The notes under the pieces are model-generated. The model did no database searches, had not been told where the DNA came from, and saw only the letters and a program-made list of their open reading frames with translations. This document shows positions 1 through 64,000 of a stretch of DNA of 64,000 nucleotides, piece after piece (positions within the stretch are counted from its first letter, which is position 1; every line of letters starts with the position of its first letter). Location of the stretch: the NCBI GenBank assembly GCA_900551105.1, contig URUT01000001.1, forward strand, positions 857 to 64,856, read 5' to 3'. A program made the position numbers and the translations under genes. This DNA is from an uncultured Mycoplasmatota bacterium (GTDB lineage Bacteria; Bacillota_I; Bacilli_A; RF39; UBA660).

Positions 1-780
1 ACAAAAACGGATAAATTTGAAAATCATTTTTCTGACACCACAGATTCTTCATACGATAATGGCTTAGATAATTATCATTATACATGTTTTTCTACTAGTA
101 GAACCTGTTCTAGCGTTTCCTACATATATTCACTTTGGTATTCATCATCATTATATATTTTTTATTTAACGCTAGAAAATGGAAACACTATTGAAACTGC
201 TCTAAACGAAATGCTATTTGCAGACGATGTTAACTCAACTAATTCTGAGTTAAAAACAATAGTTGATAACTGGTATAAAACAAACATGACTTCTGCTACA
301 AATTATTTAGAAAATACAATCTTTTGTGCTAACCGTAATATTAATGATTATGGTGGATTTAATCCGAATGGTGGAAATCTAACATCTAATTTTCTGTTAA
401 ACTATACAACATTAACTTGTTCTAACAAGTTGGACCAATATACATTAAAAGTATCAGCTGGCGGAACAGCAAATTATGGAAACAATGCCTTAGACTATCC
501 AGTTGGCCTTTATAACGTTAAAGAAGCTCTGCTTTCATCAAATAATAATAAAGCAGGTTCCTTTTTAACTAGTAATAATTTATATTATTTAATAAATAAT
601 TTTGGAATAACATCATCAGGTTTTTTACAACCTGGCTTCGTTAACAAAAGGGGGGTAGCAATAAGCTATGTTACAGGCGAAAAAATGGGCATCAGGCCCG
701 TAGTATCTCTTCGTACAGATATCATTCTAACTGGCGGTACAGGGGAGGCTGACAATCCATATACTGTATCTCTTCCTTAA
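1..780 (+). CDS. 3' part of a secreted-protein family member, 5' end outside the window. Paralog of the 31039, 35193 and 36850 genes.
   Basis: Frame 1 is open from nt 1 with no stop before 778. The C-terminus ...GIRPVVSLRTDIILTGGTGEADNPYTVSLP matches the conserved tails ...GVRPTISIPSSTKVGGNGTADDPYIVQ and ...AIRPSITLDKNTASTGSGTSSDPYVVK of the downstream paralogs. The internal WY..N / C.N / GL...E motifs also align. Confidence 0.6.
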   Translation, partial: TKTDKFENHFSDTTDSSYDNGLDNYHYTCFSTSRTCSSVSYIYSLWYSSSLYIFYLTLENGNTIETALNEMLFADDVNSTNSELKTIVDNWYKTNMTSATNYLENTIFCANRNINDYGGFNPNGGNLTSNFLLNYTTLTCSNKLDQYTLKVSAGGTANYGNNALDYPVGLYNVKEALLSSNNNKAGSFLTSNNLYYLINNFGITSSGFLQPGFVNKRGVAISYVTGEKMGIRPVVSLRTDIILTGGTGEADNPYTVSLP

Positions 781-804
781 GTATCTAAAATAAAAATATC
801 GGAC

Positions 805-1167
805 TTAATTGCCCGATTTTTGTATACCTAAACTAGCACCTATTAAAGATGATAAACAAATAATAATATAATAAATTAGTGTATTAAACTGATAATGATT
901 ATGAAATAGTAAACTAAATACAAACATAAATAGTGAAAGAATAACACCTAATGCAAGACCATGTATAAATCCTCTTTTACTTACTGTCTTGCCCAGTTTA
1001 TAGCCACTATATAAAGCAATAACTCCAAAAAAGATAATTGTAATAAGCTTAGTAGAAAACACTCCAAATAAATTAAGAATTGCTAAAATTAATGGAAAAG
1101 CAAAAACAAATACTAAAGGAATAACTAATATTTTTAAATAATTTATAATTAAATTCAAAATAACCAC
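805..1167 (-). CDS. small integral membrane protein, hypothetical
   Basis: 120-aa ORF made almost entirely of hydrophobic helices. No recognisable catalytic motif. Confidence 0.4.
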   Translation of the reverse strand: MVILNLIINYLKILVIPLVFVFAFPLILAILNLFGVFSTKLITIIFFGVIALYSGYKLGKTVSKRGFIHGLALGVILSLFMFVFSLLFHNHYQFNTLIYYIIICLSSLIGASLGIQKSGN

Positions 1168-1188
1168 CTAGTAAAATCTATGTGGCTA

Positions 1189-1551
1189 TTATTTTTTTAT
1201 GCAAAGATTAGCAGCACTATTATAAGCTCTAAGTAAATTTGAAGCCCCAAGTTTAACCCCACCATAATATCTTACTACTAATAATAAATATCCATCTAAA
1301 CTATTTCGCTCTAAAATATTAAAGAAAGCAAGACCAATACCACCTGGTTCTTTATCATCACTTTTGCCACCTGTATTATTAACTTTATAAGCATAGGGAA
1401 CATGTCTATACCCCTTATTTTCATCTTTTACATAAGAAATAATACTAGCAACATCTTCTTTACTATCTATTTTAAAAAGCATACCAATAAACTTAGATTT
1501 CTTTTGAACAACTAAAGAATCACTAATTAAATTAAAATTCATAACAATCAC
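1189..1551 (-). CDS. yigZ: IMPACT / YigZ-family N-terminal domain protein (UPF0029), short form
   Basis: The motifs SKFIGMLF, YRHVPYAYKV, DDKEPGGIGLAFFNIL and LLLVVRYYGGVKLGASNLLRAY match the YigZ/IMPACT N-domain pattern (RHHC.AW, SDDGEP.GTAG, VVVRYYGGI.LG.GGL.RAY). The ORF is only 120 aa, so the usual C-terminal domain is absent. Confidence 0.6.
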   Translation of the reverse strand: MIVMNFNLISDSLVVQKKSKFIGMLFKIDSKEDVASIISYVKDENKGYRHVPYAYKVNNTGGKSDDKEPGGIGLAFFNILERNSLDGYLLLVVRYYGGVKLGASNLLRAYNSAANLCIKK

Positions 1552-1610
1552 AAAAAAATTATATCAAAATTTAAGTAATAATAAAACCTAAAATGTGTTA
1601 AAATAAAACT

Positions 1611-3374
1611 GTGATGTTTATGTTTAAAGAAGAAATTGCCCTTATTCCTAATAAGCCAGGCTCATATCAAATGTATGATAAAAATAATATAATAATCTAT
1701 GTTGGTAAAGCCAAAAACTTACATAAAAGAGTAAGTTCTTATTTTCGTGGAAAACATTCTGGTAAAACGGCCAAGATGATAAGTGACATAGCTTACTTTA
1801 AATATATTGTAACCTCTACGGAGCTAGAAGCATTTATTTTAGAAATAAATCTAATTAAAAAATATAGTCCAAAATATAACATTTTACTAAAAGATGACAA
1901 GAGTTACCCTTATATTGAATATACTAGAAAACCATTTCCTAGTCTAAAAGTAGTAAGATACTTGTCAGCTAAAAAACACAAAGATAAAGTTTTATTTGGC
2001 CCTTATGTAAATGCTTATGCAGCAAGAAGAATAACTAGCTTAATTAATAGATTATACCCATTAAAAAAATGTGAAGGTCTGCCAAAAGAAGTATGTCTTT
2101 ACTATCATATTCATGAATGCTTAGGATACTGCACCAAAAAAGTAGATGAAAACCAAATCCTTGATATGGAAAACGAAATTATTTCTTTCCTTAAAGGTAA
2201 CGAAGATATTATTAAAAATAAATTAAAAGAAAAAATAAATTACTATTCTGAAAATATGAACTATGAGATGGCTTTAGACTTAAAAAAAGAACTAGATTAT
2301 ATGACCGTAGTTTTAGAAAAACAAAAAGTAGAGCTAACTAATAAAGAAGATATGGACATTATCAACTATGTCTTTGAAAATGGTTTTATCTCTCTTGAAA
2401 TTCTATTTATCAGAGCTGGTAAACTAGTTGGTAACTATACTGAAATCAAACCAGTAACCGACGACTACTTAAACGAACTAGAATACTACATAGCGCTTTT
2501 CTATAATAAAAAAGAAGTCCCTAAAGAAATTCTTTTACCAGATGAAATAGATCCAAACATCTTAAAAGAAATTATCAATACTAAATTTATTAAAATAAGT
2601 AGGGGACCAAAACACAAACTTCTTAAAATGGCTAAAGAAAACGCTAGTATTAATTTAGAAAATAACTTCAAAAGAATTTTAAATGAAATAAATAGAAGTA
2701 CCGGTGCTAATGAAGAATTAGAAAAACTGTTAAATATTGGCATCAAAAGAATAGATGTATTTGACAACTCAAATCTTTTTGGTTCCTTTGCCGTATCAGG
2801 TATGGTTGTTTTTGTAGATGGTAAACCAAGTAAGAATAAGTATCGTAAATATAAAATTATGGTTGATAAAAACGATGATTATCACACTATGAAAGAAGTA
2901 ATCTATCGTAGATATTATCGGGCTCTACTTGAAAAAGATTTACCAGACTTAATTTTAGTAGATGGTGGCAAAAGTCAAATAGGAGCAACCAAAGAAGTAT
3001 TAGAAGAACTAAATTTAAATATCAAAGTCTGCGGATTAGTTAAAAATGATAAACACCGCACAAATGACTTACTTGATGGTGATACCTTAGAAATCTATCA
3101 AATAGATCACACAAGTAACTTATTTCACTATCTGACTAGAATGCAAGATGAAGTTCATAGATACACAATAAATTATCATCGTCAAATTAGATCTAAAGGA
3201 AATATCGCAAGTGTTTTAGATAACATTCCTGGAATTGGCGAAAAAAGAAGAAAAGAACTTATTAAAACTTATGGTAGCATCAAAAAAATTAAAGAAGCAA
3301 GTATCACTGACCTAGCAACAATTTTACCATTAGACGTCGCTGAAAAGCTTCATAACTACCTAAAAGAAATCTAA
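1611..3374 (+). CDS. uvrC: excinuclease ABC subunit C
   Basis: N-terminal GIY-YIG motif (PGSYQMYDK...IIYVGKAKNLHKRVSSYF), UvrC-length ORF of 587 aa, and a C-terminal HhH region (IPGIGEKRRKELIKTYGS). Confidence 0.9.
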   Translation: MMFMFKEEIALIPNKPGSYQMYDKNNIIIYVGKAKNLHKRVSSYFRGKHSGKTAKMISDIAYFKYIVTSTELEAFILEINLIKKYSPKYNILLKDDKSYPYIEYTRKPFPSLKVVRYLSAKKHKDKVLFGPYVNAYAARRITSLINRLYPLKKCEGLPKEVCLYYHIHECLGYCTKKVDENQILDMENEIISFLKGNEDIIKNKLKEKINYYSENMNYEMALDLKKELDYMTVVLEKQKVELTNKEDMDIINYVFENGFISLEILFIRAGKLVGNYTEIKPVTDDYLNELEYYIALFYNKKEVPKEILLPDEIDPNILKEIINTKFIKISRGPKHKLLKMAKENASINLENNFKRILNEINRSTGANEELEKLLNIGIKRIDVFDNSNLFGSFAVSGMVVFVDGKPSKNKYRKYKIMVDKNDDYHTMKEVIYRRYYRALLEKDLPDLILVDGGKSQIGATKEVLEELNLNIKVCGLVKNDKHRTNDLLDGDTLEIYQIDHTSNLFHYLTRMQDEVHRYTINYHRQIRSKGNIASVLDNIPGIGEKRRKELIKTYGSIKKIKEASITDLATILPLDVAEKLHNYLKEI

Positions 3375-3399
3375 CTTACTATAATAGTAAGTTTTTTTT
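3373..3399. terminator. bidirectional intrinsic terminator between uvrC (+) and an XRE gene (-)
   Basis: Palindrome ACTTACTAT A ATAGTAAGT followed by a T8 run on the + strand and an A-run on the - strand. Confidence 0.6.
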
Positions 3400-3421
3400 A
3401 TAAAAAAAATATAACTTATCG

Positions 3422-3724
3422 TTATACTTTATCATCTTCATCTAAAATTTCTATTCCGAGTTGCTTTAAATAATCACTTATATCTTCTTTAACAAACATC
3501 TCTAACGGAATATCTAAACACCTTGCAAAAGAGTAGAGAACAGCTAAGCTAAACGTTTGCGTAGTTTTTGCACTTTCAATATTACCAATTAAACCTCTAG
3601 AGAAGGTCGTCTTTTCAGCTAATTGTTCCTGAGTAATGCCACGATATTTTCTAAATAACTTAATTCTTTTAGAAACTAAATCATAAATATATTTAATATC
3701 TTCCTTGTTATTCATATTAAGCAC
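3422..3724 (-). CDS. XRE-family helix-turn-helix transcriptional regulator
   Basis: HTH_XRE signature LFRKYRGITQEQLAEKTTFSRGLIGNIESAK in a 100-aa ORF. Confidence 0.75.
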   Translation of the reverse strand: MLNMNNKEDIKYIYDLVSKRIKLFRKYRGITQEQLAEKTTFSRGLIGNIESAKTTQTFSLAVLYSFARCLDIPLEMFVKEDISDYLKQLGIEILDEDDKV

Positions 3725-3799
3725 TCCTCAATAATATTTTATCAAGAAGATGCCAAAGATTTTGTCAGTATATGGTGTGAAAAGAAAAAGAGTAGTTAC

Positions 3800-4030
3800 C
3801 TACTCAAAAAAGTTTTTAAAATCGACTTCTAAAGCTTCAGAAATTTTACCTACTGTTGCGATAGAAAAACTTTTATTCTTCTTTTTACTTTCAATTTCAC
3901 ATATATAATCAGTACTCAAATTCGCTTCATCAGCTAATTTTGCTTGTGTAAAATTCTTTTCTAATCTATATTTACGAATATTACCTCTTACTAAATTATA
4001 ATAATAACTATCAGATTTTCTTTCTACCAT
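3800..4030 (-). CDS. XRE-family helix-turn-helix transcriptional regulator
   Basis: HTH_XRE signature RLEKNFTQAKLADEANLSTDYICEIESKK in a 76-aa ORF. Confidence 0.7.
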   Translation of the reverse strand: MVERKSDSYYYNLVRGNIRKYRLEKNFTQAKLADEANLSTDYICEIESKKKNKSFSIATVGKISEALEVDFKNFFE

Positions 4031-4128
4031 AATTTACTCTCCTAACATTATTTTCTCAAAAAACTAAAAGAAAATGAACGGGCGTATAGTCCTAGTTTAT
4101 GATGAGTAAAATAGCAATAAATTATACA

Positions 4129-4821
4129 TTAAATCTTTTTATTCTTAATAAATTCCCTAAAAATCTTAGTAATAGCTCTTTTTTCTATTCTAGAAACATA
4201 ACTTCTAGATATTTTCATTTCTTTACTAATTTCTTTTTGAGTCATTTCTCTAGTATTATATAAGCCATATCTTTTAATTATTATTTCTTTTTCTCTTTTA
4301 GATAAAGTATCTAAATATTTAAGTAGCAAATCTATTTTATTTTGAGTATCAATCATATCAGCAATATCTTCATTATCACATTTTAAAACATCAATTAAAT
4401 TTATTTCATTACCATCTTTATCAAAACCAATTGAATCATTTAAACTTACATTATTTAAATGCTTCTTATTACTTCTATAATGCATTAAGATTTCATTTTC
4501 AATACATCTAGCAGCATAAGTTGTAAGTCTCGTATTTTTACTTGGTTTATACGAATCAATTCCTTTTACTAAGCCTATTGTACCAATGCTTATTAAATCA
4601 TCTTGTAAATATTCGTTGTTTTCATATTTTTTTACAATGTGCGCAACTAATCTTAAATTATGCTCAATAAGTTTATTTCTTGCATCTTTATCCCCAAGTA
4701 GCATCTTTCTAGTGGCTTCTTCTTCATCAGTTTTATTTAGTGGCTGAGGAAAAACATTAATTGAATAAGAACCTGTAAAAAACATTAGGCCTTTTAACAA
4801 ACTAATTAAATATAACATCAA
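4129..4821 (-). CDS. sigK: RNA polymerase sporulation sigma factor pro-sigma-K, intact (no skin-like interruption)
   Basis: Hydrophobic pro-sequence ending ...NVFPQPL, then KLIEHNLRLVAHIVKKY, DLISIGTIGLVKGIDSY and TYAARCIENEILMHYRS. These are near-identical to B. subtilis SigK (FPQPL; LIEHNLRLVAHIVKKF; ATYAARCIENEILMH). Confidence 0.85.
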   Translation of the reverse strand: MMLYLISLLKGLMFFTGSYSINVFPQPLNKTDEEEATRKMLLGDKDARNKLIEHNLRLVAHIVKKYENNEYLQDDLISIGTIGLVKGIDSYKPSKNTRLTTYAARCIENEILMHYRSNKKHLNNVSLNDSIGFDKDGNEINLIDVLKCDNEDIADMIDTQNKIDLLLKYLDTLSKREKEIIIKRYGLYNTREMTQKEISKEMKISRSYVSRIEKRAITKIFREFIKNKKI

Positions 4822-4885
4822 ATCACCTAATAAAATATATGAAAACTATTATAAAAACTAGACTGTAAACTTTAGTTATGATAAT

Positions 4886-5962
4886 ATGTTTATGGTGGTA
4901 AAAGTGAAAAAAATCGTTTTATTTTTAATAATGTTAAGTTTTCCAATCTTAGTAAGTGCCAATAATAACTATAAAGTAGTTAAGCATTATATTGATAGTG
5001 AAATAGAAATAAGTGGTAACCTAAGAGTAAAAGAACTTCTTATCGTAGATGGTGAAATTGATTATTTATTAAGAACTCTTAATTATAATTCTTTTGGTAG
5101 CAAATGGGATGGTAAAACTGTCAATCTAGAAAATGGTGAAATATATAATGCCTTAAATATTTATAACTTTGCTTGTAGTGCTTATAAATATAATAATGAA
5201 GAAATTAATATCAATGATTTAGGTAAAGATGTTACATATTTTAAAGAATTAGATCCTAAAAAAGTTAGCGATAAAACCTTTAATATAAAAACAAAAGATG
5301 GTGAAAATGATTACTATATTTATTACCAAAGTAGTGGGTTAACCGCGTTTTACTTAGAGTATGTTATTGGTAATGCAGTAGTATCTCATAATGATATAAA
5401 GGAGTTAAATTACACATTTAAAAATTTAAATTATGCACCTAAGACCACTCTTTTAAGAGTTCTAATCCCATATCCAACTAGTGATGAAAGTTATCATGCA
5501 TTTCTTCACGGCGCTAAAGGTGGTTATGAAGATATTGAAAAAGACGGTCAAAAATACGGAATAGTAGCAGTCTATGAAAACTTAAAAGGTAGCCCAAATA
5601 TAAGAATAACTATGCCACTAGATCAAGTTCCTATTGATATTAATACAAACAAATCAAACATTGATGCACTAGACAAAATAATAGAAATTGAAGATAAATT
5701 AAGTGCTAATAGTCAAAAGGGTAAAACAATCAATAAATATGCTAAATTAGTTCTAATATCATTAAGTATTTTATATGTTCTAGTAGGTATTTATATTTAC
5801 AAAAACAGTAATAAAGTATTACTACTAATCTACTCAGTTCTAGGTTTATTACTATGTTTATTTAATTATTTATTTAAAACAGAAATCTATTATATTTACT
5901 TAGTTATCCTTGCACCTATATTATTATTTATTATCAATAAAATTAAAGAAAGAAAAAATTAA
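4886..5962 (+). CDS. signal-peptide membrane protein, possibly DUF2207-like
   Basis: N-terminal signal (LFLIMLSFPILVSA), a beta-rich ectodomain and C-terminal TM helices. The N-terminal domain pattern loosely resembles the DUF2207 gene at 33387. Confidence 0.35.
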   Translation: MFMVVKVKKIVLFLIMLSFPILVSANNNYKVVKHYIDSEIEISGNLRVKELLIVDGEIDYLLRTLNYNSFGSKWDGKTVNLENGEIYNALNIYNFACSAYKYNNEEININDLGKDVTYFKELDPKKVSDKTFNIKTKDGENDYYIYYQSSGLTAFYLEYVIGNAVVSHNDIKELNYTFKNLNYAPKTTLLRVLIPYPTSDESYHAFLHGAKGGYEDIEKDGQKYGIVAVYENLKGSPNIRITMPLDQVPIDINTNKSNIDALDKIIEIEDKLSANSQKGKTINKYAKLVLISLSILYVLVGIYIYKNSNKVLLLIYSVLGLLLCLFNYLFKTEIYYIYLVILAPILLFIINKIKERKN

Positions 5963-5964
5963 TT

Positions 5965-6552
5965 ATGCAATATTTTGAAAATAACGAAAATTTAAAAAGT
6001 GAATTAAGAACACTTAACTATACTTATGAAAACAATCATTTTACCTTTTATAGTGATCTTGGCGTCTTTTCGAAAGATAAAATTGATTTGGGAAGCCGAC
6101 TTCTAGTAGAAACTTATTTTAAATACGGTAAAAAATCTATTAAAATTCTAGATGTCGGTTGTGGTTATGGTTTTATTGGCATAACCCTAAATAAAGTAAT
6201 GGATGCTAACGTAGATATGATAGACATTAACGATAGAGCAATGCACCTAGCCAAAATGAATCAAAAGGAAAATAAAGCGGTAGTTAATATCTTTAAAAGT
6301 AACATCTATGAAAATATTACTGAAAAATACGACTGCATAATAAGTAATCCACCAATTAGGGCAGGTAAAAGCGTTTATTTAACGATTATTAATGAAGCTC
6401 CCAAATACCTTAATCCTAGTGGTGAATTATGGTTTGTTATGCGTACCAATCATGGCGTAAAAACTGTAATTAAAAATTTAAAAGCAAAATATAGTGTAGA
6501 AATTCTAAAAAAAGATATGGGATACTACATAGTTAAAGTATTATGCGCATGA
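5965..6552 (+). CDS. class I SAM-dependent methyltransferase, RsmC/RlmG small-domain type
   Basis: SAM motif ILDVGCGYGFIGI and catalytic ISNPPIRAG (NPPY-like) in a 195-aa ORF. Confidence 0.65.
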   Translation: MQYFENNENLKSELRTLNYTYENNHFTFYSDLGVFSKDKIDLGSRLLVETYFKYGKKSIKILDVGCGYGFIGITLNKVMDANVDMIDINDRAMHLAKMNQKENKAVVNIFKSNIYENITEKYDCIISNPPIRAGKSVYLTIINEAPKYLNPSGELWFVMRTNHGVKTVIKNLKAKYSVEILKKDMGYYIVKVLCA

Positions 6553-6626
6553 AATATCATGCGTTTTTATTATCTTCATCTAGCACTTTTATTTTTCTCA
6601 TGATATACTTTAAATGGTGATTAAAG

Positions 6627-9485
6627 ATGGATGCAATAAGTATAAAAACTGATTATGAAGTACTAGCCAGTCTAATTAAAATACCAGACTTAATTTCCTA
6701 TGCTAAAAGTAAAAATCTTGATGCTTTAGGAATTATTGATAATAACTTATGTGCATCTGCTGAGTTTCTAAAAGTCTGCAACCAAAATAATATTAAACCC
6801 TTAATAGCGCTTGATATAGAAATAGATAATAAACATTTATATTTATATGCCAAAGAAGAAAAATCTTTAAAAAAACTCTTTAAAATAAATACTTATAAAT
6901 TAGATAATGAAATTACAAAAGAGTACTTAGTTCCAATGCTAAAAGACTTTTTAGTAGTTGTAACAGACATAGAACTTTATAAAGAACTAGAGACGCATAC
7001 AGATAAAATTTACTTTGGTTATGATAATGAAAATACCAAAAAAGTAGGGATAGACCAAAAAGCCAAAACTGTATTTTTTAATATTACCAAAACTCTTCAA
7101 AAAGAAGATACTAAATATCTTAAATATTTAACTTTAATAGAAGATGGTAAAAAACCAGAAATAAATCAAATGGATGCCAAAGAAAACTATTTAAAGCCAG
7201 GAAATAATTTAGAATTTACCAGTCAAATCAATATTACACTATCACAAAATCCTAATTTAATTCCTCACTATGATGAAAAAATCAAAGATAGCTACGAATA
7301 CTTAAAACAGTTAGCAGTTCTTGGCCTTAAAAAAAGGTTAAATGGGGTTGTCCCAAAAAACTATCAAGAAAGACTTTTATACGAACTTAAAGTTATTAAG
7401 GACATGAACTTTGTTGACTACTTCTTAATCGTTTATGACTACGTTAAATACGCAAGAAACAACGATATAATGGTCGGCCCGGGAAGAGGATCCGCAGCAG
7501 GCAGCTTAGTTACTTACTCACTTGGAATAACTATGATTGATCCCTTAAAATATAATTTACTATTTGAAAGATTTCTAAATAAAGAAAGAGTAACAATGCC
7601 CGATATTGATATTGACTTTGATGCTAAAGAGCGCTGGCGAGTAATTAACTATGTTAAAGAAAGATATGGCGATAACTGTGTTATGCCAATTATGACTTAT
7701 GGTACATTTGCATCTAAACAAGTTCTTTTATCCATTGCTAAAATTTGGGGAGTGGAAATAGATGCTTTGATGCCCTTAATAGATGCCAAAAAAACTTTAA
7801 AAGAAAATCTAACACCTGAGGTAATTAAAATCTTAAATTCTAATTTAGAAATTAAAAAAATCTACTACGAAGCTTTTAAATTTGAAGGATTAAAAAAACA
7901 TATTAGTACCCATGCCGCCGGCGTTGTTATCTGTAATACTGCACTTGATAATATTATTCCAATTATTAAAAGTGGAGATACTTACCTTACTGGCTATACA
8001 ATGAACTATTTAGAAGCCCTTGGCCTACTTAAAATGGACTTTTTAGCTATCAAAGACTTAACCACCATGAAAATGATTATAGATGATATAAACGAAAAGC
8101 TAGACTTAAATAAAATAGATTTAGAAGATGAAAGTGTCTTAAACGAATTTAAAAAAGTTAACACCACAGGTATATTTCAATTTGAAAGTGAAGGCATGAA
8201 AAGCTTCTTACAAAAATTAAAACCATCAAAATTTGATGATCTAGTAGTTGCTCTTGCTCTATATAGACCAGGACCCATGCAAAACATTGATACCTTTATT
8301 CGCCGTAAAGAAGGCAAGGAAAAAGTAGATTACATCACTCCTGAACTAGAAGATATTTTAAAAGAAACCTACGGAATTATTGTCTACCAAGAACAAATAA
8401 TGCAAATATTTACAACGCTAGCAGGTTACTCATACAGTGAAGCTGACATCATCAGAAGAGCCATATCCAAAAAGAAAGAAGAAGTCATTAAAGAAGAACA
8501 AATCAAATTTATAACTCGTGCTAAAAATAAAGTAAGTGAAGAAACTGCAAGTAAAATATATGACTTAATCATGAAATTTGCTAACTATGGCTTTAATAAA
8601 TCTCACTCAGTAGCTTATGCTTTCGTTGGTTATCAAATGATGTATCTAAAAGTAAAATACCCACTATATTTCTACAAAGACCTTCTAACTATTAATATTG
8701 GCTCGGCAACTAAAACCAAAGAATATATTGACGAAGCCAAAAGCCTAGGAATAAAAATAGTAAAGCCAGATATTAATTTAAGCACTAATGAATACATAAT
8801 CCATGAAGAAAGTATCTTAATGCCTTTTAACATTATTAAAAATGTGGGTGGTACTGCCAGTAATGATATCGTAAAAGAAAGGGAAAAAGGTCCATTCCAA
8901 GACTTCTATGACTTTGTAAGTCGCCTATACGGTAAGTCAGTAAACACTAAAACAATTACTAATCTAATTATGGCTGGTGTCTTTGATAACTTTAACGAAA
9001 CTAGAAACACGCTTATAAATTCCATGAAAAATGCTAGCATCTATGCCGAACTAATTAGTGGGTTAGATAGCTCACTAGTTTCAAAACCGGAACTAGAAAG
9101 AAAAGAAGAGTTTCCACTAAATGAACTTATGAAAGCTGAAATAGACCTTTATGGTTTTTATGTATCCAATCACCCAGCCAGTAAATTTAAAGGTATAAAA
9201 ATTAACGAAATACCTAACTACTTTGATAAAATGATTGAAATATATGGTCTTTTAGAAAGCATTAAAACTATCAAGACCAAGAAAAATGACACTATGGCCT
9301 TCTTAAAAATATCTGATGAAACTGGTTACTTTGACTGTATAATCTTTCCTAAAAAAATAGATTACATCAACCGCATCAAAGAAGGTGAGGTCCTAAAGTT
9401 TTATGGCCACGTAGAAAAAAGATACGATAAATACCAATTAATTATTAATAAAATAGATAAAATAAGAAATGAGGAACAAAAATGA
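6627..9485 (+). CDS. dnaE: DNA polymerase III alpha subunit
   Basis: N-terminal PHP domain, polymerase core motifs GPGRGSAAGSLVTYSLGIT and MPDIDIDF, an HhH region and an OB fold, in a 952-aa ORF. Confidence 0.9.
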   Translation: MDAISIKTDYEVLASLIKIPDLISYAKSKNLDALGIIDNNLCASAEFLKVCNQNNIKPLIALDIEIDNKHLYLYAKEEKSLKKLFKINTYKLDNEITKEYLVPMLKDFLVVVTDIELYKELETHTDKIYFGYDNENTKKVGIDQKAKTVFFNITKTLQKEDTKYLKYLTLIEDGKKPEINQMDAKENYLKPGNNLEFTSQINITLSQNPNLIPHYDEKIKDSYEYLKQLAVLGLKKRLNGVVPKNYQERLLYELKVIKDMNFVDYFLIVYDYVKYARNNDIMVGPGRGSAAGSLVTYSLGITMIDPLKYNLLFERFLNKERVTMPDIDIDFDAKERWRVINYVKERYGDNCVMPIMTYGTFASKQVLLSIAKIWGVEIDALMPLIDAKKTLKENLTPEVIKILNSNLEIKKIYYEAFKFEGLKKHISTHAAGVVICNTALDNIIPIIKSGDTYLTGYTMNYLEALGLLKMDFLAIKDLTTMKMIIDDINEKLDLNKIDLEDESVLNEFKKVNTTGIFQFESEGMKSFLQKLKPSKFDDLVVALALYRPGPMQNIDTFIRRKEGKEKVDYITPELEDILKETYGIIVYQEQIMQIFTTLAGYSYSEADIIRRAISKKKEEVIKEEQIKFITRAKNKVSEETASKIYDLIMKFANYGFNKSHSVAYAFVGYQMMYLKVKYPLYFYKDLLTINIGSATKTKEYIDEAKSLGIKIVKPDINLSTNEYIIHEESILMPFNIIKNVGGTASNDIVKEREKGPFQDFYDFVSRLYGKSVNTKTITNLIMAGVFDNFNETRNTLINSMKNASIYAELISGLDSSLVSKPELERKEEFPLNELMKAEIDLYGFYVSNHPASKFKGIKINEIPNYFDKMIEIYGLLESIKTIKTKKNDTMAFLKISDETGYFDCIIFPKKIDYINRIKEGEVLKFYGHVEKRYDKYQLIINKIDKIRNEEQK

Positions 9486-10684
9486 AAAACAATAAATTCT
9501 TAGCAAGTTTAAGTGCTCTAATCGGTGCTCTAATCTTCAGTATTCCCTGGATATTTATATATTATCTAGGATATATCGCATCAATATGTGCCTTTATTAT
9601 TGGCTATGGTGCTTACTTATTCTATAAAAAAGTTTGTGACATTGACTCAAAATCTAAATACATAATCGTAACAATATCAGTTATAGTTATCACATTTATT
9701 ACTTTTATAGTCATGCCATCCATAACCGCCTACCTAGAAGGCACCTCTTTTAACGCTCTATATGCAAATAATGCCTTTGTTACAGCTTTAGTAAAAGACT
9801 ATATCGTAAGTTTAATCTTTACAATTTTAGGTATCTCAACCTTGCTAAAAAAAATGAACGAAGAAGCTAAAACCGATAATACATTAACAGAAGAAGAAAA
9901 AATCAAAAAACTAAAATCAGTTTATGAAAAATATAATGCATTTGATAAAGAACATACAATCTCAGAAATTACAGTTTTAAAAGAACTAGACTTTGCTGAC
10001 AAACTACCATTTTTAACTAGAATGGAAAAGAAGGGAATAATTGTCTCACCATTTAAAAAGAGTTACTTTGATGAAGAAGCTCTAACCAATGAAGATAAAG
10101 CTAAAGCAAACTTTAAAAAGAATATCATGCCTGGGATTATTATAAGCATCGTTATCGTTTTAGCATCAGTTCTAGCAGGTATTTATCTAGCATATAACTC
10201 CACTGAAGTGCAGCCAAGAAATATTACTGAAAAGAAAGAAACAACAGTTACTTTTGAAAATGTAACTTTAAACTTAACTTCAAATTTTATTAAAACTGAA
10301 ACTGACAGTGAAACAGTATTTTATGAAAATCAGCTTAATGAAAAAGTTGGTGGCGTCATGATTGTCAAATTAAAATCAGATTATGATGGCGACTTGGAAG
10401 AATTTTATAAAAGTTATAGAAAAGAATTAATGAAAAATTACAACATTCTAGAAATAAAAGATGAAACCTACAACGGTGTAGACTACAAAATGTTTAAAAT
10501 GCAGTACCTAGATGATGAAAACGAAAAAGATATTTATTATGTAACCCAACTAGAAAATAATTTTTATTTAATTGGTATCTTTAGTAATTTTAACGATAAC
10601 GACTGGACCGAAGCTATTAATTTTTCAAGTAAACTTCTAGCAAGTACTAAAATAAATTTAGAAAATAAACAAGTTGATATGTAA
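9482..10684 (+). CDS. membrane protein, hypothetical
   Basis: Start overlaps the dnaE stop (ATGA). Four or more N-terminal TM helices, a second TM segment and a C-terminal soluble domain. No known motif. Confidence 0.4.
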   Translation: MKNNKFLASLSALIGALIFSIPWIFIYYLGYIASICAFIIGYGAYLFYKKVCDIDSKSKYIIVTISVIVITFITFIVMPSITAYLEGTSFNALYANNAFVTALVKDYIVSLIFTILGISTLLKKMNEEAKTDNTLTEEEKIKKLKSVYEKYNAFDKEHTISEITVLKELDFADKLPFLTRMEKKGIIVSPFKKSYFDEEALTNEDKAKANFKKNIMPGIIISIVIVLASVLAGIYLAYNSTEVQPRNITEKKETTVTFENVTLNLTSNFIKTETDSETVFYENQLNEKVGGVMIVKLKSDYDGDLEEFYKSYRKELMKNYNILEIKDETYNGVDYKMFKMQYLDDENEKDIYYVTQLENNFYLIGIFSNFNDNDWTEAINFSSKLLASTKINLENKQVDM

Positions 10685-10688
10685 CCCT

Positions 10689-10718
10689 AGAACCTTCGTG
10701 GGTTCTCTTTTATTTTTT
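10689..10718 (+). terminator. intrinsic terminator
   Basis: Stem AGAACC / GGTTCT with a 6-nt loop, then CTTTTATTTTTT. Confidence 0.6.
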
Positions 10719-10762
10719 AATTTAATATGATAAAATTATTACTGTAAAGGAAATGTGATAAC

Positions 10763-11353
10763 ATGAAAGAAACATTTTTATATAGACTTCTAAGACCAGT
10801 AGTAAGCCTCTACATGAAGCTTATTTATAAACCCCAAGTTATCTATGAAGAACCACTTGATTTTGAAGGCTCCTTTATTTTTGCTGGAACTCATACTAGT
10901 TTTAAAGATTGCCTTTTAATTGCCAGCCTTACAAATAAGCCTCTTAGATTTCTTGCTAAAAAAGAACTTTTAGACCCCCCATTTGGTATCTTCTTTAGAT
11001 TTGCTGGAATCATTCCTGTAAACCGTAAAATCAAAGATAAAACCGTCTTACCAGCAGCAAGCAAAGTCTTAAAAGAAAATTATGTCGTTGTAATATTTCC
11101 TGAAGGCACGATCAATAAAACCGATGATCTTATCATGCCATTTAAAAAAGGGGCAGCTAAGCTCGCAATAGATAATAACTGCAAGATAGTTCCTTTTGCT
11201 ATAAATGGTATTTATAAACGAAATCAAATAATAATTAAAATTGGTAAAAAATACTCACCTAAAACTGATGATGTAGAAAAAGAAACCAAAGTTTTAGAAA
11301 ATAAAGTAACAACCCTTTTAGAAAGCGTGATTAAAAATGAATTTTATAAATAG
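10763..11353 (+). CDS. plsC: 1-acyl-sn-glycerol-3-phosphate (lysophospholipid) acyltransferase
   Basis: Acyltransferase motifs FAGTHTSFKDC (HX4D-like block) and FPEGT in a 196-aa ORF. Confidence 0.7.
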   Translation: MKETFLYRLLRPVVSLYMKLIYKPQVIYEEPLDFEGSFIFAGTHTSFKDCLLIASLTNKPLRFLAKKELLDPPFGIFFRFAGIIPVNRKIKDKTVLPAASKVLKENYVVVIFPEGTINKTDDLIMPFKKGAAKLAIDNNCKIVPFAINGIYKRNQIIIKIGKKYSPKTDDVEKETKVLENKVTTLLESVIKNEFYK

Positions 11354-13094
11354 AATTTTAAATAATAAAGAACTAGAAAAACCATACTATGACTTATACG
11401 GTGAAACCTTAACTCACTTAGAATATCCTGATTTAATGATGCATGAAATGATCTACGAATCATCAAAAAAATATGCTCACAGTAATGCGATCTCCTATTA
11501 TGGAAAAAGTCTAACATACAAAAAATTCTACGAAAAAATAGAAACCTGTGCTAAAGCCCTAAAAGCAAACGGTGTAAAAGAAGGCGATAGAATAACCATC
11601 TGTATGCCAAATACTCCTGAAGCCGTCATCGCTTTCTATGCTATAAATATGGTTGGCGCCGTAGCAAGTATGATTCATCCGCTATCAAGTGAAAACGAAA
11701 TAGAATTCTATATGGACGCTGCAAACAGTAAGTTTATCTTTACCGTAAATGTCTTTGAAGAAAAAGTAATAACAGCTGCAAGAAGAGTAAACGCTAAAAA
11801 AATTATAATTGCAGATGTAACTGACAGTATGTTTATAGTAATCAAAAAAACCATTGAAGCATACAACTATGTTACAAAATTCTTTAAAGAAAAAGAAAAC
11901 AAAGAGTATCTTAATGATGACAATGTTATGACTTTTAAAAAATTCTTTGATACCGGTTATGGTTATGATGGAAAGTACAAAGTAACTGGTAAAAGTGATA
12001 AAGAGGCAGTTATCCTATATAGTGGTGGAACAACTGGTAAACCAAAGGGTGTAGTTTTATCTAATAAAAACTTTAATGCCGAAGGAATGCAGTGCTTTGC
12101 TATGACTGGTGCAAAAGCTGGCGAATCTGTTCTTACCATCATGCCAATATTTCATGGCTTTGGTCTAGGCGTAAGTGTCCATACAGAGCTTATCTCCGGA
12201 ATGAAATGTATTTTAATCCCAGCATTTAAAGTAAGTGAATTTGCAAGATTAATTAAACTATATCGTCCATCATTTTTAATTGGTGTACCAACAATGTATG
12301 AAGGCTTAATTAATAATGAAGACAAATCAAAATATTTAAAATGTGTAACAAACTGTATCTGTGGCGGTGATACCCTAAAAACTGACCTAAGAGAGCGAGT
12401 AAATGCATATCTTTTAGCTCATGGTTCCAATGCCCAAATAAGAGTAGGCTACGGTCTTACTGAAAGCACTGCTGCTGCAATTCTTACCCCAAAGCACTAT
12501 TATAAAGAAGGCGCTTTAGGCGTACCGTTTCCTGATGTTACTGTTAAAATAATTAAACCAGGAACCACCAAGGAACAAAGAAAGAAAAGAGAAGGTGAAA
12601 TATGCATAAGTGGGCCAACTGTCATGCTTGGTTATCTAAATGAAACTGAAGAAACTGCAAATACCCTAAAACTTCATCCTGATGGCAAAATCTACCTGCA
12701 CACCGGTGATATCGGCTACAAAGATGAAGAAGGACTAGTATTCTTTACATCAAGACTAAAAAGAATGATTGTAACTAGTGGTTATAATGTCTATCCTAGT
12801 TACTTAGAAAAAATCATTGACTCACACCCAGCAGTCTTAGCTTGCGTTGTCGTTGGAATACCACATCCATACAAAAAACAAGTTCCAGTAGCCTGCATCG
12901 TTTTAAGAGATAATTTTAAAGAATCAAAAGAACTAACCAATGACATTAAATACTACTGTGCCAAATCCATAGCAAAATATGCTATGCCATATAGATATCA
13001 CTACATAAAAAGCGTTCCTAAAACTTTAATTGGTAAAGTTAACTATAAAAAATTAGAAGAAGAATGCACTAAAAAATATAGTAAAGAGGCCTAA
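11337..13094 (+). CDS. long-chain fatty acid--CoA ligase (AMP-binding enzyme)
   Basis: AMP-binding signature YSGGTTGKPKGV, GYGLTES and the typical domain order, in a 585-aa ORF. Confidence 0.85.
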   Translation: MNFINRILNNKELEKPYYDLYGETLTHLEYPDLMMHEMIYESSKKYAHSNAISYYGKSLTYKKFYEKIETCAKALKANGVKEGDRITICMPNTPEAVIAFYAINMVGAVASMIHPLSSENEIEFYMDAANSKFIFTVNVFEEKVITAARRVNAKKIIIADVTDSMFIVIKKTIEAYNYVTKFFKEKENKEYLNDDNVMTFKKFFDTGYGYDGKYKVTGKSDKEAVILYSGGTTGKPKGVVLSNKNFNAEGMQCFAMTGAKAGESVLTIMPIFHGFGLGVSVHTELISGMKCILIPAFKVSEFARLIKLYRPSFLIGVPTMYEGLINNEDKSKYLKCVTNCICGGDTLKTDLRERVNAYLLAHGSNAQIRVGYGLTESTAAAILTPKHYYKEGALGVPFPDVTVKIIKPGTTKEQRKKREGEICISGPTVMLGYLNETEETANTLKLHPDGKIYLHTGDIGYKDEEGLVFFTSRLKRMIVTSGYNVYPSYLEKIIDSHPAVLACVVVGIPHPYKKQVPVACIVLRDNFKESKELTNDIKYYCAKSIAKYAMPYRYHYIKSVPKTLIGKVNYKKLEEECTKKYSKEA

Positions 13095-13095
13095 C

Positions 13096-13932
13096 ATGGA
13101 AAAAGAAAAAAATCAAGTAGGGTTTAAAATTTTTAAAAGCATTTTAGGAGTCATATTTACATGCTATTATAGACCAAAGTATCTTAATAAAGAAGTAATT
13201 CCTAAAGAAGGACCAATTATCGTTTGTGGCAATCACATTCATCTTTTTGACCAGTGCTTGCCAATCTTAGCAACCAAAAGAATGCTCCACTATATGGCTA
13301 AAAAAGAATATTTTGATGGACCATTTGCTTGGTTCTTTAAAGCCTCCGGTTGTATCAGTGTTGATCGTGAGCACCACGGAGGTACCTCTAAAGAAATTGC
13401 TGAAAAAGTTCTAAATAAAAAATGGGCTCTAGGAATTTATCCTGAAGGCACTAGAAACAGCCTAGCAAGTAAAGAAGAAAAATTAAAAGAAGCCTATGAA
13501 TATCTAAAAAAAGACATGAGCTTAGCTAAATTTAAAAAAATAATAAAAAAACAAATGACTCTACTAAGTCAGTATGAATTTTTAAAAACTCTTTATAATG
13601 ATAATGTTATAACTAAAGAAGAATTTAAAAAAGCGTTGCTAGACCTAGATAACTATCTAATTAAATTAGTTAAAGAAAACAAAATAAGCAAAGACACTTA
13701 CAAAGATACGCTACTACTACCAGTTAAATTCGGAACTGTATCACTTGCATCTAAAACAAACGCGACTATCGTTCCTTATGCCATAACTGGTAAATACCAA
13801 TTTCTAAATAACAAACTAACAATCAAATTTGGTAAACCATTTAAGGTAAGCAAAGAAGATAATTTAGAAGAAGTAAATGAAAAATTGCAAAATGAAATTA
13901 AAAACATAATTTTAGAAAGTAAAGATATATAA
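13096..13932 (+). CDS. PlsC-family acyltransferase with an inserted coiled-coil segment
   Basis: CGNHIHLFDQ (HX4D) and YPEGTRN motifs in a 278-aa ORF. The gene sits immediately after the acyl-CoA ligase. Confidence 0.65.
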   Translation: MEKEKNQVGFKIFKSILGVIFTCYYRPKYLNKEVIPKEGPIIVCGNHIHLFDQCLPILATKRMLHYMAKKEYFDGPFAWFFKASGCISVDREHHGGTSKEIAEKVLNKKWALGIYPEGTRNSLASKEEKLKEAYEYLKKDMSLAKFKKIIKKQMTLLSQYEFLKTLYNDNVITKEEFKKALLDLDNYLIKLVKENKISKDTYKDTLLLPVKFGTVSLASKTNATIVPYAITGKYQFLNNKLTIKFGKPFKVSKEDNLEEVNEKLQNEIKNIILESKDI

Positions 13933-13945
13933 GAAAGAAATTTTT

Positions 13946-14824
13946 ATGAAATCAAAAGTATTATTTACAAAAGAATTAACTCCAAGTGCTTTAGTTAAAA
14001 TTTATGAAACCCTAGGACACAAACTAAGCGGAAATGTTGCCGTTAAATTACACTCAGGAGAAGCCGGTAATCAAAACTACTTAAAGCCTGAGTTCGTAGA
14101 AGAACTAATAAACCATATAAATGGAACAGTTGCTGAATGCAACACAGCTTATGACGGTGAAAGAAATACCACTCTAAAACATCAAAAATTACTAGAAAAT
14201 CATGGTTGGAGTAAACATTTTAAAGTAGACTTACTAGATGAAAAAGAAGACCTAGAACTAGACGTTCCAAATGGCAAAAGAATCAAGAAAAACTATGTCG
14301 GCAAGAATATTGAAAACTACGACTCTATGCTTGTTTTATCACACTTTAAAGGACACCCAATGGGCGGTTACGGTGGCGCATTAAAACAATTATCAATCGG
14401 TGTTGCTTCATCAGCTGGTAAAGTTTATATTCACACAGCAGGAGCTACTAAAGACCCAAATAAACTATGGGAAAATCTTCCAAAACAAGACGAGTTTTTA
14501 GAATCTATGGCTGATGCTGCCTCATCAGTAGTAAACTACTTTAATAAAAATATTGTATACATCAATGTACTTTGCAACATGTCAGTAGACTGTGATTGCT
14601 GTGCAAAGGCAGAAGACCCATGCATTAAAGATATTGGTATTCTAGCAAGCCTAGACCCAGTAGCTATTGATGAAGCCTCAATCGATTTAGTAAAAGACAG
14701 TAATGACGAAGGCAAAGCCCACTTTTTAGAAAGAATAGAAAGTAAAAATGGTCACCATACGATAGATGAAGCACAAGAAAGAGGCATCGGTACTAAAGAA
14801 TATGAATTAATAAGTATAGACTAA
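13946..14824 (+). CDS. DUF362-like Cys-rich protein, uncharacterised
   Basis: C-terminal CNMSVDCDCCAKAEDPC cluster in a 292-aa ORF. The family name is from memory only. Confidence 0.35.
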   Translation: MKSKVLFTKELTPSALVKIYETLGHKLSGNVAVKLHSGEAGNQNYLKPEFVEELINHINGTVAECNTAYDGERNTTLKHQKLLENHGWSKHFKVDLLDEKEDLELDVPNGKRIKKNYVGKNIENYDSMLVLSHFKGHPMGGYGGALKQLSIGVASSAGKVYIHTAGATKDPNKLWENLPKQDEFLESMADAASSVVNYFNKNIVYINVLCNMSVDCDCCAKAEDPCIKDIGILASLDPVAIDEASIDLVKDSNDEGKAHFLERIESKNGHHTIDEAQERGIGTKEYELISID

Positions 14825-14871
14825 AATGTCTATATTTTTTTTGCAATTTTTTAAAATTTCCAATATTTAAT

Positions 14872-14900
14872 ATTGACAAAATTCTCTCTATCCTTTAGTA
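14872..14900 (+). promoter_or_regulatory. sigma-A-type promoter upstream of the sortase / adhesin operon
   Basis: TTGACA, a 17-nt spacer, then TAGTAT, about 100 nt upstream of the 15001 start. Confidence 0.4.
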
Positions 14901-15000
14901 TATAGACCTTGTAAACCGAAATTTTTAGTGTATTATTATGAATCATATAATTTTATACTAATTAGTTAAATCACTCATATATTATTTTAGGGGGTAAAAT

Positions 15001-15699
15001 ATGAAAAAGTGGTATTATTTTTTACTCAGTTTTTGCTTAATACTATTAATTAGCTCATCAGCAATGATACTAGTGCATAAAAATAATGAAGAAAAATTAA
15101 ATGTTATCGCACTAGAAGGAAAAATTGACGAAACTAAAGAAGAAAATTTAAAGGAAAAATATTATAACTTTAGACAAGAGTATCAAAATGATGACATAAT
15201 TGGCAGTATCAACATTCCTGGGACTGATATTAATACCTTGTTTGTTAAACCATCAAATAATTCTTATTATTTAACGCACACTTTAAAAAAAGAAAAAAGT
15301 CGAATTGGTGCTGTATTTATGGACTACCGAAATACATTTGATGACAAACAAATTAATATATATGGTCATAATTCAAATAAATATGACGTAGCATTTAAAA
15401 ATCTAAGATTATACTTAGACAATGAATTTACTGAAAAAAATAATTTAATATATATTGAAACTGAAGACGGTATTACAACATACGAAGTATTTTCTGTAAA
15501 AAGAACCAAAGAAAAAGAACACATGACATTAAAAACTAATGATTTTCTAGGCCACATTAATAAAATTAGAGAAAATGCTTTATATAATAAAAATATTAAC
15601 ATTACCGAATCTGATGATATTTTAATTCTTCAAACATGTTTGCTTGATGGAACAAGAGATTATCTTATTGTTAGTAGTAGGAAATTAACCAATCTTTAA
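15001..15699 (+). CDS. srtB: class B sortase
   Basis: N-terminal signal-anchor, catalytic His in IYGHNSN, TLxTC-like active-site Cys in ILILQTCLLDG, and a conserved Arg (TRDYLIVSSRK). The 232-aa size is typical of class B. Confidence 0.7.
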   Translation: MKKWYYFLLSFCLILLISSSAMILVHKNNEEKLNVIALEGKIDETKEENLKEKYYNFRQEYQNDDIIGSINIPGTDINTLFVKPSNNSYYLTHTLKKEKSRIGAVFMDYRNTFDDKQINIYGHNSNKYDVAFKNLRLYLDNEFTEKNNLIYIETEDGITTYEVFSVKRTKEKEHMTLKTNDFLGHINKIRENALYNKNINITESDDILILQTCLLDGTRDYLIVSSRKLTNL

Positions 15700-15735
15700 A
15701 AGATTGTTTAATATAGATTTAGGAGGGAAAAGGTT

Positions 15736-18700
15736 ATGAAAAAATTAAAAAATGTAGCACAGCTATTTCTTGCATTAGCTATTACTATAACATCTATATT
15801 TAGTAATGCTTTTGTTGTATTTGCTGATGCTAACCCAAACGCTGGTAAAGTTACTGCCACTAAAACTGCAGAACGTATTGGCGATGAAACTAGCAGAAGT
15901 GCTAAAGTTAAAATAACAGTAAGTGGTAATCCTTACACTATAACTACACAAAAAGATAGAGAAATCGTTTTAGTGTTAGATGCTTCTGGTAGTATGGATA
16001 ATGGAATAAGTGGCTCTAACAAAAATAGAATAGAAACACTAAAGGACGCTGCTGAAAATTTCATTGATAGTCTTTTAACAGAAGAAAATGCTGGAAAGAT
16101 TAAAATCGGTATAGTATGGTATTCTGATAAGGATAATACCAATAAAAGTGAAGTATGTGGTTTAAATGATAATGCTACAACTCTAAAAAATTGTGTTTCT
16201 GGTAAAACTGCTAAAGGTGGTACTAACGTTCAACTTGGAATCAGTATGGCCAAAGATTTATTTACAAAAGCAGATAATGAAAAAAGCTTAATCGTTTTAT
16301 CAGACGGTGTGCCAACATACTATAATGATAAAAATGGTATTGAACATGGCCATGGTAGTGTAGACACTCATGAAGATTTATATGCTTATGATTTTGTAGC
16401 AACAAAGAATTATCAAAATAATCTTGGACAAAATGTAGCCGATGGATATATTGATTACTACGATTATAAAAGCGAAGAAACATATAGATGTGAATACGTT
16501 GGTTATAGAAGAAATCACTGGGGAAAAATCACTTATGAAAGTGAAACTTGCCAAGATGGATTTTATATGAAACCTAGTGAAGCAGCAAAAAAAGAAACAG
16601 ACTCATTTAATGGCAAAATATACTCAATTGGTTTTGGTATAACTACAACAGATTGGAGAGGTAATACCGTTACTAATGAAGAAGCTCAAAATTTCTTAAA
16701 ATCAATTGTAAAAAATGGTGGAAGTTACTTTGATGCTAGTGACACGGCTAAATTAAATGAAGCCTTTGCAGCTGTATCAAAAGATATGGAAATTGTTGCT
16801 AAAAACTTAACTATTAGAGACGTTGTTCCAAGTACATTCACTGTAGATGAAAATGACTTAAAGCAAAGATATGGTAACAATGTAACAATTACAAAAGATG
16901 AAAACACTAAAGAAACTATTATAACTTATAAATTTGCTGAATTATCTTCTAAAAAATCAGAAGAATTAACATTCAATGTAACAGCAAATGAAGATTATTA
17001 TGGTAGTATGTACACTAATAATGGTGCTACTGTTACTGGAACTGCTGCTGATGGTAATAAGTTCTATGAAAATGTTGATGGTAAGATTAACGAAAACTTA
17101 ATCGACCCAGTTGCGCCTATTGCATCAAGAACTAAAGATGATAATTACGACACAGAAACTAACAAGGAATTAGTAGTAGATGCAAGTGATGGCATTACGT
17201 CAAATGATTATAATGGAAAACAAGAAGATGAAGCAAAAAGTGTTTTAGATGAAATCATTATAGTTAACAAAACAAAATATGGTTCATTAGAGCTTAATCA
17301 AGATGGATCACTTAAATATAATCCAAATACAAACTTCCGTGGTACTGATAATTTCAAATATTATATTAAAACTACTATCACAGATAAAAATGGTAATAAG
17401 ACTTACGCAAAGTCAGACGTTGCAACTGTAACTATTAATGTTAAAGGTGTTAAGGCGACTTATACTGTTAACTATTTAGAAAAAGGTACTAATACAAAAG
17501 TAGCTGATAGCAAAACAATTTCTAAGAACGCTAATAATGAAGACTTATATATTGGTGATAAGGTTACAGAATACGCTTTAACTTTAAATAATTATAATTT
17601 AGTAAGTAATAGTCAAGAATCTATTACTCTTGCTAAAGAAGGAAATGTAATCAATTTCTATTATGAACTTAAAGATTCTAAAATCATTGTTCATCATAAA
17701 GAAAAGGGTACTGGTAGAACATTAGCAGATGATGATACTTTCACAGGTAAAGTAACTGAAACAAAAGTAATTAATGCTAAAGATATTAAAGACTATGTTG
17801 TAGTTGGCAGTAAAACACAAGAGGCTGAATTTGATTTAACTACTAACGAATATACTTTCCACTATGAAAAAGCAGAAAGTGCTGGAGCAGTAGCTCATCA
17901 CTATATCATTGATAACAATGGTAAAAAAACTGATAGAAAACTATTTAATGATGATGAAGTAACAGGTAAAATTGGTACACCATTCTCATTTAGTCCTAAA
18001 ACAGAAGGCTTAGGCGATTATGAATTTGTTGAAAGTGAAGGCACAACAAGTGGAACTCTATCTAGCACAAGACAAGAAGCAGCCTTCTACTATCAATTAA
18101 AGATGACTGATGTTACTATAAGATATGTAACAATTAAAGATGGTAATGCAATAGATTTAATTAACCCAGTTAAAGACAGTGGTAGAATTAATGATAATTA
18201 TACTGCTAATGCTAAAGATGAAAATGATAATAAAGTATTTACTAACTATAATCTAGAAAGTGCTACAGAACAAACTATTAAATTAAAAAACAGTGATAAT
18301 ACAATTACATTTATCTACTCTCTAAAGGATGCTAAAATTATTGTTCACTATGTTGAAAAAGGAACTAATAAGACACTTGCACCAGATAAAGAGTTTAATG
18401 GTAAAGTAACTAATAAATATAATGTAAGTGCAATAAATATTCCTAAATATACAGCAGTAGATACAACTTCATATAACGGAGAATATACACTAGAAACTAA
18501 GGAATACACTTTCTATTATGAGAAAAAAGAAAGTGCTGGAGCTATAGCTCATCATTACATCATTGATAAAAATGGTAACAAAACTACTGATAAGTTATTT
18601 GAAGATGATACTATATCTGGTAAACTAGATGAAGAATATTCATTTAGTGCAAAGACTGATTTAGGTGCTTATGAATTTGTAGAAAGCACTGGCAAAGTAA

Positions 18701-19743
18701 GTGGTATTCTAACTGAAGAAGTACAAGAAGCAATCTTCTACTATAGATTACAAGACTCTAAGATTATCGTTCACTATGTTGAAAAAGGAACTGATAAAAC
18801 TCTAGCACCTGACAGTGAACTTAATGGTAAAGTAACTGAAGAATTTAATATTAACGCTATAGATATTCCTAAATATAAAGTAGTAGATAAAACATCATAT
18901 ACTGGAGAGTTTACAGTAGAACCTAAAGAATATACTTTCTACTATGAAAAATTAGATAGTGCTGGTGCCATAGCTCATCATTATATTATTGATGAAAATG
19001 GTAATAAAACTACAGATAAACTATTTAAAGACGATGTAGCAACTGGAAAATTAGATGATGAATTCTCATTTAGTGCTCACACTGATTTAGGCGACTATGA
19101 ATTTGTTGAAAGTGAAGGAACTATAAGTGGTATTCTAACTGATGAAGTTCAAGAAGCAAAATTCTATTATAGATTAAAATCTGCTAAAGTAATCGTTCAT
19201 CATTATGAAGAAGGAACTACTATTAAAGTAGCAGACGATGAAACTATTGATGGAAAAGTAAGCAAAGATTATACTACTAAAGAAGCTAAGGTTATTGGTT
19301 ATGTTTTAGTAGAAATTCCACAAAATGCTACTGGTAAATTTACTGAAGAAGTAACTGAAGTCAATTACTATTACAAAAAAGATATGGGTAAAGTAATTAC
19401 TAGATATGTTGATGAAGATGGCAAAATCCTATTAGATGAAACTACTACTAACGGTCAAGTTGGTACAGACTATCAAACAAGTCCTGCAACTATCACTGAT
19501 TATGAACTTAAAAATGTAATCGGAGAAGAAAAGGGTAAATATACTAAAGAAGATATTATTGTTACTTACGTATATGAATATGTAATGGGACAAGGTGGAG
19601 ATGATACATTTGTAACTCCTGAAGAACCTGAAATTCCATATACAGGAATTGATAGTGAAAATTATATTCTAGAATATAGCTTAATGGGAACAAGTATCTT
19701 AGGTATAGCTTTATTGCTAATTTTAAAGAAGAAATTTAACTAG
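15736..19743 (+). CDS. cell-wall-anchored adhesin with a VWA domain, MucBP-like repeats and a C-terminal sortase sorting signal
   Basis: Signal peptide, then VWA MIDAS motif VLVLDASGSMD. At least five MucBP-like modules follow (KIIVHHKEKGTGRTLADDD..., KIIVHYVEKGTNKTLAPDK..., KIIVHYVEKGTDKTLAPDS..., KVIVHHYEEGTTIKVADDE..., GKVITRYVDEDGKILLDE...), including three near-identical units of about 141 aa. The C-terminus reads EIPYTGIDSEN, then a hydrophobic stretch, then KKKFN. Confidence 0.75.
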   Translation: MKKLKNVAQLFLALAITITSIFSNAFVVFADANPNAGKVTATKTAERIGDETSRSAKVKITVSGNPYTITTQKDREIVLVLDASGSMDNGISGSNKNRIETLKDAAENFIDSLLTEENAGKIKIGIVWYSDKDNTNKSEVCGLNDNATTLKNCVSGKTAKGGTNVQLGISMAKDLFTKADNEKSLIVLSDGVPTYYNDKNGIEHGHGSVDTHEDLYAYDFVATKNYQNNLGQNVADGYIDYYDYKSEETYRCEYVGYRRNHWGKITYESETCQDGFYMKPSEAAKKETDSFNGKIYSIGFGITTTDWRGNTVTNEEAQNFLKSIVKNGGSYFDASDTAKLNEAFAAVSKDMEIVAKNLTIRDVVPSTFTVDENDLKQRYGNNVTITKDENTKETIITYKFAELSSKKSEELTFNVTANEDYYGSMYTNNGATVTGTAADGNKFYENVDGKINENLIDPVAPIASRTKDDNYDTETNKELVVDASDGITSNDYNGKQEDEAKSVLDEIIIVNKTKYGSLELNQDGSLKYNPNTNFRGTDNFKYYIKTTITDKNGNKTYAKSDVATVTINVKGVKATYTVNYLEKGTNTKVADSKTISKNANNEDLYIGDKVTEYALTLNNYNLVSNSQESITLAKEGNVINFYYELKDSKIIVHHKEKGTGRTLADDDTFTGKVTETKVINAKDIKDYVVVGSKTQEAEFDLTTNEYTFHYEKAESAGAVAHHYIIDNNGKKTDRKLFNDDEVTGKIGTPFSFSPKTEGLGDYEFVESEGTTSGTLSSTRQEAAFYYQLKMTDVTIRYVTIKDGNAIDLINPVKDSGRINDNYTANAKDENDNKVFTNYNLESATEQTIKLKNSDNTITFIYSLKDAKIIVHYVEKGTNKTLAPDKEFNGKVTNKYNVSAINIPKYTAVDTTSYNGEYTLETKEYTFYYEKKESAGAIAHHYIIDKNGNKTTDKLFEDDTISGKLDEEYSFSAKTDLGAYEFVESTGKVSGILTEEVQEAIFYYRLQDSKIIVHYVEKGTDKTLAPDSELNGKVTEEFNINAIDIPKYKVVDKTSYTGEFTVEPKEYTFYYEKLDSAGAIAHHYIIDENGNKTTDKLFKDDVATGKLDDEFSFSAHTDLGDYEFVESEGTISGILTDEVQEAKFYYRLKSAKVIVHHYEEGTTIKVADDETIDGKVSKDYTTKEAKVIGYVLVEIPQNATGKFTEEVTEVNYYYKKDMGKVITRYVDEDGKILLDETTTNGQVGTDYQTSPATITDYELKNVIGEEKGKYTKEDIIVTYVYEYVMGQGGDDTFVTPEEPEIPYTGIDSENYILEYSLMGTSILGIALLLILKKKFN

Positions 19744-19912
19744 TTTCTTCTTTTTATTTACAATAAAATAAATTTCATAAAACAATCACAAAAAAATCAC
19801 CAAATTTTCACATTTCAGATTTATCATTAAATCATGAAAGGAAGGTGATAAGGTAATAATAGAAAAAATATAAAACATATTAATACTATTTTACATTTCC
19901 AAAAATATATTA

Positions 19913-19936
19913 AAGGCTGACTACCCAGCCTTTTTC
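19913..19936 (+). terminator. intrinsic terminator
   Basis: Stem GGCTG / CAGCC with loop actacc, then TTTTT. Confidence 0.5.
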
Positions 19937-19939
19937 TAA

Positions 19940-19967
19940 TTGACAGAAATCAAATGTATGCTATAAT
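19940..19967 (+). promoter_or_regulatory. consensus sigma-A promoter for tRNA-Thr
   Basis: TTGACA, a 16-nt spacer, then TATAAT, ending 8 nt before the tRNA 5' end. Confidence 0.6.
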
Positions 19968-19975
19968 GTTAATAT

Positions 19976-20049
19976 GCTGATTTAGTTTAGTGGTAGAATA
20001 GAAGCATGGTAAGCTTCAGAGGACTGTTCAATTCAGTCATTCAGCACCA
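19976..20049 (+). tRNA. tRNA-Thr(GGU), atypical arms
   Basis: A 74-nt cloverleaf by hand folding. Acceptor GCTGATT / ATTCAGC has one U.U mismatch. The D-loop contains GG. The anticodon stem GAAGC / GCTTC encloses loop AU-GGU-AA. The variable loop is 4 nt. T-arm GACTG-TTCAATT-CAGTC, then discriminator A and an encoded CCA. The D-stem has two G.U pairs. Confidence 0.6.
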
Positions 20050-20059
20050 GATTGCTACC

Positions 20060-20101
20060 AAACTCGAACTTTTCAATTTTTTTGATTAGTTCGAGTTTTA
20101 A
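20060..20101 (+). terminator. intrinsic terminator after the tRNA
   Basis: Ten-bp stem AAACTCGAAC / GTTCGAGTTT with a T-rich loop, then TTT. Confidence 0.5.
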
Positions 20102-20168
20102 TATACTTTAATATGATAAAGTAACAATAGAAAAAAAGGAATCTTAAAACTATGGTCAGGGGGTCTTA

Positions 20169-21056
20169 ATGAAACAAGAAATAATAAAGTCAGAATTAGA
20201 TGTTAAAGGTAGTAAAATTAATGTAGTTAGAGTTGATGGATACGAATATATATCTCTAACCGATTTAGCAAGATATGCCGATGAGGATGATCCAAGATAT
20301 CCGATACAAAACTGGATGAGGAATAAAGATGTTATTTCTTATTTAGGCTTATGGGAAAGTATTAATAATGAAAACTTCAAAGGTGTCGAATTCGACACGT
20401 TTAAAAATGAAGCTGGTAGTAATAAATTTAAAATATCTCCCCAAAAGTGGATTAGGGAAACAAATGCAGTAGGAATGATTTCCAAATCAGGTAATAATGG
20501 TGGAACATATGCTAGAAGTGATATAGCATTTGAATTTGCAAGTTGGTTAAGTCCAGAGTTTAAATTATACTTAATTCAGGAATTTCAAAGATTAAAGAAA
20601 GATGAAGCATATCAAAACAAAATAGACTGGCATGCTAATAGAGTTTTAGCAAAAGTCAGTTATATAGTTCATACTGATGCTATCCAGAGTATTATTGTTC
20701 CTACTCTTACAGAGAAGCAAAAAAAATTCATTTATGCAGAAGAAGCAGATGTTCTAAATGTTGCATTGTTTGGCATAACTGCAAAAGAATGGAGAAATAA
20801 AAATCCAAAATTAGCTGAAAATGGCAATATAAGAGACTATACAGATTTACTACATCTAGTAATATTAAATAATCTAGAAAATATAAACGCAGAATTGATT
20901 AGAATGAATATAAAACAATCTGATAGACTTATTCAATTAAATGAATCAGCAAGAAATCAAATGGAAGCTTTAAGAAATAATAAGAATGTTAAGGAATTAG
21001 AAGTATTACAACAACAAGTAAATGAAGATAATAAATATTTAATTGAGAGTAAATAA
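20169..21056 (+). CDS. KilA-N domain protein (phage / mobile-element associated DNA-binding protein)
   Basis: N-terminal KilA-N pattern (VVRVDGYEYISLTDLARYA...W....V..YLGLWESINN...F...K...I.A.K..WIRETNAVG) with a C-terminal coiled coil, in a 295-aa ORF. Confidence 0.6.
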   Translation: MKQEIIKSELDVKGSKINVVRVDGYEYISLTDLARYADEDDPRYPIQNWMRNKDVISYLGLWESINNENFKGVEFDTFKNEAGSNKFKISPQKWIRETNAVGMISKSGNNGGTYARSDIAFEFASWLSPEFKLYLIQEFQRLKKDEAYQNKIDWHANRVLAKVSYIVHTDAIQSIIVPTLTEKQKKFIYAEEADVLNVALFGITAKEWRNKNPKLAENGNIRDYTDLLHLVILNNLENINAELIRMNIKQSDRLIQLNESARNQMEALRNNKNVKELEVLQQQVNEDNKYLIESK

Positions 21057-21075
21057 AATACAATAAATGAGTTTT

Positions 21076-21105
21076 GATAGTTCCATATTGTGGAACTATT
21101 TTTAT
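21076..21105 (+). terminator. intrinsic terminator
   Basis: Stem AGTTCCA / TGGAACT with loop tattg, then ATTTTTAT. Confidence 0.55.
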
Positions 21106-21309
21106 CTTATTAATGGTGAATTTTTGTTAGAATAATTACGACCCATATATAACTCTTTTGTGTAATTTTTCTAGACATGACATATTATACAATAGGTTAA
21201 TATTTCGAATATCCAAATTGAAATTTATATTTATTTCTGATTTCACAATAAAAATACACATAATATAAAACCAACTTGTAAAAAAGCTGCTTTTGTGTTA
21301 CTATGAATA

Positions 21310-21426
21310 TGTCAAGGAAACTTGCATAAAATAAAAAAAGGGAATACTTAACTTTGCCGAGTTGAGTACTTGCCCATATTTATGGTAAAGCACTTAATCT
21401 ATGCTAGATTGAGTGCTGTTTTTCTT
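21310..21426 (+). ncRNA. small RNA, repeat-family copy 1: putative antisense RNA / antitoxin of a type I TA-like module
   Basis: Extended -10 promoter (TGtTACTAT at 21296-21304). The conserved 5' segment GTCAAGGAAACTTGCATAAAATAAAAAAGG follows. It ends with a 13-bp terminator hairpin AGCACTTAATCTA-tgc-TAGATTGAGTGCT plus a T-run (21389-21426). The same architecture recurs at about 21790 and about 25296, with compensatory changes in the stem. Confidence 0.5.
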
Positions 21427-21436
21427 ATATAGTTTA

Positions 21437-21520
21437 CTACTTTACTAAAGTAAAAAGTAAGGCTATTAGTAAGAAGATAATAATGATTAAAGAAGAGATT
21501 AAAAAATCTTTCTTGTGCAT
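21437..21520 (-). CDS. 27-aa hydrophobic peptide MHKKDFLISSLIIIIFLLIALLFTLVK, candidate type I toxin
   Basis: Strong SD GGAGG sits 9 nt before the ATG. The ORF is convergent with the + strand sRNA and ends 10 nt from its terminator hairpin. The SD can pair with an upstream CCTCC (CCTCC-aactatataaggaa-GGAGG) to form a sequestering hairpin. A paralogous peptide is at 21911-21982. Confidence 0.45.
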   Translation of the reverse strand: MHKKDFLISSLIIIIFLLIALLFTLVK

Positions 21521-21789
21521 AACTATCAGCCTCCTTCCTTATATAGTTGGAGGCAAGCACTCAACAGTTAAATATTTCCCTGTAAAAATTGTACTATATA
21601 AATTTTTACATAACAAGCGAACAATAGAAAATTTTTGTAAAAAATATTAAAATTATGTTAGTTAATAGTGATTATACTAACTATTTCTTTTACCCTAGAA
21701 ATTGTTCTACTTCTTCCTTTAGGACACTAAATTGTTTAATAATATAAAACCAACTTGTAAAAAAAGCTGCTTTTGTGTTATTATGAATA

Positions 21790-21901
21790 TGTCAAGGAAA
21801 CTTGCATAAAATAAAAAAGGAACATTCAATATTGCACTGTTGAGTGTAGCCAAAAATATGGGTTCCACCTAAATCATTGCTGAGTTAGGTGGATTTCTTT
21901 T
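21790..21901 (+). ncRNA. small RNA, repeat-family copy 2
   Basis: Extended -10 (TGtTATTAT, 21776-21784), the same conserved 5' segment, and a terminator hairpin CCACCTAAATCA-ttgc-TGAGTTAGGTGG (21865-21892) plus a T-run. The stem differs from copy 1 but still pairs. Confidence 0.5.
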
Positions 21902-21910
21902 ATATTAAAG

Positions 21911-21982
21911 CTATAAATAACAATAATAATAAAAGAAGATAATAATTACTAAAGCTAAGACTAAAAAATCTTTCTTATTCAT
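21911..21982 (-). CDS. 23-aa hydrophobic peptide MNKKDFLVLALVIIIFFYYYCYL, candidate type I toxin
   Basis: SD GGGAGG lies 8 nt before the ATG. The ORF is convergent with sRNA copy 2. Its N-terminus M.KKDFL and RBS context are conserved with the copy-1 peptide. Confidence 0.45.
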   Translation of the reverse strand: MNKKDFLVLALVIIIFFYYYCYL

Positions 21983-22107
21983 CTTTATCGCCTCCCTTCT
22001 TATTGAAGTTCGGCTCCATCCAACTTATTAAACGTTCCTTACTTGCAATGACAACAAACAAGTGTTTGAAATGTAAGATTTTTTTTAAGATGATTAAGGG
22101 TGATAAA

Positions 22108-23340
22108 ATGACAAAATATATAACTTTAAAAAACACTAATTTTGAAATTCTAGTTCCTGCAACATTAAAAACTTATGGAGAAGAAGTATTAAAATATTCA
22201 TCAAAAAAGTTAAAAGAATATTTATTGTTTTTTAAAGAGAAACCTAAGGATATAAAAATAAAAGGCTCCTTTTTAACCAATTATAGTGACTTTATAAATA
22301 GAATAAAAGAAGTATCAGGACCAAACGTTCAACTACCACCAGATTGGGCAACTGGCTGCTTTTATGGTGGTGAAATTCAAATTTTACTTGACGAAAATAA
22401 ACCATACGAAAAATTTACTACTCTTGCTCACGAAACATTTCATATATTATTTTCTAAATTCATTTATGAAAAATACAATATAAGTAGAATAGTATGGCTT
22501 GATGAAGCTCTAGCTAGTAGCTTTGATGGTACCACCGAAAAATTAATTAAAGATAATACTTTTAAAGACATAGTAAATAAATTAATAAATAATGAAAAAC
22601 TTCCTAAATTAAACAATTTATCTTTTGCTAAAGGCAACATCGTAAGCGATGAGTATAACGGCTATGACTTATTTAAAGTAGTTGGTAGATACCTAATTGA
22701 AACCAAAAGTAATTTACTGTCATATATCAAAAACGAAGAACAAATTTTAAACGATGGAGAAACTTTATTAGATGAAAGCATTAACTACTTTAAATCAAAA
22801 TATAATTTAAGCAAAAATTATTATTGGCTTTACAAAACACCAAAAAGCTTAGATGATTTAATCATGAATAGTGATGGTACATCTTTAACAAGGCTCTGCT
22901 TTATTAACTCTAAAGATGAAAAGAAATGTAGCTTAAATGGTATCAAAGAATTTTTACCAATTTTTAAAGAAACCTCTGCTTGGTTAGATATTTATTTTAA
23001 GGGGCAAATTCCAAATTTTACACCAAAATACAAAATAGATAATTTAACTCTATTTAGACAGGAAGTAATTGATATTATGAATACTATTCCTTACGGAAAA
23101 ACGATAACCTATAATGCCATTGCTAAATCTATTGCTAAAAAAAGGAAAATATCAAAAATGTCAGGGCAAGCAGTAGGTGGAGCCGTAGGATGGAACCCAA
23201 TTTGTATCATCATCCCATGTCATAGAGTAGTAGGAGCAAATGGCAATTTAACTGGCTATGGTGGCGGCCTAAACAATAAAATAGAACTTTTAAAAATAGA
23301 AAAAAATAATATGCAAGATTTTCATCTTCCGAAGATTTAG
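22108..23340 (+). CDS. fusion protein: N-terminal HExxH (zinc-metallopeptidase-like) domain plus C-terminal methylated-DNA--protein-cysteine methyltransferase (Ogt/MGMT) domain
   Basis: The C-terminal 90 aa carry the MGMT DNA-binding and active-site signature (IPYGKTITYNAIAKSI...SGQAVGGAVGWNPICIIIPCHRVVGANG...GYGGGLNNKIELLKIE). The N-terminal region of about 320 aa contains TLAHETFHILF (HExxH) and has no MGMT N-domain. The start is chosen at ATG 22108 (RBS AAGGGTGA); the ORF is open from 22003. Confidence 0.65.
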   Translation: MTKYITLKNTNFEILVPATLKTYGEEVLKYSSKKLKEYLLFFKEKPKDIKIKGSFLTNYSDFINRIKEVSGPNVQLPPDWATGCFYGGEIQILLDENKPYEKFTTLAHETFHILFSKFIYEKYNISRIVWLDEALASSFDGTTEKLIKDNTFKDIVNKLINNEKLPKLNNLSFAKGNIVSDEYNGYDLFKVVGRYLIETKSNLLSYIKNEEQILNDGETLLDESINYFKSKYNLSKNYYWLYKTPKSLDDLIMNSDGTSLTRLCFINSKDEKKCSLNGIKEFLPIFKETSAWLDIYFKGQIPNFTPKYKIDNLTLFRQEVIDIMNTIPYGKTITYNAIAKSIAKKRKISKMSGQAVGGAVGWNPICIIIPCHRVVGANGNLTGYGGGLNNKIELLKIEKNNMQDFHLPKI

Positions 23341-23388
23341 ATAGTATAATTTTCCTTAAACTACAAAAAATAAAAAGGGAGGAAAATT

Positions 23389-23604
23389 ATGAATAAAGTA
23401 CCAAATATAATTAGTACAAAAGATTTAGATTATCTAAGTGACATGTTTAACTGGAACTACGGCGCATACAAATCTTGCATCAATATGCTTGAAGAAATCA
23501 CTGATCAAAAGCTATGTAATTTAGCTTCAAAATGTGCAAAATTATTTGCAACTAACATGGATAATGTTTTAAACATTCTAGAAAGTGGTGAAGCAAATGA
23601 ATAA
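23389..23604 (+). CDS. CotF-like (Coat_F domain) spore coat protein, small
   Basis: Coat_F pattern (DLDYLSDMF..E..AYKSC....EEITDQKL) in a 71-aa ORF. It is paired and overlapping with the next Coat_F gene, as is typical. Confidence 0.5.
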   Translation: MNKVPNIISTKDLDYLSDMFNWNYGAYKSCINMLEEITDQKLCNLASKCAKLFATNMDNVLNILESGEANE

Positions 23605-23920
23605 AAATATGGTTCAAAATAAAAAAACAACCACGCCAAAAGGTATTTGTTTAAACGATAAAGATTATATGAATAGTATCTTATCATCTCTTAAAGAAAT
23701 GAGTAAGAATTACACAGTAGCGCTAACTGAAGCTAGTAATGAAACTTTATTTAAATCAATAAAAAAAGATTTTGACAATATCATTAAAATGCAAAGAGAA
23801 GTTTATGAAGAAATGTTTACAAATGGCTGGTATGCTTTAGAAAAATCTGAAACCACAAAAATCAAAACTAAATATGATATGTTATGTACTGAACTAAGTG
23901 ATTTAGAAAGTGAGGAATAA
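23585..23920 (+). CDS. CotF-like (Coat_F domain) spore coat protein
   Basis: LNDKDYMNSILSSLKEMSKNYTVALTEASNETLFKSIKKDF......EEMFTNGWY matches the Coat_F consensus (lnD.D.l...L...K...a....Ea.n..lr.....f......e.f..M...GWY). Confidence 0.6.
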   Translation: MVKQMNKNMVQNKKTTTPKGICLNDKDYMNSILSSLKEMSKNYTVALTEASNETLFKSIKKDFDNIIKMQREVYEEMFTNGWYALEKSETTKIKTKYDMLCTELSDLESEE

Positions 23921-23969
23921 TCCTCATTTTTTCTTTTATTTTATCAAAAACATGATATAATACTTATAT

Positions 23970-24045
23970 GCTGAAATAGCTCAATCGGTAGAGCAACGCC
24001 CTCGTAACGCGTAGGTTGTAGGTTCAAGTCCTATTTTCAGCACCA
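23970..24045 (+). tRNA. tRNA-Thr(CGU)
   Basis: A 76-nt canonical cloverleaf. Acceptor GCTGAAA / TTTCAGC is perfect. D-arm GCTC-AATCGGTA-GAGC. Anticodon loop CU-CGU-AA. T-arm GTAGG-TTCAAGT-CCTAT. Discriminator A and CCA are encoded. Confidence 0.85.
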
Positions 24046-24223
24046 TTAAAATGCTCAAAACCCTTAAAGTAGGGCTTTTTTGTGACTTTTTTTCAAAAGG
24101 TAAGGTAATTTTCCATACTTTTCATCTATTTCGTGTCAATTTTTTATTTAAATATTTCTAGTATTTCAAACTAATCTATGTTACAATTTACTTAACAAAT
24201 AAATAGTATAATATGGAGGAAAA

Positions 24224-25258
24224 ATGAAAAAGAAAACTTTATATATCTTATTTAGTGCTTTAATGATTATTGCACTAACAGGGTGCGGAAAAACCATCAC
24301 AAAAGAAAATAATGTTAAAATTAAAGATGCCGAAACTAAATCAATCAAATTCACGGACTTTGATAACGGTTTAATTAAAATGAAAGTACCTGACGGCTGG
24401 AAAGTTGACGTTTTAGGTGATTATATTCATTACACAGTTAAAGCATATAACCCTCAGAAACCAATTTATCAATTTTATTTTAACTTAAAGGTTGAAGGAT
24501 TTAATAAGAGTGAAGAAGCAAAAAAATGGCAACAAAAATATTATCCTGACAGCATATTTGCTAAAGCATCAGTTATTGCTACTAAAGATACTGAAGGATA
24601 TTACAAAATTTTTAACGATATGGGGCCTCTAAACAACACCGAAAAGTTTACATTCCCAACTCTAACTGATTTTACAGTAATTGAAAATCTTGGCCAAGGC
24701 GTTTTCGGTGGTGACACTTTAAGAGCAACCTTTAAAGATGCAAATAACGAAGAAGGGGAAGGCATCTTTACAGCATACGTTTATGATGCTGGACCATATT
24801 ATGTAAACGAAAATATAATATCTGGTAAAAAAATAGACACTTACTATTTAAGTGTATATGATTCAATATTTATTACAGCTCCAAAAGACGAATTTATCAA
24901 TTGGGAAGAAACCCTAAATACAATTGCTGGTTCACTAGAATTTACTGACACCTTTTTAAATGGATTTAATAAAGAACAAGATGCTGTAATGAAAAATTTC
25001 CAAAGTATCAGAAATATCTGTAATCAAATATCTGATGGAATTATGGACTCTTGGGCAAAAAGAAGTGCAAGCTTTGATATTATGAGTCAAAAACAAAGTG
25101 ATGCAACTCTTGGCTATGAAAGAGTTTATGATACTGAAACAAATGAAACCTATAAAGCATATAACGGATTTACCGATGACTATGATGGCGAAAGATATAA
25201 ATCAGTAACTGATGAAATGTATACTAAAGGAATCAGTGGTTATATTGAAAAGGATTAG
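24224..25258 (+). CDS. lipoprotein, hypothetical
   Basis: Signal peptide with lipobox LTGC (MKKKTLYILFSALMIIALTGCGK) in a 344-aa ORF. Confidence 0.55.
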   Translation: MKKKTLYILFSALMIIALTGCGKTITKENNVKIKDAETKSIKFTDFDNGLIKMKVPDGWKVDVLGDYIHYTVKAYNPQKPIYQFYFNLKVEGFNKSEEAKKWQQKYYPDSIFAKASVIATKDTEGYYKIFNDMGPLNNTEKFTFPTLTDFTVIENLGQGVFGGDTLRATFKDANNEEGEGIFTAYVYDAGPYYVNENIISGKKIDTYYLSVYDSIFITAPKDEFINWEETLNTIAGSLEFTDTFLNGFNKEQDAVMKNFQSIRNICNQISDGIMDSWAKRSASFDIMSQKQSDATLGYERVYDTETNETYKAYNGFTDDYDGERYKSVTDEMYTKGISGYIEKD

Positions 25259-25295
25259 AACTTGAAAAGAGATCTTCTTTTTTGTATAATGTATT

Positions 25296-25407
25296 TGTCA
25301 AGGAAACTTGCATAAAATAAAAAAGGAACATCTAATTTTAGCAGGTTGGGGGTTGTCGATATGTTGGTTTCACCTAAATCATTGCTGAGTTAGGTGATTT
25401 TCTTTTT
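25296..25407 (+). ncRNA. small RNA / 5' leader, repeat-family copy 3, upstream of the DUF1848-like gene
   Basis: Extended -10 (TGtATAAT, 25282-25290), the conserved GTCAAGGAAACTTGCATAAAATAAAAAAGGAACAT segment, and a terminator hairpin TCACCTAAATCA-ttgc-TGAGTTAGGTGA (25370-25397) plus T-run. This copy has no opposite-strand peptide ORF, and the next gene starts at 25472. Confidence 0.5.
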
Positions 25408-25471
25408 ATACTAAAACTACGAATAGTAATAATACTAATAGGAAGATAATAATGATTAAGGAGCGAAATCT

Positions 25472-26359
25472 ATGATTTTATTTGCTAGCGGTCGAACAGA
25501 CATACCTGCCTTTTACTCAAACTGGTTTCTAAATAGGGTAGATGCGGGCTTTGTAGATGTAAGAAATCCTTTTAACCCAAATCTAATAAGTAGAATTAAC
25601 TTTAGCGATGTAGATTTAATCATGTTTTGTAGTAAAAATCCGATACCAATAATTGATAAATTAGACAAAATAAAACTACCGTTATTATTTCACGTAACAA
25701 TAACGCCATACGGCCGTGACATTGAACCAAATATTATAGATAAAACTGGGATTATTGAAGGCGTAAAAAAACTATCTTTAAAACTGGGCATTGATAATGT
25801 CGTATTAAGATATGATCCCATCTTTCTAAGTGAAAAATATAACGTAGAATACCACATCAAAGCTTTTAATAAACTTTGCACAAAGCTAAATGGTTATGTT
25901 AATAAAGTAATCATCTCTTTTATGGACGAATATAAAAATGTAAAAAATAACAAAAACATCCTAAAATATCGCATTATTACTAAAGATGACTACAAACAAA
26001 TAGGTCTAGCTTTTAGTAAAATAGCCAGCAAAAATAATATGACCGTCCAAACTTGCTTTGAAGACAAAGACTTAATTGAATACGGCTTTATTAAAGGCGA
26101 ATGTCTTTCTCATGAACTCGCTTATTATTTAACTGGCAAAAAATATAAAACCTCAAACGTAAGAAAAGAAAAAAAGTGTTCCTGCGTGCAGATGGTTGAT
26201 ATTGGTGATTATAATTCATGCATGCACTTATGTAAATATTGCTATGCTAATTATGATGAAAAAGCTGTAAGTACCAATTTTAAAAATCATGACGATAACT
26301 CATCTTTACTAATTGGACACATTAAAGATAATGACACAATCAAAATCAGAACCAAATAA
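25472..26359 (+). CDS. DUF1848-like Cys-rich protein, uncharacterised
   Basis: N-terminus MILFASGRTDIPAFYSNWFLNRV and a C-terminal Cys cluster (CSCVQMV...CMHLCKYCYANY) in a 295-aa ORF. The RBS AAGGAG lies 8 nt upstream. The family name is from memory only. Confidence 0.4.
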   Translation: MILFASGRTDIPAFYSNWFLNRVDAGFVDVRNPFNPNLISRINFSDVDLIMFCSKNPIPIIDKLDKIKLPLLFHVTITPYGRDIEPNIIDKTGIIEGVKKLSLKLGIDNVVLRYDPIFLSEKYNVEYHIKAFNKLCTKLNGYVNKVIISFMDEYKNVKNNKNILKYRIITKDDYKQIGLAFSKIASKNNMTVQTCFEDKDLIEYGFIKGECLSHELAYYLTGKKYKTSNVRKEKKCSCVQMVDIGDYNSCMHLCKYCYANYDEKAVSTNFKNHDDNSSLLIGHIKDNDTIKIRTK

Positions 26360-26385
26360 AAAGGCTTAAACACTTCTTAAGCCTT

Positions 26386-26967
26386 TTAAATTGCATCAAT
26401 ATTATCAGGAAGTAGTTTATCTAAATAACCAATAACCTCTTCTTTAGTATATTTATTTTCAGTAATCCAATCTATTCCGACGTTAATAATTGCTCCTAAA
26501 TAAAACTTGATTATAATATCAGCAGGTACGTTAGACTTTGTACTACCTAAATCTAAAACTCTTTTACGAATATCTTTATTAACAACATCAATAATAATAT
26601 CCATCATCACGCCATTACGGTTATTAACCATTATTGCACTATAAATATTTTTCTTATCCTCAATATGCGTTAAAACCAACTTTATAAGTTCCATATAATA
26701 CTCTTTGGTATTTAAAATATTCTTATTTGTATCTAAATAACTAGTCAAACTATCTTTAAATGTATCTAAAAAATCTACTAAAAACTCATACTTATCTTCA
26801 AAGTGCGCATAAAAAGTAGAGCGGTTAACCAAAGCCTTATTACAAATCTCTGAAACCTTTATTTCTTCAAAAGTTCTATCCTTCATTAAATCAACAAGTG
26901 CTAAATATAATGCATTCTTAGTTTTTACAATTCTTAAATCCTTTTTTTCTTCTTTCATAACAATCAC
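26386..26967 (-). CDS. TetR/AcrR-family transcriptional regulator
   Basis: N-terminal TetR HTH (RIVKTKNALYLALVDLMKDRTFEEIKVSEICNKALVNRSTFYAHFEDK). It is divergent from the MMPL gene. Confidence 0.8.
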   Translation of the reverse strand: MIVMKEEKKDLRIVKTKNALYLALVDLMKDRTFEEIKVSEICNKALVNRSTFYAHFEDKYEFLVDFLDTFKDSLTSYLDTNKNILNTKEYYMELIKLVLTHIEDKKNIYSAIMVNNRNGVMMDIIIDVVNKDIRKRVLDLGSTKSNVPADIIIKFYLGAIINVGIDWITENKYTKEEVIGYLDKLLPDNIDAI

Positions 26968-27123
26968 AAGTCAATTATAACGCAAATAAGCAATTTTTCG
27001 CAAGATAAAGTACTGACTGTTGTTTAATTAGCAATACATATTTAACAAACTGTTGGAAAACATACAAAAAGCATAATTTTTATGTGTTATTTTTATTAAG
27101 TTGATAATAAAATGATTAACGAG

Positions 27124-30100
27124 GTGAGAAAAATGGATAAACTATCCGAGTTTATAACCAAAAAGAGTAAATTAATATTAATTTTATCTTTAATTCTTTT
27201 AGGTTTTTCTTTTATTGGTATGAAGCTTACAAAAATCAACTACGATATTCTAGTATATCTTCCTGATGACATTGAAACCATTAAAGGTCAAAACATTTTA
27301 ACAGATGACTTTTCTATGGGGTCTTATTCCATCGCAGTCATTGAAAATGCTAGTCCAAAAGAAATTCTTAATATAGAAGAAAAGATCAAGAAAGTAGATG
27401 GCGTAAACGAAGTTGCATCTATCTATGATGTCTTTGGAACTAATATTCCGTTAGAAATACTTCCAGAAGATGTTCTAGAAAAAGTTCATAATGACAACAC
27501 AGACTTACTAATCGTAACTTTCAAAGATTCAACATCAAATGAAAACACTATAAGTGCTGTTGAAGAAATTAGAAACCTAACAAACGATAACTATAAGTTT
27601 GGTGGTATGAGTTCTATGGTATTAGATACTATGAATCTGTCTGAAAAAGAAATAGCTGTTTATGTAACAATTGCTGTAATTCTTTGTTTAATAGTCTTAG
27701 AGCTATCACTTGATTCATACTTAGTACCAGTCTTATTACTATTAAATATCGGTATGGCTATTGTCTATAACTTAGGAACAAACATCTTCCTAGGGGAAAT
27801 ATCTTATATAACCAAAGCTTTAGTAGCTGTCCTACAATTAGGTGTTACCACAGACTTCTCAATATTCTTATATCATGCTTATGAGAAAAATAAAAAAACT
27901 GATTCTAAAGAAATTGCCATGAAAAAAGCCATCAAAGAAACCATTGTTTCCGTAATTGGTTCATCAACCACAACCATCGCTGGCTTCCTTGTTTTATGTA
28001 CAATGAGCCTAACTCTAGGTAAAGATTTAGGAATTGTTATGGCCAAAGGTGTTGCTCTAGGCGTTATTACCGTACTAACTGTTTTCCCAGCACTTTTATT
28101 ATTCTTTGATAAACAAATAGCGAGAACTAGTCATAAAGTACTAACACCAAAATTTGATAAAATAAACAAACAAATAGTAAAACATCATAAACTAATCTTT
28201 ATTATATTTTTAATATTATTAGTTCCTGCATATCTTGCAAACTCTAAAGTAGAAGTTTACTACAAAATAGATAAAACCTTACCCGAAACCTTAGAAAGCA
28301 TCACTGCAAATACTATTTTAAAAGAAAAATACAATATTGTAAGTCCTGAAATGATTATTACAAGTAAAGACTTAAAAACTAATGATATTAAAAATATGGT
28401 TAGAGAAATTAAACAAATTGATGGCATCGATTTTGTACTTTCTAAAAGTGATTTTGATGACTTAGGAATAAGCTCTAACATGCTACCAAGTGAAATAAGC
28501 TCACTATTTGAAAGTGAAAATTATCAAATGTTCCTAGTAAACTCCACTTACGAAGTTGCAAGTGATGAGTTAAATGAACAAGTAGTAAAAGTTAATGACA
28601 TCGTAAAAAAATACGACAAAAATGGTATTGTAGCTGGTGAAGGTCCACTAATGAAAGACCTAATAAATATTAGTGATACAGACTTTAATAATGTTAATAC
28701 CTCATCAATTGTTTGTATCTTCGTAATACTATTTATTGTCCTAAAATCATTTAGTTTGCCATTCTTATTAATTCTAGCTATTGAATTTGCAATCTGCGCA
28801 AATATGGGAATATCTTACTTTAGCGGTAAGGTCTTACCATTTGTCGCACCAATCGTATTAGGAACAATTCAGCTAGGAGCAACTATTGACTATGCAATTT
28901 TAATGACTACAACTTATTTAGAAAAACGAAAAACTCAAAGAAAAGAAGATGCTGTTTTAGCTACGCTTAACCAGTGTGGATCATCAGTATTTGTAAGTGG
29001 TCTATGCTTCTTTGCAGCAACATTTGGCGTCGGCGTTTATTCTCAGCTAGAAATGGTTGGTTCTCTGTGTACATTAATAAGTAGAGGAGCCCTATTAAGT
29101 ATGCTTGTTGTAATAACTGTCTTACCATCAATTCTTCTTATCTTTGATAAAATTATACAAAAAACAAATATTGGAAAGGAAAAAATTATGAAAAATAAAA
29201 AATTAGCTTTATGCTCACTAATAGCATTATCAATCCCTCTAAACACCTTTGCACTTACCAAAAACGAAACTGTCTATAACAAACTATATCCAGATGGCAC
29301 CATCAAAACCTCTTTTGTAAATGAAGAGTTATTAAATACTTCTAATTTAAAAGAAATAAACGATGTTACATCACTAGAAGATATTATCAACTTAAGTGGT
29401 AATGAAACATTTACTAAAACAAACGATAAACTAACTTGGAATGCATCAGGCAACAATATTTTCTATCAAGGTAAAACAACAAAAAAAGAACCAATATCAT
29501 TTAAAGTAACTTATAAACTAGATGGTCAGGATATTTTACTAAAAGACTTACTTGGCAAAAGTGGTAAAGTAGAGATAAAAATAGAATACACTAATAACTC
29601 TAAAAAGAGTGTAAAAATAAATAATAATTATGAAACTATGTATACACCATTTGTTGTGCTTACTAGTATTTCTTTAAACAATGACTGTAAAAACATCAGT
29701 ATCACTAACGGAAAAATAATTAATAATGGAACGGGTAATGTAGCCTTTGCCATCGCTAGTCCAAATTTATCAGACAGCCTAAATATTAATAGTCTAAATA
29801 CTTTAAATAAAACCGTAATAACTTACGATACAACTAAATTTGAATTAGGAACTATTTATAGTGTGATTACCCCAAAGCTATTAAATAGTAGTGATTTATC
29901 AAAATTAAATAATATAACTGGTGTTAACAGTAAACTAGCCGAACTAACTGAAAATGTTAATAAAATAGAAAACGGTAGTACCGATTTAAAAGATGGAAGT
30001 ATCAAACTAAATACTAATGTTAAAAAGTTAAGCGATGCTCTAACAAGCTTAGATGAAAATGTAACGGCTTTAAAAAATGGTAGTGTAGACATAGATAATG

Positions 30101-30894
30101 GAGTAGGCCAAGTAATAGAAAACATTAATAACATCAAACTATTATTACCAGATAATACTAAAAGCATTACTAAAATGAATGACTTAATTGCTGCAAATAA
30201 TAACACTATCAATAATCTAAGTGCACTAAATAGTACTATTAAAGAAAAATACGATAGTGCCAATTTAAAAGAATTATCTTATGAACTAATCTTAGGAAAT
30301 GATTCTTTAGATAATAATACTAAAATAACCTTAATTAACTTAAAAAGCGAATATGAAAACCACTATGATAGTAATAATCAGTTAATCAGCCTATTAAAAT
30401 TAAACGTTTCTGCTCTAGAAAGTAACATTAAAGAATTAGAAAGCTTAAGTGCTAAAGTAACCCAAATGTTACCAAAGATGGAAGCAGGCATCAGTAAACT
30501 TAAAACTGGTACTACTAGTTTAAGCACTAATATGGCAAAACTAAATGTTGCAACTAACGAGTTAAATATCAAAGGAAAAACATTAGTAATTGGCACAACT
30601 AATTTAGAAGAAGGTTTAAAAACTTTAAACGAAGGAATAACAATGTTAAATAATGAAGCTATCAAACCTATCACTAACAAAATAACTAATGAATTAATTC
30701 CTATGACAACTAGAGTAAAAGAACTAACAAAACTAGGGGAAAATTACACATCATTTGCTGGCAGTAATGTAACCGGCGAAACTAAATTCATCTATGTAAT
30801 CGACGGTGAAAAAGTTAAGGAAGAAAAAAATTCCACAGAAGAAAAGACTGAAAAAGACAATCTTTGGACAAGAATCAAAAATTTATTCAAATAG
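27124..30894 (+). CDS. MMPL-family membrane transporter fused in frame to a YhgE/Pip-like extracellular coiled-coil domain
   Basis: Two MMPL/SSD-type TM bundles in the first 700 aa. An internal signal-peptide-like segment (MKNKKLALCSLIALSIPLNTFA, at about nt 29188) has its own RBS but no preceding stop codon. A roughly 560-aa ectodomain with heptad-repeat coiled coils follows (LNTNVKKLSDALTSLDENVTALKNGSVDIDNG...). Confidence 0.6.
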   Translation: MRKMDKLSEFITKKSKLILILSLILLGFSFIGMKLTKINYDILVYLPDDIETIKGQNILTDDFSMGSYSIAVIENASPKEILNIEEKIKKVDGVNEVASIYDVFGTNIPLEILPEDVLEKVHNDNTDLLIVTFKDSTSNENTISAVEEIRNLTNDNYKFGGMSSMVLDTMNLSEKEIAVYVTIAVILCLIVLELSLDSYLVPVLLLLNIGMAIVYNLGTNIFLGEISYITKALVAVLQLGVTTDFSIFLYHAYEKNKKTDSKEIAMKKAIKETIVSVIGSSTTTIAGFLVLCTMSLTLGKDLGIVMAKGVALGVITVLTVFPALLLFFDKQIARTSHKVLTPKFDKINKQIVKHHKLIFIIFLILLVPAYLANSKVEVYYKIDKTLPETLESITANTILKEKYNIVSPEMIITSKDLKTNDIKNMVREIKQIDGIDFVLSKSDFDDLGISSNMLPSEISSLFESENYQMFLVNSTYEVASDELNEQVVKVNDIVKKYDKNGIVAGEGPLMKDLINISDTDFNNVNTSSIVCIFVILFIVLKSFSLPFLLILAIEFAICANMGISYFSGKVLPFVAPIVLGTIQLGATIDYAILMTTTYLEKRKTQRKEDAVLATLNQCGSSVFVSGLCFFAATFGVGVYSQLEMVGSLCTLISRGALLSMLVVITVLPSILLIFDKIIQKTNIGKEKIMKNKKLALCSLIALSIPLNTFALTKNETVYNKLYPDGTIKTSFVNEELLNTSNLKEINDVTSLEDIINLSGNETFTKTNDKLTWNASGNNIFYQGKTTKKEPISFKVTYKLDGQDILLKDLLGKSGKVEIKIEYTNNSKKSVKINNNYETMYTPFVVLTSISLNNDCKNISITNGKIINNGTGNVAFAIASPNLSDSLNINSLNTLNKTVITYDTTKFELGTIYSVITPKLLNSSDLSKLNNITGVNSKLAELTENVNKIENGSTDLKDGSIKLNTNVKKLSDALTSLDENVTALKNGSVDIDNGVGQVIENINNIKLLLPDNTKSITKMNDLIAANNNTINNLSALNSTIKEKYDSANLKELSYELILGNDSLDNNTKITLINLKSEYENHYDSNNQLISLLKLNVSALESNIKELESLSAKVTQMLPKMEAGISKLKTGTTSLSTNMAKLNVATNELNIKGKTLVIGTTNLEEGLKTLNEGITMLNNEAIKPITNKITNELIPMTTRVKELTKLGENYTSFAGSNVTGETKFIYVIDGEKVKEEKNSTEEKTEKDNLWTRIKNLFK

Positions 30895-30921
30895 AAATGT
30901 GCTAAATAAGGCACATTTTTT
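30895..30921 (+). terminator. intrinsic terminator
   Basis: Stem AAATGTGC / GCACATTT with an 8-nt loop, then TTTT. Confidence 0.6.
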
Positions 30922-30950
30922 GAGTAAATTGTGGTAAAACGGAAAATTTT

Positions 30951-31015
30951 AGAGGTAACTTCTCACGCGAGTTTTCCACACTCCCAGTTGACACGGGGGG
31001 GGGTTGTTATATAAT
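30951..31015 (+). promoter_or_regulatory. promoter of paralog A with a poly-G spacer (candidate phase-variation switch), preceded by an inverted-repeat operator-like site
   Basis: Inverted repeat AGAGGT-A-ACTTCT (30951-30963). The -35 is TTGACA (30988-30993), the 16-nt spacer is c+G9+ttgtta with G9 at 30995-31003, and the -10 is TATAAT (31010-31015). The pseudogene copy at 36767-36826 keeps the palindrome (AGAAGT-A-ACTTCT) and TATAAT but has only G4 and a degraded -35. Confidence 0.55.
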
Positions 31016-31038
31016 AAAAGAAGAAAATAGGTGGTAAA

Positions 31039-32727
31039 GTGAAAAATAAAAGTGTATCACTCGTTCTTCTTTTGAGTGTATTCGTAGTTATAGCTGGTGT
31101 CATATTTTTAAAAAATTATGAAAGTGAAACTTTAGTAGAAGCTAAATGGAACGAAAAAGAAGACGCACTTTTGGCAATAACCATTGATGGCAAAGAATCT
31201 GATAGCTTTCCAACTAACTCTGGATATGTCGGTACAGTAACATGTAATAATGCTACAGGTACTACATCTTGGAATGGAAGTAAATGGGTATTTAATGTAA
31301 CTGGTATTACCAAAAATAAAACAAGATGTAATGTAGCATTTATTAAAAGCCAGGCTCTAAAACTTGCAATACTAGGAGAAAATAATGCTAACCTTAGCAC
31401 AACTATTACAGTTCCAGGAAGGGATGTAAACGCATATAAATTAGAAGACGCTGAAACGAAAACAAAAGAATTATCTACTAGTTATCAAAATTACTATTAT
31501 ACATATGGTACTGGCTGGCAAGCAAATGGTATAAATTTCACTCTTACTGGTACAGCTGTAACTAACAGCACTTATGCTACTTCTTACGAAACCCTAAAAG
31601 GTAAGTACACACTTTCATTTAGTGAAACAACATCGTCTTCACCAACCCCGGTAGACACTAGTGAAACAAATTGTATTAATTATATCATAGATACAACCCC
31701 AACCACTATAACATACAAAGAATTATGTTCAAATAAGAACCAAACTGAAGCAGTTCTTGCTAGTACCCAAGATGACTACGGAACATCTTATTACTACAGG
31801 GGAGCAATAACAAATAACTATGTTCAGTATGCAAATATGTGCTGGAGAATAGTAAGAATTACTGGCAATGATGCTGTTAAGCTGGTCTTACATAACTATA
31901 ATGGATTAACAGATTCAAACACTACTCCAACAAGTCAAACACCATGCAGTGTAGTAGGAGATGAACTAAGTTATGCCAGATTTGAAGGCGATACATTTAC
32001 TACATCTTTTAATAGTGACATGGATGATAACGCATTTGTCGGCTTAAAATATGGAACGAAATCCTCATCAAGTTACGCAGCAACTCATGCAAACACCAAC
32101 GCAAGCGCAATTCTTCAAGCTTTATGGAAATGGTACGATAATGTTTTATCTAAACAATCAGGATTTAATGAAAATAATCTAGTTGATACCATTGTTTGTA
32201 ACGATAAAAAAGTAATAACTAATACTACATTTAATCCATATGATATGGGCTTAGGAACCAGTTACGGCTACAAAAAAAATTCAAATTATTATGGTGCTAT
32301 GCCAAGATTTCTAAACAATGATGGATCATCTTATGGAACTGGTCCAAGCCTAGTATGCCAAACTGATAACAACGGTGGAAAACTATCAAAATTTACCTAC
32401 AGCGATACAACAAAAGGAAATGGTACTCTAGGCCGTAAAATCGGATTATTAACCGCAGACGAAATAACATTTGCAGGAGCACAATATGGTAGTGGAAAAG
32501 CACCGAGAGATTACTTAAATGAAAACGATAAGTACGGAATGTGGACATCAACTCCAGGATACGTAAATACCTATGGAACGCCTGCCAATATTATGGTGTG
32601 GGGAAACGGTGGCCTTGGTTCTACGCCAGTTGTTCAGCCGTGGGGCGTAAGACCAACAATATCTATACCATCATCAACTAAAGTAGGTGGAAATGGAACG
32701 GCTGATGACCCATATATTGTTCAGTAA
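31039..32727 (+). CDS. secreted / signal-anchored protein, paralog family member A
   Basis: GTG start after RBS AGGTGG. N-terminal signal-anchor MKNKSVSLVLLLSVFVVIAGVIFL and conserved N-terminal module TLVEAKWNEKEDALLAITIDGKESDSFPT...TCN..TG..SWNGSKW in a 562-aa ORF. The conserved C-terminal tail is GVRPTISIPSSTKVGGNGTADDPYIVQ. Confidence 0.7.
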   Translation: MKNKSVSLVLLLSVFVVIAGVIFLKNYESETLVEAKWNEKEDALLAITIDGKESDSFPTNSGYVGTVTCNNATGTTSWNGSKWVFNVTGITKNKTRCNVAFIKSQALKLAILGENNANLSTTITVPGRDVNAYKLEDAETKTKELSTSYQNYYYTYGTGWQANGINFTLTGTAVTNSTYATSYETLKGKYTLSFSETTSSSPTPVDTSETNCINYIIDTTPTTITYKELCSNKNQTEAVLASTQDDYGTSYYYRGAITNNYVQYANMCWRIVRITGNDAVKLVLHNYNGLTDSNTTPTSQTPCSVVGDELSYARFEGDTFTTSFNSDMDDNAFVGLKYGTKSSSSYAATHANTNASAILQALWKWYDNVLSKQSGFNENNLVDTIVCNDKKVITNTTFNPYDMGLGTSYGYKKNSNYYGAMPRFLNNDGSSYGTGPSLVCQTDNNGGKLSKFTYSDTTKGNGTLGRKIGLLTADEITFAGAQYGSGKAPRDYLNENDKYGMWTSTPGYVNTYGTPANIMVWGNGGLGSTPVVQPWGVRPTISIPSSTKVGGNGTADDPYIVQ

Positions 32728-32802
32728 ATAAAAAGATATTTATCATTAATCTGCTTGATTTGTCAAAAAAAATATAGTATCCTATTTATAGGAGGATAAA
32801 TT

Positions 32803-33351
32803 ATGTGGTGGATTATAATAATCGTTGTTTTAGTTTTAATTATATTATCTATTATTTCTACATACAATGAATTAGTAAGACTAAGAAATAAAGTAAAAGA
32901 TCAGTGGTCACAAATTGATGTACAACTTAAAAGAAGATGCGACCTTATCCCTAATTTAGTAGAAACTGTAAAAGGTTATGCTAAACATGAAAAAGGCACA
33001 TTAGAAGCTGTTATCAAAGCTAGAAATACATTCTTAACTGCTAAAAGTCCTGAAGATGAAATGAAAGCATCTAAAGAAATAACAACTGCACTAAACAAAT
33101 TATTTGCTTTAGCAGAAGCTTACCCAGACTTAAAAGCAAATGAAAATTTCACATCTTTACAAAATACTTTATCTGAAACTGAAGATAAAATTTCTTATGC
33201 AAGACAATTCTATAATGATAATGTAATGAACTACAAAAACAAAATAGAAATGTTTCCGTCTAACATAGTTGCTGGTATCTTTAATTTTAAACCAGAGCCA
33301 TTCTTTGAAGCAACTGAAGAGGAAAGAAAAAATGTTGAAGTAAAATTTTAG
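32803..33351 (+). CDS. lemA: LemA-family protein
   Basis: N-terminal TM, then LemA signature (NELVRLRNKVKDQWSQIDVQLKRRCDLIPNLVETVKGYAKHEKGTLEAV) in a 182-aa ORF. Confidence 0.8.
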   Translation: MWWIIIIVVLVLIILSIISTYNELVRLRNKVKDQWSQIDVQLKRRCDLIPNLVETVKGYAKHEKGTLEAVIKARNTFLTAKSPEDEMKASKEITTALNKLFALAEAYPDLKANENFTSLQNTLSETEDKISYARQFYNDNVMNYKNKIEMFPSNIVAGIFNFKPEPFFEATEEERKNVEVKF

Positions 33352-33386
33352 GCTTACAAGTTAAGCCTTTTTTGGTAGGAGAGAAT

Positions 33387-35084
33387 ATGAGGAAATGGTT
33401 TAGTTTAATAATAATTAGTTTATTTTTATTTATTCCAAGTGTTTGTGCTAATAGTATAAAAAACATAAACATGGATATTTATATTGATGATGAGGGAGAT
33501 GCTCACGTCAAAGAAGTTTGGCAAGTTCGTGCAACTAAAGGTACAGAAATATATAAAACATATAATAATATTGGAGAATCAACATTCACCGACTTTAAAG
33601 TCAGACTAAACGGAACTGAGTTTACTAACATTGGTTCTTGGAATGTAAATGGAAGCTTTGATGATAAGGCTTACAAAAATGGTATTCATTATATAAGTGA
33701 CGGTTTAGAACTATGCTATGGCATAAGCGAATATGGAAATAACATTTATGAATTTGAATATATTATTACCGATTTTGTAGTAAACCTAAATGATAGTCAA
33801 ATGGTTTACTGGACACTAGTTCCTAAAAATATGAGTGATACAATTGGTGATGTGTATATAAAAATTCATTCATCCTTTGCGTATAAGGACACTTTAGATA
33901 TTTGGGGTTATGGTAAATATGGAGCTCCAGCCTATGTATATGATGGCTATATAGAAATGTCTAGTGATAACTTAGATAATGATGAGTATATGACTGCTCT
34001 TATAAAATTTGAACCAAATACTTTTAATACTACCTATAAAATAGACAAAGATTTTTCATATTATTATGATTTGGCTGAAGATGGATCAGATGATTACAAA
34101 GAACCAACAACCCTTGAAAAATTTTTGACGGGGCTAATTAATCTTTCAATTATTGGTTTCATATTTTATCTAATAGCAGTTGCTATAAATCGTTCAACTA
34201 TTAAAAGTACAAGATACAATAAAAGTAAAAAGAAACTGCCAGCAGACATTCCATATTTTAGAGACATTCCTGGTAAAAAAGAATTGTTTAGAAATTACTA
34301 TATTTCAAATTTATATGGAATAATTTTACAAAAATCAGATTTTTTAGGTGCAGTTCTTCTTAAATGGATGAAAGAAGGCTCAGTAACCATTGAAAAAACC
34401 GAAAAGAAAGGGCTCTTTAAGAAAACAAATATTGTAACAGCTATGAAAATAGGAGATGTTGTCTGCAATAATTCTTTAGAAAAAGAATTATATGATATGA
34501 TTAAATCTGCTGCTAAAGATGATTATTTAGAAAGCGACGAATTTAAAAAATGGTCAAGAAACCATTATGATAAATTACTATCATGGTTTGATAAAACCTT
34601 AAATTATCAAGGCGATGCTCTTATTTTAGATGGTTCCATCGAAAGAAATGAAACACAAAAAATGCTATTTAAAAATGTAACATTTACGGAAAACGAAAGT
34701 GTATTAAATGAAGCTATTCAGTTAGCTGGCCTAAAGAAATACCTTATTGAGTTTTCTAATATGAAAGAAAAAGAAGCAATAGAGGTTCATCTATGGCAAG
34801 ATTATTTAATATACGCTCAAATGTTTGGAATAGCCAAAAGAGTAGCCGAACAATTTAAAAAGATGTATCCAGAAATCATTGAACAAACCAATTATAATTT
34901 TGATTTTGATACAGTAGTTTTTATTAATGATTTTTCTAGAAGTGCAGTTTCTAGTGCGAACGCTGCAAGAAGTGCTGCAATTGAAAGAGCAAGAAACTAC
35001 TCATCAGGTGGCGGCGGCTTCTCATCAGGCGGTGGCGGAGGAGGTTCCTTCGGTGGCGGCTCTGGTGGCGGTGGCTTTAGATAA
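33387..35084 (+). CDS. DUF2207-domain membrane protein with a C-terminal Gly-rich tail
   Basis: Signal peptide, N-terminal ectodomain, TM helix (LINLSIIGFIFYLIAVAI) and C-terminal GGGGFSSGGGGGGSFGGGSGGGGFR in a 565-aa ORF. It follows lemA, which is the usual pairing. Start placed at ATG 33387 (RBS AGGAGAG). Confidence 0.7.
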   Translation: MRKWFSLIIISLFLFIPSVCANSIKNINMDIYIDDEGDAHVKEVWQVRATKGTEIYKTYNNIGESTFTDFKVRLNGTEFTNIGSWNVNGSFDDKAYKNGIHYISDGLELCYGISEYGNNIYEFEYIITDFVVNLNDSQMVYWTLVPKNMSDTIGDVYIKIHSSFAYKDTLDIWGYGKYGAPAYVYDGYIEMSSDNLDNDEYMTALIKFEPNTFNTTYKIDKDFSYYYDLAEDGSDDYKEPTTLEKFLTGLINLSIIGFIFYLIAVAINRSTIKSTRYNKSKKKLPADIPYFRDIPGKKELFRNYYISNLYGIILQKSDFLGAVLLKWMKEGSVTIEKTEKKGLFKKTNIVTAMKIGDVVCNNSLEKELYDMIKSAAKDDYLESDEFKKWSRNHYDKLLSWFDKTLNYQGDALILDGSIERNETQKMLFKNVTFTENESVLNEAIQLAGLKKYLIEFSNMKEKEAIEVHLWQDYLIYAQMFGIAKRVAEQFKKMYPEIIEQTNYNFDFDTVVFINDFSRSAVSSANAARSAAIERARNYSSGGGGFSSGGGGGGSFGGGSGGGGFR

Positions 35085-35192
35085 CACCCACTAAAAATTA
35101 AAACCCCATTACAAAAAAATAATGGAGTTTTTATAATTTAGATTGTCTTGACTAATAACCTAAATTTGTTATAGAATATACATAGAAAATAG

Positions 35193-36644
35193 GTGATATC
35201 AGTGAATAACAAATATAAAGGATTAAGTATTATCTTAATATTGTTAGTATTAACATTTATCGGTTATAATGCCTTAAAACAAGAAGAATTAAAAGAAGCA
35301 ACTTGGGAAAAACCAGAAGAAATATTAGCAATCACAATAAATGGCGAAGAAGCCACATCTTTTCCAACCACGGCAGCATACGAAGCTAGTGTAACTTGTA
35401 CAAGTGGCACTGGTAGTGCTTCATGGAATGGAAGCAAGTGGACATTCAATGCAAGTTCAATTTCCAAAAACAAAGCAAAATGCAACATAGACTTTATTCC
35501 CAAAACTCTTAGATCTTATATTTTGGGTGACAATAACGCCAACGTTGGAACTGTAAAAACAACACCAGGAGCCTCAAATAACTCAACATCAGAAGCAGTT
35601 TTAGCATCAACTCAAGATGATTATGGAACAAGTTATTATTTTAGAGGAGTTGTAACTAAAAATTTTGTTGTGTACGCAAATATGTGCTGGCGTGTAGTAA
35701 GAATTACAGGCGACGGTTCAGTAAGATTAGTATTATATAATTATAATGGATTAACAAGTGATAATACGACACCATCTGCTAGTAATCCCTGCAGTGTTAC
35801 TGGTGATGAACTAGCCTTCATTCATGATAGCAGTGGGACCTCAATGGTTAGATTTGGAATATATGGAGATAATGCTGGCTTTGGTTTAATGTATGGTGAT
35901 GTTGGATGCTCTGATGGCACATCATATGATAAAACAAGTTGCTCAAATAATAGCGGTACGTGGACAACATCAACCTCGTATGCAAATGCTCATAGCAACA
36001 TTAGAAAAAGTACGGTTTTACAAAGTTTAGAAAGTTGGTACGATGATGTTTTGTCTAAACAGCCAGGCTTTAGTGAAAAACAACTAGCAGATACTATTTT
36101 ATGCAATGATAAAAGCGTTATAACAGACAGCTCATTTAATCCAGCAGGATGGACAACTTTTCCAAGTGATTATGGAATTGGAACAAATAACAATCATTAT
36201 GCAAGCATTAAAAGACTTGTAACATCAAGCTCCATGAAAGCTGGTGGCACCGGACCAAGCCTAATATGTCCTAATGATAACTTAGGCGGAAAATTATCTA
36301 AATTTACAGTAAGCGATACCGTCAACGGGAATGGTGCCTTAGATAAAAAAATTGGTCTCTTAACAGTTGATGAATCAGCATTTGCTGGAGGAATATATGG
36401 AGCTTATAATTCGTCTTACTATCTTTATCAAAATGCAAAAGAAGCATATTGGTTAGCTACTCCAGGAATATTTTTTAATCCTTCTAATAATCACTGGGTT
36501 GCATATAACTCTACTGCTAACGGACACTATTTATATGTTGTACTTAATGTCAATGTTTACGCAATCCGACCATCAATTACTCTGGATAAAAATACAGCAT
36601 CAACTGGTAGTGGAACATCATCAGATCCTTATGTTGTTAAATAA
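35193..36644 (+). CDS. secreted / signal-anchored protein, paralog family member B
   Basis: Same architecture as 31039 in a 483-aa ORF, with conserved blocks TWEKPEEILAITINGEEATSFPT, SWNGSKWTF and YGTSYYFRGVVT.NFV.YANMCWRVVRITGDG, and tail AIRPSITLDKNTASTGSGTSSDPYVVK. GTG start at 35193 or 35202. Confidence 0.7.
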   Translation: MISVNNKYKGLSIILILLVLTFIGYNALKQEELKEATWEKPEEILAITINGEEATSFPTTAAYEASVTCTSGTGSASWNGSKWTFNASSISKNKAKCNIDFIPKTLRSYILGDNNANVGTVKTTPGASNNSTSEAVLASTQDDYGTSYYFRGVVTKNFVVYANMCWRVVRITGDGSVRLVLYNYNGLTSDNTTPSASNPCSVTGDELAFIHDSSGTSMVRFGIYGDNAGFGLMYGDVGCSDGTSYDKTSCSNNSGTWTTSTSYANAHSNIRKSTVLQSLESWYDDVLSKQPGFSEKQLADTILCNDKSVITDSSFNPAGWTTFPSDYGIGTNNNHYASIKRLVTSSSMKAGGTGPSLICPNDNLGGKLSKFTVSDTVNGNGALDKKIGLLTVDESAFAGGIYGAYNSSYYLYQNAKEAYWLATPGIFFNPSNNHWVAYNSTANGHYLYVVLNVNVYAIRPSITLDKNTASTGSGTSSDPYVVK

Positions 36645-36671
36645 TATAATTATTAATTTTAATAGATTCAT

Positions 36672-36720
36672 TAAATCCTATAAAGTAGTACACAGAACCT
36701 TTCAGGTCTGCGTACTTTTT
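36672..36720 (+). terminator. intrinsic terminator after paralog B
   Basis: Imperfect stem GTAGTACACAGAACC / GGTCTGCGTACT followed by TTTTTATTTT. Confidence 0.45.
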
Positions 36721-36849
36721 ATTTTGCTTAAAGAAAAAAAGAACTTACGGCAAATGCAAAATTTCTAGAAGTAACTTCTCGGTAAGTTTTCACACTTTAG
36801 GTGGAAACGGGGAGTTGCTATATAATGAAAGAAGAAAATAGGTGGTAAA

Positions 36850-37455
36850 ATGAAAAATAAAAGCTTATCAATCATTCTTCTTTTGAGTGTGTTCGTAGTA
36901 ATAACTAGTGTTATTTTCTTAAAAAAATATATTAGTGAAACTTTAGTAGAAGCCAAATGGAACGAAAAAGAGGACGCCATGTTAGCAATTACAATAAATG
37001 GTGAAGAAGTAGATAGTTTTCCAACTACGGCAGGATATGTAGGTAAAGTTACTTGCACAAAGGGAACAGGAAGTGCTTCCTGGAACGGTACCAAGTGATT
37101 ATTTAGCGTAACAAGTATTACCAAAAATAAAACTAGATGTAATATAGATTTCAGCGTGCCAACACTAAGAGAGGCAATTTTAAATGCAAATGCTATATCA
37201 TCTCCTTCAACAACGCCAGGAACTAAAGCCTCAGCATCTACAGAAAGCATATTAGCAAGTGCTTCTGATGATTATGGAACGAACTATTATTTTAGAGGAG
37301 TAGTTACTAATAACTATGTAGAATATGCCAATATGTGCTTTCGAATCATAAGAATTACTGGAAACGGTGCAGTTAAATTAACATTATATAATTATAATGG
37401 ACTAACAGATAGTAATACAGTGCCAAGCAGCACTACACCTTGTAATGTAACTTAG
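36850..37455 (+). pseudogene. degenerate paralog family member C: in-frame TGA replaces a conserved Trp codon, and the reading frame ends early
   Basis: One reading frame runs 36850-37455. The conserved SKW (TGG) of copies A and B is TGA at 37096-37098 here (GTK*LFSVT). Beyond it the frame still encodes family blocks (YGTNYYFRGVVTNNYVEYANMCFRIIRITGNGAVKLTLYNYNGLTDSN), then stops at PCNVT, where A and B continue for more than 250 aa. Its promoter is degraded (see 30951 feature). Confidence 0.65.
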
Positions 37456-37536
37456 GAGCATTTAATCCTAAGTTTTTTAATTTATCCTTTTAATTATTAA
37501 GTAAAAATAGTATAATACCTAAAGGAAGTGGTGCAA

Positions 37537-39255
37537 ATGAATATCATATTAAAAATAGAAAATATTTTAAATGAAGCAGGATATGCTGGTGCTAAAATAA
37601 ATGTTAGTAATCGTCCAGACTTAGGCGACTATCAATTTAATGGAGCCTTTACTTTAGCTAAAGAACTTCACAAAAGCCCTATGGTAATCGCGGACGAAAT
37701 AGTTAGTAAACTAGAAAATAACCAAGCCTTTAAAAAAGTAACTAATGCCGGTGGGTTTGTTAATTTAACACTAAGTGATGAATTCTTAAGTGAATATTTA
37801 AATGAAATAATTGCTGACTTTAAAGTAAACACTTATCATGTTGATACTAATGAAACTATCTTTTTAGATTACGGTGGTGCCAACGTTGCTAAAGCTCTTC
37901 ATGTTGGTCACTTACGTAGTCCAAATATTGGTGAAGCCCTAAAAAGACTTTGTGAAGCAGTAGGATATAAAACCATTAGTGATGTACACTTTGGCGACTG
38001 GGGTAGACCAATGGGATTAATCATTTGTGAAATTTACCATCGCTATCCAAACTTAGACTTTTTTAATCCTGATTTAGAAAGTTACCCAAAAGAGTGTCCT
38101 GTTTCTTTAAATGACCTATATGAAATTTATCCACTAGCAAGCACTAAAGCAAAAGAAGATGAAACTTACTTAGAAGAAGCTCGCACCTTTACTAAGAAAC
38201 TTCAAGATAAAGAAAAAGGAATTTATGATTTATACGAAACATTTACTAAACTATCAATAGACGACATTAACGACATTTATAATCTTTTAAATGCAAAATT
38301 TGATTTATATGAAGGCGAAAAAGACGCGGATGATTATATTCCAGAACTTTTAGATTATTTAAAAAATGGTAACTTTACTGAAATAAGTAACGGTGCGACC
38401 ATTATTGATGTAAAAAAAGAAGATGACAATAAAGACATACCACCCGTTATTTTAATAAAAAGTAATGGAGGAGTGCTTTATGATACTACTGAACTTGCTA
38501 CACTATATTCAAGAGAAAAAAGATTTAAAGTAGATAAATATTTTTATTTAACTGATATTCGTCAAGAACTACACTTTGTTCAAGCCTTTAGAGCCGCGTA
38601 CAAAACTAAAATAGTCCCTTCAGACGTTTCTTTAGAGTGGTTTGGTTTTGGAACAATGAACGGCCCAGATGGCAAACCTTTTAAAACAAGAGACGGCGGC
38701 TTAATGAGCTTAAGAGAACTTATTTCCGTAGTTCAAAATGAAACTAGAAAAGTTATTAAAGACAATATTCAAGAAGAAGACAAAGATGCTCTAGCCCTTA
38801 AACTAGCAATTGCCGCTATTAAATACGCTGATTTATTACCAAATAGAACTAGTGACTACATTTTTGACCCTATAAAATTTAGTGATATTAATGGTAAAAC
38901 AGGTACATATCTTTTATATAGTACAGTAAGAATGAAATCTTTATTAGAAAAAGCTGGCAGCGTATCTTTTAACTACCATTATATAACAAGTGAGTTTGAA
39001 AGAAATATTATCCTAAATTTAATTAATTTAAGGAGCACTATGGAAAAATCTTGGACAAGTAGATCGCTTAATGAAATTTGTGAGTATTTATATCGTCTAA
39101 CAAGCTCATTTAACGCCTTTTATAGTAACCAAGAAATTCTTAGTGAACAAAATAAAGAATCTAAAGAAAGCTACTTAGCATTAACTAAACTAGTATATGA
39201 TACCAATAAATATTTATTAAACATCTTAGCAATAGATGTTCCTGATAAAATCTAA
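37537..39255 (+). CDS. argS: arginine--tRNA ligase
   Basis: ArgS N-terminal anticodon-binding-like domain, HIGH-class motif ANVAKALHVGHLRS and a C-terminal DALR domain, in a 572-aa ORF. Confidence 0.9.
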   Translation: MNIILKIENILNEAGYAGAKINVSNRPDLGDYQFNGAFTLAKELHKSPMVIADEIVSKLENNQAFKKVTNAGGFVNLTLSDEFLSEYLNEIIADFKVNTYHVDTNETIFLDYGGANVAKALHVGHLRSPNIGEALKRLCEAVGYKTISDVHFGDWGRPMGLIICEIYHRYPNLDFFNPDLESYPKECPVSLNDLYEIYPLASTKAKEDETYLEEARTFTKKLQDKEKGIYDLYETFTKLSIDDINDIYNLLNAKFDLYEGEKDADDYIPELLDYLKNGNFTEISNGATIIDVKKEDDNKDIPPVILIKSNGGVLYDTTELATLYSREKRFKVDKYFYLTDIRQELHFVQAFRAAYKTKIVPSDVSLEWFGFGTMNGPDGKPFKTRDGGLMSLRELISVVQNETRKVIKDNIQEEDKDALALKLAIAAIKYADLLPNRTSDYIFDPIKFSDINGKTGTYLLYSTVRMKSLLEKAGSVSFNYHYITSEFERNIILNLINLRSTMEKSWTSRSLNEICEYLYRLTSSFNAFYSNQEILSEQNKESKESYLALTKLVYDTNKYLLNILAIDVPDKI

Positions 39256-39327
39256 AAAAAAGACAAAGAAGATAAACTTTTTTGTCTCTACTCAAAAAAG
39301 GAAAGTGCCATAGCGGACTTTCTTTTT

Positions 39328-39525
39328 TTAGATATTGTTATTGTTGTTATTACCCCAAGACCATCCAGCGCCGATTATAATAACTAGTAAGATAAATAGA
39401 ACAATCCATAGTGCTGCTCCTAATCCGTATCCTTGAGTATTTCCAACATATCCTCCGTTATAACATGGGCTATAAGGTGCACCATAAGAACCATTATAAC
39501 CACCATTGTATCCGTAGTAATACAT
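39328..39525 (-). CDS. YjcZ-family small sporulation membrane protein (Gly/Tyr-rich)
   Basis: Sequence MYYYGYNGGYNGSYGAPYSPCYNGGYVGNTQGYGLGAALWIVLFILLVIIIGAGWSW has a Gly/Tyr-rich N-terminus and a single TM, like B. subtilis YjcZ-type tiny proteins. Confidence 0.55.
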   Translation of the reverse strand: MYYYGYNGGYNGSYGAPYSPCYNGGYVGNTQGYGLGAALWIVLFILLVIIIGAGWSWGNNNNNNI

Positions 39526-39658
39526 ATAAATACCTCCTTTGTATCTATTATAGTTTACTCAATTGGGTTAGAAGATGTTAATATTTTTTTCTAAAAAATG
39601 TAAATAAGGCTTTAATGTAAAACAAGTGTATGATATAATTTTTCATAGGGTGATAATT

Positions 39659-40207
39659 ATGTTTGGATACATAACAGGTATGGTTAAATATGTTACATCA
39701 AACCATATAATAATTGATAATAATGATATTGGCTATATTATTTATACGCCAAATCCATATACATACGAAATTGGAGGAAAGTATACAGTTTATACTTATC
39801 AAAATATAACAGAAACTGAAAACGCTCTTTATGGTTTTACTAGTATGGAAGAAAAAGAACTTTTTTTAAGATTAATTAGCGTTAAAGGCTTAGGACCAAA
39901 AACTGCACTTCCAATGTTTGCATCCGGTTCAGTAAGTGGTATTGTAGATGCAATTGACAGGGAAAATATTTTGTATTTAACTAAATTTCCTAAAGTTGGT
40001 GATAAACTGGCTCGTCAAATTATTTTAGATTTAAAAGGCAAACTAAGCGCTAGCGTAGCAAATACAAACTCAAATGATGAACTAGTTGAGGTTCTATTAA
40101 ATTTAGGATACAAGCAAGCAGATATAAAGAAAGTATTACCTAAAGTTGATATGACTCTAAGTATTGAAAATCAAATTAAGGAAGCATTAAAATTAATGTT
40201 GAGGTAG
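39659..40207 (+). CDS. ruvA: Holliday junction DNA helicase subunit RuvA
   Basis: MFGYITGMVKY...IIDNNDIGYIIYTP, then HhH region LISVKGLGPKTALPM and a C-terminal domain. RBS AGGGTGA precedes ATG 39659. Confidence 0.85.
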   Translation: MFGYITGMVKYVTSNHIIIDNNDIGYIIYTPNPYTYEIGGKYTVYTYQNITETENALYGFTSMEEKELFLRLISVKGLGPKTALPMFASGSVSGIVDAIDRENILYLTKFPKVGDKLARQIILDLKGKLSASVANTNSNDELVEVLLNLGYKQADIKKVLPKVDMTLSIENQIKEALKLMLR

Positions 40208-40210
40208 AAA

Positions 40211-40774
40211 ATGGTTATAGGAATAGATATTGATGAAACAATAACAAATACACACGAAGCTGCTGAAAAATATATTTTAAAGTATGCTCCAGAGTTAATT
40301 AATGAAGACTACTGTGAAATCAAAAGTGATAAGATGCAAAAGTTTTTAGATACACATATAACAGATATCCAAAGTAATTTAACTTTAAAAAAAGGCGTTA
40401 AAGAAGCTATTGATAGATTAGTAAGTCATGGCTGTAAGATAGTTATTATTACTGCAAGAGGGTACAATTTAGATTATGACTATCAAATGTTATCTGAAAA
40501 AGTACTTAAAGAAAATGATATTCATTATGATGAAATATATTATAAGCAGCATGATAAAGGAAGCATGGCCGCAAAAGCAAAAGTAGACTATTTTATAGAT
40601 GATAAAGAAAGAGTTTTAGATGAGGTAAGTTCCTTTAATATTAAAACTATTTATTACGTTCCTGATAAAAGCAAGGTAACATCTAAACATTTAGTATTTG
40701 ATGACTGGCAAGAAATTGCTGACTACATAATAAAGGCAGGTGAAGAAAGTGGAAGAAAGAGTAATCACAACTGA
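40211..40774 (+). CDS. HAD-superfamily 5'(3')-deoxyribonucleotidase-like protein (NT5C / YorS family)
   Basis: HAD motif [12 protein letters not shown], motif II IIITAR and motif [11 protein letters not shown] in a 187-aa ORF. It is inserted between ruvA and ruvB, and a paralog is at 61050. Confidence 0.55.
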
Positions 40775-41741
40775 AGAGTTACCAAGTGATAGTTTTGAAG
40801 AAACTCTAAGACCCCAAGTTTTAGATGAATATATAGGTCAAAATGAGGTCAAAGAAAATATCAGAGTTTTTGTAGAAGCTGCAAAGATGCGTGATGAAGC
40901 ATTAGACCATGTTTTACTTTATGGGTCTCCTGGCTTAGGAAAAACTACGTTAGCTCATATTATCGCAAACGAACTTGGTACAAATATTAAAACAACCACT
41001 GGGCCTTCTCTAGAAAAAAGCGGTGATTTAGCCGCGGTCCTATCAAATCTAGAACCAGGCGATGTTTTATTTATTGATGAAATCCATCGCATTCCCAAAT
41101 TCATAGAAGAAATTTTATATCCTGCTATGGAAGACTTTGAATTAGATATTGTAATTGGCTCAGAAGGATCAAGTAGAAGTATCAAAATTGATTTGCCTCC
41201 CTTTACCTTAGTAGGAGCTACAACAAGAGCTGGTGATATTTCCGCACCTTTGCGTGATCGTTTTGGTATTGTATCAAAACTTAATTATTATACAGACGAA
41301 GAGCTTCAAAAAATCATTAAAAGAACCAGCCGAGTTTTAAATATGAAGATTAATGATGAAGCCGCAAGTGAATTATCAAAACGTAGTCGTAAAACGCCAA
41401 GAATCGCTAACCGTCTATTTAAAAGAGTTAGAGACTTTGCCCAAGTTAAAGGCTTAGATGAAATAGATTTAGAAACAACGATGGAATCCCTTGACAGGCT
41501 AAAAGTAGATAAATATGGATTAGATCAAATTGATATAGAATATCTAGAAAGTTTGATTTATAAATTTAATGGTGGACCAGTAGGTGTAGAAACCATCGCT
41601 TCCTCAATTGGTGAAGAAGTATCAACTCTAGAAGATGTTGTAGAACCATATCTTATGCAAGAAGGCTTTTTAAAAAGAACCCCTAGAGGAAGAATGGCCA
41701 CTGATAAAAGCTATAACCATATAAAGGGAGGTATGTTATAA
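40749..41741 (+). CDS. ruvB: Holliday junction DNA helicase RuvB
   Basis: Walker [12 protein letters not shown], Walker B LFIDEIHR and sensor / arginine-finger motifs. Probable GTG start at 40749 after RBS AGGTGA; the frame is open from 40740. Confidence 0.9.
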
Positions 41742-42973
41742 TGGACAAAAAAATAGCTAAAGCTTTAAGAAACGAAGCACTAAGACAAGAAAATAATATA
41801 GAATTAATTGCCAGTGAAAACTATGTATCAAAAGATATTTTAAAATTACAAGGAAGCATCTTAACTAATAAATATGCTGAAGGATATCCTGGGAAAAAAT
41901 ACTATGGTGGCTGTGAAAATGTTGATGTCATTGAAAATCTCGCAATTGAATACGCAAAAAAATTATTTAAAGCCAAATATGCTAATGTTCAGCCACATTC
42001 TGGTGCTAATGCGAACTTAGCAGTTTATAAAGCTCTACTAAATGTTGGTGATAAAGTGCTGGGAATGGACCTATCAAACGGTGGACATTTAACCCACGGG
42101 CATCCAATGAATATTAGCGGTAAAGAATACGATATCGTAAGTTATACAGTAGACAAAACAACTGAATTAATTGATTATAATGAAGTAAGAAATATTGCTT
42201 TAAGAGAAAAACCAAAAATGATTATTGCCGGTGCCAGTGCATATTCAAGAATTATTGACTTTACCAAATTTAAAGAAATTGCTGATGAAGTAGGAGCATA
42301 CCTTTGGGTAGATATGGCTCATATTGCTGGCTTAGTAGCAGCCGGTCTTCATCCATCACCAGTAGGTGTAGCTGATATTGTTACTACGACAACACATAAA
42401 ACTTTAAGAGGCCCAAGAGGTGGTTTAATCCTAACTAACGATGAAGAAATTGCTAAAAAAATCGATAAAATAATTTTCCCTGGTTTACAAGGGGGACCGC
42501 TTATGCATGTTGTAGCTGCTAAAGCTCAGTGCTTTGCTGAAGCCATGGAGCCGGAATTTAAAGAATACATTCTTGATGTAACTAAAAATGCCAAAGCCCT
42601 AGCAAAAACTCTTCAAAACGAAGGAATAAAAGTAATATCAGGAGGTACTGACAATCATTTAATGCTAATAGATGTAAAAAGTGCATTTAACATAACTGGT
42701 AGTGAAGCTGAAAAAATCTTAGATAGTATCAATATAACGACTAACAAAAATACTATACCAAATGAAACTGAAAGTGCTTTAAAAGCATCAGGATTAAGAC
42801 TAGGAACTCCTGCCATGACCACAAGAGGTTTTAAAGAAGCAGAATTTATTAAAGTCGGTCAAATAATTAGTAGTGCTCTAAAAAATAGGGATGATGAAAA
42901 TATTTTACAAGAATTAAAAAAAGAAGTATTAGAACTAACTTCAAAGTATCCAATTTATAGAAAGGAAAAGTAG
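41741..42973 (+). CDS. glyA: serine hydroxymethyltransferase
   Basis: SHMT motifs ([11 protein letters not shown]-Lys region [14 protein letters not shown]) in a 410-aa ORF. Confidence 0.9.
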
Positions 42974-42974
42974 T

Positions 42975-43874
42975 ATGACTAAATGGGATAAAGAATATAT
43001 AAAATTATGTAAAAAAATCTTAAGTGAGGGAGTAGAAGTAGAAAATAGAACTGGTACAAACACTATTAAATTACCATCATATCACTTACATTTTGACCTG
43101 CAAGAAGAATTTCCAGTACTTACAACTAAACAACTATACTTTAAAAAAGCCATCCTTGAAATGTTATGGATCTACCAAGTTCAAAGTAACGATGTAAGAT
43201 GGCTTCAAGAAAGAGACATTCACATTTGGGATGAATGGGAAATTAGTGAAGAAGGTCTTTGGAAAGCAACGCAAAACGTTCCCGTAAATGGAAAATACGT
43301 AAAAAAAGAAATAGTTAAAGAATTTCCCAAAGAATATGCTCACACAATTGGTACAGCTTATGGCTATATAACAAATAAATTTCAAATGACACAAAATCTA
43401 ATTAAATCAATTAAAAATAGTCCTAACGATAGAAGAATGATTATGACTTTATGGCAAAATGATTATTTAGAAACAGCAGTCTTACCATCATGTGTATGGT
43501 CAAGTGAATGGGATGTAACAGATGGTAAACTAAATATATGGGTTCATCAAAGAAGTGCAGATGTTCCTCTAGGCTTACCATTTAATGTTACACAGTATGC
43601 CACTCTTTTAAGCTTAATAGCTCACTGCACTGGCCTAAAACCAGGTACTATTGACTGGAGTATAAAAGATGCTCATATCTATGTAAATCAAGTTGATGGC
43701 ATCAAAGAGCAAATCAAAAGAGCCGATGAAAATCCTGACATTAAAGCTCCAACTCTATGGATTAATCCAAAAGTAACCGACTTTTTCAAAATTGATAACA
43801 GTAAAGAATTAAAAGATATTAAAATAGAAGGTTATGAGCACATGGGACCAATTAAATTCCCTATAACTCAGTAA
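42975..43874 (+). CDS. thyA: thymidylate synthase (ThyA)
   Basis: ThyA motifs (RTGTNT, active-site region LPSCVWSSEWDV / LPPCH-like, HQRSADV) in a 299-aa ORF. Confidence 0.85.
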   Translation: MTKWDKEYIKLCKKILSEGVEVENRTGTNTIKLPSYHLHFDLQEEFPVLTTKQLYFKKAILEMLWIYQVQSNDVRWLQERDIHIWDEWEISEEGLWKATQNVPVNGKYVKKEIVKEFPKEYAHTIGTAYGYITNKFQMTQNLIKSIKNSPNDRRMIMTLWQNDYLETAVLPSCVWSSEWDVTDGKLNIWVHQRSADVPLGLPFNVTQYATLLSLIAHCTGLKPGTIDWSIKDAHIYVNQVDGIKEQIKRADENPDIKAPTLWINPKVTDFFKIDNSKELKDIKIEGYEHMGPIKFPITQ

Positions 43875-43881
43875 AAATATT

Positions 43882-44370
43882 ATGAATAATTTAAGTATGA
43901 TTGCTGCAATCGGCAAAAATAATGAACTAGGTTATGAAAACAAACTTCTTTGGCATCTAAAAGAAGATATGCAGTTTTTTAGAAAAACTACAACTGGTAA
44001 AACTATAATTATGGGTAGAAAAACTTTTGAAAGCCTGCCAGGACTGCTTCCTAAAAGAAAACATATTATTATAACTAGTAACCAAAACTATCAAAATAAT
44101 GACGTTATTATCATGCACAGCGTAGATGAAGTAATTAGTTATATTCAAAATACTCAGGAAGAATGCTTTATAATTGGTGGTGGTAAAGTTTATAAAGAGT
44201 TTTTACCATTTGCTCATACTCTTTATTTAACCGAAATAGAAGACTCTAAAAGGGCTGATACCTTCTTTCCCGTATTTTCAAAAGATGATTATCACAAAGA
44301 AATTTTAGGTTCATCAAGCGAAAATAATATTAATTATAGCTTTGCAAAATATACAAAGAAATCAAACTAG
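43882..44370 (+). CDS. folA: dihydrofolate reductase
   Basis: DHFR motifs (MIAAIGKNNELG, LLWHLKEDMQFFRKTT.GK.IIMGRKTFESL, FIIGGGKVY) in a 162-aa ORF, immediately after thyA. Confidence 0.85.
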   Translation: MNNLSMIAAIGKNNELGYENKLLWHLKEDMQFFRKTTTGKTIIMGRKTFESLPGLLPKRKHIIITSNQNYQNNDVIIMHSVDEVISYIQNTQEECFIIGGGKVYKEFLPFAHTLYLTEIEDSKRADTFFPVFSKDDYHKEILGSSSENNINYSFAKYTKKSN

Positions 44371-44422
44371 CATTTTTCCTCCTTTTGTGGTATGATACTA
44401 TATCACAAAGGGGGAAATTTTT

Positions 44423-44821
44423 ATGTGTAAAGAAGGACCGTATGAACTCTTAGTTCCAAAATTAGTTTGGATAGATAAATTATTAAGAACAAAAGGTAAT
44501 GTTGATATGCGTGTCAGATGGAATAGTCATAAGCAGCTTAAAACTATGCCTGGAAACATCATTCTAAAATTAACTTTTCATATAGACTATCTAACTCGTA
44601 GAGTAAATGATGAATACGAAAGAGCAAATAGAATTATCAGCATAATGTTTGCTTTTACAAGAATTTCACCAAAACTATATTTTGCAACCGATGAAGAACT
44701 TTACAATTTAGAAGAAGAACTAATCTATAAAAGAGTAGAAGACTATCCCGATGAAGCTGGAATAATTTCTATACTAGGAAAAATAAAAGAAGCATCTAAA
44801 GAGAGTAAAAACACCCTTTAG
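44423..44821 (+). CDS. hypothetical protein
   Basis: 132-aa ORF with no recognisable motif. Confidence 0.3.
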   Translation: MCKEGPYELLVPKLVWIDKLLRTKGNVDMRVRWNSHKQLKTMPGNIILKLTFHIDYLTRRVNDEYERANRIISIMFAFTRISPKLYFATDEELYNLEEELIYKRVEDYPDEAGIISILGKIKEASKESKNTL

Positions 44822-44882
44822 ATTTTTTCTTTGATTGACAAACAAACTGCTTTAATAGTATGATTTATAAGGAAGTGTTACA

Positions 44883-45908
44883 ATGAAAACAGAAGATTTT
44901 GATTATTATTTACCAAAAGAATTAATTGCTCAAACCCCACTAGCAAAAAGAGATGAAAGTCGTCTTTTAGTAATGGACAGAGTAACTGGAAAGTTATCTC
45001 ACGAATATTTTTATGATGTAATAAATTACTTAAATAAAGGTGATGCTTTAGTAATAAATGATACAAAAGTAATTCCTGCAAGAATCATTGGTATTAAAGA
45101 AGAAACTGATGCAGTAATTGAATTACTTCTTTTAAATCCTGAAGCAAAAGATATCTGGAAATGCCTAGCAAAACCCCAAAAAAGATTAAAACAAGACACT
45201 ATTATCAGCTTTGGTGAAGGTTTATTAAAAGCTAAGGTAAAAGCTATCAAAGAAGATGGTATAACCGAAGTAGAGTTAATTTATGATGGAATTTTAATGG
45301 AAATCTTAGAAAAATTAGGAACAATGCCACTACCACCATATATTCATGAAAAATTAGAAGATAAAGACATGTACCAAACTGTTTATGCAAGAGAATATGG
45401 CTCAGCAGCAGCTCCTACGGCTGGCTTACACTTTACCGAGAAACTTCTTAAACAAATAGAAGAAAAAGGTATAAAAATAGTACATATTACTCTTCATGTT
45501 GGCCTAGGGACCTTTAGACCAGTAAGTGTAGAAGATGTAACTAAACACGTCATGCATAAAGAACATTATATAATAACTAAAGAAGCCGCAAATACTCTAA
45601 ATGAAATTAAAGAAAATGGCGGCAAAATCTATGCAGTAGGCACAACCAGTGTCCGAACTCTAGAAACAAATTTAGAAAAACATTCAAAGTTTACCGCTGA
45701 GGTAGGAGATACTAGTATATTCATCTATCCAGGTTTTAAATTTAAAGCAATAGATGGACTAATTACTAACTTTCATCTACCAAAGAGTACCCTTGTAATG
45801 TTAGTATCAGCTTTTTCTAGTAAAGAAAATATTTTAAATGCCTATGAAGAAGCAGTAAAACAAAAATATCGTTTCTTTAGTTTTGGCGATGCCATGTTAA
45901 TCAAATAG
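44883..45908 (+). CDS. queA: S-adenosylmethionine:tRNA ribosyltransferase-isomerase
   Basis: QueA N-terminus [25 protein letters not shown] and the conserved core, in a 341-aa ORF. Confidence 0.9.
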
Positions 45909-45919
45909 TAAGGAAGTGA

Positions 45920-47327
<1,408 letters not shown>

Positions 47328-47403
47328 ACATCTTTTTTTCACACTTTACATATTCTAATATGTTAAAATATAGTTACCAAAAAAATAAAAAAGGACGTGA
47401 TAA

Positions 47404-49162
47404 ATTGTTAAAACTATTTAAAAACTTTAAAGCAAAAGAATATTTTGCAATGTTACTATGTGTAGCATTTGTTGTCTTAGAAGTTTGGCTAGACTTAAAA
47501 ATTCCCGATTATATGTCTAAAATAACCATGTTAGTACAAACTCCAGGCAGTGCCATGAAAGACATCTTAATAAATGGTGGTAAGATGCTTCTTTGCGCAG
47601 GTGGATCACTTTTAGGTGCCGTAGTAGTAGGCTATTTTGCTGCTTATATTTCAGCGTCATTTTCAAAAATTACTAGAGAAAAACTATTTAAAAAAGTTGA
47701 AGACTTTAGTTTAGATGAAATGAAAAAATTTAAAGCAAGTAGTCTTATTACTAGAACAACTAACGATATTACCAACGTAGAAATGTTTTTAGCAATTGGC
47801 TTACAAATGATTATTAAGGCACCAATAACTGCTGTTTGGGCAATACTTAAAATTCTAAATAAAGGCAAATGGTGGAGCTTAGCAACTGGCATAGGTGTCG
47901 TAGTACTTCTAATTATCATCGGAATTTTACTAATATTAGTATTCCCTAAATTTAAGAAAGTTCAAAAATTAATTGACGATATCAATGAACTAACTAGTGA
48001 ACAACTTAAAGGTATTAGAGTAATTAGAGCATTTAATGCTGAAAGTTATAGTGAAAGAAAATTTAATAGGGGTAACACAAATTTAACTAAACTTCAAATG
48101 TTTAACCAAAAAACAATGGGAATTCTAAACCCAGGAATATATTTAATAATGCATGGCGTATCATTATCAATTTATATAATTGGTGCTTATTTAATAAACT
48201 CAGCAAACATGCTAGATAAACTTACAATCTTCAGTAACATGGTAGTATTCTCAGCCTATGCAATGCAAGTAATATCATCATTTTTAATGCTAGCATTTAT
48301 CTTTATTTTCTATCCAAGAGCCGGTGTATCAGCAACTCGTATTAATGAAATACTAGAGGTAAATCCAACTATTAAAGACGGAAAAATTGATACACATAAT
48401 GATATTAAAGGAGTAGTAGAATTTAAAAATGTCAGCTTCAAATATCCTGACAGTGAAGAATATATTCTAGAAAATGTATCATTTAAAATAGATCAAGGAA
48501 AAACTATCGCATTTATCGGATCAACCGGTTCTGGCAAAAGTACTTTAATAAATTTAGTACCTAGATTCTATGATGCTACTAAAGGTGAAATTCTAATAGA
48601 TGGCATTAACGTTAAAGATTATTCTCTAAAAACTCTTCACGAGAAAATTGGCTATGTTCCTCAAAAAGCAATTATCTTTAACGACACGATTGAAAACAAC
48701 ATCAATTATGGCGATAGTGGTAAAAAAATCACTAAAGAAAATATTTTAAATGGTGCTAAAATTGCTGAAGCCGATGAATTTATTAGTAAAATGGAAAAAG
48801 GCTACAAATCTCATATAGCATCAGGTGGAACTAACGTTTCTGGTGGTCAAAAACAAAGAATATCTATTGCTAGAGCTCTAGCAAAAACTCCTGAAATTTT
48901 AATCTTTGACGACTCATTTAGTGCCTTAGACTATAAGACTGACTACAAACTAAGAAAAGGCCTTAAAGAAAAAATGCAAGGTATCACGACAATGATCGTA
49001 GCACAAAGAATTGGTACTATTAAAGATGCTGATTTAATTATTGTTCTAGATAATGGCAAATGCGTAGGCAAAGGAACTCATAAAGAACTACTAAAAAAAT
49101 GCAAGGTCTATAAAGAAATTGCTTACTCACAACTTTCAAAGGAGGAATTAGAAAATGCATAA
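47404..49162 (+). CDS. ABC transporter permease / ATP-binding protein (heterodimeric multidrug-exporter type, subunit 1)
   Basis: Six-TM ABC_membrane domain plus NBD (Walker A GSTGSGKST, signature SGGQKQR, Walker B ILIFDD). A TTG start at 47404 after RBS AAGGA is inferred; the ORF is open from 47318. Confidence 0.8.
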
Positions 49163-50939
49163 TAAACCTGTTATCAATGACACTAAAACAGACTTTGGAA
49201 AAGAAATTAATAGACTATCAAAAGAATTAAACAAATACAAAGTTACAATTATTCTTTCTTTGATTTTTTCTACTATTAGTAGCATCCTAGCAATAATTAG
49301 TCCTAAAAAACTAGAAGAACTTACTAACACCATAATTAAAGGACTTACTGGAACTATTGACTTAGAAAAAATCACTCATATCATGACTGTTTTAATAATT
49401 ATTTATGTTGTAAGTGCGGTCTTTGACTTCTTTGAAAAATATTTAATGGTAGATGCTTGTTTAAAATTTGCTAAAGAACTTCGTAGTAAAATATCAAATA
49501 AAATAAATAAACTACCACTTAGATTTTTTGACAATCACGCAAGTGGAGACATTTTATCTGTTGTAACCAACGATGTAGATACCGTAAGTAGCAACCTAAA
49601 TAACAGTTTAGGCTTACTAGTTGGTTCTATCACACTATTAATTGGTTGTTTATTTATGATGTTTAAAACCAATTGGATTATGGCTCTAACCGCTATTTTC
49701 TCATCACTAATAGGTTTAGTATTCTTGGCAATTATTTTAAAAAAGAGTCAAAAATACTTTACAAAGCGTCAAGAAGAATTAGGTAAATTAAACGGACACA
49801 TAGAAGAAATCTATTCATCACAAACCCTAGTAAAAGCTTACAACGGGGAACAAGATGCTCTAGATAAATTTAATAAATTAAATGACAAAGTTTATACCTG
49901 TAACTTTAAAAGTCAATTTCTTGGTGGTTTAATGCCATCAATTATGGGATTTATCGGTAACTTTGGTTATGTATCAGTTTGCATCGTTGGTGCACTTCTT
50001 ACCATGAATAACAAGATCGAATTCGGAGTAATTGTTGCATTCTTTATGTACGTAAGACTATTTTCTAACCCATTATCACAAATAGCCCAAAGTTTAAATG
50101 GTCTTCAGTCCGTAGCTGCTGCCTCAAAAAGAGTATTTAATTTCTTAGATGAAAAAGAAATGACTAATGAAAGCGATAAAACTAAAAAGTTAGATCCAAA
50201 AGTTGTTAAAGGAAACATCACTTTTGAGCACGTTAAATTTGGCTACGACAAAAACAAAACTATCATCAAAGACTTTAATGCCACAGTAAAGCCAGGTGAA
50301 AAAATCGCTATTGTTGGTCCAACAGGTGCTGGTAAAACAACTATCGTTAACTTATTAATGAAATTCTACGAAATAACTGATGGTAAAATTACGATAGATG
50401 GGGTTAATATAAATGACCTAAAAAGAGAAAACATTCATGATTTATTTATCATGATTCTACAAGACACCTGGCTATTTAATGGTACTATTAGAGATAATAT
50501 TAAATATAATAATCGAGGAATAACCGATGAAGAAATTTGGAACGCATTAAAAATAGTAGGAACTGACCACTTTGTCAAAAGTTTACCTAATGGACTAGAT
50601 TATGAAATAACCGAAAGTGAAAGCATATCAGCAGGTCAAAGACAGCTTCTAACAATTGCTAGAGGTATGATTAAAAACGCACCATTCTTAATTTTAGATG
50701 AAGCAACCAGTAATGTTGATACTAGAACTGAAGAACTAGTTCAAAAAGCCATGGATAAACTTACTAAAGGAAGAACTTCATTCATCATTGCTCATCGCTT
50801 ATCAACCATTAAAAACGCTGATTTAATTCTAGTAATGAAAGATGGTAACATCATTGAGCAAGGAACTCATCAACAACTACTCAAACAAAATGGTTTCTAT
50901 GCCGAATTATATAACTCACAGTTTAGGGAAACTAAATAG
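49155..50939 (+). CDS. ABC transporter permease / ATP-binding protein (subunit 2)
   Basis: TM domain plus NBD (GPTGAGKTT, LSAGQRQ, LILDEATS) in a 594-aa ORF. Its start overlaps the stop of subunit 1. Confidence 0.85.
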   Translation: MHNKPVINDTKTDFGKEINRLSKELNKYKVTIILSLIFSTISSILAIISPKKLEELTNTIIKGLTGTIDLEKITHIMTVLIIIYVVSAVFDFFEKYLMVDACLKFAKELRSKISNKINKLPLRFFDNHASGDILSVVTNDVDTVSSNLNNSLGLLVGSITLLIGCLFMMFKTNWIMALTAIFSSLIGLVFLAIILKKSQKYFTKRQEELGKLNGHIEEIYSSQTLVKAYNGEQDALDKFNKLNDKVYTCNFKSQFLGGLMPSIMGFIGNFGYVSVCIVGALLTMNNKIEFGVIVAFFMYVRLFSNPLSQIAQSLNGLQSVAAASKRVFNFLDEKEMTNESDKTKKLDPKVVKGNITFEHVKFGYDKNKTIIKDFNATVKPGEKIAIVGPTGAGKTTIVNLLMKFYEITDGKITIDGVNINDLKRENIHDLFIMILQDTWLFNGTIRDNIKYNNRGITDEEIWNALKIVGTDHFVKSLPNGLDYEITESESISAGQRQLLTIARGMIKNAPFLILDEATSNVDTRTEELVQKAMDKLTKGRTSFIIAHRLSTIKNADLILVMKDGNIIEQGTHQQLLKQNGFYAELYNSQFRETK

Positions 50940-51025
50940 ACCACATGGTCTATTTTTATTTACAATAATAAAATTTTGTTGTATAATACTGTTCCTAAAA
51001 GCGAATTAAAAAGGAAAGTGATATC

Positions 51026-51514
51026 ATGTCAAAGAAAAACTCCAAACTTGCAAACCTAGAAGAAGAATTTAATGTAGAAACCTTGCAATTTATAAGTGAT
51101 GAAGATTTTTACAGTTTAATATTAAGATTTACTATCGCAAGAGACATATTTGCTGAAGAAAAAAAAGCTTATGCAGTTAAAAAGAAAAGATTTTCTATAA
51201 AATCTAGAGTCAGTGATGAAACTCTTGAATTAGAAAGATTTTTTAATAAAATAAAAATACTAATAGATGAAGAAAAGCAAAGAAGAAAAACTATAAAAAA
51301 CAAAAAAGCAGCACAGGCACCTATCGTTGAACTATATTTTAAAATGTTAAATGGTGACTTTTCTGAAGATATTAAAGATGAATATAAATCAGGTTTATTT
51401 AACCTAATTGAAAGTGATTATCACCTAGGTTGTTCTTCCTTTGAAGAAGCTTATGAGACTTTTAAAAATTTAATAAAAAATAATTTAAAGACAACATTAA
51501 AGGAGACTATCTAA
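51026..51514 (+). CDS. hypothetical protein, first gene of a three-gene operon
   Basis: 162-aa charged alpha-helical ORF. Its stop overlaps the next start. Confidence 0.35.
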   Translation: MSKKNSKLANLEEEFNVETLQFISDEDFYSLILRFTIARDIFAEEKKAYAVKKKRFSIKSRVSDETLELERFFNKIKILIDEEKQRRKTIKNKKAAQAPIVELYFKMLNGDFSEDIKDEYKSGLFNLIESDYHLGCSSFEEAYETFKNLIKNNLKTTLKETI

Positions 51515-52140
51515 TGGCAAAGATAATACCTGAAGAAGCCTACAAAGTATACTTAGCTTATCTAGATGACATAACTAATAGTTTAGATCTTATAACCGAA
51601 AATCTATATAGTAGAAGAACCCAAAACTTTAATGAATTATTACAAATACGTGAAAAACTTTTAGAAATATTAAATGGTTTATGTGAATTAGCAGACGTAA
51701 TGGAGTACTATCAAATAGAACTTGAAAAGCTAACCAAACTTAGTAACGTAGCAAACAAACTTTTAGGCAAAGCTTCTGAAAAATTAGCTTTAAAAGAAAA
51801 AGAAGGCGGAAGCAGGCTAAAACGCATTAGTAAAACTGGTATTGCAAAATTAAACATCGTAGAAAACCGTTTAAATGTTACCTATGAAAGAATCAAAAAA
51901 GCTAAAGGCCTAGAAAATATGTACTTAGAAGATCAAGAGGATGATCGTTTCCGCGAAGCAGTCGATATTGTTGGTCAAATTGTAAACGGACAAGACGTTC
52001 AAGTAGATGAAAATATAGCAGACATAGTTATCCTTCTTCTAGCAGAATCAGATGCAGAAAAAACTATGCCATTAAATGAATTACTTGCAATAAAAAAACA
52101 AAAATATCAAAAAGAAAATAAAAATTTAGGGGGGATTTAA
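51514..52140 (+). CDS. hypothetical protein, second gene of a three-gene operon
   Basis: 208-aa alpha-helical ORF with no motif. It is translationally coupled (ATGG overlap upstream, 2-nt gap downstream). Confidence 0.35.
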   Translation: MAKIIPEEAYKVYLAYLDDITNSLDLITENLYSRRTQNFNELLQIREKLLEILNGLCELADVMEYYQIELEKLTKLSNVANKLLGKASEKLALKEKEGGSRLKRISKTGIAKLNIVENRLNVTYERIKKAKGLENMYLEDQEDDRFREAVDIVGQIVNGQDVQVDENIADIVILLLAESDAEKTMPLNELLAIKKQKYQKENKNLGGI

Positions 52141-52141
52141 T

Positions 52142-52909
52142 ATGGAAAAACAAAAAGAAAATACTAAAAAAACCAATTTGGAACTCGCACAAAAAAATTT
52201 GACTGAGGCTTCTACAATATTAGATGAAATTCAAAATGCTTTATATCTTGATAAAGATAGAGATGCTAGCGATCCATATGCTTTATATAACGAAGCTACT
52301 AGATGTGCAGTTTTAATTGACGAAAGCAGAAAATATATCGCAAGTATTGCAACACAAAAATTGAAAATATCTAATATTACCGATATAATTAACTTAATAG
52401 GTGCTATTCTCACACTTATTACAGTTATTATCTTCGGCTCACCAGTAATTGTGCCAACCTTAGTAGCTTATGTACTAATGAAAATAACTATTAGTAAAGT
52501 AAAAAGTACTCAGCTATCTGATGCAGATGAACTTCAAAGTGTAATGGATTGTGTAAATGCCTTATCATCTAGAGCAGCTAATTATTTAGAAACGATTAAT
52601 CTTCGTGCTCAAAAAAATGCGAAAGAAGACTTAAAAATTCCCACAGGATTTACTAAACAGTTTGAACAAGCTATTGAAATAATTAACTATTATCTTCCAA
52701 ATGGAAAGTTACCTGATAACTACCAAAGTTTTGATGATATTCCACTAGATGTTAAAGTAATGCTAACAACACTTCTTTCAGGCACTGAAAAAAATAATAA
52801 CGTTAAAATGCTATTAGATGAATCTCATCAAAAATATATGAAAGCAAACAGTGCAACTACAAAAGTATTACAAAAAGAAAATGCTTCAAATAAAAAATCA
52901 ATCACCTAA
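52142..52909 (+). CDS. hypothetical membrane-anchored protein, third gene of a three-gene operon
   Basis: 255-aa ORF with a single central TM (IINLIGAILTLITVIIFGSPVIVPTLVAYVLM) flanked by helical regions. Confidence 0.35.
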   Translation: MEKQKENTKKTNLELAQKNLTEASTILDEIQNALYLDKDRDASDPYALYNEATRCAVLIDESRKYIASIATQKLKISNITDIINLIGAILTLITVIIFGSPVIVPTLVAYVLMKITISKVKSTQLSDADELQSVMDCVNALSSRAANYLETINLRAQKNAKEDLKIPTGFTKQFEQAIEIINYYLPNGKLPDNYQSFDDIPLDVKVMLTTLLSGTEKNNNVKMLLDESHQKYMKANSATTKVLQKENASNKKSIT

Positions 52910-52971
52910 GATTGATTTTTTTGTATAAAAATAAAATATATTCTCATAATAATAGCAGAAAAGAGGAAAAA

Positions 52972-53508
52972 ATGAAAAGAAAGAGACTAATAATTGTACT
53001 GTTGTTATTAATTGGTTTAACTGGTTGTGCTTTTGGAAGCTCACCAAAAAGTAGAGTAGAAAACTTACTAAACAAATACCAAATGAATGCAAGTGACGTT
53101 AAAAGTGAACTAGATGACTTTTTAAATACCTTAAGTATTGACACTGACTTCAAAGAAGATTATCGCAAAGTCTATGAAAAACAATATAGTGATTTAAAAT
53201 ACAAAATTAAAGATGAAACAATCGATGGTGACAAAGCAACAGTTAAAGCTGAAATAGAAGTGTATGATTATTACAAAGCCGAAAATGATGCAAGCAGTTA
53301 TATAGCTGCTAATCCAAATGAATTTAATGAAGATGGCGTTTATAGTGTGAAAAAAGGTTTAGAATACAAAATCAAACAGTACACTAATAGTAACGATAGA
53401 GTAACTTACACAATTGACTTTACTCTTACAAAAAATAATAATAAATGGACAATTGACCCGTTAACAGATGATGAACTGGCCAAATTACACGGAACTTATG
53501 CTCACTAA
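52972..53508 (+). CDS. lipoprotein, hypothetical
   Basis: MKRKRLIIVLLLLIGLTGCAFG lipobox after RBS AGAGGAAAAAATG, in a 178-aa ORF. Confidence 0.5.
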   Translation: MKRKRLIIVLLLLIGLTGCAFGSSPKSRVENLLNKYQMNASDVKSELDDFLNTLSIDTDFKEDYRKVYEKQYSDLKYKIKDETIDGDKATVKAEIEVYDYYKAENDASSYIAANPNEFNEDGVYSVKKGLEYKIKQYTNSNDRVTYTIDFTLTKNNNKWTIDPLTDDELAKLHGTYAH

Positions 53509-53556
53509 GTTCTTTTTTTTAAGCACAAACTATGATATTATTTTATTGGTGATTTT

Positions 53557-53982
53557 ATGCAAGATTTATTTAATGAATTATTTGATTTTAATGATTATAG
53601 ATATTTTTATCATATTACAGGCCACGGAGTAGGTGAAAGTATAATAGAAAATGGTCTACTTATGGCTGAAAAAGAATACTATACAACAATGGTTGAAATT
53701 ACACCTGACATGATAACAGACCCTGAAAAGTTTTTAACTGATGAAAAAGGTTTTGGTGCAATGGAAAGAGATGAAATGGTCTTAATTAGAGTACCTAAAA
53801 GTATGGGTTATGACTTTATAACCCCACTAAGTAAAGGATCTACCGATATTTTTGAAGATGACAAATATGCATCATTTGTTCCAAGTGACTTCATTTTAGG
53901 TTACTTTGATTTAGATACACTAGACTTTACCCCAAACAACTATACAATAGAAGAAATTGAAGACTACCACTACGAGGTATAA
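53557..53982 (+). CDS. hypothetical protein
   Basis: 141-aa acidic ORF with no motif. Confidence 0.3.
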   Translation: MQDLFNELFDFNDYRYFYHITGHGVGESIIENGLLMAEKEYYTTMVEITPDMITDPEKFLTDEKGFGAMERDEMVLIRVPKSMGYDFITPLSKGSTDIFEDDKYASFVPSDFILGYFDLDTLDFTPNNYTIEEIEDYHYEV

Positions 53983-53983
53983 T

Positions 53984-54808
53984 ATGGAAAAATATAAAGA
54001 AATAGAGCGCTCAATAATTAAAAAATATCGCAAAGAAATTTGGGCAAAATTCGTAAAAGCAGTAAAAGAATATGAACTAATAAAACCAAATGATAACATC
54101 ATGGTTTGCATAAGCGGTGGTAAAGATTCCTTTTTACTAGCAAAATGTATAGAAGAACTAAACAAACATGGAGACATTCAATTTAAAGCAAAATGTGTTT
54201 GTATGAACCCCGGTTACAGTGAAGAAAATATTAATAAAATCAAAGAAAATGCTCAAAAACTAAACATAGATTTAGAGATATTTTCAAGTGATATTTTCAA
54301 AGTTATAGATAGTGGCATCTTTAAAAGTCCATGTTACTTCTGTGCTAGAATGCGCCGTGGGCATCTTTATAATAAAGCTAAAGAATTAGGATGTAATAAA
54401 ATTGCTCTAGGACACCACTTTGATGATGTCATTGAAACTACGCTTTTATCAATGTTTTATGGCTCTGAAATCAAAACAATGATGCCAAAACTAAAAAGTG
54501 ATAACTACGAGGGCCTAGAACTCATAAGACCTCTATACTTAATTAAAGAAAGCGACATCATCTCTTGGAAAACTTATAATGAACTTGTATTCTTAAACTG
54601 TGCTTGTTCCTTTACGACCAAAGATGCCCAAGAAAAAATAAGCAAACGAAGAGAAATGAAAGAACTAATTAAGAACTTAAGAAAAGTTAATAAAGACATC
54701 GACTATAACATTTTTAAATCTTTAGATAACGTCAATTTAAACTGCGTGCTAGGAACAACAACTAATGGAATTCATAAAAGTTTTTTAGAAGACTACGAAA
54801 ATAAATAA
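53984..54808 (+). CDS. ttcA: PP-loop ATPase, tRNA 2-thiocytidine synthetase TtcA-like
   Basis: PP-loop SGGKDS in MVCISGGKDSFLLAK, CxxC pair (CYFCARMRRG), GHHFDD and a second Cys cluster (CACS). Start at ATG 53984 after RBS GAGGT. Confidence 0.65.
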   Translation: MEKYKEIERSIIKKYRKEIWAKFVKAVKEYELIKPNDNIMVCISGGKDSFLLAKCIEELNKHGDIQFKAKCVCMNPGYSEENINKIKENAQKLNIDLEIFSSDIFKVIDSGIFKSPCYFCARMRRGHLYNKAKELGCNKIALGHHFDDVIETTLLSMFYGSEIKTMMPKLKSDNYEGLELIRPLYLIKESDIISWKTYNELVFLNCACSFTTKDAQEKISKRREMKELIKNLRKVNKDIDYNIFKSLDNVNLNCVLGTTTNGIHKSFLEDYENK

Positions 54809-54850
54809 CAAGTAGTCTTTTTTATGCTATCTTTGAATACTTTTTATTAG

Positions 54851-55261
54851 GTGATAAAGTTGAAAAAAATAATTATATTGCTCTTAATATTAATAATTCC
54901 AGTAACAGTAAAAGCTGAAGAGTTAGACATTACTGCTAAGTCTAGTATACTAATAGAAGCTTCAACCGGTGAAATATTAAGTGAAAAAAATAGCGATGAA
55001 AAGCTTGCTCCTGCATCTATGACTAAAATCATGACAATGCTTCTAATTATGGAAAGCCTTGAAAAAAATGAATATAGTCTAGAAGATAAAGTAAATATCA
55101 GTACTAATGCCGCAAGCATGGGAGGAAGTCAAGTCTTTCTAGAGGCAGGTTCTGAACTAAAAGTAAAAGAACTACTAAAAGCAATTGCTATCGCATCCGC
55201 TAATGATGTAGTAGTGACAAAAAAGCAGTCGCAAGTTATAGGCGAAGAAATAATAATATAA
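54851..55261 (+). pseudogene. dacA: D-alanyl-D-alanine carboxypeptidase (PBP5/DacA-like) gene truncated after about 136 codons
   Basis: Signal peptide, SxxK active site (PASMTKIMT) and alignment to B. subtilis DacA through ...AIAIASAND. The frame then stops after GEEIII, although full-length DacA homologues run about 380-440 aa. The downstream DNA encodes an unrelated Rep-like gene. Confidence 0.55.
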
Positions 55262-55311
55262 CTACTTTAAAACCTTATATTTTAGAGTATTATTATAAAT
55301 TGTATATATAA

Positions 55312-55338
55312 TTAAAAAGCCGATTAGGCTTTTTTTTG
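55312..55338 (+). terminator. intrinsic terminator
   Basis: AAAAGCCGATTAGGCTTTTTTTT, with stem AGCC / GGCT. Confidence 0.5.
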
Positions 55339-55350
55339 GAGGTGAATTCA

Positions 55351-56109
55351 ATGTCAATTTTTAAGATAGAAAAAAATAAAAATTATACAGTTATGAGTAA
55401 TCATCACTTAAGAGATAAAAATTTAAGTTATAAGGCTAAGGGATTGTTGTCATTTATGTTATCATTGCCAGAAGATTGGGACTACTCAATGAATGGGTTA
55501 GAATCAATAAGCAAAGAAAGCATAAAAGCAATTAGGAATATACTTCAAGAATTAGAAGAAAATAAGTATTTGATAAGAACAAGAATGCAAGATAATGAAG
55601 GGAAATTTTATTATGATTATTCAATTTACGAAATACCATTTGATATAAACCCGTATTACCAAAAAGGGCATACGGTAAAAGGGCGTACCGAAAAGGACAT
55701 ACAAATAAATACTAATAAACAAAATACTAAAAAACAAATAGATAAAGATGATAAAACCAAAATATCATCTTTTTTTGTGCCAGAAGAACATAATATTTTA
55801 ACCTTAGAATTAATTGATAAGGGTTTTATAAAAAAAGAAGATATACAAATTTTTTATTATGATAATCTATTTGAACAGTTAATACAAGATGGCAACTCTT
55901 ATAAAGATTTAGTTAAAATAATTCATTATATAATTCCGAGAGTTTTAAAAAGAAATTTTAAAGATGAAGATGGTAATGAAATAGAAAATAAGTTTGGATA
56001 TTTTAAAAATGCAATTATTAGCAATATAAATAAACTTAATACGGATATAGAAGATTTATGGGGAGAAGAAGAACTAGAAGATATATATAGTTCCAATATG
56101 GAAAGATAA
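55351..56109 (+). CDS. plasmid / ICE-type replication initiator-like protein (RepA_N / DnaD-like winged-helix N-domain)
   Basis: YTVMSNHHLRDKNLSYKAKGLLSFMLSLPEDWDYSMNGLESISKESIKAIRNILQELEENKYLIRTR matches the conserved N-terminus of Firmicute plasmid/phage Rep proteins (Y..v.N.l.rd..LS.kAKGl.afm.SlP.dW.f...gL.......k.ai...i.eLe..gYl.R). RBS GGAGG lies 8 nt before the ATG. Confidence 0.6.
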   Translation: MSIFKIEKNKNYTVMSNHHLRDKNLSYKAKGLLSFMLSLPEDWDYSMNGLESISKESIKAIRNILQELEENKYLIRTRMQDNEGKFYYDYSIYEIPFDINPYYQKGHTVKGRTEKDIQINTNKQNTKKQIDKDDKTKISSFFVPEEHNILTLELIDKGFIKKEDIQIFYYDNLFEQLIQDGNSYKDLVKIIHYIIPRVLKRNFKDEDGNEIENKFGYFKNAIISNINKLNTDIEDLWGEEELEDIYSSNMER

Positions 56110-56296
56110 GCATAAAAAAATCGTCTCTAAACTAGCAGACGATCTACTTCTCAGTTGAAAAATACTACATTACTGCATCAACTGAATCAAATTCACACGA
56201 TACTACATATGCTATTTGATAAATCAATAATAACACAAAAATTGCCTTAATGCAACAAAAAAATCCAAAATACTCCACTTTTTTTGTCAAAATCTA

Positions 56297-56324
56297 TTGA
56301 CTTTTCTTTTTAAAACTATATAAT
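56297..56324 (+). promoter_or_regulatory. strong sigma-A promoter of the island operon
   Basis: TTGACT, 16 nt, TATAAT. The greA-like start at 56384 follows after RBS AAAGGGGGAA. Confidence 0.55.
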
Positions 56325-56383
56325 AAATAATCGGTAAGACCAAATATCTATTTAATAATAATCTTTGAAAGGGGGAATAATAA

Positions 56384-56932
56384 ATGAAAAATAATGAAGA
56401 AAAGTTATATTTAGATAATGATGGCTATCAGAGATTACTTGAAGAAATAGATTTATTAAAGGCAAAACTTGCAAAAAATGGAAAAGAAAAAGGAGAAGCC
56501 TATTCTGGTGCAGTAGGTGACGGATGGCACGATAATTTTGCTTTTGATGAAGCCAATATGCAAGAAAGAATGATTTTAGGTCAACTTAAAGAATGTTACC
56601 AAAAATTAGAAAGAGCAGTAATTGTAGAAAGACACGATGATGAAACATTAGTTGATGTCAACGATATTGTTACAGTAGATATGATTTTCGGACCTGATGA
56701 TAGTGAAGAATTAGAATTTAAATTAGTTGGCTCTGTAGGATCACACACTTCTGATAATAGTGGTATTCAAGAAGTTTCAATTAATAGTCCATTGGGTAAG
56801 TCAGTTTACCATAAAAAAGTCGGAGAATCAGCAAGTTATAAAGTTGAGAGTAGAATCTTTAACATAGAAATTTTATCAAAGGTTTCTGAAAAAGATTTAG
56901 AAAGTGGAATTCAAAGAAAAAAAACTAGATAA
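56384..56932 (+). CDS. GreA/GreB-family (Rnk-like) transcription factor
   Basis: N-terminal coiled coil (GYQRLLEEIDLLKAKLAK) and C-terminal FKBP-like Gre domain (VSINSPLGKSVYHKKVGESASYKVESRIFNIEIL matches iS..SPlG.allGkkvGd......p.g...y.I..i), in a 182-aa ORF. Confidence 0.65.
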   Translation: MKNNEEKLYLDNDGYQRLLEEIDLLKAKLAKNGKEKGEAYSGAVGDGWHDNFAFDEANMQERMILGQLKECYQKLERAVIVERHDDETLVDVNDIVTVDMIFGPDDSEELEFKLVGSVGSHTSDNSGIQEVSINSPLGKSVYHKKVGESASYKVESRIFNIEILSKVSEKDLESGIQRKKTR

Positions 56933-56948
56933 TATAAGGAGGGCAATT

Positions 56949-57074
56949 ATGAACAAATTTATTGTAAAATTAAAAGAAAAACAAAAATATAAAGAATTAA
57001 AAACTAGTGTTTGTTCATCAAAAAATGAATTATTTTGTTGTCCCCTAAAAAAATATTTAAAGAGTATCAATTAG
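56949..57074 (+). CDS. 41-aa Lys-rich, Cys-containing peptide MNKFIVKLKEKQKYKELKTSVCSSKNELFCCPLKKYLKSIN: candidate precursor or leader peptide
   Basis: Near-perfect RBS AAGGAGGG lies 5 nt before the ATG. Its last codons form the 5' arm of a terminator hairpin, and the ORF sits between greA-like and the biosynthetic operon. Cys are at positions 22, 31 and 32 (tandem TGT TGT). Confidence 0.45.
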   Translation: MNKFIVKLKEKQKYKELKTSVCSSKNELFCCPLKKYLKSIN

Positions 57075-57107
57075 TTAACAATTTTAGCTTTTGATACTCT
57101 TTTTTTC
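57059..57107 (+). terminator. intrinsic terminator / attenuator between the peptide ORF and the downstream operon
   Basis: Twelve-bp stem AAAGAGTATCAA / TTGATACTCTTT with a 20-nt loop, then TTTTTC. The 5' arm contains the peptide stop codon. Confidence 0.6.
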
Positions 57108-57124
57108 AAATGTAAGGGTTTAAG

Positions 57125-58837
57125 GTGATGAAAATGAAAGAAGAAAAATTTCCAATTATAAAGGCTGGATACATATTTAATAAATTTAATGCTAAAGTAA
57201 ATATTCCAGTAATATTAAATAAACAAGAAGTTGAAATTAAATATCCGTGTAGGCTAGATGCAATGGCTATAAATCCAGCGGCAGTTTGTTATAATGATAG
57301 TATGGTTTTTACTCCTGGTGAAGTAGTAATATCGCTAAAAAAATTTATAAAGGTTAAAATTACTGTAAAAAGTGAAAGTGGAGGACAATTGAATATCTCC
57401 AAACGAACAAAAAGAAAAGTTTTAGTAAAGCATTCTTACTTATTAATGTGTAATGCTTTAAATATCTCTCCTTCTTTGGATATTGATGTTGATGATGATG
57501 ATATACCAAAACATTGTGGTTTTGGATCAAGCAGTTCTACAATATCTGCTGTTGCTTCTGCTATTAATGAACTATATTCGTGTCCAATTAATGATAAAGA
57601 TTTAATTATATATTTAGCATCTAATCACGGAGAAGAAATCTCTGACAATGATGAAGAAAATTTAAAAGTAGTTCAATGTATTGGTGGTGGTGCTACTAAT
57701 GGGTTAACTGAAGAAGGCATTATAATTATTGCAGGTAAATCAACTGCTATTGCTAAAATGAAATATGAATCAGAAGTGTTAATAGGTTTTCCAAATGACT
57801 TTGTTCAAAAAGATGCTAAAGTATTAATGGAACTAGAAGAAAAAAATTTATGGAAGTTTAAAAAGACTGGCGAAGAATATGCTGAAAAAATAGCATACGA
57901 TTTACTACATAAAGCATTACCAGATATGGCTAATGGTAATATAAAAGAATTAGCTGATGTTGTATTTGATTATAGATTTAATATGGGAAGTAATGAAAAT
58001 TGTTCATTTGTTTATGACGGGTTAATGAATATTAGTGATAAAATAAGAAAACTCTATGAAAATAATGACTGTGAATTTTTAGCATTGTCTTCTGTTGGTC
58101 CTGCATTCTTTGTATTAGTAAAGAATGAAAATCAAAAAAAGAAATGTAAAGAATTTATGGAAAAATTAGATTTAAAAGTAATTGAATCATCTGTTTGTAA
58201 TACCAAATATATAGTTTCTAAATTTTCTAATGCACAATGTTTTTGGGAAAAAGAAAATGTTGGAGAGTCATTTAGAACACGAAAGCCATCAAAATATATT
58301 ACGGATCAAATTGATGCTTTAAATGTATCAGATAAAAAGTGTATCGATATAGGATGTGGTGGTGGAAGATATTCCAAATATTTACATCAAATGAAAGCAA
58401 ATGTATTAGCAATTGATAAATATCAAGAGATGTTTGATCATAATTCAAATATAAACTTTGTTCAATGTAAAATGGATAATATTCCTGTGGTTGAAAATTC
58501 ATATTATTTAGCATTATCTATTGGAGTAATACATAATGCCATAACAATTGAAGAATATAAAAATTCATTAAAAGAAATTTATAGAATTCTTAATAAAGAT
58601 GGATATGCGATATTATCGACATTTACAAATGATGTTATTACTAGTGATTTGATAAAAACAGGGGAAAATACTTATTTAATTAAAGATAGACCACCAATGG
58701 TATTATTGAGTAAAGAACAAATACAAGATTATGTGTCTGAGGTTGGATTTACAATAATTAAAATAGTTGATGAACATATAACTGATGTTGGAAGTGGAGA
58801 AAGAAATGTTTATACAGTCCTTATTAAAAAACAGTAA
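57125..58837 (+). CDS. two-domain enzyme: N-terminal GHMP-kinase-fold domain plus C-terminal class I SAM-dependent methyltransferase
   Basis: GHMP ATP-binding motif PKHCGFGSSSSTISAVASAI at about aa 128. C-terminal MTase motif I CIDIGCGGGRYSKYL, post-I acidic residue (LAIDKY) and motif II region. 570-aa ORF. Confidence 0.6.
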   Translation: MMKMKEEKFPIIKAGYIFNKFNAKVNIPVILNKQEVEIKYPCRLDAMAINPAAVCYNDSMVFTPGEVVISLKKFIKVKITVKSESGGQLNISKRTKRKVLVKHSYLLMCNALNISPSLDIDVDDDDIPKHCGFGSSSSTISAVASAINELYSCPINDKDLIIYLASNHGEEISDNDEENLKVVQCIGGGATNGLTEEGIIIIAGKSTAIAKMKYESEVLIGFPNDFVQKDAKVLMELEEKNLWKFKKTGEEYAEKIAYDLLHKALPDMANGNIKELADVVFDYRFNMGSNENCSFVYDGLMNISDKIRKLYENNDCEFLALSSVGPAFFVLVKNENQKKKCKEFMEKLDLKVIESSVCNTKYIVSKFSNAQCFWEKENVGESFRTRKPSKYITDQIDALNVSDKKCIDIGCGGGRYSKYLHQMKANVLAIDKYQEMFDHNSNINFVQCKMDNIPVVENSYYLALSIGVIHNAITIEEYKNSLKEIYRILNKDGYAILSTFTNDVITSDLIKTGENTYLIKDRPPMVLLSKEQIQDYVSEVGFTIIKIVDEHITDVGSGERNVYTVLIKKQ

Positions 58838-59891
58838 TTATGTTGTTTCTAAAAGAAACTTTCTATCAGATTATTCAAGAATTGAATCTAAAAAAATAGA
58901 TATGACATTGTCTGGAAAATTTTTATCTAGTTATGGTAAATTAAAAATAAATCCAAAGGAATTTGACAAATATCCATCACACGATGAGATTAATAAGTTA
59001 GAGCAAGAAATTAAAAATCACGAAAATATACAACAAGAAATAATTTTAGGTGCAGGAGCAAATGGCATTTTACAAAATATCATAAAACTGTTTTTTGTTA
59101 AAAGAGGAAATTTGGTTACACCATTTTATACATTTAATCAAGTTGAGTTTGGAGTTACATCTTTTAATGGTAAAACATATAGAGTTTTTACTGATAATTA
59201 TAAAATTAATTTTAATAAAATGAAAAAAGCTATTAATAGAAAAACGAGAATGGTTTATATTTGTAATCCTAACAATCCAACTGGTCTATATGAAAATTGT
59301 GAAAATATTATAAATTTTGCCAAAAGTATAAATGTTCCTGTTGTCGTTGATGAGTCTGGAATAGAATTTACAAATAAAAAAAGTTTATTGAGTTATAAAA
59401 ATATTCCTAAAAATTTATTAATTGTAAGATCATTTTCTAAAGCCTATGGTATTGCAAATTTTAGACTTGGTTATCTTGTGTGTAACCCCGAATTTAAGCA
59501 AAGTTATCTTGAAAATATAACGACAAACGAATTTTCTGGGTTGTCTTGTATAGTTGCGAACGAGTTGTTGAAAAATGGAAAAGAAAATATAACGAATAAT
59601 ATTAAATCTATAACCAAAGAGAAAAAAGTAATAATTAAAAAACTTGATAAAATAGGAATTAAATGTATTTTAAGTGATTCAAACACTATAATGACAGACA
59701 GCGTTTTTAAAAACGAATTTTTAAAACTACTTGAACAAAATAATATATCAGTTGTTCCAGTATATGATGAAAATAATAAATTGCATATAAGAATTGCAAT
59801 TCAAGATGAAATTACAAATAAAAAGTTTGTAGATATTTTAGTAAAAATAATGAACGAATATCAAGTATTAGAAGATGGAGGTAAAAAATGA
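58785..59891 (+). CDS. PLP-dependent class I/II aminotransferase-fold enzyme (HisC / CobD-like)
   Basis: ICNPNNPTG motif and PLP-lysine motif RSFSKAYGIANFRLGY. The ORF overlaps the upstream stop, and the true start may be at a downstream ATG (58806 or 58902). Confidence 0.65.
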   Translation: MLEVEKEMFIQSLLKNSNYVVSKRNFLSDYSRIESKKIDMTLSGKFLSSYGKLKINPKEFDKYPSHDEINKLEQEIKNHENIQQEIILGAGANGILQNIIKLFFVKRGNLVTPFYTFNQVEFGVTSFNGKTYRVFTDNYKINFNKMKKAINRKTRMVYICNPNNPTGLYENCENIINFAKSINVPVVVDESGIEFTNKKSLLSYKNIPKNLLIVRSFSKAYGIANFRLGYLVCNPEFKQSYLENITTNEFSGLSCIVANELLKNGKENITNNIKSITKEKKVIIKKLDKIGIKCILSDSNTIMTDSVFKNEFLKLLEQNNISVVPVYDENNKLHIRIAIQDEITNKKFVDILVKIMNEYQVLEDGGKK

Positions 59892-61057
59892 AAATATCGT
59901 TAGCAACAAATTTTGATAATAAATTAATTGATCAAATTAAAGATTATCCTGTGTATGAAGTTTATGGAAAAATGAAACACGATTATATTGGTGGAGGAAG
60001 ACCAGATAACACTTTGTCCAATATAGATAAAGAATTATTTGAATCTCACATTAAAAAGGTAAGAGAAGCAGGTATTAGATTTAATTATTTACTGAATGGT
60101 AGTTGTTTATCCAATAATGAGCAAGATCCAGCGTGGCAATCTGAATTCAAAAGGTTTTTAGAATATTTAAAAGATATAGGCGTTAATGCTTTGACAATAA
60201 CTAATCCGTACATTTTAATGTTTGTAAAAAAATATTTTAAAGAAGATTTTAAAGTTAGGGTTTCCACATTTGCTTGTATTGACTCTTACACAAAAGCAAA
60301 ATACTGGGAAGATCTTGGTGCAGATTACTTATGTGTAGATTTTGTAAAAGTAAATAGAGATTTTAAGACACTAAAATATATGGTTGATAATTTAAAAACA
60401 GCTAAAATAGAGATTTTAGTAACAAATAGTTGTTTAAAAAATTGCCCTATGATATATACACATACAACTGGCTTATCTCACGCTTCGAATAAAGATAAAA
60501 ATAGTAATTCTTATGAAGATTGGAGTTTGTTTTATTGTCAAAAAAAAGAATTAGAAAATATTGAAGAATATATTAGATCACCGTGGGTTAGACCTGAGGA
60601 TATTAAATTTTACGAAAATATTGGTATAGAACATTTTAAAATTACTGAAAGAGGTTTTCCAACTGAGGAATTGGTGAAAAGAGTGAAAGCCTATACTGAT
60701 AGAAAATATGAAGGTAATTTGTTAGATTTAATACAAGGACACGGCGTAGTAGCAAAAGATGATTTGAAATTACAAAGGCAAAGTGTTAATAGTAGAAAAG
60801 AAATATATGAAGAAATTAGACGAGTTAGAGGATTAGGAAGACAAAGAGAATGTGAGAGACATATATATATTGATAATAAAAAACTTGATAATTTTATAAC
60901 ATTCTTTATAGATAATAAGTGTACAGGCAATTGTAACTCGTGTGGATATTGTAATATGATTGCTAAAAATGTAATTACTAAAAACAAAGAAGTATGTGAT
61001 TATTTATTGGAATTATATAACAAATATGATGAAGTAAAGATGGATGTAAATGAGTAA
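59888..61057 (+). CDS. U32-family (peptidase U32 / RlhA-TrhP-like) protein with a C-terminal Cys cluster
   Basis: The TIM-barrel segment order matches the U32 topology (GVNALTITNPYIL; RVSTFACIDSYTKAKYWEDLGADY...VNRDFK; KIEILVTNSCLKNC, similar to vElevFvHGalC..yS). C-terminal CTGNCNSCGYC. Assignment by pattern only. Confidence 0.45.
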   Translation: MKISLATNFDNKLIDQIKDYPVYEVYGKMKHDYIGGGRPDNTLSNIDKELFESHIKKVREAGIRFNYLLNGSCLSNNEQDPAWQSEFKRFLEYLKDIGVNALTITNPYILMFVKKYFKEDFKVRVSTFACIDSYTKAKYWEDLGADYLCVDFVKVNRDFKTLKYMVDNLKTAKIEILVTNSCLKNCPMIYTHTTGLSHASNKDKNSNSYEDWSLFYCQKKELENIEEYIRSPWVRPEDIKFYENIGIEHFKITERGFPTEELVKRVKAYTDRKYEGNLLDLIQGHGVVAKDDLKLQRQSVNSRKEIYEEIRRVRGLGRQRECERHIYIDNKKLDNFITFFIDNKCTGNCNSCGYCNMIAKNVITKNKEVCDYLLELYNKYDEVKMDVNE

Positions 61058-61637
61058 GATTGGGATTGATATAGCGGATACTATTATAGATGTTTGGCCT
61101 TCTTTAATAAAAAAAGCAAAACAATTCAACCTAGAACATTCAAATAATAAACCAAGTGAGGAAAAACATTTATATTTGCCAGAAGATATATATGGCTGGT
61201 CTAAAGAGGAAAAGGAAGAATTTTGGGAGTGTTATGGACAAGAAATAACATTTTCATCACCAGTAAAAAAGGGAGTAGTTGATACTTTACAATATTTTAA
61301 AGAATTGGGATATTTAATATATTTTATTACTGCAAAGACAGAAGATACATATGCTGATTTGGAAAAGAAAATTATAGAATTGTTAGTGAAAAATAATTTG
61401 CCTTATGACAAAATATTTATGCAAGTTAGTAATAAAGGAAAATTTTGTTTTGAAAATGGAATTGAATATTTAATAGATGATTCTTTTGATAATTGTTCAA
61501 AAGCTAATCAGTATGGAATAAAGAGTCTATTGATGACTAACGAATACAATATTGACAGAGTACTATACGACAATATGTATAGAATCAATGAATTTTCGGA
61601 AGCAAAAAAATATATTAAAAAAAATAGGAGGTTTTAG
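61050..61637 (+). CDS. HAD-superfamily NT5C-like nucleotidase (paralog of 40211)
   Basis: KIGIDIADTIIDV (degenerate DxDxT), YFITAKT and YLIDDSFDN. Overall colinear with the 40211 protein. 195-aa ORF. Confidence 0.5.
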   Translation: MSKIGIDIADTIIDVWPSLIKKAKQFNLEHSNNKPSEEKHLYLPEDIYGWSKEEKEEFWECYGQEITFSSPVKKGVVDTLQYFKELGYLIYFITAKTEDTYADLEKKIIELLVKNNLPYDKIFMQVSNKGKFCFENGIEYLIDDSFDNCSKANQYGIKSLLMTNEYNIDRVLYDNMYRINEFSEAKKYIKKNRRF

Positions 61638-62239
61638 TGAAAAAAGTATTGTTTTTGGTTGGACCACACGCAAGTGGAAAAACATACTCATCAAGAGAGT
61701 ATATTGCAAAAAATAAAAATATTGGAATGATTGATACTGGACCAATTATGAGAAGAATACATAAAGAAATGGATCCAGATACTTCAATGGGAGATTGGGT
61801 AAAAAAATTAGAAGTTCAGTATGGAAAGGATATTACTTCTCAATTGATTTCAAATGAAATAGGTAAAATAATGTCTAATGATGAGTGCGATAAATTTATC
61901 TTAATTGGATTTAGAACATTAGAAGGAATAGCATTTACTATTCAACATTTGAATATAGAAGATTTTAGTATTTTATATGTAGATGCAACGCAAGAATTAT
62001 TATATAAAAATTATTTAGCAAGAGAGAAGAAAAATATTTCATTTGAAGATTTTAAAAACTATTTACAAAATGAGTTAAATAGTGGGCTTACAAAATTAAG
62101 GGAAATGGCATTAGATGGTGATATGGTTGATTATTATTATCGTTTCAGTAATAATGATAGTTTTGAAGAAAAAATAGATAGCCATTTAACTAATTGTGAG
62201 ATAAAAAAATTAAGAAAGGAGCCTAAAAATGGAAAATAA
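61637..62239 (+). CDS. P-loop NTPase, predicted nucleoside / nucleotide kinase
   Basis: Walker A VLFLVGPHASGKTY at the extreme N-terminus in a 200-aa ORF. The size and layout are typical of small (d)NMP or nucleoside kinases. Confidence 0.5.
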   Translation: MKKVLFLVGPHASGKTYSSREYIAKNKNIGMIDTGPIMRRIHKEMDPDTSMGDWVKKLEVQYGKDITSQLISNEIGKIMSNDECDKFILIGFRTLEGIAFTIQHLNIEDFSILYVDATQELLYKNYLAREKKNISFEDFKNYLQNELNSGLTKLREMALDGDMVDYYYRFSNNDSFEEKIDSHLTNCEIKKLRKEPKNGK

Positions 62240-62822
62240 TTATATTTGGCCTATTGAACCACAATATAAAGTCTTGGAACACGACAGATATGGTTTAAGG
62301 CCAGTGCATATGATACTTGGAAAACCTAGATTTCATTCTGGATTTGATATTACTGCACAAACTCTTACCCCAGTAAAAGCATCAATTGAAGGAATTGTTG
62401 TATCAGCAGGTTTAGACGAAAAGATTATATCTGGAAGTGCAAAATGGAATGAAAGATATGGCAACAAGGTTGAAATATTGGATAGAAATGGTAGAAGACT
62501 AGTCTATGCACATTTAAGAGAAGTTTTAGTTCAACTTGGTCAGCAAATAGAACAAAGCCAAATAATTGGTTTAAGTGGTTGCTCTGGTGGTTCAAGAATA
62601 CCTCATTTACATTTTGAAGTAAGAAAATTTGATACTAGTCATTCTGGAGAAGAAAATACTATTAATCCATTGGAGATATTACCATACTATGATTTGGAAA
62701 ATTTAGCAAAACACTTTGATGAAGAACCCTATGCAGAAGTATGGGAAAAATTTCTAGAAAATCCGTGGGGAATGACTGATAACGATATTCCTTATGCAAA
62801 TTGCAGAAAATTAATAAGATAA
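62229..62822 (+). CDS. M23-family (LytM-type) metallopeptidase domain protein, no signal peptide
   Basis: HxxxD (HSGFDI), central YGNKVEILDRNGRRLVYAHL and C-terminal HLHFEV motifs in a 197-aa ORF. Confidence 0.65.
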   Translation: MENNYIWPIEPQYKVLEHDRYGLRPVHMILGKPRFHSGFDITAQTLTPVKASIEGIVVSAGLDEKIISGSAKWNERYGNKVEILDRNGRRLVYAHLREVLVQLGQQIEQSQIIGLSGCSGGSRIPHLHFEVRKFDTSHSGEENTINPLEILPYYDLENLAKHFDEEPYAEVWEKFLENPWGMTDNDIPYANCRKLIR

Positions 62823-62860
62823 TAAAAATATATGGTATAATAGAGTTGGAGGATGATAAA

Positions 62861-63439
62861 ATGGAAAAACCAATATATTTAACTGGTAATAAGGGGAAAT
62901 TTGAGGAGGCACAACATATTTTTAAAGATATGTATGGATTTGATATCGAGATTAAAAATCCTGATTTTGAAATCATTGAAATACAAGCAAAAAGTTGCAA
63001 AGAAGTAGTTGCATTTAGTGTAAAATATGCTTGTGAAAAATTAGGCAGACCTTGTATTAAATCAGATTCTGGTTTATATATAGATGCTTTAGGAGGCCTA
63101 CCTGGTCCTTATAATGCATATTTTGACAAGCAAATTGGTGTTGATAAGTTCTTGGAATTATTCAAAAACGAAACTAATAGAAAGGCAAGATTAGAAGATT
63201 GTTTTGCTTATTGTGAGCCAGGACAAGAACCTGTTATATTTACTGGTGGTGGAACTGGTACAATAGCAACAGAAGCAAGAGGTAATTTGGGAAGATGGCA
63301 CGATAAGTTTTATATTCCAGATGGGGAAACAGAAACATTAAGCGAATTAAGAGAAAAAGATAGAGATTATGAAGCAAAATTTTGGGGTACTGCTAAATAT
63401 GATTTTGCTGAATGGTTTAAAAACAATAAAATGCAATAA
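62861..63439 (+). CDS. non-canonical purine NTP pyrophosphatase (Ham1 / RdgB / ITPase family)
   Basis: IYLTGNKGKFEE (similar to ATGN.GK..E), KSDSGLYIDALGGLPGPYNAYF (similar to DDSGL.vdAL.G.PGvySaR) and CFAYCEPG. Start at ATG 62861 after RBS GGAGG. Confidence 0.7.
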   Translation: MEKPIYLTGNKGKFEEAQHIFKDMYGFDIEIKNPDFEIIEIQAKSCKEVVAFSVKYACEKLGRPCIKSDSGLYIDALGGLPGPYNAYFDKQIGVDKFLELFKNETNRKARLEDCFAYCEPGQEPVIFTGGGTGTIATEARGNLGRWHDKFYIPDGETETLSELREKDRDYEAKFWGTAKYDFAEWFKNNKMQ

Positions 63440-63460
63440 AAAATTTTGATAGGGGGTCAA

Positions 63461-64000
63461 ATGATGAAAAAGGTTACAATCATTGCGGGACCGTGTGCAG
63501 TTGAATCTGAGGAACAAATAGTTAGGATTGCCATAAAACTAAAACAAATTGGTGTTGATTATTTAAGAGGCGGTGCATTTAAACCACGAACTAACCCAGA
63601 CAGTTTTCAAGGATTGGGAGATTTGGGAATAGAATATCTTTTAAAAGCTAAAGAAATAACTGGCTTACCAATTGTTACCGAATTAATGACAATAGAACAG
63701 GTAAGAAAATATGCAGATAAAATTGATATTATACAAATTGGTAGTAGAAATATGTATAATTATGAATTATTAAAAGAATTAAGCCATTATTCAAAACCTG
63801 TATTATTAAAAAGAGGTTTAAGTGCCACATATAGTGAATGGATTAATGCTGCAAAATATATAAATAATGAAGACAAGGTTATTTTATGTGAAAGGGGAAT
63901 AAGAAGTTTTGACACAACAACAAGAAATGTCCTAGATATTCAAGCAGTTCCGTATATTAAAAATAACACAAAGCATAAAATTTTTGTTGATCCTAGTCAC
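63461..64000 (+). CDS. aroF: 3-deoxy-7-phosphoheptulonate (DAHP) synthase, type I-beta catalytic barrel only (3' end beyond window)
   Basis: IIAGPCAVESEEQ, LRGGAFKPRTNPDSFQGLG, QIGSRNMYNYELLKEL, VLLKRG, VILCERGIRSFDTTTRNVLDIQAVP and IFVDPSH. These match Thermotoga / Bacillus-type DAHP synthase better than KDO8P synthase. RBS GGGGG precedes ATG 63461, and there is no N-terminal regulatory domain. Confidence 0.75.
   Translation, partial: MMKKVTIIAGPCAVESEEQIVRIAIKLKQIGVDYLRGGAFKPRTNPDSFQGLGDLGIEYLLKAKEITGLPIVTELMTIEQVRKYADKIDIIQIGSRNMYNYELLKELSHYSKPVLLKRGLSATYSEWINAAKYINNEDKVILCERGIRSFDTTTRNVLDIQAVPYIKNNTKHKIFVDPSH

Follow-up and report, generated by a model that had tools for sequence, protein, structure and literature searches.

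A length-variable poly-G tract in the promoter spacer of a predicted surface protein gene as a probable expression switch in an uncultured gut bacterium

The window, that is, the whole stretch of DNA that was analysed, comprises 64 kb from an uncultured low-GC bacterium of the human gut, and a run of nine G residues lies within it between the −35 and −10 hexamers of a promoter. The question raised by this locus is whether the run is an inert part of the promoter or a repeat that slips at replication and so alters the expression of the gene behind it, here termed gene A. The gene and the elements around its start are as follows:

27112-30894 and 30893-30924, + strand: upstream MMPL gene and, directly after its stop codon, a hairpin with a T run that resembles an intrinsic terminator (30893-30924)
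30970-30981, + strand: upstream box AGTTTTCCACAC, marking the left limit of the segment retained with the promoter where the upstream DNA has been replaced
30988-30993, + strand: −35 hexamer TTGACA, read from the sequence and kept in the module across paralogs
30994, + strand: C, first base of the spacer, read from the sequence
30995-31003, + strand: poly-G tract (G9), a candidate hypermutable simple-sequence repeat within the 16-nt spacer 30994-31009
31004-31009, + strand: TTGTTA, 3′ part of the spacer, read from the sequence
31010-31015, + strand: −10 hexamer TATAAT, read from the sequence
31029-31034, + strand: ribosome-binding site AGGTGG, 4 nt 5′ of the GTG start
31039-32727, + strand: gene A, GTG start, 562 aa, the putatively regulated gene

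Direct reading of 30988-31015 gives TTGACA-c-G9-ttgtta-TATAAT. The hexamers agree with the consensus at 12 of 12 positions and are separated by 16 nt, the spacing given in the preliminary description. This is the sole 12/12 hexamer match among 48 promoter-like sites between 30 and 38 kb of the window, and it lies 23 nt upstream of the ribosome-binding site and GTG start. The sequence suggests that it is the active promoter of gene A, with transcription probably starting at about 31022-31023. The terminator-like hairpin, which has an 11-bp stem and a folding energy of −11.8 kcal/mol (z = −3.8, with 0 of 200 shuffles equally stable), appears to separate transcription of gene A from that of the MMPL gene. 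The box AGTTTTCCACAC is kept in three rearranged copies of the locus (L011, L012 and L018), which carry unrelated DNA further upstream, and also in L050, at a different paralog; it is possibly an UP-like or activator site. In the rearranged loci L011 and L012, the ORFs upstream had no Pfam match, and an Rfam scan of the whole window returned two tRNAs and no match at the promoter locus. The G tract ends 35 nt before the start codon and the 5′ coding region of gene A is free of repeats. Translational phase variation through a coding repeat, of the Neisseria opa CTCTT type, was rejected as the tract is outside the reading frame.

The run is as unusual in its surroundings as had been described. 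The G+C content of the window is about 30%, and G/C runs of 3, 4, 5 and 6 nt occur 243, 51, 7 and 3 times, respectively, followed by a single run of 9, which is the only one longer than 6 nt across the 64 kb. Shuffled sequences are expected to hold 0.4 runs of at least seven G residues; all three overlapping matches that were observed are the G9 tract itself. The length of the run is far above chance in the window.

The product of gene A is predicted to be a surface protein, with an N-terminal hydrophobic anchor, a CTLD/DUF6273-type domain, fast divergence and presence/absence polymorphism. From the N-terminus, a membrane anchor is followed by a small beta domain, a variable middle and a C-terminal domain of 330 aa, which structure modelling predicts to be C-type-lectin-like, DUF6273-type and extracellular. 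Gene A had no match in Pfam, NCBIfam or the sequences of the PDB, and DUF6273 (Pfam PF19789) was weakly matched by 4 of 24 relatives and not by gene A itself. A full-length model built from 24 sequences was unusable (pLDDT 49); that of the C-terminal domain, built from 83 sequences, was usable, and a Foldseek search against the PDB gave no significant match, with the top matches all being CTLDs. C-type-lectin-like/DUF6273 domains have been described in the literature (PMC12237041, PMC12402451). One such domain forms the N-terminal part of the Thomasclavelia ramosa IgA peptidase (PDB 9qa6), whereas gene A has neither a peptidase domain nor an HExxH motif. The gene A protein diverges faster than its neighbours and the gene is missing from one strain. 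The organism uses the standard code, in which TGA is a stop codon.

The preliminary description proposed that the spacer tract varies in length through slipped-strand mispairing, and the comparison of tract length across strains that it had suggested as a check supports this reading. At the same locus in 28 assemblies, the tract is G9 in 21, G10 in six and G11 in one; at paralogous loci it ranges from G8 to G11. All of these lengths come from short-read metagenome assemblies, some of which may share source samples. The overall distribution is G9 > G10 >> G8 and G11, and the lengths partly group by lineage (L024, L026 and L028, for example, are all G10). In two sets of 4.7-kb loci with an identical encoded protein, no internal indel occurs other than at the tract; the four to six A/T runs of 7-8 nt in those alignments are invariant. 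One locus with G11 differs from one with G9 by a single SNP (L014 and L016), and one with G10 is separated from one with G9 by no SNP at all (L024 and L027). Tract length is the fastest-changing character of the gene A locus, ahead of substitutions.

The same promoter recurs elsewhere in the family. The module TTGACAC-G(8-11)-TTGTTA-TAnAnT is also found ahead of four or more further paralog lineages of related gut species, where both the upstream DNA and the 5′UTRs differ. Its length varies at these paralogs as well, with G9, G10 and G11 found in L057-L065 and L088, and the flanks of the tract, TTGACAC and TTGTTA, are conserved as strongly as the hexamers. Across the 736 kb made up of the window and the fetched loci, 45 of 45 G/C runs of at least 8 nt are within the module and in one constant orientation to the gene. 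The repeat is confined to a single family member on each of the contigs examined, the promoters of the remaining members being fixed. The module had no match in the viral contigs of IMG/VR, so it is not phage-borne in that collection.

Two relatives of gene A and an upstream palindrome lie in the same window and provide a local comparison:

35148-36644, + strand: paralog B (gene 35193-36644), with a repeat-free promoter TTGACT-18-TAGAAT at 35148-35177, a fixed-promoter comparison in the same genome
36767-37464, + strand: pseudogene C, a decayed promoter copy and truncated 5′ gene copy, with an ATG at 36850 and an in-frame TGA at 37096-37098
30951-30963, strand not applicable: imperfect palindrome AGAGGT-A-ACTTCT, a proposed operator that is unsupported as a functional part

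The promoter of paralog B is unrelated to that of gene A, and upstream of pseudogene C (36767-36826) the promoter has decayed, both as first described. The latter copy consists of a perfect palindrome AGAAGT-A-ACTTCT (36767-36779), a G tract shortened to G4 (36809-36812) and an intact TATAAT (36821-36826), with GTGGAA in place of the −35 hexamer. The palindrome upstream of gene A had been placed 25 nt before the −35 hexamer; it is present, and the true distance is 24 nt. Its interpretation as the site of a dimeric regulator did not hold. Palindromes of this 6-1-6 form with at most one mismatch occur 0.9 times per 100 nt of the window, and AGAGGT-A-ACTTCT is therefore no more than expected by chance. 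Its half-sites drift without compensation among strains (AGAGGG.., AGCGGT..), and it is missing in the three rearranged locus copies and in all paralogous modules that keep the promoter. The palindrome was rejected as an operator, being at chance frequency and not conserved with the promoter.

The promoters that have no repeat are informative on spacing. Repeat-bearing promoters have spacers of 15-18 nt, and the repeat-free promoters of the family have spacers of 17 nt (21 distinct) or 18 nt (five). Derivatives that have lost the repeat are all at 17 nt, and include an AT-rich allele at the nifU locus, G3(TG)5 in L029-32 and the interrupted sequence CCGGGTGGGTGG in L078 and L092. The same species also has a fully AT-rich 17-nt spacer at the same locus, in L033-37, L045 and L047, and the repeat-free allele is invariant among five assemblies. 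As the repeat-lost derivatives all settle at 17 nt, it can be argued that spacing matters. With 17 nt, and in a few cases 18 nt, being the lengths of the fixed and repeat-lost promoters, G10 is probably the full ON state and the G9 of the window lies one step away from it.

The reading that best fits these findings is that the G9 run is probably a hypermutable repeat in the spacer of a sigma-A/sigma-70-type promoter and serves as a slippage-driven switch of gene A expression. Slipped-strand mispairing at replication, the presumed mutational mechanism, would gain or lose single G residues. The spacer would measure n+7 nt, that is, 15 nt for G8, 16 for G9, 17 for G10 and 18 for G11. The number of G residues would in this way shift both the spacing of the −35 and −10 hexamers and their relative helical phase and alter the transcription of gene A. 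The sequence suggests a direction and a size for this effect: expression is most likely full ON with a 17-nt spacer (G10), lower with 16 or 18 nt and close to OFF with 15 nt. The G9 copy of the window would then be down-shifted, and the insertion of one G would restore it. With perfect hexamers, spacers of 16, 17 and 18 nt may give graded output as opposed to a strict ON/OFF response. The module would govern some, but not all, paralogs of the surface-protein family in several related gut species. Length switching would presumably take place within a single population, and the outcome would be that a fast-evolving, dispensable surface protein is heterogeneous in a heritable yet reversible way, with a presumed selective benefit. 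The predominance of G9 (16 nt) is odd if a 17-nt spacing is the preferred ON state. It may reflect, by analogy with C. jejuni, a mutational bias toward G9, or else selection for low expression.

Sigma-70-type promoters with perfect hexamers usually tolerate spacers of 16-18 nt. The tract could be a neutral hotspot, which slips with no selected regulatory role and is kept by descent, the promoter being about equally active at 15-18 nt or the gene being driven otherwise. G9-G11 would give only the tolerated spacers of 16-18 nt, and the predominance of G9 is expected from mutational bias alone (PMC8355987). However, an unselected run of G9-G11 should erode at 30% GC, and it does erode in pseudogene C and in L078 and L092. 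In the module it has instead stayed at exactly the same site, in five or more paralog lineages and in several species, although both flanks diverge, and a neutral hotspot accounts poorly for the confinement of all 45 long G runs to the module or for the common 17-nt spacing of the derivatives that have lost the repeat. This explanation is considered unlikely.

It is also quite improbable that the G run is chiefly a recognition or structural element, either the site of a regulator that binds G tracts or a rigid spacer governing promoter strength, with its variation in length being incidental. Conservation of the TTGACAC and TTGTTA flanks at the level of the hexamers would agree with such a role, as would the conserved box AGTTTTCCACA that accompanies some copies of the module. 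The existence at the same locus of AT-rich 17-nt spacers and of G3(TG)5 indicates, however, that no specific contact with the G tract is required. Furthermore, there is no linked candidate regulator gene, and the tract varies in length but not in sequence.

A very unlikely explanation is that a single true length exists and that G9, G10 and G11 are homopolymer errors of the assemblers. Homopolymer calls in short-read drafts are error-prone and need caution (PMC4577077). Certain contigs have a coverage of only about 3-10x, and several end at or near the tract, namely L020, L022, L074 and seven of seven Logan contigs. The Logan contigs all begin 4-10 nt past the tract, with breaks within 31007-31029; in the one sample with both sides, the left contig crosses G9 and ends at 31029, and the right contig begins at 31013. 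These breaks were considered as a sign of length heterogeneity within samples and were counted neither way, since they fall beside the tract and not at the position that such heterogeneity predicts. Against an artefact, non-modal lengths make up about a quarter to half of the calls, from two assembler types and contigs at 17-41x coverage, which far exceeds the consensus error rates for runs of 9-11 nt. The grouping of lengths by lineage in places, the constancy of the A/T runs in the same alignments and the invariance of the repeat-free allele also argue against it.

The weakest alternative, a site-specific inversion of the promoter or its exchange with pseudogene C, could draw on a 10-nt perfect inverted repeat around the ribosome-binding site and start codon (31016-25 and 31064-73), on the silent 5′ copy C with its homologous promoter 5.8 kb downstream and on the Logan breaks at 31007-31029, but it is scarcely credible and was rejected as none of about 35 contigs is inverted, chimeric or otherwise arranged in its support, no inverted repeats surround the promoter 30988-31015 itself, no recombinase gene is adjacent and the breaks lie off the repeat arms.

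The proposed slippage switch has counterparts among known systems. The promoter repeat of M. hyorhinis vlp is a poly-A tract, and in Bordetella pertussis fim a poly-C tract separates an activator site from the −10 hexamer. The preliminary description had compared gene A with the ON/OFF promoter-spacer switches of Neisseria opa/fim-like systems. The promoter-spacer type is retained, but not the opa analogy, since opa carries a coding CTCTT repeat; Bordetella fim is a looser parallel. Closer analogues are porA/opc, H. influenzae hifA/B and M. hyorhinis vlp, and more loosely Bordetella fim; the porA poly-G, the hifA/B (TA)n and the vlp repeats are all promoter repeats (PMC3899988). In porA/opc, a change of one nucleotide alters spacer length and transcript level (PMC3899988). 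The architecture at gene A matches that of Neisseria meningitidis porA (poly-G) and opc (poly-C), surface-protein genes whose −35 and −10 hexamers are likewise separated by a spacer with a G/C homopolymer of some 9-11 nt. They belong to a beta-proteobacterial pathogen, whereas gene A belongs to a Gram-positive-type or wall-less lineage. The product here is an unrelated CTLD/DUF6273 protein, and an identical module is reused on several paralogs and in several species.

The vlp genes, described together with other mollicute promoter-repeat systems (PMC3899988, PMC11868660), resemble the gene A family as a multigene family of variable surface proteins, in a low-GC organism related to Bacilli/Mollicutes, with a homopolymer in a conserved promoter. 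In vlp this permits independent (combinatorial) switching of the members; the gene A paralogs share a conserved promoter module. The two differ in the base of the tract (poly-A in vlp and poly-G here), in their products (lipoproteins with repetitive C-termini as opposed to membrane-anchored CTLD proteins), in the single repeat-bearing member per contig examined, with the rest fixed, and in the use of TGA as a stop codon here. The G tracts of C. jejuni (30% GC) have mutation rates of 1e-4 to 1.6e-3 per division and are mostly constrained to G9-G10 (PMC8355987), a length distribution also observed here. Its poly-G/C loci share with gene A a gut-associated genome of about 30% GC, in which G/C runs of 8-11 nt are rare, hypermutable and mainly G9-G10. 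Most C. jejuni tracts lie inside reading frames and cause ON/OFF frameshifts, with a minority intergenic, whereas all those seen here are in promoter spacers. In hif and Bordetella fim, which are genes for surface appendages, a change in repeat number shifts the distance between promoter elements (PMC3899988). The G3(TG)5 allele in L029-32 is a dinucleotide version, comparable to the (TA)n of hifA/hifB, within the same spacer; hif is a bidirectional promoter pair, whereas the gene A promoter is single and unidirectional with a consensus −35. The type of switch is known (porA/opc, hifAB, vlp), and the lineage and gene family are new.

Phase variation in the gut microbiota is known mainly from DNA inversions in Bacteroides and relatives, such as invertible promoters, and from methyltransferases. 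Repeat-driven promoter switches are textbook knowledge in mucosal pathogens, including Neisseria, Haemophilus, Campylobacter and the mycoplasmas. A literature search found no such switch in the uncultured lineages of low GC content that commonly inhabit the human gut. It is tentatively proposed, with slightly less than even confidence, that the poly-G promoter is a conserved, portable switch module of about 30 nt (TTGACAC-Gn-TTGTTA-TAnAnT). It would have been kept on, or recombined onto, different paralogs of a very large, fast-diversifying C-type-lectin-like surface family across several abundant uncultured Bacilli/Mollicutes-like species of the human gut, with hypermutable alleles coexisting in populations, at the same loci, with alleles “locked” at 17 nt (AT-rich, (TG)5 or interrupted). 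If true, this would be the first repeat-in-promoter system of phase variation described in prevalent gut commensals, as far as the literature search shows.

If the switch is a working one, metagenome pipelines may be prone to systematic breaks and mis-calls at such loci. Existing read archives would allow a direct test, as the module is short, conserved and easily searched. These commensals would stochastically vary a lectin-like surface protein, which would bear on their interactions with IgA, phages and host glycans and on the persistence of strains.

Direct reading of positions 30988-31015 gives TTGACA c GGGGGGGGG ttgtta TATAAT, and a promoter-site scan bore out the 16-nt spacer proposed for the two hexamers in the preliminary description. 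A 12/12 hexamer match is unique to this promoter of gene A among 48 promoter-like sites between 30 and 38 kb. Its surroundings fit a promoter, with a terminator upstream and AGGTGG and a GTG codon downstream. The relevant features, including those of paralog B and pseudogene C, are:

27112-30894: MMPL-family gene upstream of gene A, ending in the hairpin
30893-30924: intrinsic-terminator-like hairpin followed by T's (-11.8 kcal/mol, z = -3.8)
31029-31034: AGGTGG, 13 nt past the -10
31039-32727: gene A, 562-aa ORF, GTG start at 31039
35193-36644: paralog B, promoter TTGACT-18-TAGAAT
36767-36826: promoter remnant of pseudogene C, with palindrome and TATAAT kept, G4 and no -35
36850: ATG of the pseudogene C reading frame, which has an in-frame TGA at 37096-37098

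The window has a G+C content of ~30%. Its G/C runs of 3, 4, 5 and 6 nt number 243, 51, 7 and 3, beyond which there is one run of 9, and 0.4 runs of at least 7 G are expected in the shuffled window. The run-length counts and this expectation indicate that the G9 tract is real and not a chance occurrence, and that it was rightly called exceptional in AT-rich DNA. The unrelated promoter ascribed to paralog B and the decayed copy C, with its palindrome, TATAAT, G4 and ruined -35, were likewise recovered from the sequence. Within the window the family is limited to A, B and C. The truncating TGA of pseudogene C replaces a Trp codon (TGG) conserved in A and B, a simple G-to-A nonsense change; the remaining window is in the standard bacterial code, its long ORFs reading in code 11.

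Two further elements lie around the gene A promoter. A box, AGTTTTCCACA(C/T), at 30970-30981 is placed 6-10 nt upstream of the -35 and is also present in the loci L011, L012, L018 and L050; it is kept with the promoter where DNA further upstream is replaced, and is found beside a different paralog in another species. A perfect 10-nt inverted repeat, AAAAGAAGAA / TTCTTCTTTT (31016-31025 / 31064-31073), encloses the RBS, start codon and first 8 codons of gene A; most of its left arm precedes the inferred transcription start.

Exact-protein look-ups, made with gene A alleles and with neighbours, retrieved the same locus from public assemblies. The flanking genes are 98-99.6% identical to those of the window, which places these loci in the same species. 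After contigs fetched twice were dropped, 21 contigs had a G9 tract, 6 had G10 and 1 had G11, and 4 more had G3(TG)5 in place of poly-G. Two sets of 4.7-kb loci, comprising 4 and 6 contigs with 42-44 variable sites and encoding the same gene A protein within each set, served as an indel control. The G tract was the sole internal indel in both sets; the A/T runs of 7-8 nt in these alignments, four to six in number, showed no change. A single SNP in 4.7 kb separates L014 (G11) from L016 (G9), and none separates L024 (G10) from L027 (G9). Tract length is uncoupled from substitutions, and since it is the sole internal indel and differs between loci 0-1 SNP apart, the tract is the fastest-changing character of the locus. 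The strain comparison suggested earlier has therefore revealed length differences.

Homopolymer calls from short reads require caution (PMC4577077). Consensus error is an unlikely source of these differences, as non-modal calls make up at least one quarter, come from two assembler types and have coverage of up to 41x. Contigs ending at or near the tract comprise 7/7 from Logan, one low-coverage SPAdes contig and L074, and one MEGAHIT contig begins inside the G run. The Logan contigs (k=31) all break just past the tract, at the equivalent of 31007-31029 (L003-5, L010, L017, L019, L021, L119). In SRR28454985, the sole sample with both Logan sides, the contigs share only 17 nt (31013-31029), so the break adjoins the tract, and such breaks were counted neither for nor against heterogeneity.

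At E < 1e-5 the gene A family numbers more than 2600 proteins, every one of them from an uncultured gut bacterium. A family-alignment scan of human-gut metagenome contigs gave 80 loci, from which the DNA upstream of start codons was extracted. The module (AAC)TTGACAC-Gn-TTGTTA-TA(T/A/G)A(A/C)T, in which n is 8-11, is found in front of at least four further paralog lineages (L044/L046, L050, L054/L097, L057-L065 with L088, L079, L113), which have unrelated upstream DNA and three 5'UTR types. In the MNQKLRSYKK paralog the tract is again G9, G10 or G11. The window and 129 loci together make up 736 kb, in which each of the 45 G/C runs of at least 8 belongs to the module, always on the coding strand of the gene. 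Two of these failed to match the strict pattern, solely owing to a point change in the -10 (L026) or to the end of the contig (L119). Contigs with several family genes carry the repeat on one gene only, for example on L063 and not on L070, L071 or L106 in OGDF01000002, and on L079 and not on L081 or L117. The poly-G promoter is a recurrent module and not a single-locus feature.

A 22-nt sequence, CTCTCAGTTGTCTACTTTAAGT, is shared by L011 (1352-1373), L012 (1907-1928) and L065 (20-41). It stands ~60 nt before the -35 in two distinct poly-G promoters, each from a different species, where it takes the place of the usual upstream DNA; the ORFs upstream have no Pfam match. L018, with the promoter of L011 and L012, instead has an rve-family transposase upstream. 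A mobile element may be landing beside poly-G promoters.

Repeat-free family promoters have a 17-nt spacer in 21 distinct cases and 18 nt in 5; the tie-break favoured 17, most picks being unambiguous. Repeat-bearing promoters range from 15 to 18 nt, with a mode of 16. Module derivatives without the repeat are all fixed at 17 nt. These are an AT-rich allele downstream of nifU, TTGAAT-AATAAATATTATTGTTA-TAAAAT (invariant in five assemblies), an interrupted tract, CCGGGTGGGTGG, in L078/L092, and the G3(TG)5 allele of the gene A locus. The AT-rich and poly-G alleles occupy the same nifU-downstream site in conspecific strains (flanks 95-98% identical). L029-L032 (~1448-1478, equivalent to 30988-31015) read TTGACG-C-GGG(TG)5-TTA-TATAAT as against G9(TG)2, 4/4 with the same length; the putative switch would here exist in a dinucleotide-repeat or "locked" form. 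Read most simply, these spacers suggest that 17 nt, or G10 in the configuration of the window, would be fully active, with the G9 of the window one step down. In Campylobacter jejuni, mutational bias holds tracts "mainly to G9 and G10", at rates of 1e-4 to 1.6e-3 per division (PMC8355987); module tracts too are G9 first, then G10.

The gene A product has an N-terminal hydrophobic anchor and no Pfam, NCBIfam or PDB sequence match, and its full-length structure model is poor. Its C-terminal domain was compared with the N-terminal domain of the Thomasclavelia ramosa IgA peptidase, a C-type-lectin-like domain described as enlarged and of unknown function (PMC12237041) and annotated as DUF6273 (PMC12402451). 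Matches lower in rank were the Legionella Lcl C-terminal domain, T. denticola variable protein 1 and then many C-type lectins; DUF6273 weakly matches 4 of 24 family members. Five proteins (P0011, P0013, P0016, P0047, P0052) have long N-termini with an extra domain of ~130 aa, one such member weakly matching Peptidase_M73 (camelysin/TasA-like; E = 3e-5). Between strains, gene A is 90-94% identical and its neighbours 98-99.6%. The family gene at the nifU locus is only 67-76% identical between strains whose nifS/nifU flanks are 95-98% identical (compared within one sister species: L033, L044-L047, L076, L099), which makes the site a hotspot of allele replacement or diversification. One conspecific strain, L125 (ERZ27241985 k141_105316, 2080-2205), cleanly lacks gene A together with its promoter, the MMPL terminator there joining directly to the LemA upstream region. 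Paralog B is absent from two strains, L121 and L127 (~4480-4600), where argS follows the DUF2207 gene. The product is dispensable, fast-diversifying, lectin-like and presumably surface-exposed, which is typical of contingency-locus cargo.

An invertible promoter was rejected, there being no flanking inverted repeats and no inverted arrangement in ~35 contigs. The palindrome at 30951-30963, proposed as a dimeric regulator site, is not supported as one: its class occurs at 0.9 per 100 nt in the window, its half-sites drift (AGAGGG.., AGCGGT..) without compensation between strains, and it is missing from three rearranged copies of the locus and all other modules. The analogy with opa is also not apt, because the opa repeat is coding. 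The gene A tract, a promoter-spacer homopolymer, resembles porA/opc (PMC3899988), the promoter shared across a family recalls mycoplasma vlp, and the tract statistics are those of Campylobacter. Four of the six defining features of a promoter-spacer contingency locus are present; the remaining two, switching inside a clone and dependence of expression on tract length, are predicted. In anatomy and behaviour, the gene A promoter is a putative member of the porA/opc group of homopolymer contingency loci.

Exact or near-exact proteins occur in human-gut MAGs labelled "Tenericutes bacterium", "Mycoplasmatota bacterium", "Bacilli bacterium" or "bacterium"; many of the samples were taken in non-industrial cohorts, the Hadza among them. 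Literature searches, of incomplete coverage, found no such system described in these gut lineages. The poly-G promoter is mechanistically unsurprising. As an example of phase variation driven by a repeat in uncultured commensals that are prevalent, it would be well supported and immediately testable, and the recurrent, portable module with its alternative locked alleles adds to the single-locus finding.

Follow-up and report, generated by a model that had tools for sequence, protein, structure and literature searches.

The stretch of DNA analysed (64,000 nucleotides, hereafter the window) comes from an uncultured gut bacterium, in which a mobile (integrative) element carries an operon that is widespread yet undescribed and that, judging from the families of its proteins, probably encodes a pathway to a non-canonical nucleotide together with a Gre factor dedicated to it. 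The cassette was found in about 30 species-level genomes and is conserved across phyla, its carriers being gut Bacilli, Mollicutes, Clostridia, two CPR bacteria, one MAG labelled as an archaeon and one gamma-proteobacterial MAG. As the preliminary description of the window had supposed, the system appears to be undescribed: no description of the cassette was found in PADLOC, the phage and plasmid collections or the searchable literature, and the PADLOC check proposed there returned for the window cassette no defence model, a generic methyltransferase match excepted. We put at about even the proposal that the operon makes a non-canonical NTP in the cell and carries self-protection (Ham1 and the Gre factor); a ForT-like C-ribosylation is likewise evenly balanced, and a defence role is tentative.

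The conserved core has five parts: a GHMP domain with a SAM methyltransferase, an oxygenase, an adenylate-kinase-type NMP kinase, a divergent Ham1 and, often, a GreA paralogue. The oxygenase slot is occupied by a U32 protein with a HisC-like PLP enzyme or by a PrnB/IDO-like haem protein. Among 31 loci, the GHMP/MT gene was present in all 31, the PLP enzyme in 28, U32 in 27, a GreA-like gene in at least 12, DAHP synthase (DAHPS) in 5 and the PrnB-like gene in 3. Variant loci add NDK (adjoining in one of them), NUDIX, HD or a Nuc_deoxyrib_tr-like gene. In some genomes the cassette is chromosomal, with ribosomal-protein, pyrG or metK genes as neighbours.

Table 1. Features of the element and cassette in the window
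Feature	Coordinates	Strand	Basis or diagnostic trait
Truncated host D-Ala-D-Ala carboxypeptidase (Peptidase_S11, dac) ORF	54851..55261	+	Pfam S11 on equivalent ORFs
Left junction, attL core AATGATGT	55202..55210	.	At SxN-motif codons of dac gene; alignment of 7 copies
Hairpin AAAAAGCC-GATT-AGGCTTTTT, T-run after	55314..55334	+	Possible insulator against dac read-through
HTH_36 protein, replication-initiator-like N-terminal domain	55351..56109	+	Pfam HTH_36 E 1e-7; PHROG replication-initiation families E 3e-21
Sigma-70-type promoter TTGACT-16-TATAAT	56297..56324	+	11/12 matches, top-scoring site of region
GreA paralogue, Gre-fold RNA-polymerase secondary-channel factor	56384..56932	+	Tip motif GDGWHDNF, residues 45-52
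41-codon leader ORF with 4 cysteines	56949..57074	+	Shine-Dalgarno AAGGAGG upstream
Intrinsic terminator (putative attenuator)	57059..57109	+	12-bp stem, 20-nt loop with inner stem, U-tract
GHMP_N + class I SAM methyltransferase fusion	57134..58837	+	N-terminal GHMP superfamily, C-terminal methyltransferase
HisC/CobD-family PLP enzyme	58806..59891	+	SFSK lysine motif
U32-family Fe-S protein, putative O2-independent prephenate-dependent hydroxylase	59888..61057	+	C-terminal CxxxCxxCxxC
HAD-like putative phosphatase/nucleotidase	61050..61637	+	PHROG 420 and 415 matches only
Adenylate-kinase-type nucleoside-monophosphate kinase (P-loop)	61637..62239	+	Motifs GPHASGKT, IDTGPIMR, IGFRT
Cytoplasmic M23 metallopeptidase	62229..62822	+	HxxxD + HxH intact
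Ham1/ITPase-family NTP pyrophosphatase	62861..63439	+	Pfam 109 bits
Type I-beta DAHP synthase catalytic core, cut by window end	63464..64000	+	PRK08673 348 bits (cut-off 335); TIGR01361 311 bits (cut-off 268)

In the window, the cassette belongs to an integrative element that has entered the host dac gene at about 55,205. In the alignment of seven copies, host sequence diverged as far as AATGATG and identical element sequence followed; the left flanks were unlike one another among loci L001-L008, and the element has entered at least six hosts. The host portion of the dac ORF reaches to about 55209 and the final 17 or so codons are element-encoded, so that the island, previously taken to begin at a plasmid-type Rep gene, has its true left end inside the host gene. 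The hairpin downstream of the junction would insulate the element against read-through from dac. The supposed Rep does have a replication-initiator-like N-terminal domain but is an HTH_36 protein; its gene is missing from the chromosomal cassette copies and is a component of the element, outside the cassette. The island is slightly more AT-rich than its surroundings, as had been noted (about 27.5% against 30% GC), but a shift in GC skew is the clearer signal.

The promoter of the preliminary description was recovered as a strong promoter and the best site of the region, and the GreA paralogue gene is the first transcribed from it. The series of nine closely packed genes was also found, with overlaps of 1-32 nt at every junction save a 38-nt gap before Ham1 and a 24-nt gap before DAHPS, and with a ninth gene (237 aa, without family match) past the window end. 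No internal terminator was predicted in the string of enzyme genes, and the overlapping enzyme genes are a single unit. The leader ORF ends in a terminator hairpin, as reported before, its UAG stop lying inside the 5' arm (57059-57102, -17.3 kcal/mol, z -6.5 by folding, with a T-run 3' of the hairpin), and the stem shows compensatory changes relative to locus L020. Since diverged cassettes repeatedly have, at the same upstream position, a short ORF whose stop falls in the 5' arm of a terminator, whereas the encoded peptides are unrelated in sequence, length and cysteines, the 41-codon ORF and the terminator are interpreted as a leader-peptide attenuator. The enzyme genes would be transcribed only when a ribosome at the end of the leader blocks formation of the hairpin.

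The families first proposed for the GHMP-methyltransferase fusion, the HisC/CobD-like PLP enzyme, U32 with its cysteine cluster, the P-loop kinase, the M23 peptidase and Ham1 were confirmed by family matches and motifs. The fusion is found in at least 346 clusters, with 59-98% identity among the matches listed. Its N-terminal domain is assigned from sequence to the beta-RFAP-synthase/ForT branch: the closest out-group relatives give their best scores, over most of the length, on beta-RFAP synthase models, and the motif PKHCGFGSSSS aligns to PQHSGFGSKTS of ForT, the segment containing His99 and Thr106, which bind PRPP (PMC8183095). Arg43 is invariant and lies on strand 1. The AF2 model of the domain (pLDDT 89) has homoserine kinase as its top structural match, and natural PrnB-GHMP fusions were found. 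The methyltransferase domain gave weak CmoB and Methyltransf_9 matches. The suggested phage origin was not borne out, as the fusion was found neither in 50,697 phage records nor in IMG/VR and U32 is the only cassette protein with phage relatives.

The closest relatives of U32 are the T-even phage gp50-type proteins, in the 5-hydroxycytosine cluster, and a gp50-type U32 gene adjoins chorismate mutase in one phage. The conserved cysteines of U32 are C149, C182, C186 and C217 together with the C-terminal C345/C349/C352/C355, and the family is known for prephenate chemistry with phenylpyruvate as by-product (PMC10990095). In the three loci where the PrnB/IDO-like haem protein takes the place of U32, the PLP enzyme is missing as well. 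The PLP gene always adjoins GHMP-MT, to which it is translationally coupled, and not U32, so that a role in the main pathway fits better than scavenging of a by-product. DAHPS, complete in locus L001 (240 aa), aligned only to positions 93-330 of a 338-position model, hence the absence of the N-terminal regulatory domain, as had been proposed.

The kinase carries adenylate-kinase NMP-binding motifs, and several of its homologues match PF00406 (ADK). Ham1 is the most conserved cassette protein (79-94% identity across loci, against 42-73% for the others), has an altered base-pocket motif (GRWHDKFYIP for GFGYDP) and was also found fused to the kinase. The presumed NT5C-like nucleotidase had PHROG matches as its only support; it lacked a Pfam HAD match, and its DIADT motif is atypical. 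It is an accessory gene, seen in four locus families. The M23 peptidase has no signal peptide, and about half of the loci carry it.

The GreA paralogue matched the Pfam GreA_GreB C-terminal domain (E 1e-8) and, at 62 bits, fell under the NCBIfam GreA cut-off of 145; its AF2 model (pLDDT 81.5) matched GreA, GreB and Gfh1 with probability 1.00, in agreement with the earlier GreA/Rnk-like assignment. The tip keeps its acidic character, and its sequence would be compatible with a cleavage-stimulating (GreA) and an inhibitory (Gfh1) factor alike. The family with this tip is small (35 clusters), and five of six sampled contexts are clear nucleotide-analogue cassettes: two pVip+VakA+U32 loci, one PRTase/guanylate-kinase/Ham1 locus and two cassettes like that of the window, one of which also contains a radical-SAM gene that matches pVip weakly. 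The sixth, locus L098, is only loosely nucleotide-themed. In locus L097, the PRTase locus among the five, an ordinary PRTase with a base transporter occupies the slot equivalent to GHMP.

The adenylate-kinase-type motifs, the conserved Ham1, the NDK, NUDIX and HD variants and the Gre factor common to pVip loci agree with the nucleotide pathway that was one of two readings first offered. Its steps, from GHMP through the Gre factor, are proposed from family membership. From PRPP and an aromatic or heteroaromatic acid that is electron-rich, the GHMP domain would form a C-ribonucleotide (an NMP analogue). U32 would hydroxylate the ring without O2, with prephenate as oxygen donor, the cassette DAHPS feeding the shikimate pathway for its supply; the PLP enzyme would clear phenylpyruvate or provide the aglycone. 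In presumably aerobic lineages, the haem oxygenase, sometimes fused to GHMP, would replace U32, the PLP enzyme and DAHPS. After methylation by the fused methyltransferase, the NMP kinase would convert the product to the diphosphate and triphosphate. The divergent Ham1 (and HAD and NUDIX proteins in other loci) would limit the pool of analogue NTP, and the Gre factor would let the host RNA polymerase trim analogue-blocked transcript 3' ends. The M23, HAD-like and 237-aa proteins have no role in this model; against it, the fusion of NMP kinase and NTP pyrophosphatase would resemble a futile cycle unless the domains differ in substrate, and the CPR genomes probably have no shikimate pathway from which prephenate could come.

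The enzymes could instead modify the base of a canonical nucleotide by the logic of T-even phages, which we regard as unlikely. Ham1 would convert a canonical (d)NTP to the (d)NMP, whose base U32 would hydroxylate (pyrimidine C5 being one possible site) and the methyltransferase would turn into the methoxy derivative. The NMP kinase would then re-phosphorylate the product so that RNA or DNA could take it up, and GHMP would be a genuine kinase that phosphorylates the new hydroxyl or a side substrate. The nucleic-acid-linked U32s known so far (TrhP, RlhA) all act at pyrimidine C5, and the nearest relatives of the cassette U32 belong to the gp50-type, RB69-type cluster, in which 5-hydroxy-dCMP is made and re-phosphorylated. 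The weak CmoB/Methyltransf_9 matches and the structural match to homoserine kinase also fit, and Ham1, with its altered base pocket and kinase fusion, recalls the T4 enzyme pair gp56 plus gp1. However, the universal and highly conserved GHMP domain would be left without a necessary role, its out-group relatives resemble beta-RFAP synthase and not kinases, the haem enzyme fused to it suggests that the substrate is a small aromatic molecule, a PRTase stands in the equivalent slot of L097, and neither a thymidylate-synthase-like enzyme nor a dedicated polymerase accompanies the genes.

A housekeeping or conditionally useful metabolism instead of a weapon is quite improbable; the product would be a nucleotide-like cofactor, an RNA-modification precursor or an aromatic or phospho-amino-alcohol metabolite (GHMP kinase and CobD-like decarboxylase, as in the PduX-CobD route). 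The chromosomal neighbourhoods suit it, the small-genome carriers (RF39-like, CPR) could need a salvage route, and the adjacent, coupled GHMP and HisC/CobD-like genes resemble the pairing of L-threonine kinase with threonine-phosphate decarboxylase in cobamide synthesis. Against this stand the patchy distribution, with one copy on an element that has reached at least six hosts, the apparently attenuator-gated expression, the Gre factor shared with pVip loci, the recurring Ham1, NUDIX and HD 'sanitiser' genes and the PrnB variants that dispense with the PLP enzyme. Very improbable is an inducible resistance to an external nucleoside-analogue antibiotic, in which cassette enzymes would add a hydroxyl, methyl or phosphate group to the drug, Ham1 would hydrolyse its triphosphate and Gre would rescue stalled RNA polymerase: control by a leader-peptide attenuator is a usual feature of inducible resistance genes, and Ham1, NUDIX, HAD and the Gre factor would all lessen the harm of an analogue, but the NMP kinase, the adjoining NDK and the PRTase with base importer of a sister cassette activate nucleotides instead of inactivating them, and the same Gre family stands beside pVip, a producer. 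The other initial reading, a RiPP-like pathway with the 41-aa peptide as precursor, M23 as leader protease and methyltransferase/PLP tailoring, is effectively refuted: the enzyme genes do follow immediately on a short four-cysteine ORF and include one for a peptidase, but the corresponding ORFs of diverged cassettes share only position and the stop within the terminator stem, about half of the loci lack M23, the core enzymes are nucleotide enzymes, and no RiPP recognition element, cyclodehydratase, lanthionine synthetase or sactisynthase-type enzyme was found in the window cassette.

For the non-canonical nucleotide pathway, the most likely role would be an antiviral or other antagonistic one, in which a foreign polymerase is poisoned. 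The want of a PADLOC defence match in the cassette and the copies among housekeeping genes (ribosomal-protein genes in locus L100, for example) speak against defence. The antagonistic role is suggested because the Gre paralogue and U32, and once DAHPS, adjoin genuine pVip/VakA viperin genes, which are known to be antiviral: both bona fide loci with the paralogue (n = 2) contain U32, and one of them DAHPS as well.

The 55.2-64.0 kb region was found to be a single co-oriented unit, and the operon of the preliminary description was recovered nearly item by item, including the promoter, the Gre-like gene, the leader ORF and the overlapping enzyme genes. Downstream of the leader, the genes encode, in this order, a fusion of a GHMP_N domain with a class I SAM methyltransferase (GHMP-MT), a HisC/CobD-family PLP enzyme, a U32 protein, a HAD-like protein, a P-loop kinase, an M23 peptidase without signal peptide, a Ham1 protein and a DAHP synthase (DAHPS). 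The junctions between these genes are overlaps of 1-32 nt or gaps of at most 38 nt, and no internal terminator was predicted within the operon. In the loci recovered via the identical M23 protein, the DAHPS has a full length of 240 aa and is followed by a ninth gene of 237 aa, for which no family match was obtained, and the operon is closed by a convergent XRE repressor. The DAHPS belongs to type I-beta (PRK08673, 348 bits for a cut-off of 335; TIGR01361, 311 bits for a cut-off of 268) and, since it aligns to model positions 93-330, the N-terminal regulatory domain is absent. Some of the initial labels had to be softened. The gene of the "NT5C-like nucleotidase" is present and its name, drawn from PHROG hits only, is a weak one. 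The "plasmid-type Rep" is an HTH_36 protein whose N-terminus resembles phage replication initiators, and the plasmid label is equally weak for it; its gene is part of the mobile element and lies outside the cassette. The island is more AT-rich than its surroundings, but only slightly (about 27.5% versus about 30% GC), and it is marked more clearly by GC skew, which is +0.20 to +0.36 across the element (window 55001-64000) and about 0 to +0.15 in the preceding 25 kb.

Positions of the features of the operon, the element and the homologous loci
Feature	Location	Remarks
Truncated dac ORF with element junction	window 54851-55261, junction ~55202-55210; L001-L006 ~2580-3000	L001-L006: copies of the element
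Promoter TTGACT-16-TATAAT	window 56297-56324	best match of the promoter scan
GreA-like ORF	window 56384-56932	182 aa
Leader ORF	window 56949-57074	41 codons, good Shine-Dalgarno
Hairpin followed by U-tract	window 57059-57102	leader stop codon in 5' arm; -17.3 kcal/mol, z = -6.5
pVip and VakA loci	L096 8444-18140; L099 152-8268	
Gre-containing sister cassette	L097 1216-8989	
XRE repressor pair	L001 12678-14708	
Cassette variant with decarboxylase	L013 15580-18274	chromosomal
Cassette with extra GNAT and radical-SAM genes	L100 4566-5892	
Three-part fusion P0164 and HD gene	L093 8001-10652	
Phage U32 gene	L009 5986-7146	E. coli O157 typing phage 6
Phage U32 and chorismate mutase genes	L010 5983-7149 and 8094-8480	Proteus phage PM2

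The cassette is spread much wider than the element. GHMP-MT fusions form at least 346 clusters, and the protein was found in about 30 species-level genomes, namely MAGs of gut Bacilli, Mollicutes and Clostridia, two CPR bacteria, a MAG labelled as an archaeon and a gamma-proteobacterial MAG; in the last four, GHMP and MT are encoded by separate adjacent genes. When 31 loci were compared, GHMP and MT were present in all of them, the PLP enzyme in 28, a GreA-like gene in at least 12, a HAD-like gene in four and a PrnB-like gene in three. The proposed co-occurrence with GHMP-MT stood for U32 (27 of 31) and was limited to five loci for DAHPS. The P-loop kinase and Ham1 were detected in nearly all loci, often as one fused protein, M23 in about half and NUDIX in several. 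Variant loci add a NUDIX gene (free or fused to GHMP-MT), an HD phosphohydrolase or a Nuc_deoxyrib_tr-like gene and, in L094, a nucleoside-diphosphate kinase.

Some of these variants deserve a description. In L013, located between pyrG and the dCMP deaminase gene, M23 is replaced by a PLP decarboxylase of the Orn/DAP type and a second aminotransferase of 505 aa, which hints at an amine-bearing version of the product. The window-type cassette of L100 has gained a GNAT acetyltransferase and a 290-aa radical-SAM protein with the motif CSDCNTKCKHC and a weak match to pVip (38 bits). In P0164, a protein of the GHMP family, HEPN_Toprim_N, PrnB-like and GHMP domains are fused and the gene is followed by an HD (YfbR-like) gene; its contig bears a TrwC relaxase and ParA, and therefore looks plasmid-like. 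This fusion could represent a reduced cassette with a link to conflict systems.

Judged from its predicted enzymes, the best-supported reading of the operon is that it would make a non-canonical NTP. Adenylate kinases are recognised by a P-loop and by the TGDxLR and GFPRT motifs. Their counterparts in the cassette P-loop kinase, GPHASGKT, IDTGPIMR and IGFRT, show no or almost no variation among 17 sequences, and several homologues carry a precomputed PF00406 assignment; the protein thus combines the P-loop and the NMP-binding motifs of an adenylate-kinase-type NMP kinase. Ham1 is the most conserved protein of the cassette, with 79-94% identity across loci in which GHMP-MT shares 59-73% and the PLP enzyme 42-61%. 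It was assigned by Pfam (109 bits, cut-off 22.5) and fell below the cut-off of the NCBIfam equivalogs (144 versus 203); the base-pocket motif, GFGYDP in E. coli RdgB, is replaced by an invariant GRWHD.F(Y/F)IP. In such a pathway, the operon would carry with Ham1 a pyrophosphatase limiting the pool of its own product.

The function of the GHMP domain (AF2 model, pLDDT 89) separates this reading from its main rival, in which the nucleotide theme is kept, the GHMP domain is a kinase and a canonical NMP would be modified at the base in the manner of the T-even phages. Sequence and fold searches against the PDB tie between a kinase and a PRPP enzyme. In the P-loop, PKHCGFGSSSS for the cassette and PQHSGFGSKTS for ForT, the His99 position is occupied by a His and the Thr106 position by a Ser; both residues are among those binding PRPP in ForT (PMC8183095), and homoserine kinases have Gly or Ser at these positions in the alignment. 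The whole ForT set (Arg19, the His99-Ser104 loop, Thr106 and Arg135) was looked for, and apart from the His and Ser matches no counterpart of Arg135 was recognised. An Arg of strand 1 is invariant, out-group relatives included. The GHMP family is small (185 clusters among 1.84 billion) and its nearest out-group members score best on beta-RFAP synthase models, mostly over the whole length and ahead of homoserine kinase in nine cases out of ten. In the sister cassette L097, the equivalent position is held by an ordinary PRTase together with a base importer. The P-loop His and Ser, the strand-1 Arg, the beta-RFAP-like out-group and the PRTase of L097 therefore favour the PRPP-dependent branch, whereas the missing counterpart of Arg135 and the NHGEE sequence, which resembles the Mg site of kinases, hold the ForT-like assignment down. 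On balance, a ForT-like and PRPP-dependent GHMP domain appears to us an even proposition.

The cassette U32 protein matches PF01136 (31 bits for a cut-off of 22.4, E = 2e-7), and its residues C149, C182, C186 and C217 are each shared by 93-100% of 29 sequences, in agreement with a U32 TIM barrel bearing the four-Cys Fe-S motif. It carries an extra C-terminal CxxxCxxCxxC group; no match to the TrhP, UbiU and UbiV models of NCBIfam was obtained and no Peptidase_U32_C domain was reported in it. A linkage of U32 with the shikimate pathway is seen in the five cassette loci with DAHPS and in the pVip locus L096. The mechanism proposed for U32 hydroxylases uses prephenate and releases phenylpyruvate (PMC10990095), so that prephenate use by the cassette enzyme would provide a rationale for the linked DAHPS. 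The release of phenylpyruvate may also explain the HisC-like aminotransferase; counting against such a by-product role, the PLP gene always adjoins that of GHMP-MT and not that of U32.

Loci L037-L039 and L094/95 lack U32, the PLP enzyme and DAHPS and have a PrnB/IDO-like haem protein in their place, and in P0162 and P0164 the PrnB/IDO-like protein is fused to the GHMP domain. This exchange mirrors the O2-independent and O2-dependent pairs formed by UbiU/V and UbiI/H/F and by TrhP and TrhO (PMC10990095). A shared substrate for the oxygenase and the GHMP domain would agree with both the exchange and the fusions, and the oxygenase module would be fitted to the oxygen regime of the host.

The cassette U32 is most closely related to the gp50-type U32 proteins that RB69-like T-even phages encode (PHROG E = 6e-32, 26-32% identity over 71-93% of the length). 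Their genes, as in the E. coli O157 typing phage 6, lie in the 5-hydroxycytosine/arabinose cluster, and that of Proteus phage PM2 has a chorismate mutase gene close by. In the work on 5-hydroxycytosine in RB69 and DLP3, the 5-hydroxy-dCMP synthase needs O2, and gp50, labelled "sugar or heterocycle reductase", was left unexplained (PMC13326640). Because the known synthase needs O2, the same reaction may be carried out anaerobically, with prephenate, by the phage U32. As regards the T-even manner of base modification, the modified-dNTP pathways of these phages (T4 hmC; RB69/DLP3, PMC13326640) share with the cassette an NTP pyrophosphatase, then a base modification on the NMP and then a dedicated NMP kinase, but the cassette lacks both a thymidylate-synthase homologue and a glycosyltransferase and does not lie in a phage context. 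The homology of the cassette HAD and kinase to gp51 and to the thymidylate-kinase-like protein of the RB69 cluster was not significant. The PLP-enzyme matches in "phages" were partial, none of them in T-even phages, and they do not support a U32-PLP enzyme link in phages.

For the reading as a maker of a non-canonical NTP, the Gre paralogue encoded upstream of the leader is a second source of evidence. Its AF2 model shows two helices (12-42 and 52-77) followed by a beta domain, and Foldseek matched it to GreA, GreB and Gfh1 (probability 1.00, E = 1e-8 to 1e-11); the N-terminal coiled coil, the acidic tip and the C-terminal globular domain of GreA/GreB are all present, the orientation being read against the GreA sequence. 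Both acidic residues of the tip motif GDGWHDNF, D46 and D50, are the same in all 15 sequences of the family alignment; in the two CPR/gamma sequences outside this alignment, D46 is replaced by S or G and D50 is kept. The protein falls below every NCBIfam cut-off for GreA/GreB and, as the best GreA score is 62 bits for a cut-off of 145, it is a paralogue rather than an orthologue of the housekeeping factor. The family comprises 35 clusters.

The contexts of six family members, chosen as not obviously located on cassette contigs, were looked up. Two members (L100 and L101) are directly upstream of the same type of cassette, that of L100 being the one with the extra radical-SAM gene weakly matching pVip. 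Two others, 40-45% identical to the window protein, stand at the head of loci L096 and L099, which encode a bona fide pVip (142 and 146 bits in PADLOC) and a VakA-like kinase (E = 1e-15 to 1e-17). Besides one or two Gre paralogues, both loci encode a LysR regulator, a HAD protein, methyltransferase-like proteins and a U32 of about 695 aa whose N-terminus is TrhP-like; in L096, a DAHP synthase, a second Gre paralogue, a metallo-beta-lactamase (Apyc1-like) and a CYTH protein are found in addition. This gene content suggests that the viperin products would be further hydroxylated or methylated. The fifth context, L097, contains HD, Gre, a Rrf2-like regulator, a Vut_1 (YhhQ-like) transporter, a HGPRT-like PRTase, a guanylate kinase, a FemX-like (FemAB-like) aminoacyl transferase, a thymidylate-kinase-methyltransferase fusion and Ham1, and looks like a system that would import a base analogue and turn it into a modified nucleotide, which may be aminoacylated. 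The sixth, with NUDIX, ASCH, HIT, WYL and GNAT neighbours, is only loosely nucleotide-themed. GreA-like genes also accompany the CPR and gamma variants of the cassette. A viperin-type radical-SAM enzyme is present in L096 and L099, and none was found in the window cassette.

Most simply, a Gre factor inherited with enzymes making nucleotide analogues would serve the host RNA polymerase, either by excising analogue-terminated 3' ends or by gating NTP entry. The position of its gene before the attenuator would then be an "immunity first" layout. The association with pVip makes an antiviral or antagonistic role probable. In our literature search, no paper joining viperin and GreA in prokaryotes was found.

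The arrangement of the window leader was observed upstream of the first enzyme gene in L011, L013, L017/L100, L019/L101, L020 and L022: a promoter or a GreA-like gene is followed by a Shine-Dalgarno-preceded ORF of 28-42 codons, the stop codon of which is in or at the 5' arm of a strong terminator (z from -3.1 to -6.5 across loci). The differences between the window and L020 terminator stems are compensatory. Termination would be blocked by a ribosome that has reached the end of the ORF and sits on the 5' arm, while a lagging one would let it happen. The same design of a short translated ORF overlapping an intrinsic terminator, where the position of the ribosome sets read-through, is known from leader attenuators of the pyrBI type and from resistance leaders of the erm, cat and vmlR types, but no alternative antiterminator helix was identified in the cassette leader. 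UTP sensing as in pyrBI was considered and set aside; four of the seven leaders are richer in T over the 45 nt preceding the terminator (0.40-0.58 versus 0.30-0.34), a modest enrichment that is not compelling in an AT-rich genome, and the U-rich tract, of which every leader has one, only hints at such a mechanism. An Rfam search (E <= 0.1) of L001, L011 and L013 gave only an unrelated SAM riboswitch upstream of metK, and riboswitch control was rejected.

In the predicted fold of the leader RNA (window 56936-57050), the Shine-Dalgarno region (AAGGAGGGCAAU) pairs with UUGUCCCCU, which encodes the "CCP" residues; because of this pairing, the cysteine codons may serve RNA structure and not peptide function. 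The 41-aa Cys peptide had been put forward as a RiPP precursor, and this proposal was abandoned: the peptides of the seven leaders (window, L011, L013, L017, L019, L020 and L022) have no common sequence and no common cysteine pattern, only their position and terminator overlap being conserved, and Pfam and NCBIfam scans of all window proteins detected no class-defining RiPP enzyme (RRE-containing, YcaO, LanM or rSAM-SPASM).

The M23 protein of the window is indexed in identical form in 114 blocks of a metagenome collection, and the left flanks differ among the eight loci shown. When seven copies were aligned over the upstream ORF, the 5' part was a host-specific and diverged Peptidase_S11 (dac) gene up to the codons of the SxN motif (...AATGATG), past which all seven are identical; the element therefore starts at about 55,202-55,210 and targets dac genes. 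The insertion at these codons was found in at least six different host backgrounds and each time cuts the dac gene down to about 120-137 aa. The occurrence of one element at a defined junction in different hosts is that of an integrative element, and its targeting of dac looks unusual. It extends for at least 9 kb to the right of the window, and the 20.6-kb loci end before its right end; only two XRE repressors, small ORFs and a SpaA/TED adhesin are seen there. In L001, the two paralogous 144-aa double-HTH repressors, each divergently paired with small ORFs, are just downstream of the cassette and are followed by small membrane proteins and then by the adhesin of more than 940 aa. Regulation and transfer of the element are probably encoded in this stretch. 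By its GHMP-MT protein (97% identity), the closest GTDB genome is that of the uncultured "Mollicutes" gut MAG UMGS1266, where the cassette is on a 9.1-kb contig. An origin from a phage or a plasmid was rejected, as the 17.7-kb element had no megablast match in phage and plasmid collections, the GHMP-MT fusion no tblastn match in phages and the GHMP domain no relatives in IMG/VR. The check for a known defence system was carried out with PADLOC, which returned a generic methyltransferase match (mad2) and weak DndA/SspA noise on the PLP enzyme, and this explanation was dismissed.

Assembled in full, our proposal is tentative and, taken as a whole, rather unlikely to be right in every part. The GDGWHDNF Gre family would consist of immunity proteins for makers of polymerase-poisoning nucleotides (viperins and at least two undescribed types of cassette), and the window type would build an aryl or heteroaryl C-nucleoside triphosphate via a ForT-like PRPP enzyme, an O2-independent, prephenate-dependent U32 and a methyltransferase, under a ribosome-gated attenuator and on a dac-targeting element. 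We know of no answer to how cells making chain-terminating or toxic NTPs spare their own RNA polymerase. If the proposal is true, a dedicated analogue-excising Gre factor would be a direct and testable answer for viperin hosts, and the paralogue could be used as a marker for further nucleotide-based conflict systems. A new natural nucleotide analogue would come from abundant uncultured bacteria of the human and animal gut and from CPR bacteria, and it could be a C-nucleotide, a class valuable as antivirals. Prephenate-dependent U32 hydroxylation would reach beyond quinones and RNA to free nucleotides, and anaerobic 5-hydroxylation would be suggested as the role of the unexplained U32 of RB69-like phages. 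Even with another product, the operon is a conserved cross-phylum pathway without a described counterpart.

Each cassette protein belongs to a known superfamily, and the making of modified NTPs by cells or phages is already known. In the literature and databases searched, the combination of a cross-phylum spread, a switch between U32 and a haem oxygenase, a leader attenuator and, above all, a dedicated Gre family common to viperin loci has no described counterpart, and searches pairing U32 with GHMP or Ham1, PrnB with GHMP and viperin with GreA brought up no account of the cassette. Both the product and the principle of immunity through a Gre factor may well be new in kind.

Among known systems, ForT (formycin), PyfQ (pyrazofurin) and beta-RFAP/RHP synthase (methanopterin) resemble the GHMP domain by the P-loop motif, the strand-1 Arg and the beta-RFAP matches of its out-group relatives. 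These synthases join PRPP to an aromatic acid through a C-C bond, with decarboxylation. They differ from it by an identity of about 17% and by cassette scores far below the curated cut-offs (29 versus 328 bits); the cassette GHMP is fused to a methyltransferase, the partner enzymes of the formycin, pyrazofurin and methanopterin pathways are all absent, and the hosts are gut anaerobes and CPR bacteria instead of actinomycetes or methanogens. The prephenate-dependent U32 hydroxylases UbiU/UbiV, TrhP and RlhA have in common with the cassette U32 the Pfam match, the Cys ligands and the DAHPS linkage, whereas the latter is very remote, has its additional Cys cluster and presumably acts on a free nucleotide or small molecule. 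The pVip systems act against phages through a chain-terminating ddhNTP. Like the proposed pathway of the cassette, systems of pVip and VakA arrive at a modified NTP by acting on nucleotides and have a nucleotide kinase of their own, and in L096 and L099 they share with the cassettes the Gre paralogue, U32, methyltransferases, HAD and, for L096, DAHP synthase. The window cassette is unlike them in having no radical-SAM viperin and only a generic methyltransferase in PADLOC, and the described pVip systems are without its signature enzymes (GHMP-MT, HisC-like, short U32 and Ham1). Finally, the Gre paralogue has the fold of GreA, GreB and Gfh1 and keeps acidic residues at its tip, but it forms a tiny family with the GDGWHDNF tip, and its gene belongs to nucleotide-analogue cassettes and not to the housekeeping set.

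Follow-up and report, generated by a model that had tools for sequence, protein, structure and literature searches.

A putative ribosome-dependent transcription attenuator with a self-closing leader ribosome-binding site at the head of an enzyme operon in gut Bacillota

Introduction

What does a short reading frame do when it ends inside the hairpin that precedes a set of enzyme genes? This question is raised by a locus in a 64,000-nucleotide stretch of DNA from an uncultured Mycoplasmatota bacterium (the window, meaning the whole stretch analysed), where a 41-codon frame lies between a GreA-like gene and an operon of enzyme genes. A first-pass annotation, made from the letters alone, proposed two readings: a precursor of a ribosomally made and modified peptide (RiPP), or a leader peptide on which ribosomes stall at tandem Cys codons and thereby control read-through into the operon. 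Control of metabolic operons by ribosome-mediated attenuation is usually seen as a habit of proteobacteria. In Bacillota, riboswitches, T-boxes and RNA-binding proteins mostly take this role, and RNA polymerase is believed to run ahead of the ribosomes. Here, we compare the locus computationally with its relatives and weigh these readings and others against what the comparison reveals.

Results

A short frame ends inside a predicted terminator

The frame opens on the plus strand with an ATG at 56949, preceded at a spacing of 5 nt by the Shine-Dalgarno (SD) sequence AAGGAGGG (56936–56943, plus strand), and runs for 41 codons to a TAG at 57072–57074 (56949–57074; product MNKFIVKLKEKQKYKELKTSVCSSKNELFCCPLKKYLKSIN, 41 aa). 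The ribosome-binding site (RBS), the spacer and the 41-aa frame are present as the first-pass annotation described them. The distance that it gave from the Cys-Cys pair to the stop, nine codons, is actually ten, the pair being codons 30–31. We infer that the frame is translated.

Over its last codons the frame enters a predicted intrinsic terminator on the same strand (57059–57106), which consists of a 44-nt hairpin (57059–57102) and a U-run (57100–57106). The 5′ arm, AAAGAGTATCAA (57059–57070), doubles as codons K38-S39-I40-N41 and pairs over 12 bp with the 3′ arm, TTGATACTCTTT (57091–57102), which leads into a run of seven T (57100–57106). The earlier claim of a 12-bp stem and T-run enclosing the last four codons and the stop is confirmed, and folding adds a 6-bp inner stem to this outer one. 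The segment 57030–57125 folds at −22.7 kcal/mol (z = −4.06; 0/200 shuffles were as stable) and the hairpin alone (57059–57102) at −16.8 kcal/mol, followed by U7. The prediction has both marks of an intrinsic terminator, a stable stem-loop and a U-run directly after it; an automatic terminator scan did not call it because the loop limit of that scan is 8 nt. The hairpin would presumably terminate transcription.

Upstream of the leader, a gene for a divergent GreA/Gfh1-like protein of 182 aa (56384–56932, plus strand) stops 16 nt before the leader ATG. Its product matches the Pfam GreA_GreB C-terminal domain (1e-08), reaches 62 bits against NCBIfam GreA models (cut-off 145) and has Gfh1 as its best PDB match (E 0.002); the gene recurs in the gene cluster of relatives, at varying positions. 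The best promoter-like site of the region, TTGACT-16-TATAAT (56297–56324, plus strand; 11/12 matches), lies 5′ of this gene and is likely the start of the leader-bearing transcript. A consensus scan of the plus strand between 56412 and 57125 found no promoter-like site with at least 9/12 matches.

Downstream, the first enzyme gene encodes a fusion of a GHMP-kinase-like domain and a SAM-methyltransferase (GHMP-MTase; 57122–58837 on the plus strand including its SD, AAGGTGA), with the ATG at 57134 as the likely start codon. Only 15 nt separate the U-run from this SD, and the GHMP-MTase start lies 22–30 nt after the hairpin and U-run. The remaining genes (58785–63439, plus strand) encode a HisC/CobD-like aminotransferase, a U32-family protein, a HAD-like protein, a P-loop (AAA_17) kinase, an M23 peptidase and a Ham1/RdgB NTP pyrophosphatase, and their order shows synteny across relatives. 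As to what the operon does, a literature search for the gene cluster gave nothing relevant, and NCBIfam and PDB sequence searches gave merely sub-threshold or generic matches. The covariance models of Rfam 15 gave no relevant match at 54000–64000 (E ≤ 1) or in eight related loci (E ≤ 0.1).

The layout recurs at the 5′ end of the operon in relatives

GHMP-MTase has hundreds of relatives, and we collected 138 loci, 59 of them from species-representative genomes, 71 from metagenomes and 8 from exact-protein look-ups (loci carry the prefix L). Among genome records the nearest, L001 (97% GHMP-MTase identity), is the MAG of an uncultured human-gut 'Mollicutes'. Relatives at 60–85% identity are MAGs of gut Bacilli and Clostridia, and those near 40% belong to Patescibacteria and Streptomyces.

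About 20 diverged relatives (60–99% GHMP-MTase identity) keep an RBS and a short ORF that ends at, or runs through, a terminator hairpin. In the group at 68–99% identity in which GHMP-MTase leads the operon, the usual order is SD, ATG, one open frame of about 26–53 codons, hairpin with U-run, and the enzyme gene 17–35 nt further on. An SD-like motif stands 4–10 nt 5′ of the leader ATG in nearly all relatives, and RBS, ORF and hairpin are all present in the window group, L135, L131, L007/L138, L069, L071, L136, L073, L075, L006, L004, L008, L005, L094 and L076.

Where does the frame end? Counted in nt from the start of the hairpin, leader stops fall overall between about −7 and +33, unless the frame reads through. 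They lie at −2 in L006 and L136, at −1 in L131, L065 and (as TAA) L061, L063 and L066, at +4 to +13 in L008, L076, L094, L004, L007, L069, L073 and the window (+13), at +19 in L071, at +28 in L075 and at +33 in L135. In L005 the ORF reads through the hairpin to the enzyme ATG, the leader stop overlapping the GHMP-MTase start (TAAATG). The exception is L010, whose ORF stops 24 nt before the hairpin; since a neighbouring L010 frame encodes the C-terminus found in its relative L008, a frameshift or an error of assembly is suspected.

The element also occurs 5′ of the P-loop kinase gene where the kinase leads the operon: in L009 (32 aa, stop at +9), L077 (58 aa, reading through the hairpin), L099 (12 aa, stop at −1) and L012 and L013 (7 and 6 aa, stops 5–7 nt before the hairpin). 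In L070, a 39-aa leader with its stop at +10 precedes a DAHP_synth_1 gene (a DAHP-synthase homologue). The element tracks the 5′ end of the operon, whichever gene comes first, and is found with and without the upstream GreA-like gene. In L007, L075, L131, L009, L099 and L070 the ORF directly follows a good promoter-like site, so that it must be a 5′ leader rather than the last part of some other gene.

The distribution has gaps. Some close relatives (L133, 83%; L068, 84%; L072, L078 and L119) lack the element or have a degenerate one, and it is missing or decayed in most of the 60% group having other gene orders. A comparable leader ORF was not seen in the Patescibacteria and Streptomyces loci inspected, despite the same enzymes; the hairpin of L035 is the end of a long upstream gene, and the Streptomyces homologues have different neighbours (PrnB-like, PLP decarboxylase).

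Terminator stems in 14 lineages measure 10–17 bp (−11.7 to −21.6 kcal/mol), and a U-run follows in every case. Homology of the hairpin across lineages shows in a common base (AAAGAGT...ACTCTTT), with compensatory changes higher up the stem; wholly different stems are found in L004, L008/L010, L076 and L005.

The open frame and its end point are kept, the peptide is not

Leader peptides range from 6 to 58 aa across lineages, and no residue is conserved among them in kind or position. For the window peptide, the only relatives among 5.8 billion proteins are four near-identical strain clusters, Pfam gave no match, and a tblastn search of the peptide against 59 loci matched L001 alone. The leader ORF is called as a gene in some assemblies. 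Even within the clade at ≥95% GHMP-MTase identity, three C-termini occur (...KKYLKSIN, ...KKIF and ...KNI) because the A-run at 57047–57053, part of the A-rich spacer AAAAAAATATTT (57047–57058, plus strand), differs in length among strains and shifts the reading frame; the same clade has an in-frame 15-nt (5-aa) deletion plus several substitutions. The L135 leader (81% GHMP-MTase identity) uses the third frame, and all three frames carry a stop at the hairpin (−1, +13 and +33). The Cys-Cys pair is Tyr-Tyr in L069 and absent in L007, L071, L073 and L006, and C22 is Tyr in L001. In composition the peptides resemble translated AT-rich filler, with S, F, K and Y enriched and A, D, G and T depleted. 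Given this lack of conservation and the filler-like composition, the feature under selection cannot be a RiPP precursor or a folded small protein.

What is kept in the relatives, in contrast to the sequence of the ORF, is an open frame and its end point. In the window, the leader frame alone stays free of stops over more than 30 codons before the hairpin, and each of 13 lineages has just one such frame, the other two being closed. Outside the hairpin, the leaders of the lineages used in this test are no longer alignable. Dinucleotide shuffling of the interior put the chance of an open frame at 0.03 for the window and at 0.02–0.17 per lineage in 12 relatives; multiplied over 12 lineages these probabilities give 10^-14.4, the lineages being taken as independent, which is only roughly true. 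As read from these comparisons, the feature retained is the act of translation and the place of its end.

A helix predicted to close the leader's own ribosome-binding site

In the minimum-free-energy structure, the start region of the leader is paired. The 5′ side of this helix (56937–56958, plus strand) comprises the SD (56937–56947) and the AUG with the next 7 nt (56949–56958). An anti-AUG segment within the ORF, GTTTGTTCAT (57009–57018, plus strand; codons V21-C22-S23-S24), pairs with 56949–56958, giving the AUG helix AUGAACAAAU/GUUUGUUCAU. The anti-SD segment GTTGTCCCCT (57037–57046, plus strand; codons C30-C31-P32-L33) pairs with 56937–56947, the strand opposite the SD being GUUGUCCCCU.

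Several observations speak for this helix. RNAalifold, run on six sequences, recovers the AUG helix (columns 20–29 with 82–91), and one of its positions covaries, three of the six having C-G there and three U-A. Two differences of L001 from the window peptide, N2S and C22Y, are the two sides of one AUG-helix pair and compensate each other. In a position-specific duplex test, the SD/AUG region was set against the 46 nt ending 6 nt before the hairpin and compared with 1000 shuffles. The duplex beat the shuffles at p < 0.03 in 8/13 lineages, with a Fisher p of 4e-7 over the 13. An earlier RBS test by ensemble pairing probability, without positional information, gave a weak signal and was uninformative because purine-rich SDs pair with anything U-rich.

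Between the window and L001, 101/102 positions are identical over the anti-AUG and anti-SD segments, the spacer and the terminator (57009–57110), and the sole change, G57013A, compensates C56954T. Elsewhere, the flanking coding sequences have 93–94% DNA identity and the loop part of the leader ≤88%, with a deletion. All three Cys codons of the window peptide fall in the pairing segments, as do those of the Cys-rich L136 leader. Thus, the Cys content is a by-product of the pyrimidine-rich anti-SD/anti-AUG sequence. The leader peptides are also 1.9-fold enriched in Ser (p = 3e-5), with runs in L071 and L094; UCAUCA anti-AUG/SD segments explain this excess, which is therefore not taken as evidence of Ser sensing.

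No excess complementarity for an alternative hairpin

Does another RNA segment compete with the terminator? Compared with shuffled controls, the terminator 5′ arm was less paired with all upstream RNA in most lineages. There was no excess complementarity between the middle of the ORF and either hairpin arm (Fisher p 0.65 and 0.22), nor between the SD/AUG region and the 3′ arm (Fisher p 0.82). A trp-type or erm-type switch between alternative hairpins is therefore unsupported.

Discussion

What, then, is the leader for? We think it somewhat more probable than not that it is a ribosome-dependent transcription attenuator of the pyrBI/pyrE kind, in which the ribosome itself would serve as antiterminator and the RBS would close on itself. 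Transcription would begin upstream, before the GreA-like gene in the window and at a promoter before the leader itself in several relatives, and RNA polymerase would reach the intrinsic terminator about 15 nt before the RBS of the first enzyme gene. Formation of the hairpin could be prevented only by an occupant of its 5′ arm, namely a ribosome on the leader ORF. Since the ORF ends inside or at this arm, a ribosome close behind the polymerase would cover the arm and transcription would go on; with the ribosome lagging or not loaded, the hairpin would form and transcription would stop. The leader SD and AUG would meanwhile pair with a segment 10–50 nt 5′ of the hairpin, which would leave a ribosome only a brief time to load, until that segment has been transcribed, the site shutting afterwards. 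We infer, from sequence, that a ribosome on the leader relieves termination in this way. The lead ribosome would have to catch up within about 110 nt, presumably at a polymerase pause. In pyrBI-type attenuators, pause sites sensitive to NTP levels keep ribosome and polymerase in step. In the present leaders, a T-tract is common 20–30 nt before the hairpin in the alignment (TTATTT at 57030–57035 in the window), and a NusG-type TTNTTT pause motif was seen, by eye only, in about half of the lineages.

To what would such a device respond? The peptides being arbitrary, a general variable is a likelier signal than any one amino acid. The leading candidate is translation-initiation capacity relative to polymerase speed, pausing or NTP pools, a balance on which the Gre-like factor encoded next door may also act. 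A bolder version makes the leader a sensor of transcription-translation coupling in a runaway-transcription lineage, in which a briefly open RBS, a terminator that a ribosome can defeat and a Gre/Gfh1-like factor tuning pausing or speed together gate the pathway; we regard it as unlikely in this full form. In runaway-transcription species the lead ribosome is believed to have little effect where long genes end. The window itself has at least eight ordinary gene-end terminators that overlap or abut a stop codon (−18 to +5 nt), and overlap of stop and hairpin is therefore not special by itself in this genome; such stop-overlapping terminators suggest runaway transcription. The leader terminator lies 17–35 nt from the first gene, against 54–440 nt from the next gene for ordinary terminators of the window. 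Judged by these features, what sets it apart is its position inside a transcription unit, the retained ORF free of sequence constraint and the RBS-closing helix.

How do other explanations fare against this attenuator? A RiPP-type precursor, modified by the downstream enzymes and kept in mRNA excess by a partial terminator, was suggested by a short Cys-containing ORF with a hairpin after it and by downstream enzymes that include a methyltransferase and two 'peptidase' families. However, the peptides diverge while the enzymes stay 60–99% identical: a conserved core or leader is absent, Cys is lost where the same enzymes are kept, the C-termini within one clade are frameshifted, and the four near-identical clusters without a Pfam match make no peptide family. 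Pfam and NCBIfam scans of the operon found no RiPP maturase domain (LanB/C/M, YcaO, radical-SAM/SPASM etc.), its U32 and M23 proteins match hydroxylase-type and cell-wall-type families, and Patescibacteria and Streptomyces have the same enzymes without such an ORF, so that we give this proposal almost no credence. An amino-acid-sensing leader, on which stalling at Cys, or at Ser given the SS, SSS and SSSS runs, would switch RNA structures, could draw on the Ser enrichment, on Cys-rich variants in the window and in L136 (HFCCACSCLF) and on poly-Cys attenuator ORFs described in mycobacteria (bioRxiv 10.1101/834739). It is nonetheless very improbable, because the pyrimidine-rich segment pairing with the SD and AUG explains the UGU/UGC, UCA and CAU codons, and because stalling without a detectable antiterminator would raise termination, not relieve it. 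Neither mark of the classical amino-acid attenuator, a conserved codon run or mutually exclusive hairpins, was found. Of the stalling proposal in the first-pass annotation, one part stands: read-through into the GHMP-MTase operon would be controlled by a leader ORF together with a terminator, a layout kept in about 20 lineages that tracks the operon's 5′ end. Stalling at the tandem Cys codons falls away, as the pair is lost in relatives, its codons lie in the SD/AUG-pairing segments and no antiterminator was detected.

Could the ORF instead be a conventional gene for a small protein, closing the GreA-like transcription unit with a terminator of its own, while the enzyme operon relies on a promoter that the scan missed? 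The RBS is strong, a stop inside a terminator is typical of real genes in the window, and gene callers call the ORF in some assemblies. Yet this is improbable for a product that varies from 6 to 58 aa, shows three C-termini and a 5-aa deletion in one species-level clade and has a filler-like composition; moreover, the U-run lies merely 15 nt from the next SD, and the ORF would be a transcription unit of its own in the six loci where it directly follows a promoter-like site. Rather unlikely, but deserving some weight, is the view that the hairpin is leaky and constitutive and only holds operon transcription at a low level, or GreA-like and enzyme mRNA at a set ratio; the ORF would then be kept for mRNA protection by a ribosome near the 5′ end, or for re-initiation of terminating ribosomes at the enzyme gene close by. 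Stop-overlapping terminators are the norm in this genome and their geometry needs no regulation, the TAAATG overlap in L005 fits translational coupling, and a general role of leader peptides in re-initiation has been proposed (PMC4833913). Against it, nothing would make a stabilising or standby ORF stop at the hairpin across about 20 lineages or keep a helix closing the leader RBS, the element occurs with and without the upstream GreA-like gene, and leader stops lie 50–65 nt from the enzyme start, except in L005. The ribosome-dependent attenuator remains the reading that we favour.

If it holds, a conserved attenuator in gut Bacillota that is ribosome-gated, self-closing and free of an antiterminator would be a compact natural test of how strongly a lead ribosome can affect termination in such organisms. 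The element would also show where a widespread operon begins and that it is regulated. Should the coupling-sensor version be true, what is gated would be a pathway (GHMP-MTase, aminotransferase, U32 protein, kinase and Ham1) that is conserved from gut Bacillota to Patescibacteria. For genome mining, the lesson is that short Cys ORFs beside enzymes can be by-products of RNA pairing (UGU/UGC, UCA and CAU codons) and not precursors.

How does the leader compare with known systems? With the trp, his, leu and thr leaders it shares a short translated leader ORF followed by a terminator before a biosynthetic operon. In the trp leader, the RBS is sequestered by a distal segment, which limits leader translation. 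Unlike these leaders, the present one lacks runs of regulatory codons and a mutually exclusive antiterminator, and its stop lies in the terminator, not upstream.

Within the Bacillota, bmrB-bmrCD (PMC4191407), vmlR (PMC9226507) and yxjB (PMC6851288) likewise combine a leader ORF with an intrinsic terminator. According to these reports, polymerase pausing lets the ribosome act in such antibiotic-inducible attenuators despite largely uncoupled transcription and translation (PMC4191407, PMC9226507, PMC6851288). As described there, they differ in using drug-stalled ribosomes that favour an antiterminator and in controlling resistance genes, whereas the operon here looks metabolic.

The closest likeness is to E. 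coli pyrBI and rph-pyrE, where the translated region that runs into or through a terminator just before the structural genes is either a leader ORF equipped with an RBS or the last part of an upstream gene; no RNA antiterminator is needed, since a closely following ribosome blocks the hairpin (PMC4824070). In E. coli, the lead ribosome represses a terminator that lies within about 10–27 nt of a stop codon, an effect put to regulatory use in pyrBI (PMC4824070). Li et al. (NAR 2016) found termination nearly abolished with the stop a few nt from the hairpin and restored beyond about 27–30 nt (PMC4824070); theirs was a synthetic E. coli construct and not a natural regulatory element, and the natural stops described here fall inside its repressing range, except that of L010. 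The present leader likewise has an ORF with an RBS running into a hairpin and a terminator directly before the genes, with no competing antiterminator detected. It differs from pyrBI in having no sequence relationship to it, in belonging to uncultured gut Bacillota and not to Enterobacteria, and in closing its own RBS by a conserved helix. As the genes that it would control are not those of pyrimidine biosynthesis and no Rfam model matches, the resemblance to pyrBI is one of mechanism and not of family membership.

Variation of the leader between strains and lineages

Among the related loci, the A-run directly preceding the hairpin (57047-57053 in the window) varies in length between strains and thereby shifts the leader frame (L061, L063, L065, L066 and L135). 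We found that each of the three leader frames has a stop codon at the hairpin, at positions -1, +13 and +33 relative to its start. The L065 locus is a strain-level recombinant (L065 2807-2830 and 4732-6439): the leader ORF is retained, its Shine-Dalgarno (SD) sequence and the upstream GreA-like gene are swapped for unrelated sequence, the aminotransferase gene is missing, and a U32 gene of 58% identity directly follows the GHMP-MTase gene.

Other upstream layouts also emerged. In lineages lacking the upstream GreA-like gene, an untranslated RNA of ~100–170 nt extends from a promoter-like site to the leader ORF (L007 5693-5836, L008 45-151, L010 1010-1178 and L005 5672-5838). L008 and L010 have TAGTCGTGTTAGCAAGAAA in common near the predicted start, and Rfam gives no match. 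In L136 (1095-1200), another strong SD, this one serving a five-codon mini-ORF (MNEIK), comes after the leader ORF and its terminator, and ~90 further nt separate this mini-ORF from the GHMP-MTase start. Thus, the L136 leader is longer and may be composite.

Terminators adjoining stop codons in the window

Ordinary gene-end terminators also overlap or abut stop codons on the + strand of the window (-18 to +5 nt; terminators at 6545, 14812, 19725, 23908, 30895, 37449, 44375 and 50934). Published work takes this arrangement as a proxy for uncoupled (runaway) transcription. The strong hairpin at 44375-44417 (-21.9 kcal/mol) lies between a DHFR-like gene (43882-44370) and an ORF at 44423-44821, starting 5 nt past the DHFR-like stop and ending 6 nt ahead of the ORF. 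The apparent SD of the downstream ORF, CACAAAGGGGGAAA, is the pairing partner of the hairpin's 5' arm, TTTCCTCCTTTTGTG, so this hairpin looks like a terminator and an SD-sequestering structure combined.

A weak, sub-threshold Rfam match to PsrR1 on the - strand (55314-55387; 30 bits, where the gathering score is 42) falls on a terminator-like hairpin past the HTH_36 gene region, and chance resemblance to a hairpin is its most likely explanation.

The operon and its Gre-family gene

The operon (57125-63439 in the window; loci L001-L138) is an uncharacterised and widely conserved cluster, none of whose members reaches the cut-off of an NCBIfam model. Gut Bacilli and Clostridia MAGs show it in synteny, and Patescibacteria have a core made up of GHMP(-MTase), kinase, U32 and Ham1; the L070 cluster carries an extra gene of the DAHP-synthase family. 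In Streptomyces the fusion protein has different neighbours, a PrnB-like gene and one for a PLP decarboxylase. The GHMP domain weakly matches homoserine kinase, archaeal shikimate kinase and beta-RFAP synthase.

A divergent Gre-family gene (56384-56932) travels with the operon, in the window as in L004, L006, L009, L011-L014, L021, L022, L068, L069, L073, L100, L119, L135 and L138, located either before the first operon gene or after Ham1. It could be the organism's sole GreA or else an operon-linked paralogue. The window protein reaches 62 bits where the GreA cut-off is 145 bits, its top hit in the PDB is Gfh1, an anti-cleavage factor (E 0.002), and its coiled-coil tip reads GDGWHDN, as against GDLSEN of the GreA type.

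What the first reader, a model, noticed from the sequence alone, without database searches (positions are those of the whole stretch)
59888..64000. U32-family enzyme + regulatory-domain-less DAHP synthase in the same operon: possible prephenate-dependent hydroxylation route
Established knowledge: U32 proteins RlhA and TrhP hydroxylate C or U at C5 in rRNA and tRNA using prephenate, a shikimate-pathway product. DAHP synthase is the first committed shikimate step, and the copy here lacks any feedback-regulatory N-domain. Their co-occurrence with an MTase (57125; compare TrmR, which turns ho5U into mo5U), a P-loop kinase, nucleotidase and Ham1 sanitiser suggests synthesis of a 5-hydroxy or 5-alkoxy pyrimidine nucleotide. 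This is speculative, but it is a coherent reading of an otherwise odd gene set.
Basis: inference. Interest (0 to 1): 0.55.

Follow-up and report, generated by a model that had tools for sequence, protein, structure and literature searches.

The report
Two-cluster U32 nucleotide cassette, orphan DAHP synthase
A small gut bacterium carries an uncharacterised gene cassette, built around an unusual iron-sulfur "U32" enzyme, that probably makes a modified nucleotide without oxygen; the neighbouring DAHP synthase cannot feed it, because the rest of the shikimate pathway was not found in this 91%-complete genome.

Summary
A U32-family gene lies at 59888-61057. A core-only type I-beta DAHP synthase starts at 63446. 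Both sit in one unbroken co-directional gene string.

The U32 protein is not RlhA/TrhP-like. It belongs to a large unnamed U32 branch with a changed central Cys site and an extra C-terminal CX3CX2CX2C site. Relatives of this branch lie in the arabosyl-5-hydroxycytosine DNA-modification clusters of T4-like and large low-GC phages. There they sit beside chorismate mutase or DAHP synthase-chorismate mutase fusions. One metagenomic protein fuses chorismate mutase to this U32 type. A prephenate link, and nucleotide-level chemistry, are therefore plausible.

The self-contained route fails. The genome (91% complete) lacks AroB, DHQase I, AroE, AroA, AroC and both chorismate mutase types. AroC was found in 0 of 151 genomes of the order. 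DAHP synthase accompanies the cassette only in some relatives.

The conserved core is four genes:
- a GHMP-fold/methyltransferase fusion
- a HisC/CobD-like PLP enzyme
- the U32-like protein
- an NMP-kinase-like protein, which is fused to Ham1 or to an M23 domain in relatives

The product is unknown. This scan had already noted the same cassette on other DNA.

The parts
56384..56932 (+). GreA/GreB-like factor gene, probable first gene of the string
   Evidence: PF01272 scores 35.5 bits. The best promoter-like site (11 of 12 matches) lies in the gap upstream, at window 56297-56324. A GreA-like gene lies beside the cassette in L006, L009, L010, L030, L033, L034, L038 and L105.
57125..58837 (+). 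GHMP-fold domain (about residues 1-375) fused to a class I SAM methyltransferase (about residues 390-555)
   Evidence: PF00288 scores 38 bits and PF08241 scores 51.7 bits. The AF2 model of the N-domain has pLDDT 80.7. The top fold matches are tied: homoserine kinase 1fwk at Z 24.2 and ForT 8ap0/6yqq at Z 23.9-23.1. The gene is present in every related cassette.
58785..59891 (+). HisC/CobD-family PLP enzyme
   Evidence: PF00155 scores 116 bits. TIGR01141 hisC scores 158 bits (cut-off 276) and TIGR01140 CobD scores 123 bits (cut-off 290). The PLP-lysine motif SFSK is at residue 216. The gene is always in the cassette.
59888..61057 (+). Two-cluster U32-like protein, the putative O2-independent hydroxylase
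   Evidence: PF01136 scores 31.1 bits. The AF2 model has pLDDT 93.7, and the top fold match is the U32 structure 5d88 (E 1.3e-11). C182, C186, C217 and C345/C349/C352/C355 are invariant. It is 32% identical (E 1e-38) to the RB69p050-type phage protein.
61050..61637 (+). Weakly HAD-like protein, an accessory gene
   Evidence: Only sub-threshold matches were found. An ortholog is present only in the nearest relatives (L006, L007, L030, L033, L034); L008 has only a 29%-identical HAD-like gene about 5 kb away.
61637..62239 (+). NMP-kinase-like P-loop protein
   Evidence: PF13207 scores 28.3 bits, with a weak adenylate kinase model match. It has GPHAxGKT, DTGPxxR and GFRxxEG motifs with invariant R39, R93 and R129. 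It is in every cassette. It is fused to Ham1 (L021) or to M23 (L008-L010).
62229..62822 (+). M23 domain protein with no N-terminal leader before the catalytic domain, so probably cytoplasmic
   Evidence: PF01551 scores 78.7 bits. HxxxD and HxH are intact. It is fused to the kinase in three related lineages.
62801..63439 (+). Ham1/RdgB-family NTP pyrophosphatase
   Evidence: PF01725 scores 109.5 bits, but it falls below the NCBIfam equivalog cut-offs. It lies beside the cassette in most relatives and is fused to the kinase in L021. However, 91-92% identical orthologs exist without the cassette.
63446..64000 (+). Core-only type I-beta DAHP synthase (the gene continues 186 nt beyond the window)
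   Evidence: It is the single copy in the genome. dN/dS is 0.08-0.31. It accompanies the cassette only in near relatives and in L025.

Best explanation
The window ends in a conserved cassette of a small-genome gut Bacilli lineage whose relatives are labelled uncultured Mollicutes, Tenericutes or Bacilli. The cassette most likely builds or remodels a non-canonical nucleotide at the mononucleotide level.

Inferred scheme:
1. A nucleotide, or a ring joined to ribose phosphate by the GHMP-fold domain (which could be a kinase or a ForT/beta-RFAP-type PRPP enzyme), is hydroxylated without O2 by the two-cluster U32-like protein. A prephenate-type oxygen donor probably serves.
2. The fused methyltransferase methylates the product.
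3. The HisC/CobD-like PLP enzyme either tailors it or recycles the keto-acid by-product.
4. The NMP-kinase-like protein phosphorylates it.
5. Ham1 returns triphosphates to monophosphates, or polices the pool.

The DAHP synthase is an accessory, functional but orphan gene. Its position next to this U32 type echoes the phage DAHPS-chorismate mutase/U32 pairs. Here it cannot yield prephenate, because the intermediate enzymes were not found.

Shown: the gene content, the synteny, the fusions, the Cys patterns and the pathway gaps. Inferred: every catalytic step and the product.
For: - Core synteny: GHMP-MT, the HisC-like gene, the U32-like gene and the kinase stay together in every related locus long enough to tell, although their order is shuffled.
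- Natural fusions: kinase-Ham1 and kinase-M23, and U32-like-methyltransferase in P0281.
- The kinase carries adenylate-kinase-like NMP-binding motifs and has weak PDB matches to AdkA-like and UMP kinases.
- The U32-like family has two invariant Cys groups, and its phage members keep both.
- 222 T4-like phages carry a homologue between the HAD phosphatase and the 5hodCMP-synthase ThyA homologue (PMC13326640).
- CM_2 lies beside it in Proteus phage PM2, with homologues of that gene in 24 phage records.
- DAHPS-CM_2 fusions lie beside U32-like genes in three kinds of IMG/VR phage loci.
- P0165 is a Chorismate_bind + CM_2 + U32-like fusion.
- All cassette genes, DAHPS included, are under purifying selection.
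Against: - No biochemical datum exists for any member of this U32 branch. The only paper that lists the phage member calls it a 'sugar or heterocycle reductase' without testing it (PMC13326640).
- The GHMP domain cannot be told apart as kinase or PRPP enzyme.
- Close Ham1 orthologs exist without the cassette, so Ham1's place beside the cassette may be partly inherited neighbourhood.
- Distant environmental relatives of the U32-like gene sit with MMPL transporters and B12-radical SAM genes, which points to lipid rather than nucleotide substrates there.
- The organism has no known source of prephenate.
- No partner genes are shared with the phage clusters apart from the U32-like gene.
Confidence: 0.42

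Rival explanations
1. The operon is a self-contained route in which the DAHP synthase feeds the shikimate pathway to prephenate, which the U32 enzyme uses to make a 5-hydroxy or 5-alkoxy pyrimidine nucleotide.
For: DAHPS and the U32-like gene share one gene string. DAHPS-CM fusions lie beside U32-like genes in phages. The DAHPS is intact and under purifying selection.
Against: AroB, DHQase I, AroE, AroA, AroC, CM_1 and CM_2 were not found in a 91%-complete genome. AroC was found in 0 of 151 genomes of the order. DAHPS is missing from most cassettes. It occurs alone in four other genomes of the order, plus a broken copy in a fifth (G088), none of them with a U32-like gene.
Confidence: 0.05
2. 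The cassette tailors a non-nucleotide small molecule, for example an aromatic amino or keto acid. That molecule is hydroxylated, O-methylated, transaminated and phosphorylated. DAHPS, Ham1 and M23 are unrelated neighbours.
For: HisC-family enzymes commonly act on aromatic keto acids. The methyltransferase resembles UbiE, UbiG and BioC types. Some cassettes carry an extra Orn/Arg-decarboxylase-like gene, a second aminotransferase or an extra methyltransferase. Distant U32-like relatives sit with MMPL and B12-radical SAM genes. Ham1 occurs without the cassette.
Against: The kinase has NMP-kinase motifs and is physically fused to Ham1 in one lineage. The closest contextual information for this U32 type comes from phage nucleotide pathways.
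Confidence: 0.25
3. The U32-like protein is not a hydroxylase at all. It would be, for example, an Fe-S reductase or dehydratase acting on a sugar or heterocycle, and the chorismate mutase and DAHPS neighbours in phages would serve another purpose.
For: No U32 protein has yet been shown to hydroxylate in vitro (PMC10990095, PMC11574389). The Cys pattern differs from that of the studied U32 oxidases. PMC13326640 lists RB69p050 as a possible reductase.
Against: Chorismate mutase and DAHPS-CM recur next to this branch, and one protein fuses them. That is hard to explain other than by prephenate use, the one co-substrate genetically tied to U32 enzymes.
Confidence: 0.15

Closest known systems
RlhA, TrhP and UbiU-UbiV (Fe-S U32 'oxidases'; prephenate-dependent, O2-independent hydroxylation of 23S rRNA C2501, tRNA U34 and ubiquinone precursors)
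   Same: It has a U32 TIM-barrel domain (PF01136; 5d88 is the top fold match). It has conserved Cys residues suited to Fe-S binding. Its branch is tied to chorismate mutase by neighbourhood and by fusion.
   Different: The central motif is C-x3-C...C(x30) rather than CX6CX15CX3C, and there is a second, C-terminal CX3CX2CX2C group. It has no DUF3656 or U32 C-terminal domain. It matches no NCBIfam TrhP, UbiU or UbiV model. The genome already has a canonical yrrM/N/O-like TrhP operon on another contig.
RB69p050-type 'peptidase U32' of T4-like phages, inside the arabinosyl-5-hydroxycytosine cluster (PMC13326640)
   Same: It belongs to the same U32 branch: 32% identity over 300 residues, E 1e-38, with both Cys groups kept. 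The function of both is untested.
   Different: The phage gene sits with KpsF, an AfhE-like kinase/nucleotidyltransferase, a HAD phosphatase, the ThyA-homologue 5hodCMP synthase, a glycosyltransferase and a dNMP kinase. The bacterial HAD and kinase are not homologous to the phage ones. No phage has the GHMP-methyltransferase fusion.
ForT, PyfQ and beta-RFAP/RHP synthase (GHMP-fold, PRPP-dependent C-glycoside synthases) versus homoserine kinase
   Same: The GHMP-fold N-domain aligns with ForT over 296-300 residues at Z 23.1-23.9 and 16-17% identity. It has a His at the start of the GHMP loop and an invariant N-terminal Arg, as described for ForT (PMC8183095).
   Different: Homoserine kinase scores equally well (Z 24.2). 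HMM scores favour ThrB (41 bits) over beta-RFAP synthase (29 bits). No aromatic-acid substrate is evident.
Unregulated type I-beta DAHP synthases, and the Bacillus-type DAHPS/chorismate mutase fusion
   Same: The catalytic core passes the curated cut-offs and has the metal- and PEP-binding motifs. It has no regulatory domain.
   Different: No downstream shikimate enzyme was found in the genome or the order. The phage versions beside U32-like genes carry a C-terminal CM_2 domain that this one lacks. It is only 27-33% identical to those phage proteins, and its DNA is nearest to clostridial and fusobacterial aroF.
Phage T4 nucleotide-pool rewriting (dCTPase, dCMP hydroxymethylase, dNMP kinase)
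   Same: It combines an NTP pyrophosphatase, a base-modifying enzyme and an NMP-kinase-like protein in one unit.
   Different: It is a cellular chromosome, not a phage. The protein families differ (Ham1 rather than MazG-type, U32 rather than ThyA-type). Whether the product enters DNA, RNA or neither is unknown.

Membership tests
Peptidase U32 family (PF01136) | Match to the family model above the gathering score, and a U32 TIM-barrel fold | tested here: met
   31.1 bits against a cut-off of 22.4. The AF2 model's top match is 5d88, E 1.3e-11.
RlhA (23S rRNA ho5C2501 synthase) | U32 motif together with a DUF3656 domain (Kimura 2017, PMC5727448) | tested here: not met
   Pfam finds only PF01136 in the 389-aa protein.
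TrhP, UbiU and UbiV | Match to the curated NCBIfam models NF011996, NF047963 and NF047965 | tested here: not met
   No NCBIfam family matched at E<=0.01. The C27 paralogue scores 279.5 bits on TrhP.
Studied U32 oxidases | Four-Cys motif CX6CX15CX3C (PMC11574389) | tested here: not met
   The invariant Cys residues are C182-x3-C186, C217 and C345-x3-C349-x2-C352-x2-C355.
Studied U32 oxidases | Dependence on prephenate as oxygen donor | not testable with these tools
   The support is contextual only: CM_2 and DAHPS-CM neighbours and a fusion in relatives.
Two-cluster U32 branch (RB69p050-like) | Both Cys groups, and full-length similarity to phage and metagenomic members | tested here: met
   
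Type I-beta DAHP synthase | Score above the curated cut-offs, and the catalytic motifs | tested here: met
   NF006421 scores 349 against 335, and TIGR01361 scores 311.9 against 267.75. The motifs are present.
Shikimate pathway to prephenate | Presence of AroB, AroD, AroE, AroK, AroA, AroC and chorismate mutase in the genome | tested here: not met
   None was found for AroB, DHQase I, AroE, AroC, CM_1 or CM_2. The single EPSP-family hit is MurA. The genome is 90.8% complete. Type II DHQase and shikimate kinase were not searched.
HisC or CobD equivalogs | Score above the TIGR01141 or TIGR01140 cut-offs | tested here: not met
   158 bits against 276, and 123 bits against 290. The PLP-Lys motif is present.
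ForT/beta-RFAP synthase class | Closer to the PRPP enzymes than to GHMP kinases | tested here: inconclusive
   Z scores are tied with homoserine and mevalonate kinases. Sequence matches are weak to both.
NMP kinase (adenylate/UMP-CMP kinase type) | P-loop, NMP-binding Arg motifs and a LID Arg | tested here: inconclusive
   The motifs are present and invariant, but model scores are low (29 bits; PDB E 0.007).
Ham1/RdgB | Match above the Pfam cut-off, and above the equivalog cut-off | tested here: inconclusive
   PF01725 scores 109.5 bits and passes. NF011396 scores 144 against 203, and TIGR00042 scores 115 against 145, so both fail.

The most novel reading that the evidence does not exclude
One unnamed, two-cluster branch of the U32 family is an oxygen-free, prephenate-type hydroxylase of free nucleotides. 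Gut bacteria use it in a cassette that makes a hydroxylated and methylated, possibly C-linked, nucleotide. T4-like and large anaerobe phages use it to make 5-hydroxycytosine DNA without O2. The bacterial hosts, which have no shikimate pathway, must scavenge the oxygen donor or use a new one.
Probability: 0.3. Interest if true: 0.8.

Novelty: new variant of a known kind. Interest (0 to 1): 0.62.

Why it matters
U32 enzymes are the only known hydroxylases that take oxygen from an organic donor, and only three substrate classes are known: rRNA, tRNA and quinones. A branch acting on free nucleotides would add a fourth class. It would explain how phages of anaerobes could make 5-hydroxycytosine DNA when the known ThyA-type enzyme needs O2. 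It would also point to an undescribed nucleotide metabolite in abundant gut bacteria.

There is a second puzzle. Across the sampled order, canonical TrhP-like or RlhA-like genes are present in 147 of 151 genomes, yet no chorismate synthase was found in any. This directly tests whether prephenate is really obligatory for U32 chemistry.

Tried and rejected
- Cobamide nucleotide-loop reading (PduX-like kinase, CobD and a CobU-like kinase): rejected, because the genome has no CbiB and no CobS.
- Phosphocholine-type reading (kinase, decarboxylase and N-methyltransferase): not pursued. The methyltransferase domain gave no PMT-like PDB match, and the reading leaves the U32-like gene and the NMP-kinase-like gene unexplained.
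- Phage search with the GHMP-methyltransferase fusion found no match.
- Plasmid search with the whole cassette found only short aroF-like matches.
- The window's HAD and kinase are not homologous to the phage HAD and kinase.
- A phmmer search for chorismate mutase in six-frame translations of the window's tail (L002) and about 100 related loci held found nothing. The IMG/VR phage loci fetched later are the ones that hold CM.
- The ESM Atlas search on the GHMP domain returned only generic GHMP clusters.
- Cluster names for distant U32-like relatives were uninformative.
- Single-protein scans of viral contigs with the U32-like protein and with the DAHPS found nothing.
- The 60-sequence alignment was too diverse for a collection scan.
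- The fold search could not separate ForT-type enzymes from kinases.
- The promoter and terminator scan is no better than chance overall.
- No complex prediction was run.

Full report
WHAT IS THERE

The window is contig C1:857-64856 of a 1.2-Mb genome of about 29% G+C, 90.8% complete. Its relatives are labelled uncultured Mollicutes, Tenericutes or Bacilli gut MAGs.

From 57125 to 64899 (contig terms) nine + strand genes overlap or lie 6 nt or less apart:
- a GHMP-fold/class I methyltransferase fusion
- a HisC/CobD-like PLP enzyme, with the SFSK lysine motif
- a U32-family protein
- a weakly HAD-like protein
- a P-loop protein
- an M23 domain protein
- Ham1
- a 246-aa DAHP synthase
- a 237-aa ORF with no family match

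A Gre-like gene, with the best promoter-like site of the region upstream of it, precedes the string.

THE DAHP SYNTHASE

It is a genuine type I-beta core: it scores above two curated cut-offs and its motifs are intact. No regulatory domain is present. It evolves under purifying selection, with dN/dS of 0.08-0.31, and it is the only copy.

The genome, however, has no AroB, DHQase I, AroE N-domain, AroC, CM_1 or CM_2. Its single EPSP-synthase-family gene is MurA. Chorismate synthase was found in 0 of 151 sampled genomes of the order.

Core-only DAHP synthase occurs in 6 of those 151 genomes, one copy being broken. In the other genomes it sits in unrelated contexts: histidine phosphatase, IleRS and AAA_28 genes. 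Beside the cassette it is seen only in near relatives (95% or more) and in one locus at 79% U32 identity.

So it is neither a relocated housekeeping gene nor a feeder of prephenate. It is a functional orphan whose product has no known consumer here.

THE U32 PROTEIN

It matches PF01136 weakly and matches no TrhP, UbiU or UbiV model. A canonical methyltransferase/small-U32/TrhP-like operon lies on contig C27.

The protein is rare in its own order (2 of 151) and phylum (2 of 399). Even so, it belongs to a very large metagenomic family: 1645 clusters at 50% identity.

Across 125 members the invariant residues are C182, C186 and C217 (plus C73 in most) and a C-terminal C-x3-C-x2-C-x2-C group. This is not the CX6CX15CX3C motif of the studied enzymes (PMC11574389). 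The AF2 model is confident (pLDDT 93.7). It resembles only the U32 structure 5d88 beyond generic TIM barrels.

RELATIVES IN PHAGES

In all, 222 T4-like phages of Enterobacterales and Shewanella encode a homologue (32% identity, E 1e-38, both Cys groups kept). In both phages whose annotated region was read, it lies between the HAD phosphatase and the ThyA homologue that makes 5-hydroxy-dCMP. This is the arabinosyl-5-hydroxycytosine cluster described in PMC13326640.

That paper lists the gene (RB69p050) only as a possible reductase. It shows that the ThyA homologue uses O2. The Acinetobacter phage DLP3 cluster in the same paper lists no such gene.

In Proteus phage PM2 a bona fide CM_2 chorismate mutase lies between the U32-like gene and the ThyA homologue. 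Homologues of that gene occur in 24 phage records and adjoin the ThyA homologue wherever the record is annotated.

In IMG/VR contigs of large low-GC phages, U32-like genes sit with KpsF, AfhE-like and glycosyltransferase genes. In three kinds of loci they lie next to a DAHP synthase-CM_2 fusion protein.

One metagenomic protein (P0165) fuses anthranilate/isochorismate-synthase-like, CM_2 and U32-like domains. Another (P0281) fuses U32-like and UbiE-like methyltransferase domains.

These independent links make prephenate use by this branch plausible. They also make a nucleotide substrate plausible for the phage members. This lead was also present in earlier notes of this scan. I reached the T4-like part independently, and I checked the DAHPS-CM part on loci I fetched myself.

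THE BACTERIAL CASSETTE

In every related locus long enough to tell, four genes stay together although their order is shuffled: the GHMP-methyltransferase fusion, the PLP enzyme, the U32-like gene and the P-loop gene.

The P-loop protein has adenylate-kinase-like motifs: GPHAxGKT, DTGPxxR and GFRxxEG, with invariant Arg residues. It is fused to Ham1 in one lineage and to the M23 domain in three. Some cassettes add a methyltransferase, an Orn/Arg-decarboxylase-like gene or a second aminotransferase.

Ham1 is usually adjacent, but 91-92% identical orthologs occur without the cassette. Ham1 is patchy in the order (63 of 151).

The GHMP domain model (pLDDT 80.7) matches homoserine kinase and the PRPP-dependent C-glycoside synthase ForT equally well (PMC8183095). 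The earlier suggestion that it is ForT-like therefore remains open.

Distant environmental U32-like genes come as tandem paralogues with MMPL and B12-radical SAM genes, and some have DUF2621 tails. The branch as a whole is therefore not restricted to nucleotides.

READING

The best-supported explanation is a nucleotide-level tailoring cassette in which the U32-like protein is the oxygen-free hydroxylase. The DAHP synthase is an accessory orphan gene. Its adjacency echoes the phage prephenate-supply pairs, but it cannot work that way here.

Two puzzles remain: what consumes DAHP, and where the oxygen donor comes from. Across the sampled order, 147 of 151 genomes carry canonical TrhP-like or RlhA-like genes and none has chorismate synthase.

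No paper I could search describes the cassette or assigns a function to this U32 branch.

Noticed in passing
whole order of the window's genome (genome search): Canonical U32 genes (TrhP-like, about 400 aa, and RlhA-like, about 730 aa) are present in 147 of 151 sampled genomes. Chorismate synthase was found in 0 of 151. These bacteria keep 'prephenate-dependent' hydroxylase homologues without a shikimate pathway.
   Followed up: partly
G000 contig C27:11956-14526 (L004:687-3257): A yrrM/yrrN/yrrO-like operon: a methyltransferase, a small U32 protein and a TrhP-like U32 protein (279.5 bits on NF011996). It is the canonical tRNA ho5U/mo5U system of this genome.
   Followed up: partly
L008:11159-12379, L009:7177-8355, L010:11204-12379; L021:6040-7209: Natural fusions of the NMP-kinase-like protein with an M23 domain that has intact Zn motifs and is probably cytoplasmic (three lineages), and with Ham1 (one lineage).
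   Followed up: partly
L118:6408-7427, L120:6315-7367, L123:9064-10179 (IMG/VR phage contigs): DAHP synthase-CM_2 fusion proteins lie next to U32-like genes inside KpsF/AfhE-like/glycosyltransferase kits of large low-GC phages. A ThyA homologue was seen in only one of the 15 loci, using a weak tblastn search.
   Followed up: partly
P0165 (924 aa) and P0281 (684 aa), metagenomic proteins: Two domain fusions: Anth_synt_I_N + Chorismate_bind + CM_2 + U32-like, and U32-like + UbiE-like methyltransferase.
   Followed up: partly
L044, L045, L047, L067 (environmental metagenome loci): A recurrent unit of a B12-binding radical SAM gene, two U32-like paralogues, an MMPL/sterol-sensing transporter, a 197-aa ORF and two more U32-like paralogues. 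Many distant members carry a DUF2621-like tail.
   Followed up: partly
G088:C18:4147-4835 (L020): The orphan DAHP synthase of another genus in the order is split by stop codons, so it appears to be decaying.
   Followed up: no
G107:C11 and G079:C3 (L107, L108): Ham1 orthologs 91-92% identical to the window's occur in another genus without any cassette gene nearby. That is unusually high identity for that distance.
   Followed up: no
window 54851-55261: A 136-aa ORF matches only the first 109 of 239 positions of the D-Ala-D-Ala carboxypeptidase S11 model. It looks like a truncated gene.
   Followed up: no
window 51026-53508: Four consecutive + strand ORFs (162, 208, 255 and 198 aa) with no Pfam match lie downstream of two ABC exporter genes (47318-50939) and TGT (45923-47041).
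   Followed up: no
window 56000-64000: GC skew rises to +0.23 to +0.34 and G+C falls to 25-28%, against about +0.07 and 30% upstream. The composition shift coincides with the cassette.
   Followed up: no
contig C1:65042-65755 (just past the window; L002:8043-8756): A 237-aa ORF overlaps the DAHP synthase stop by one base. It has no Pfam or NCBIfam match. It is conserved with DAHPS in the nearest relatives, and dN/dS reaches up to 0.9 in the closest pairs.
   Followed up: partly
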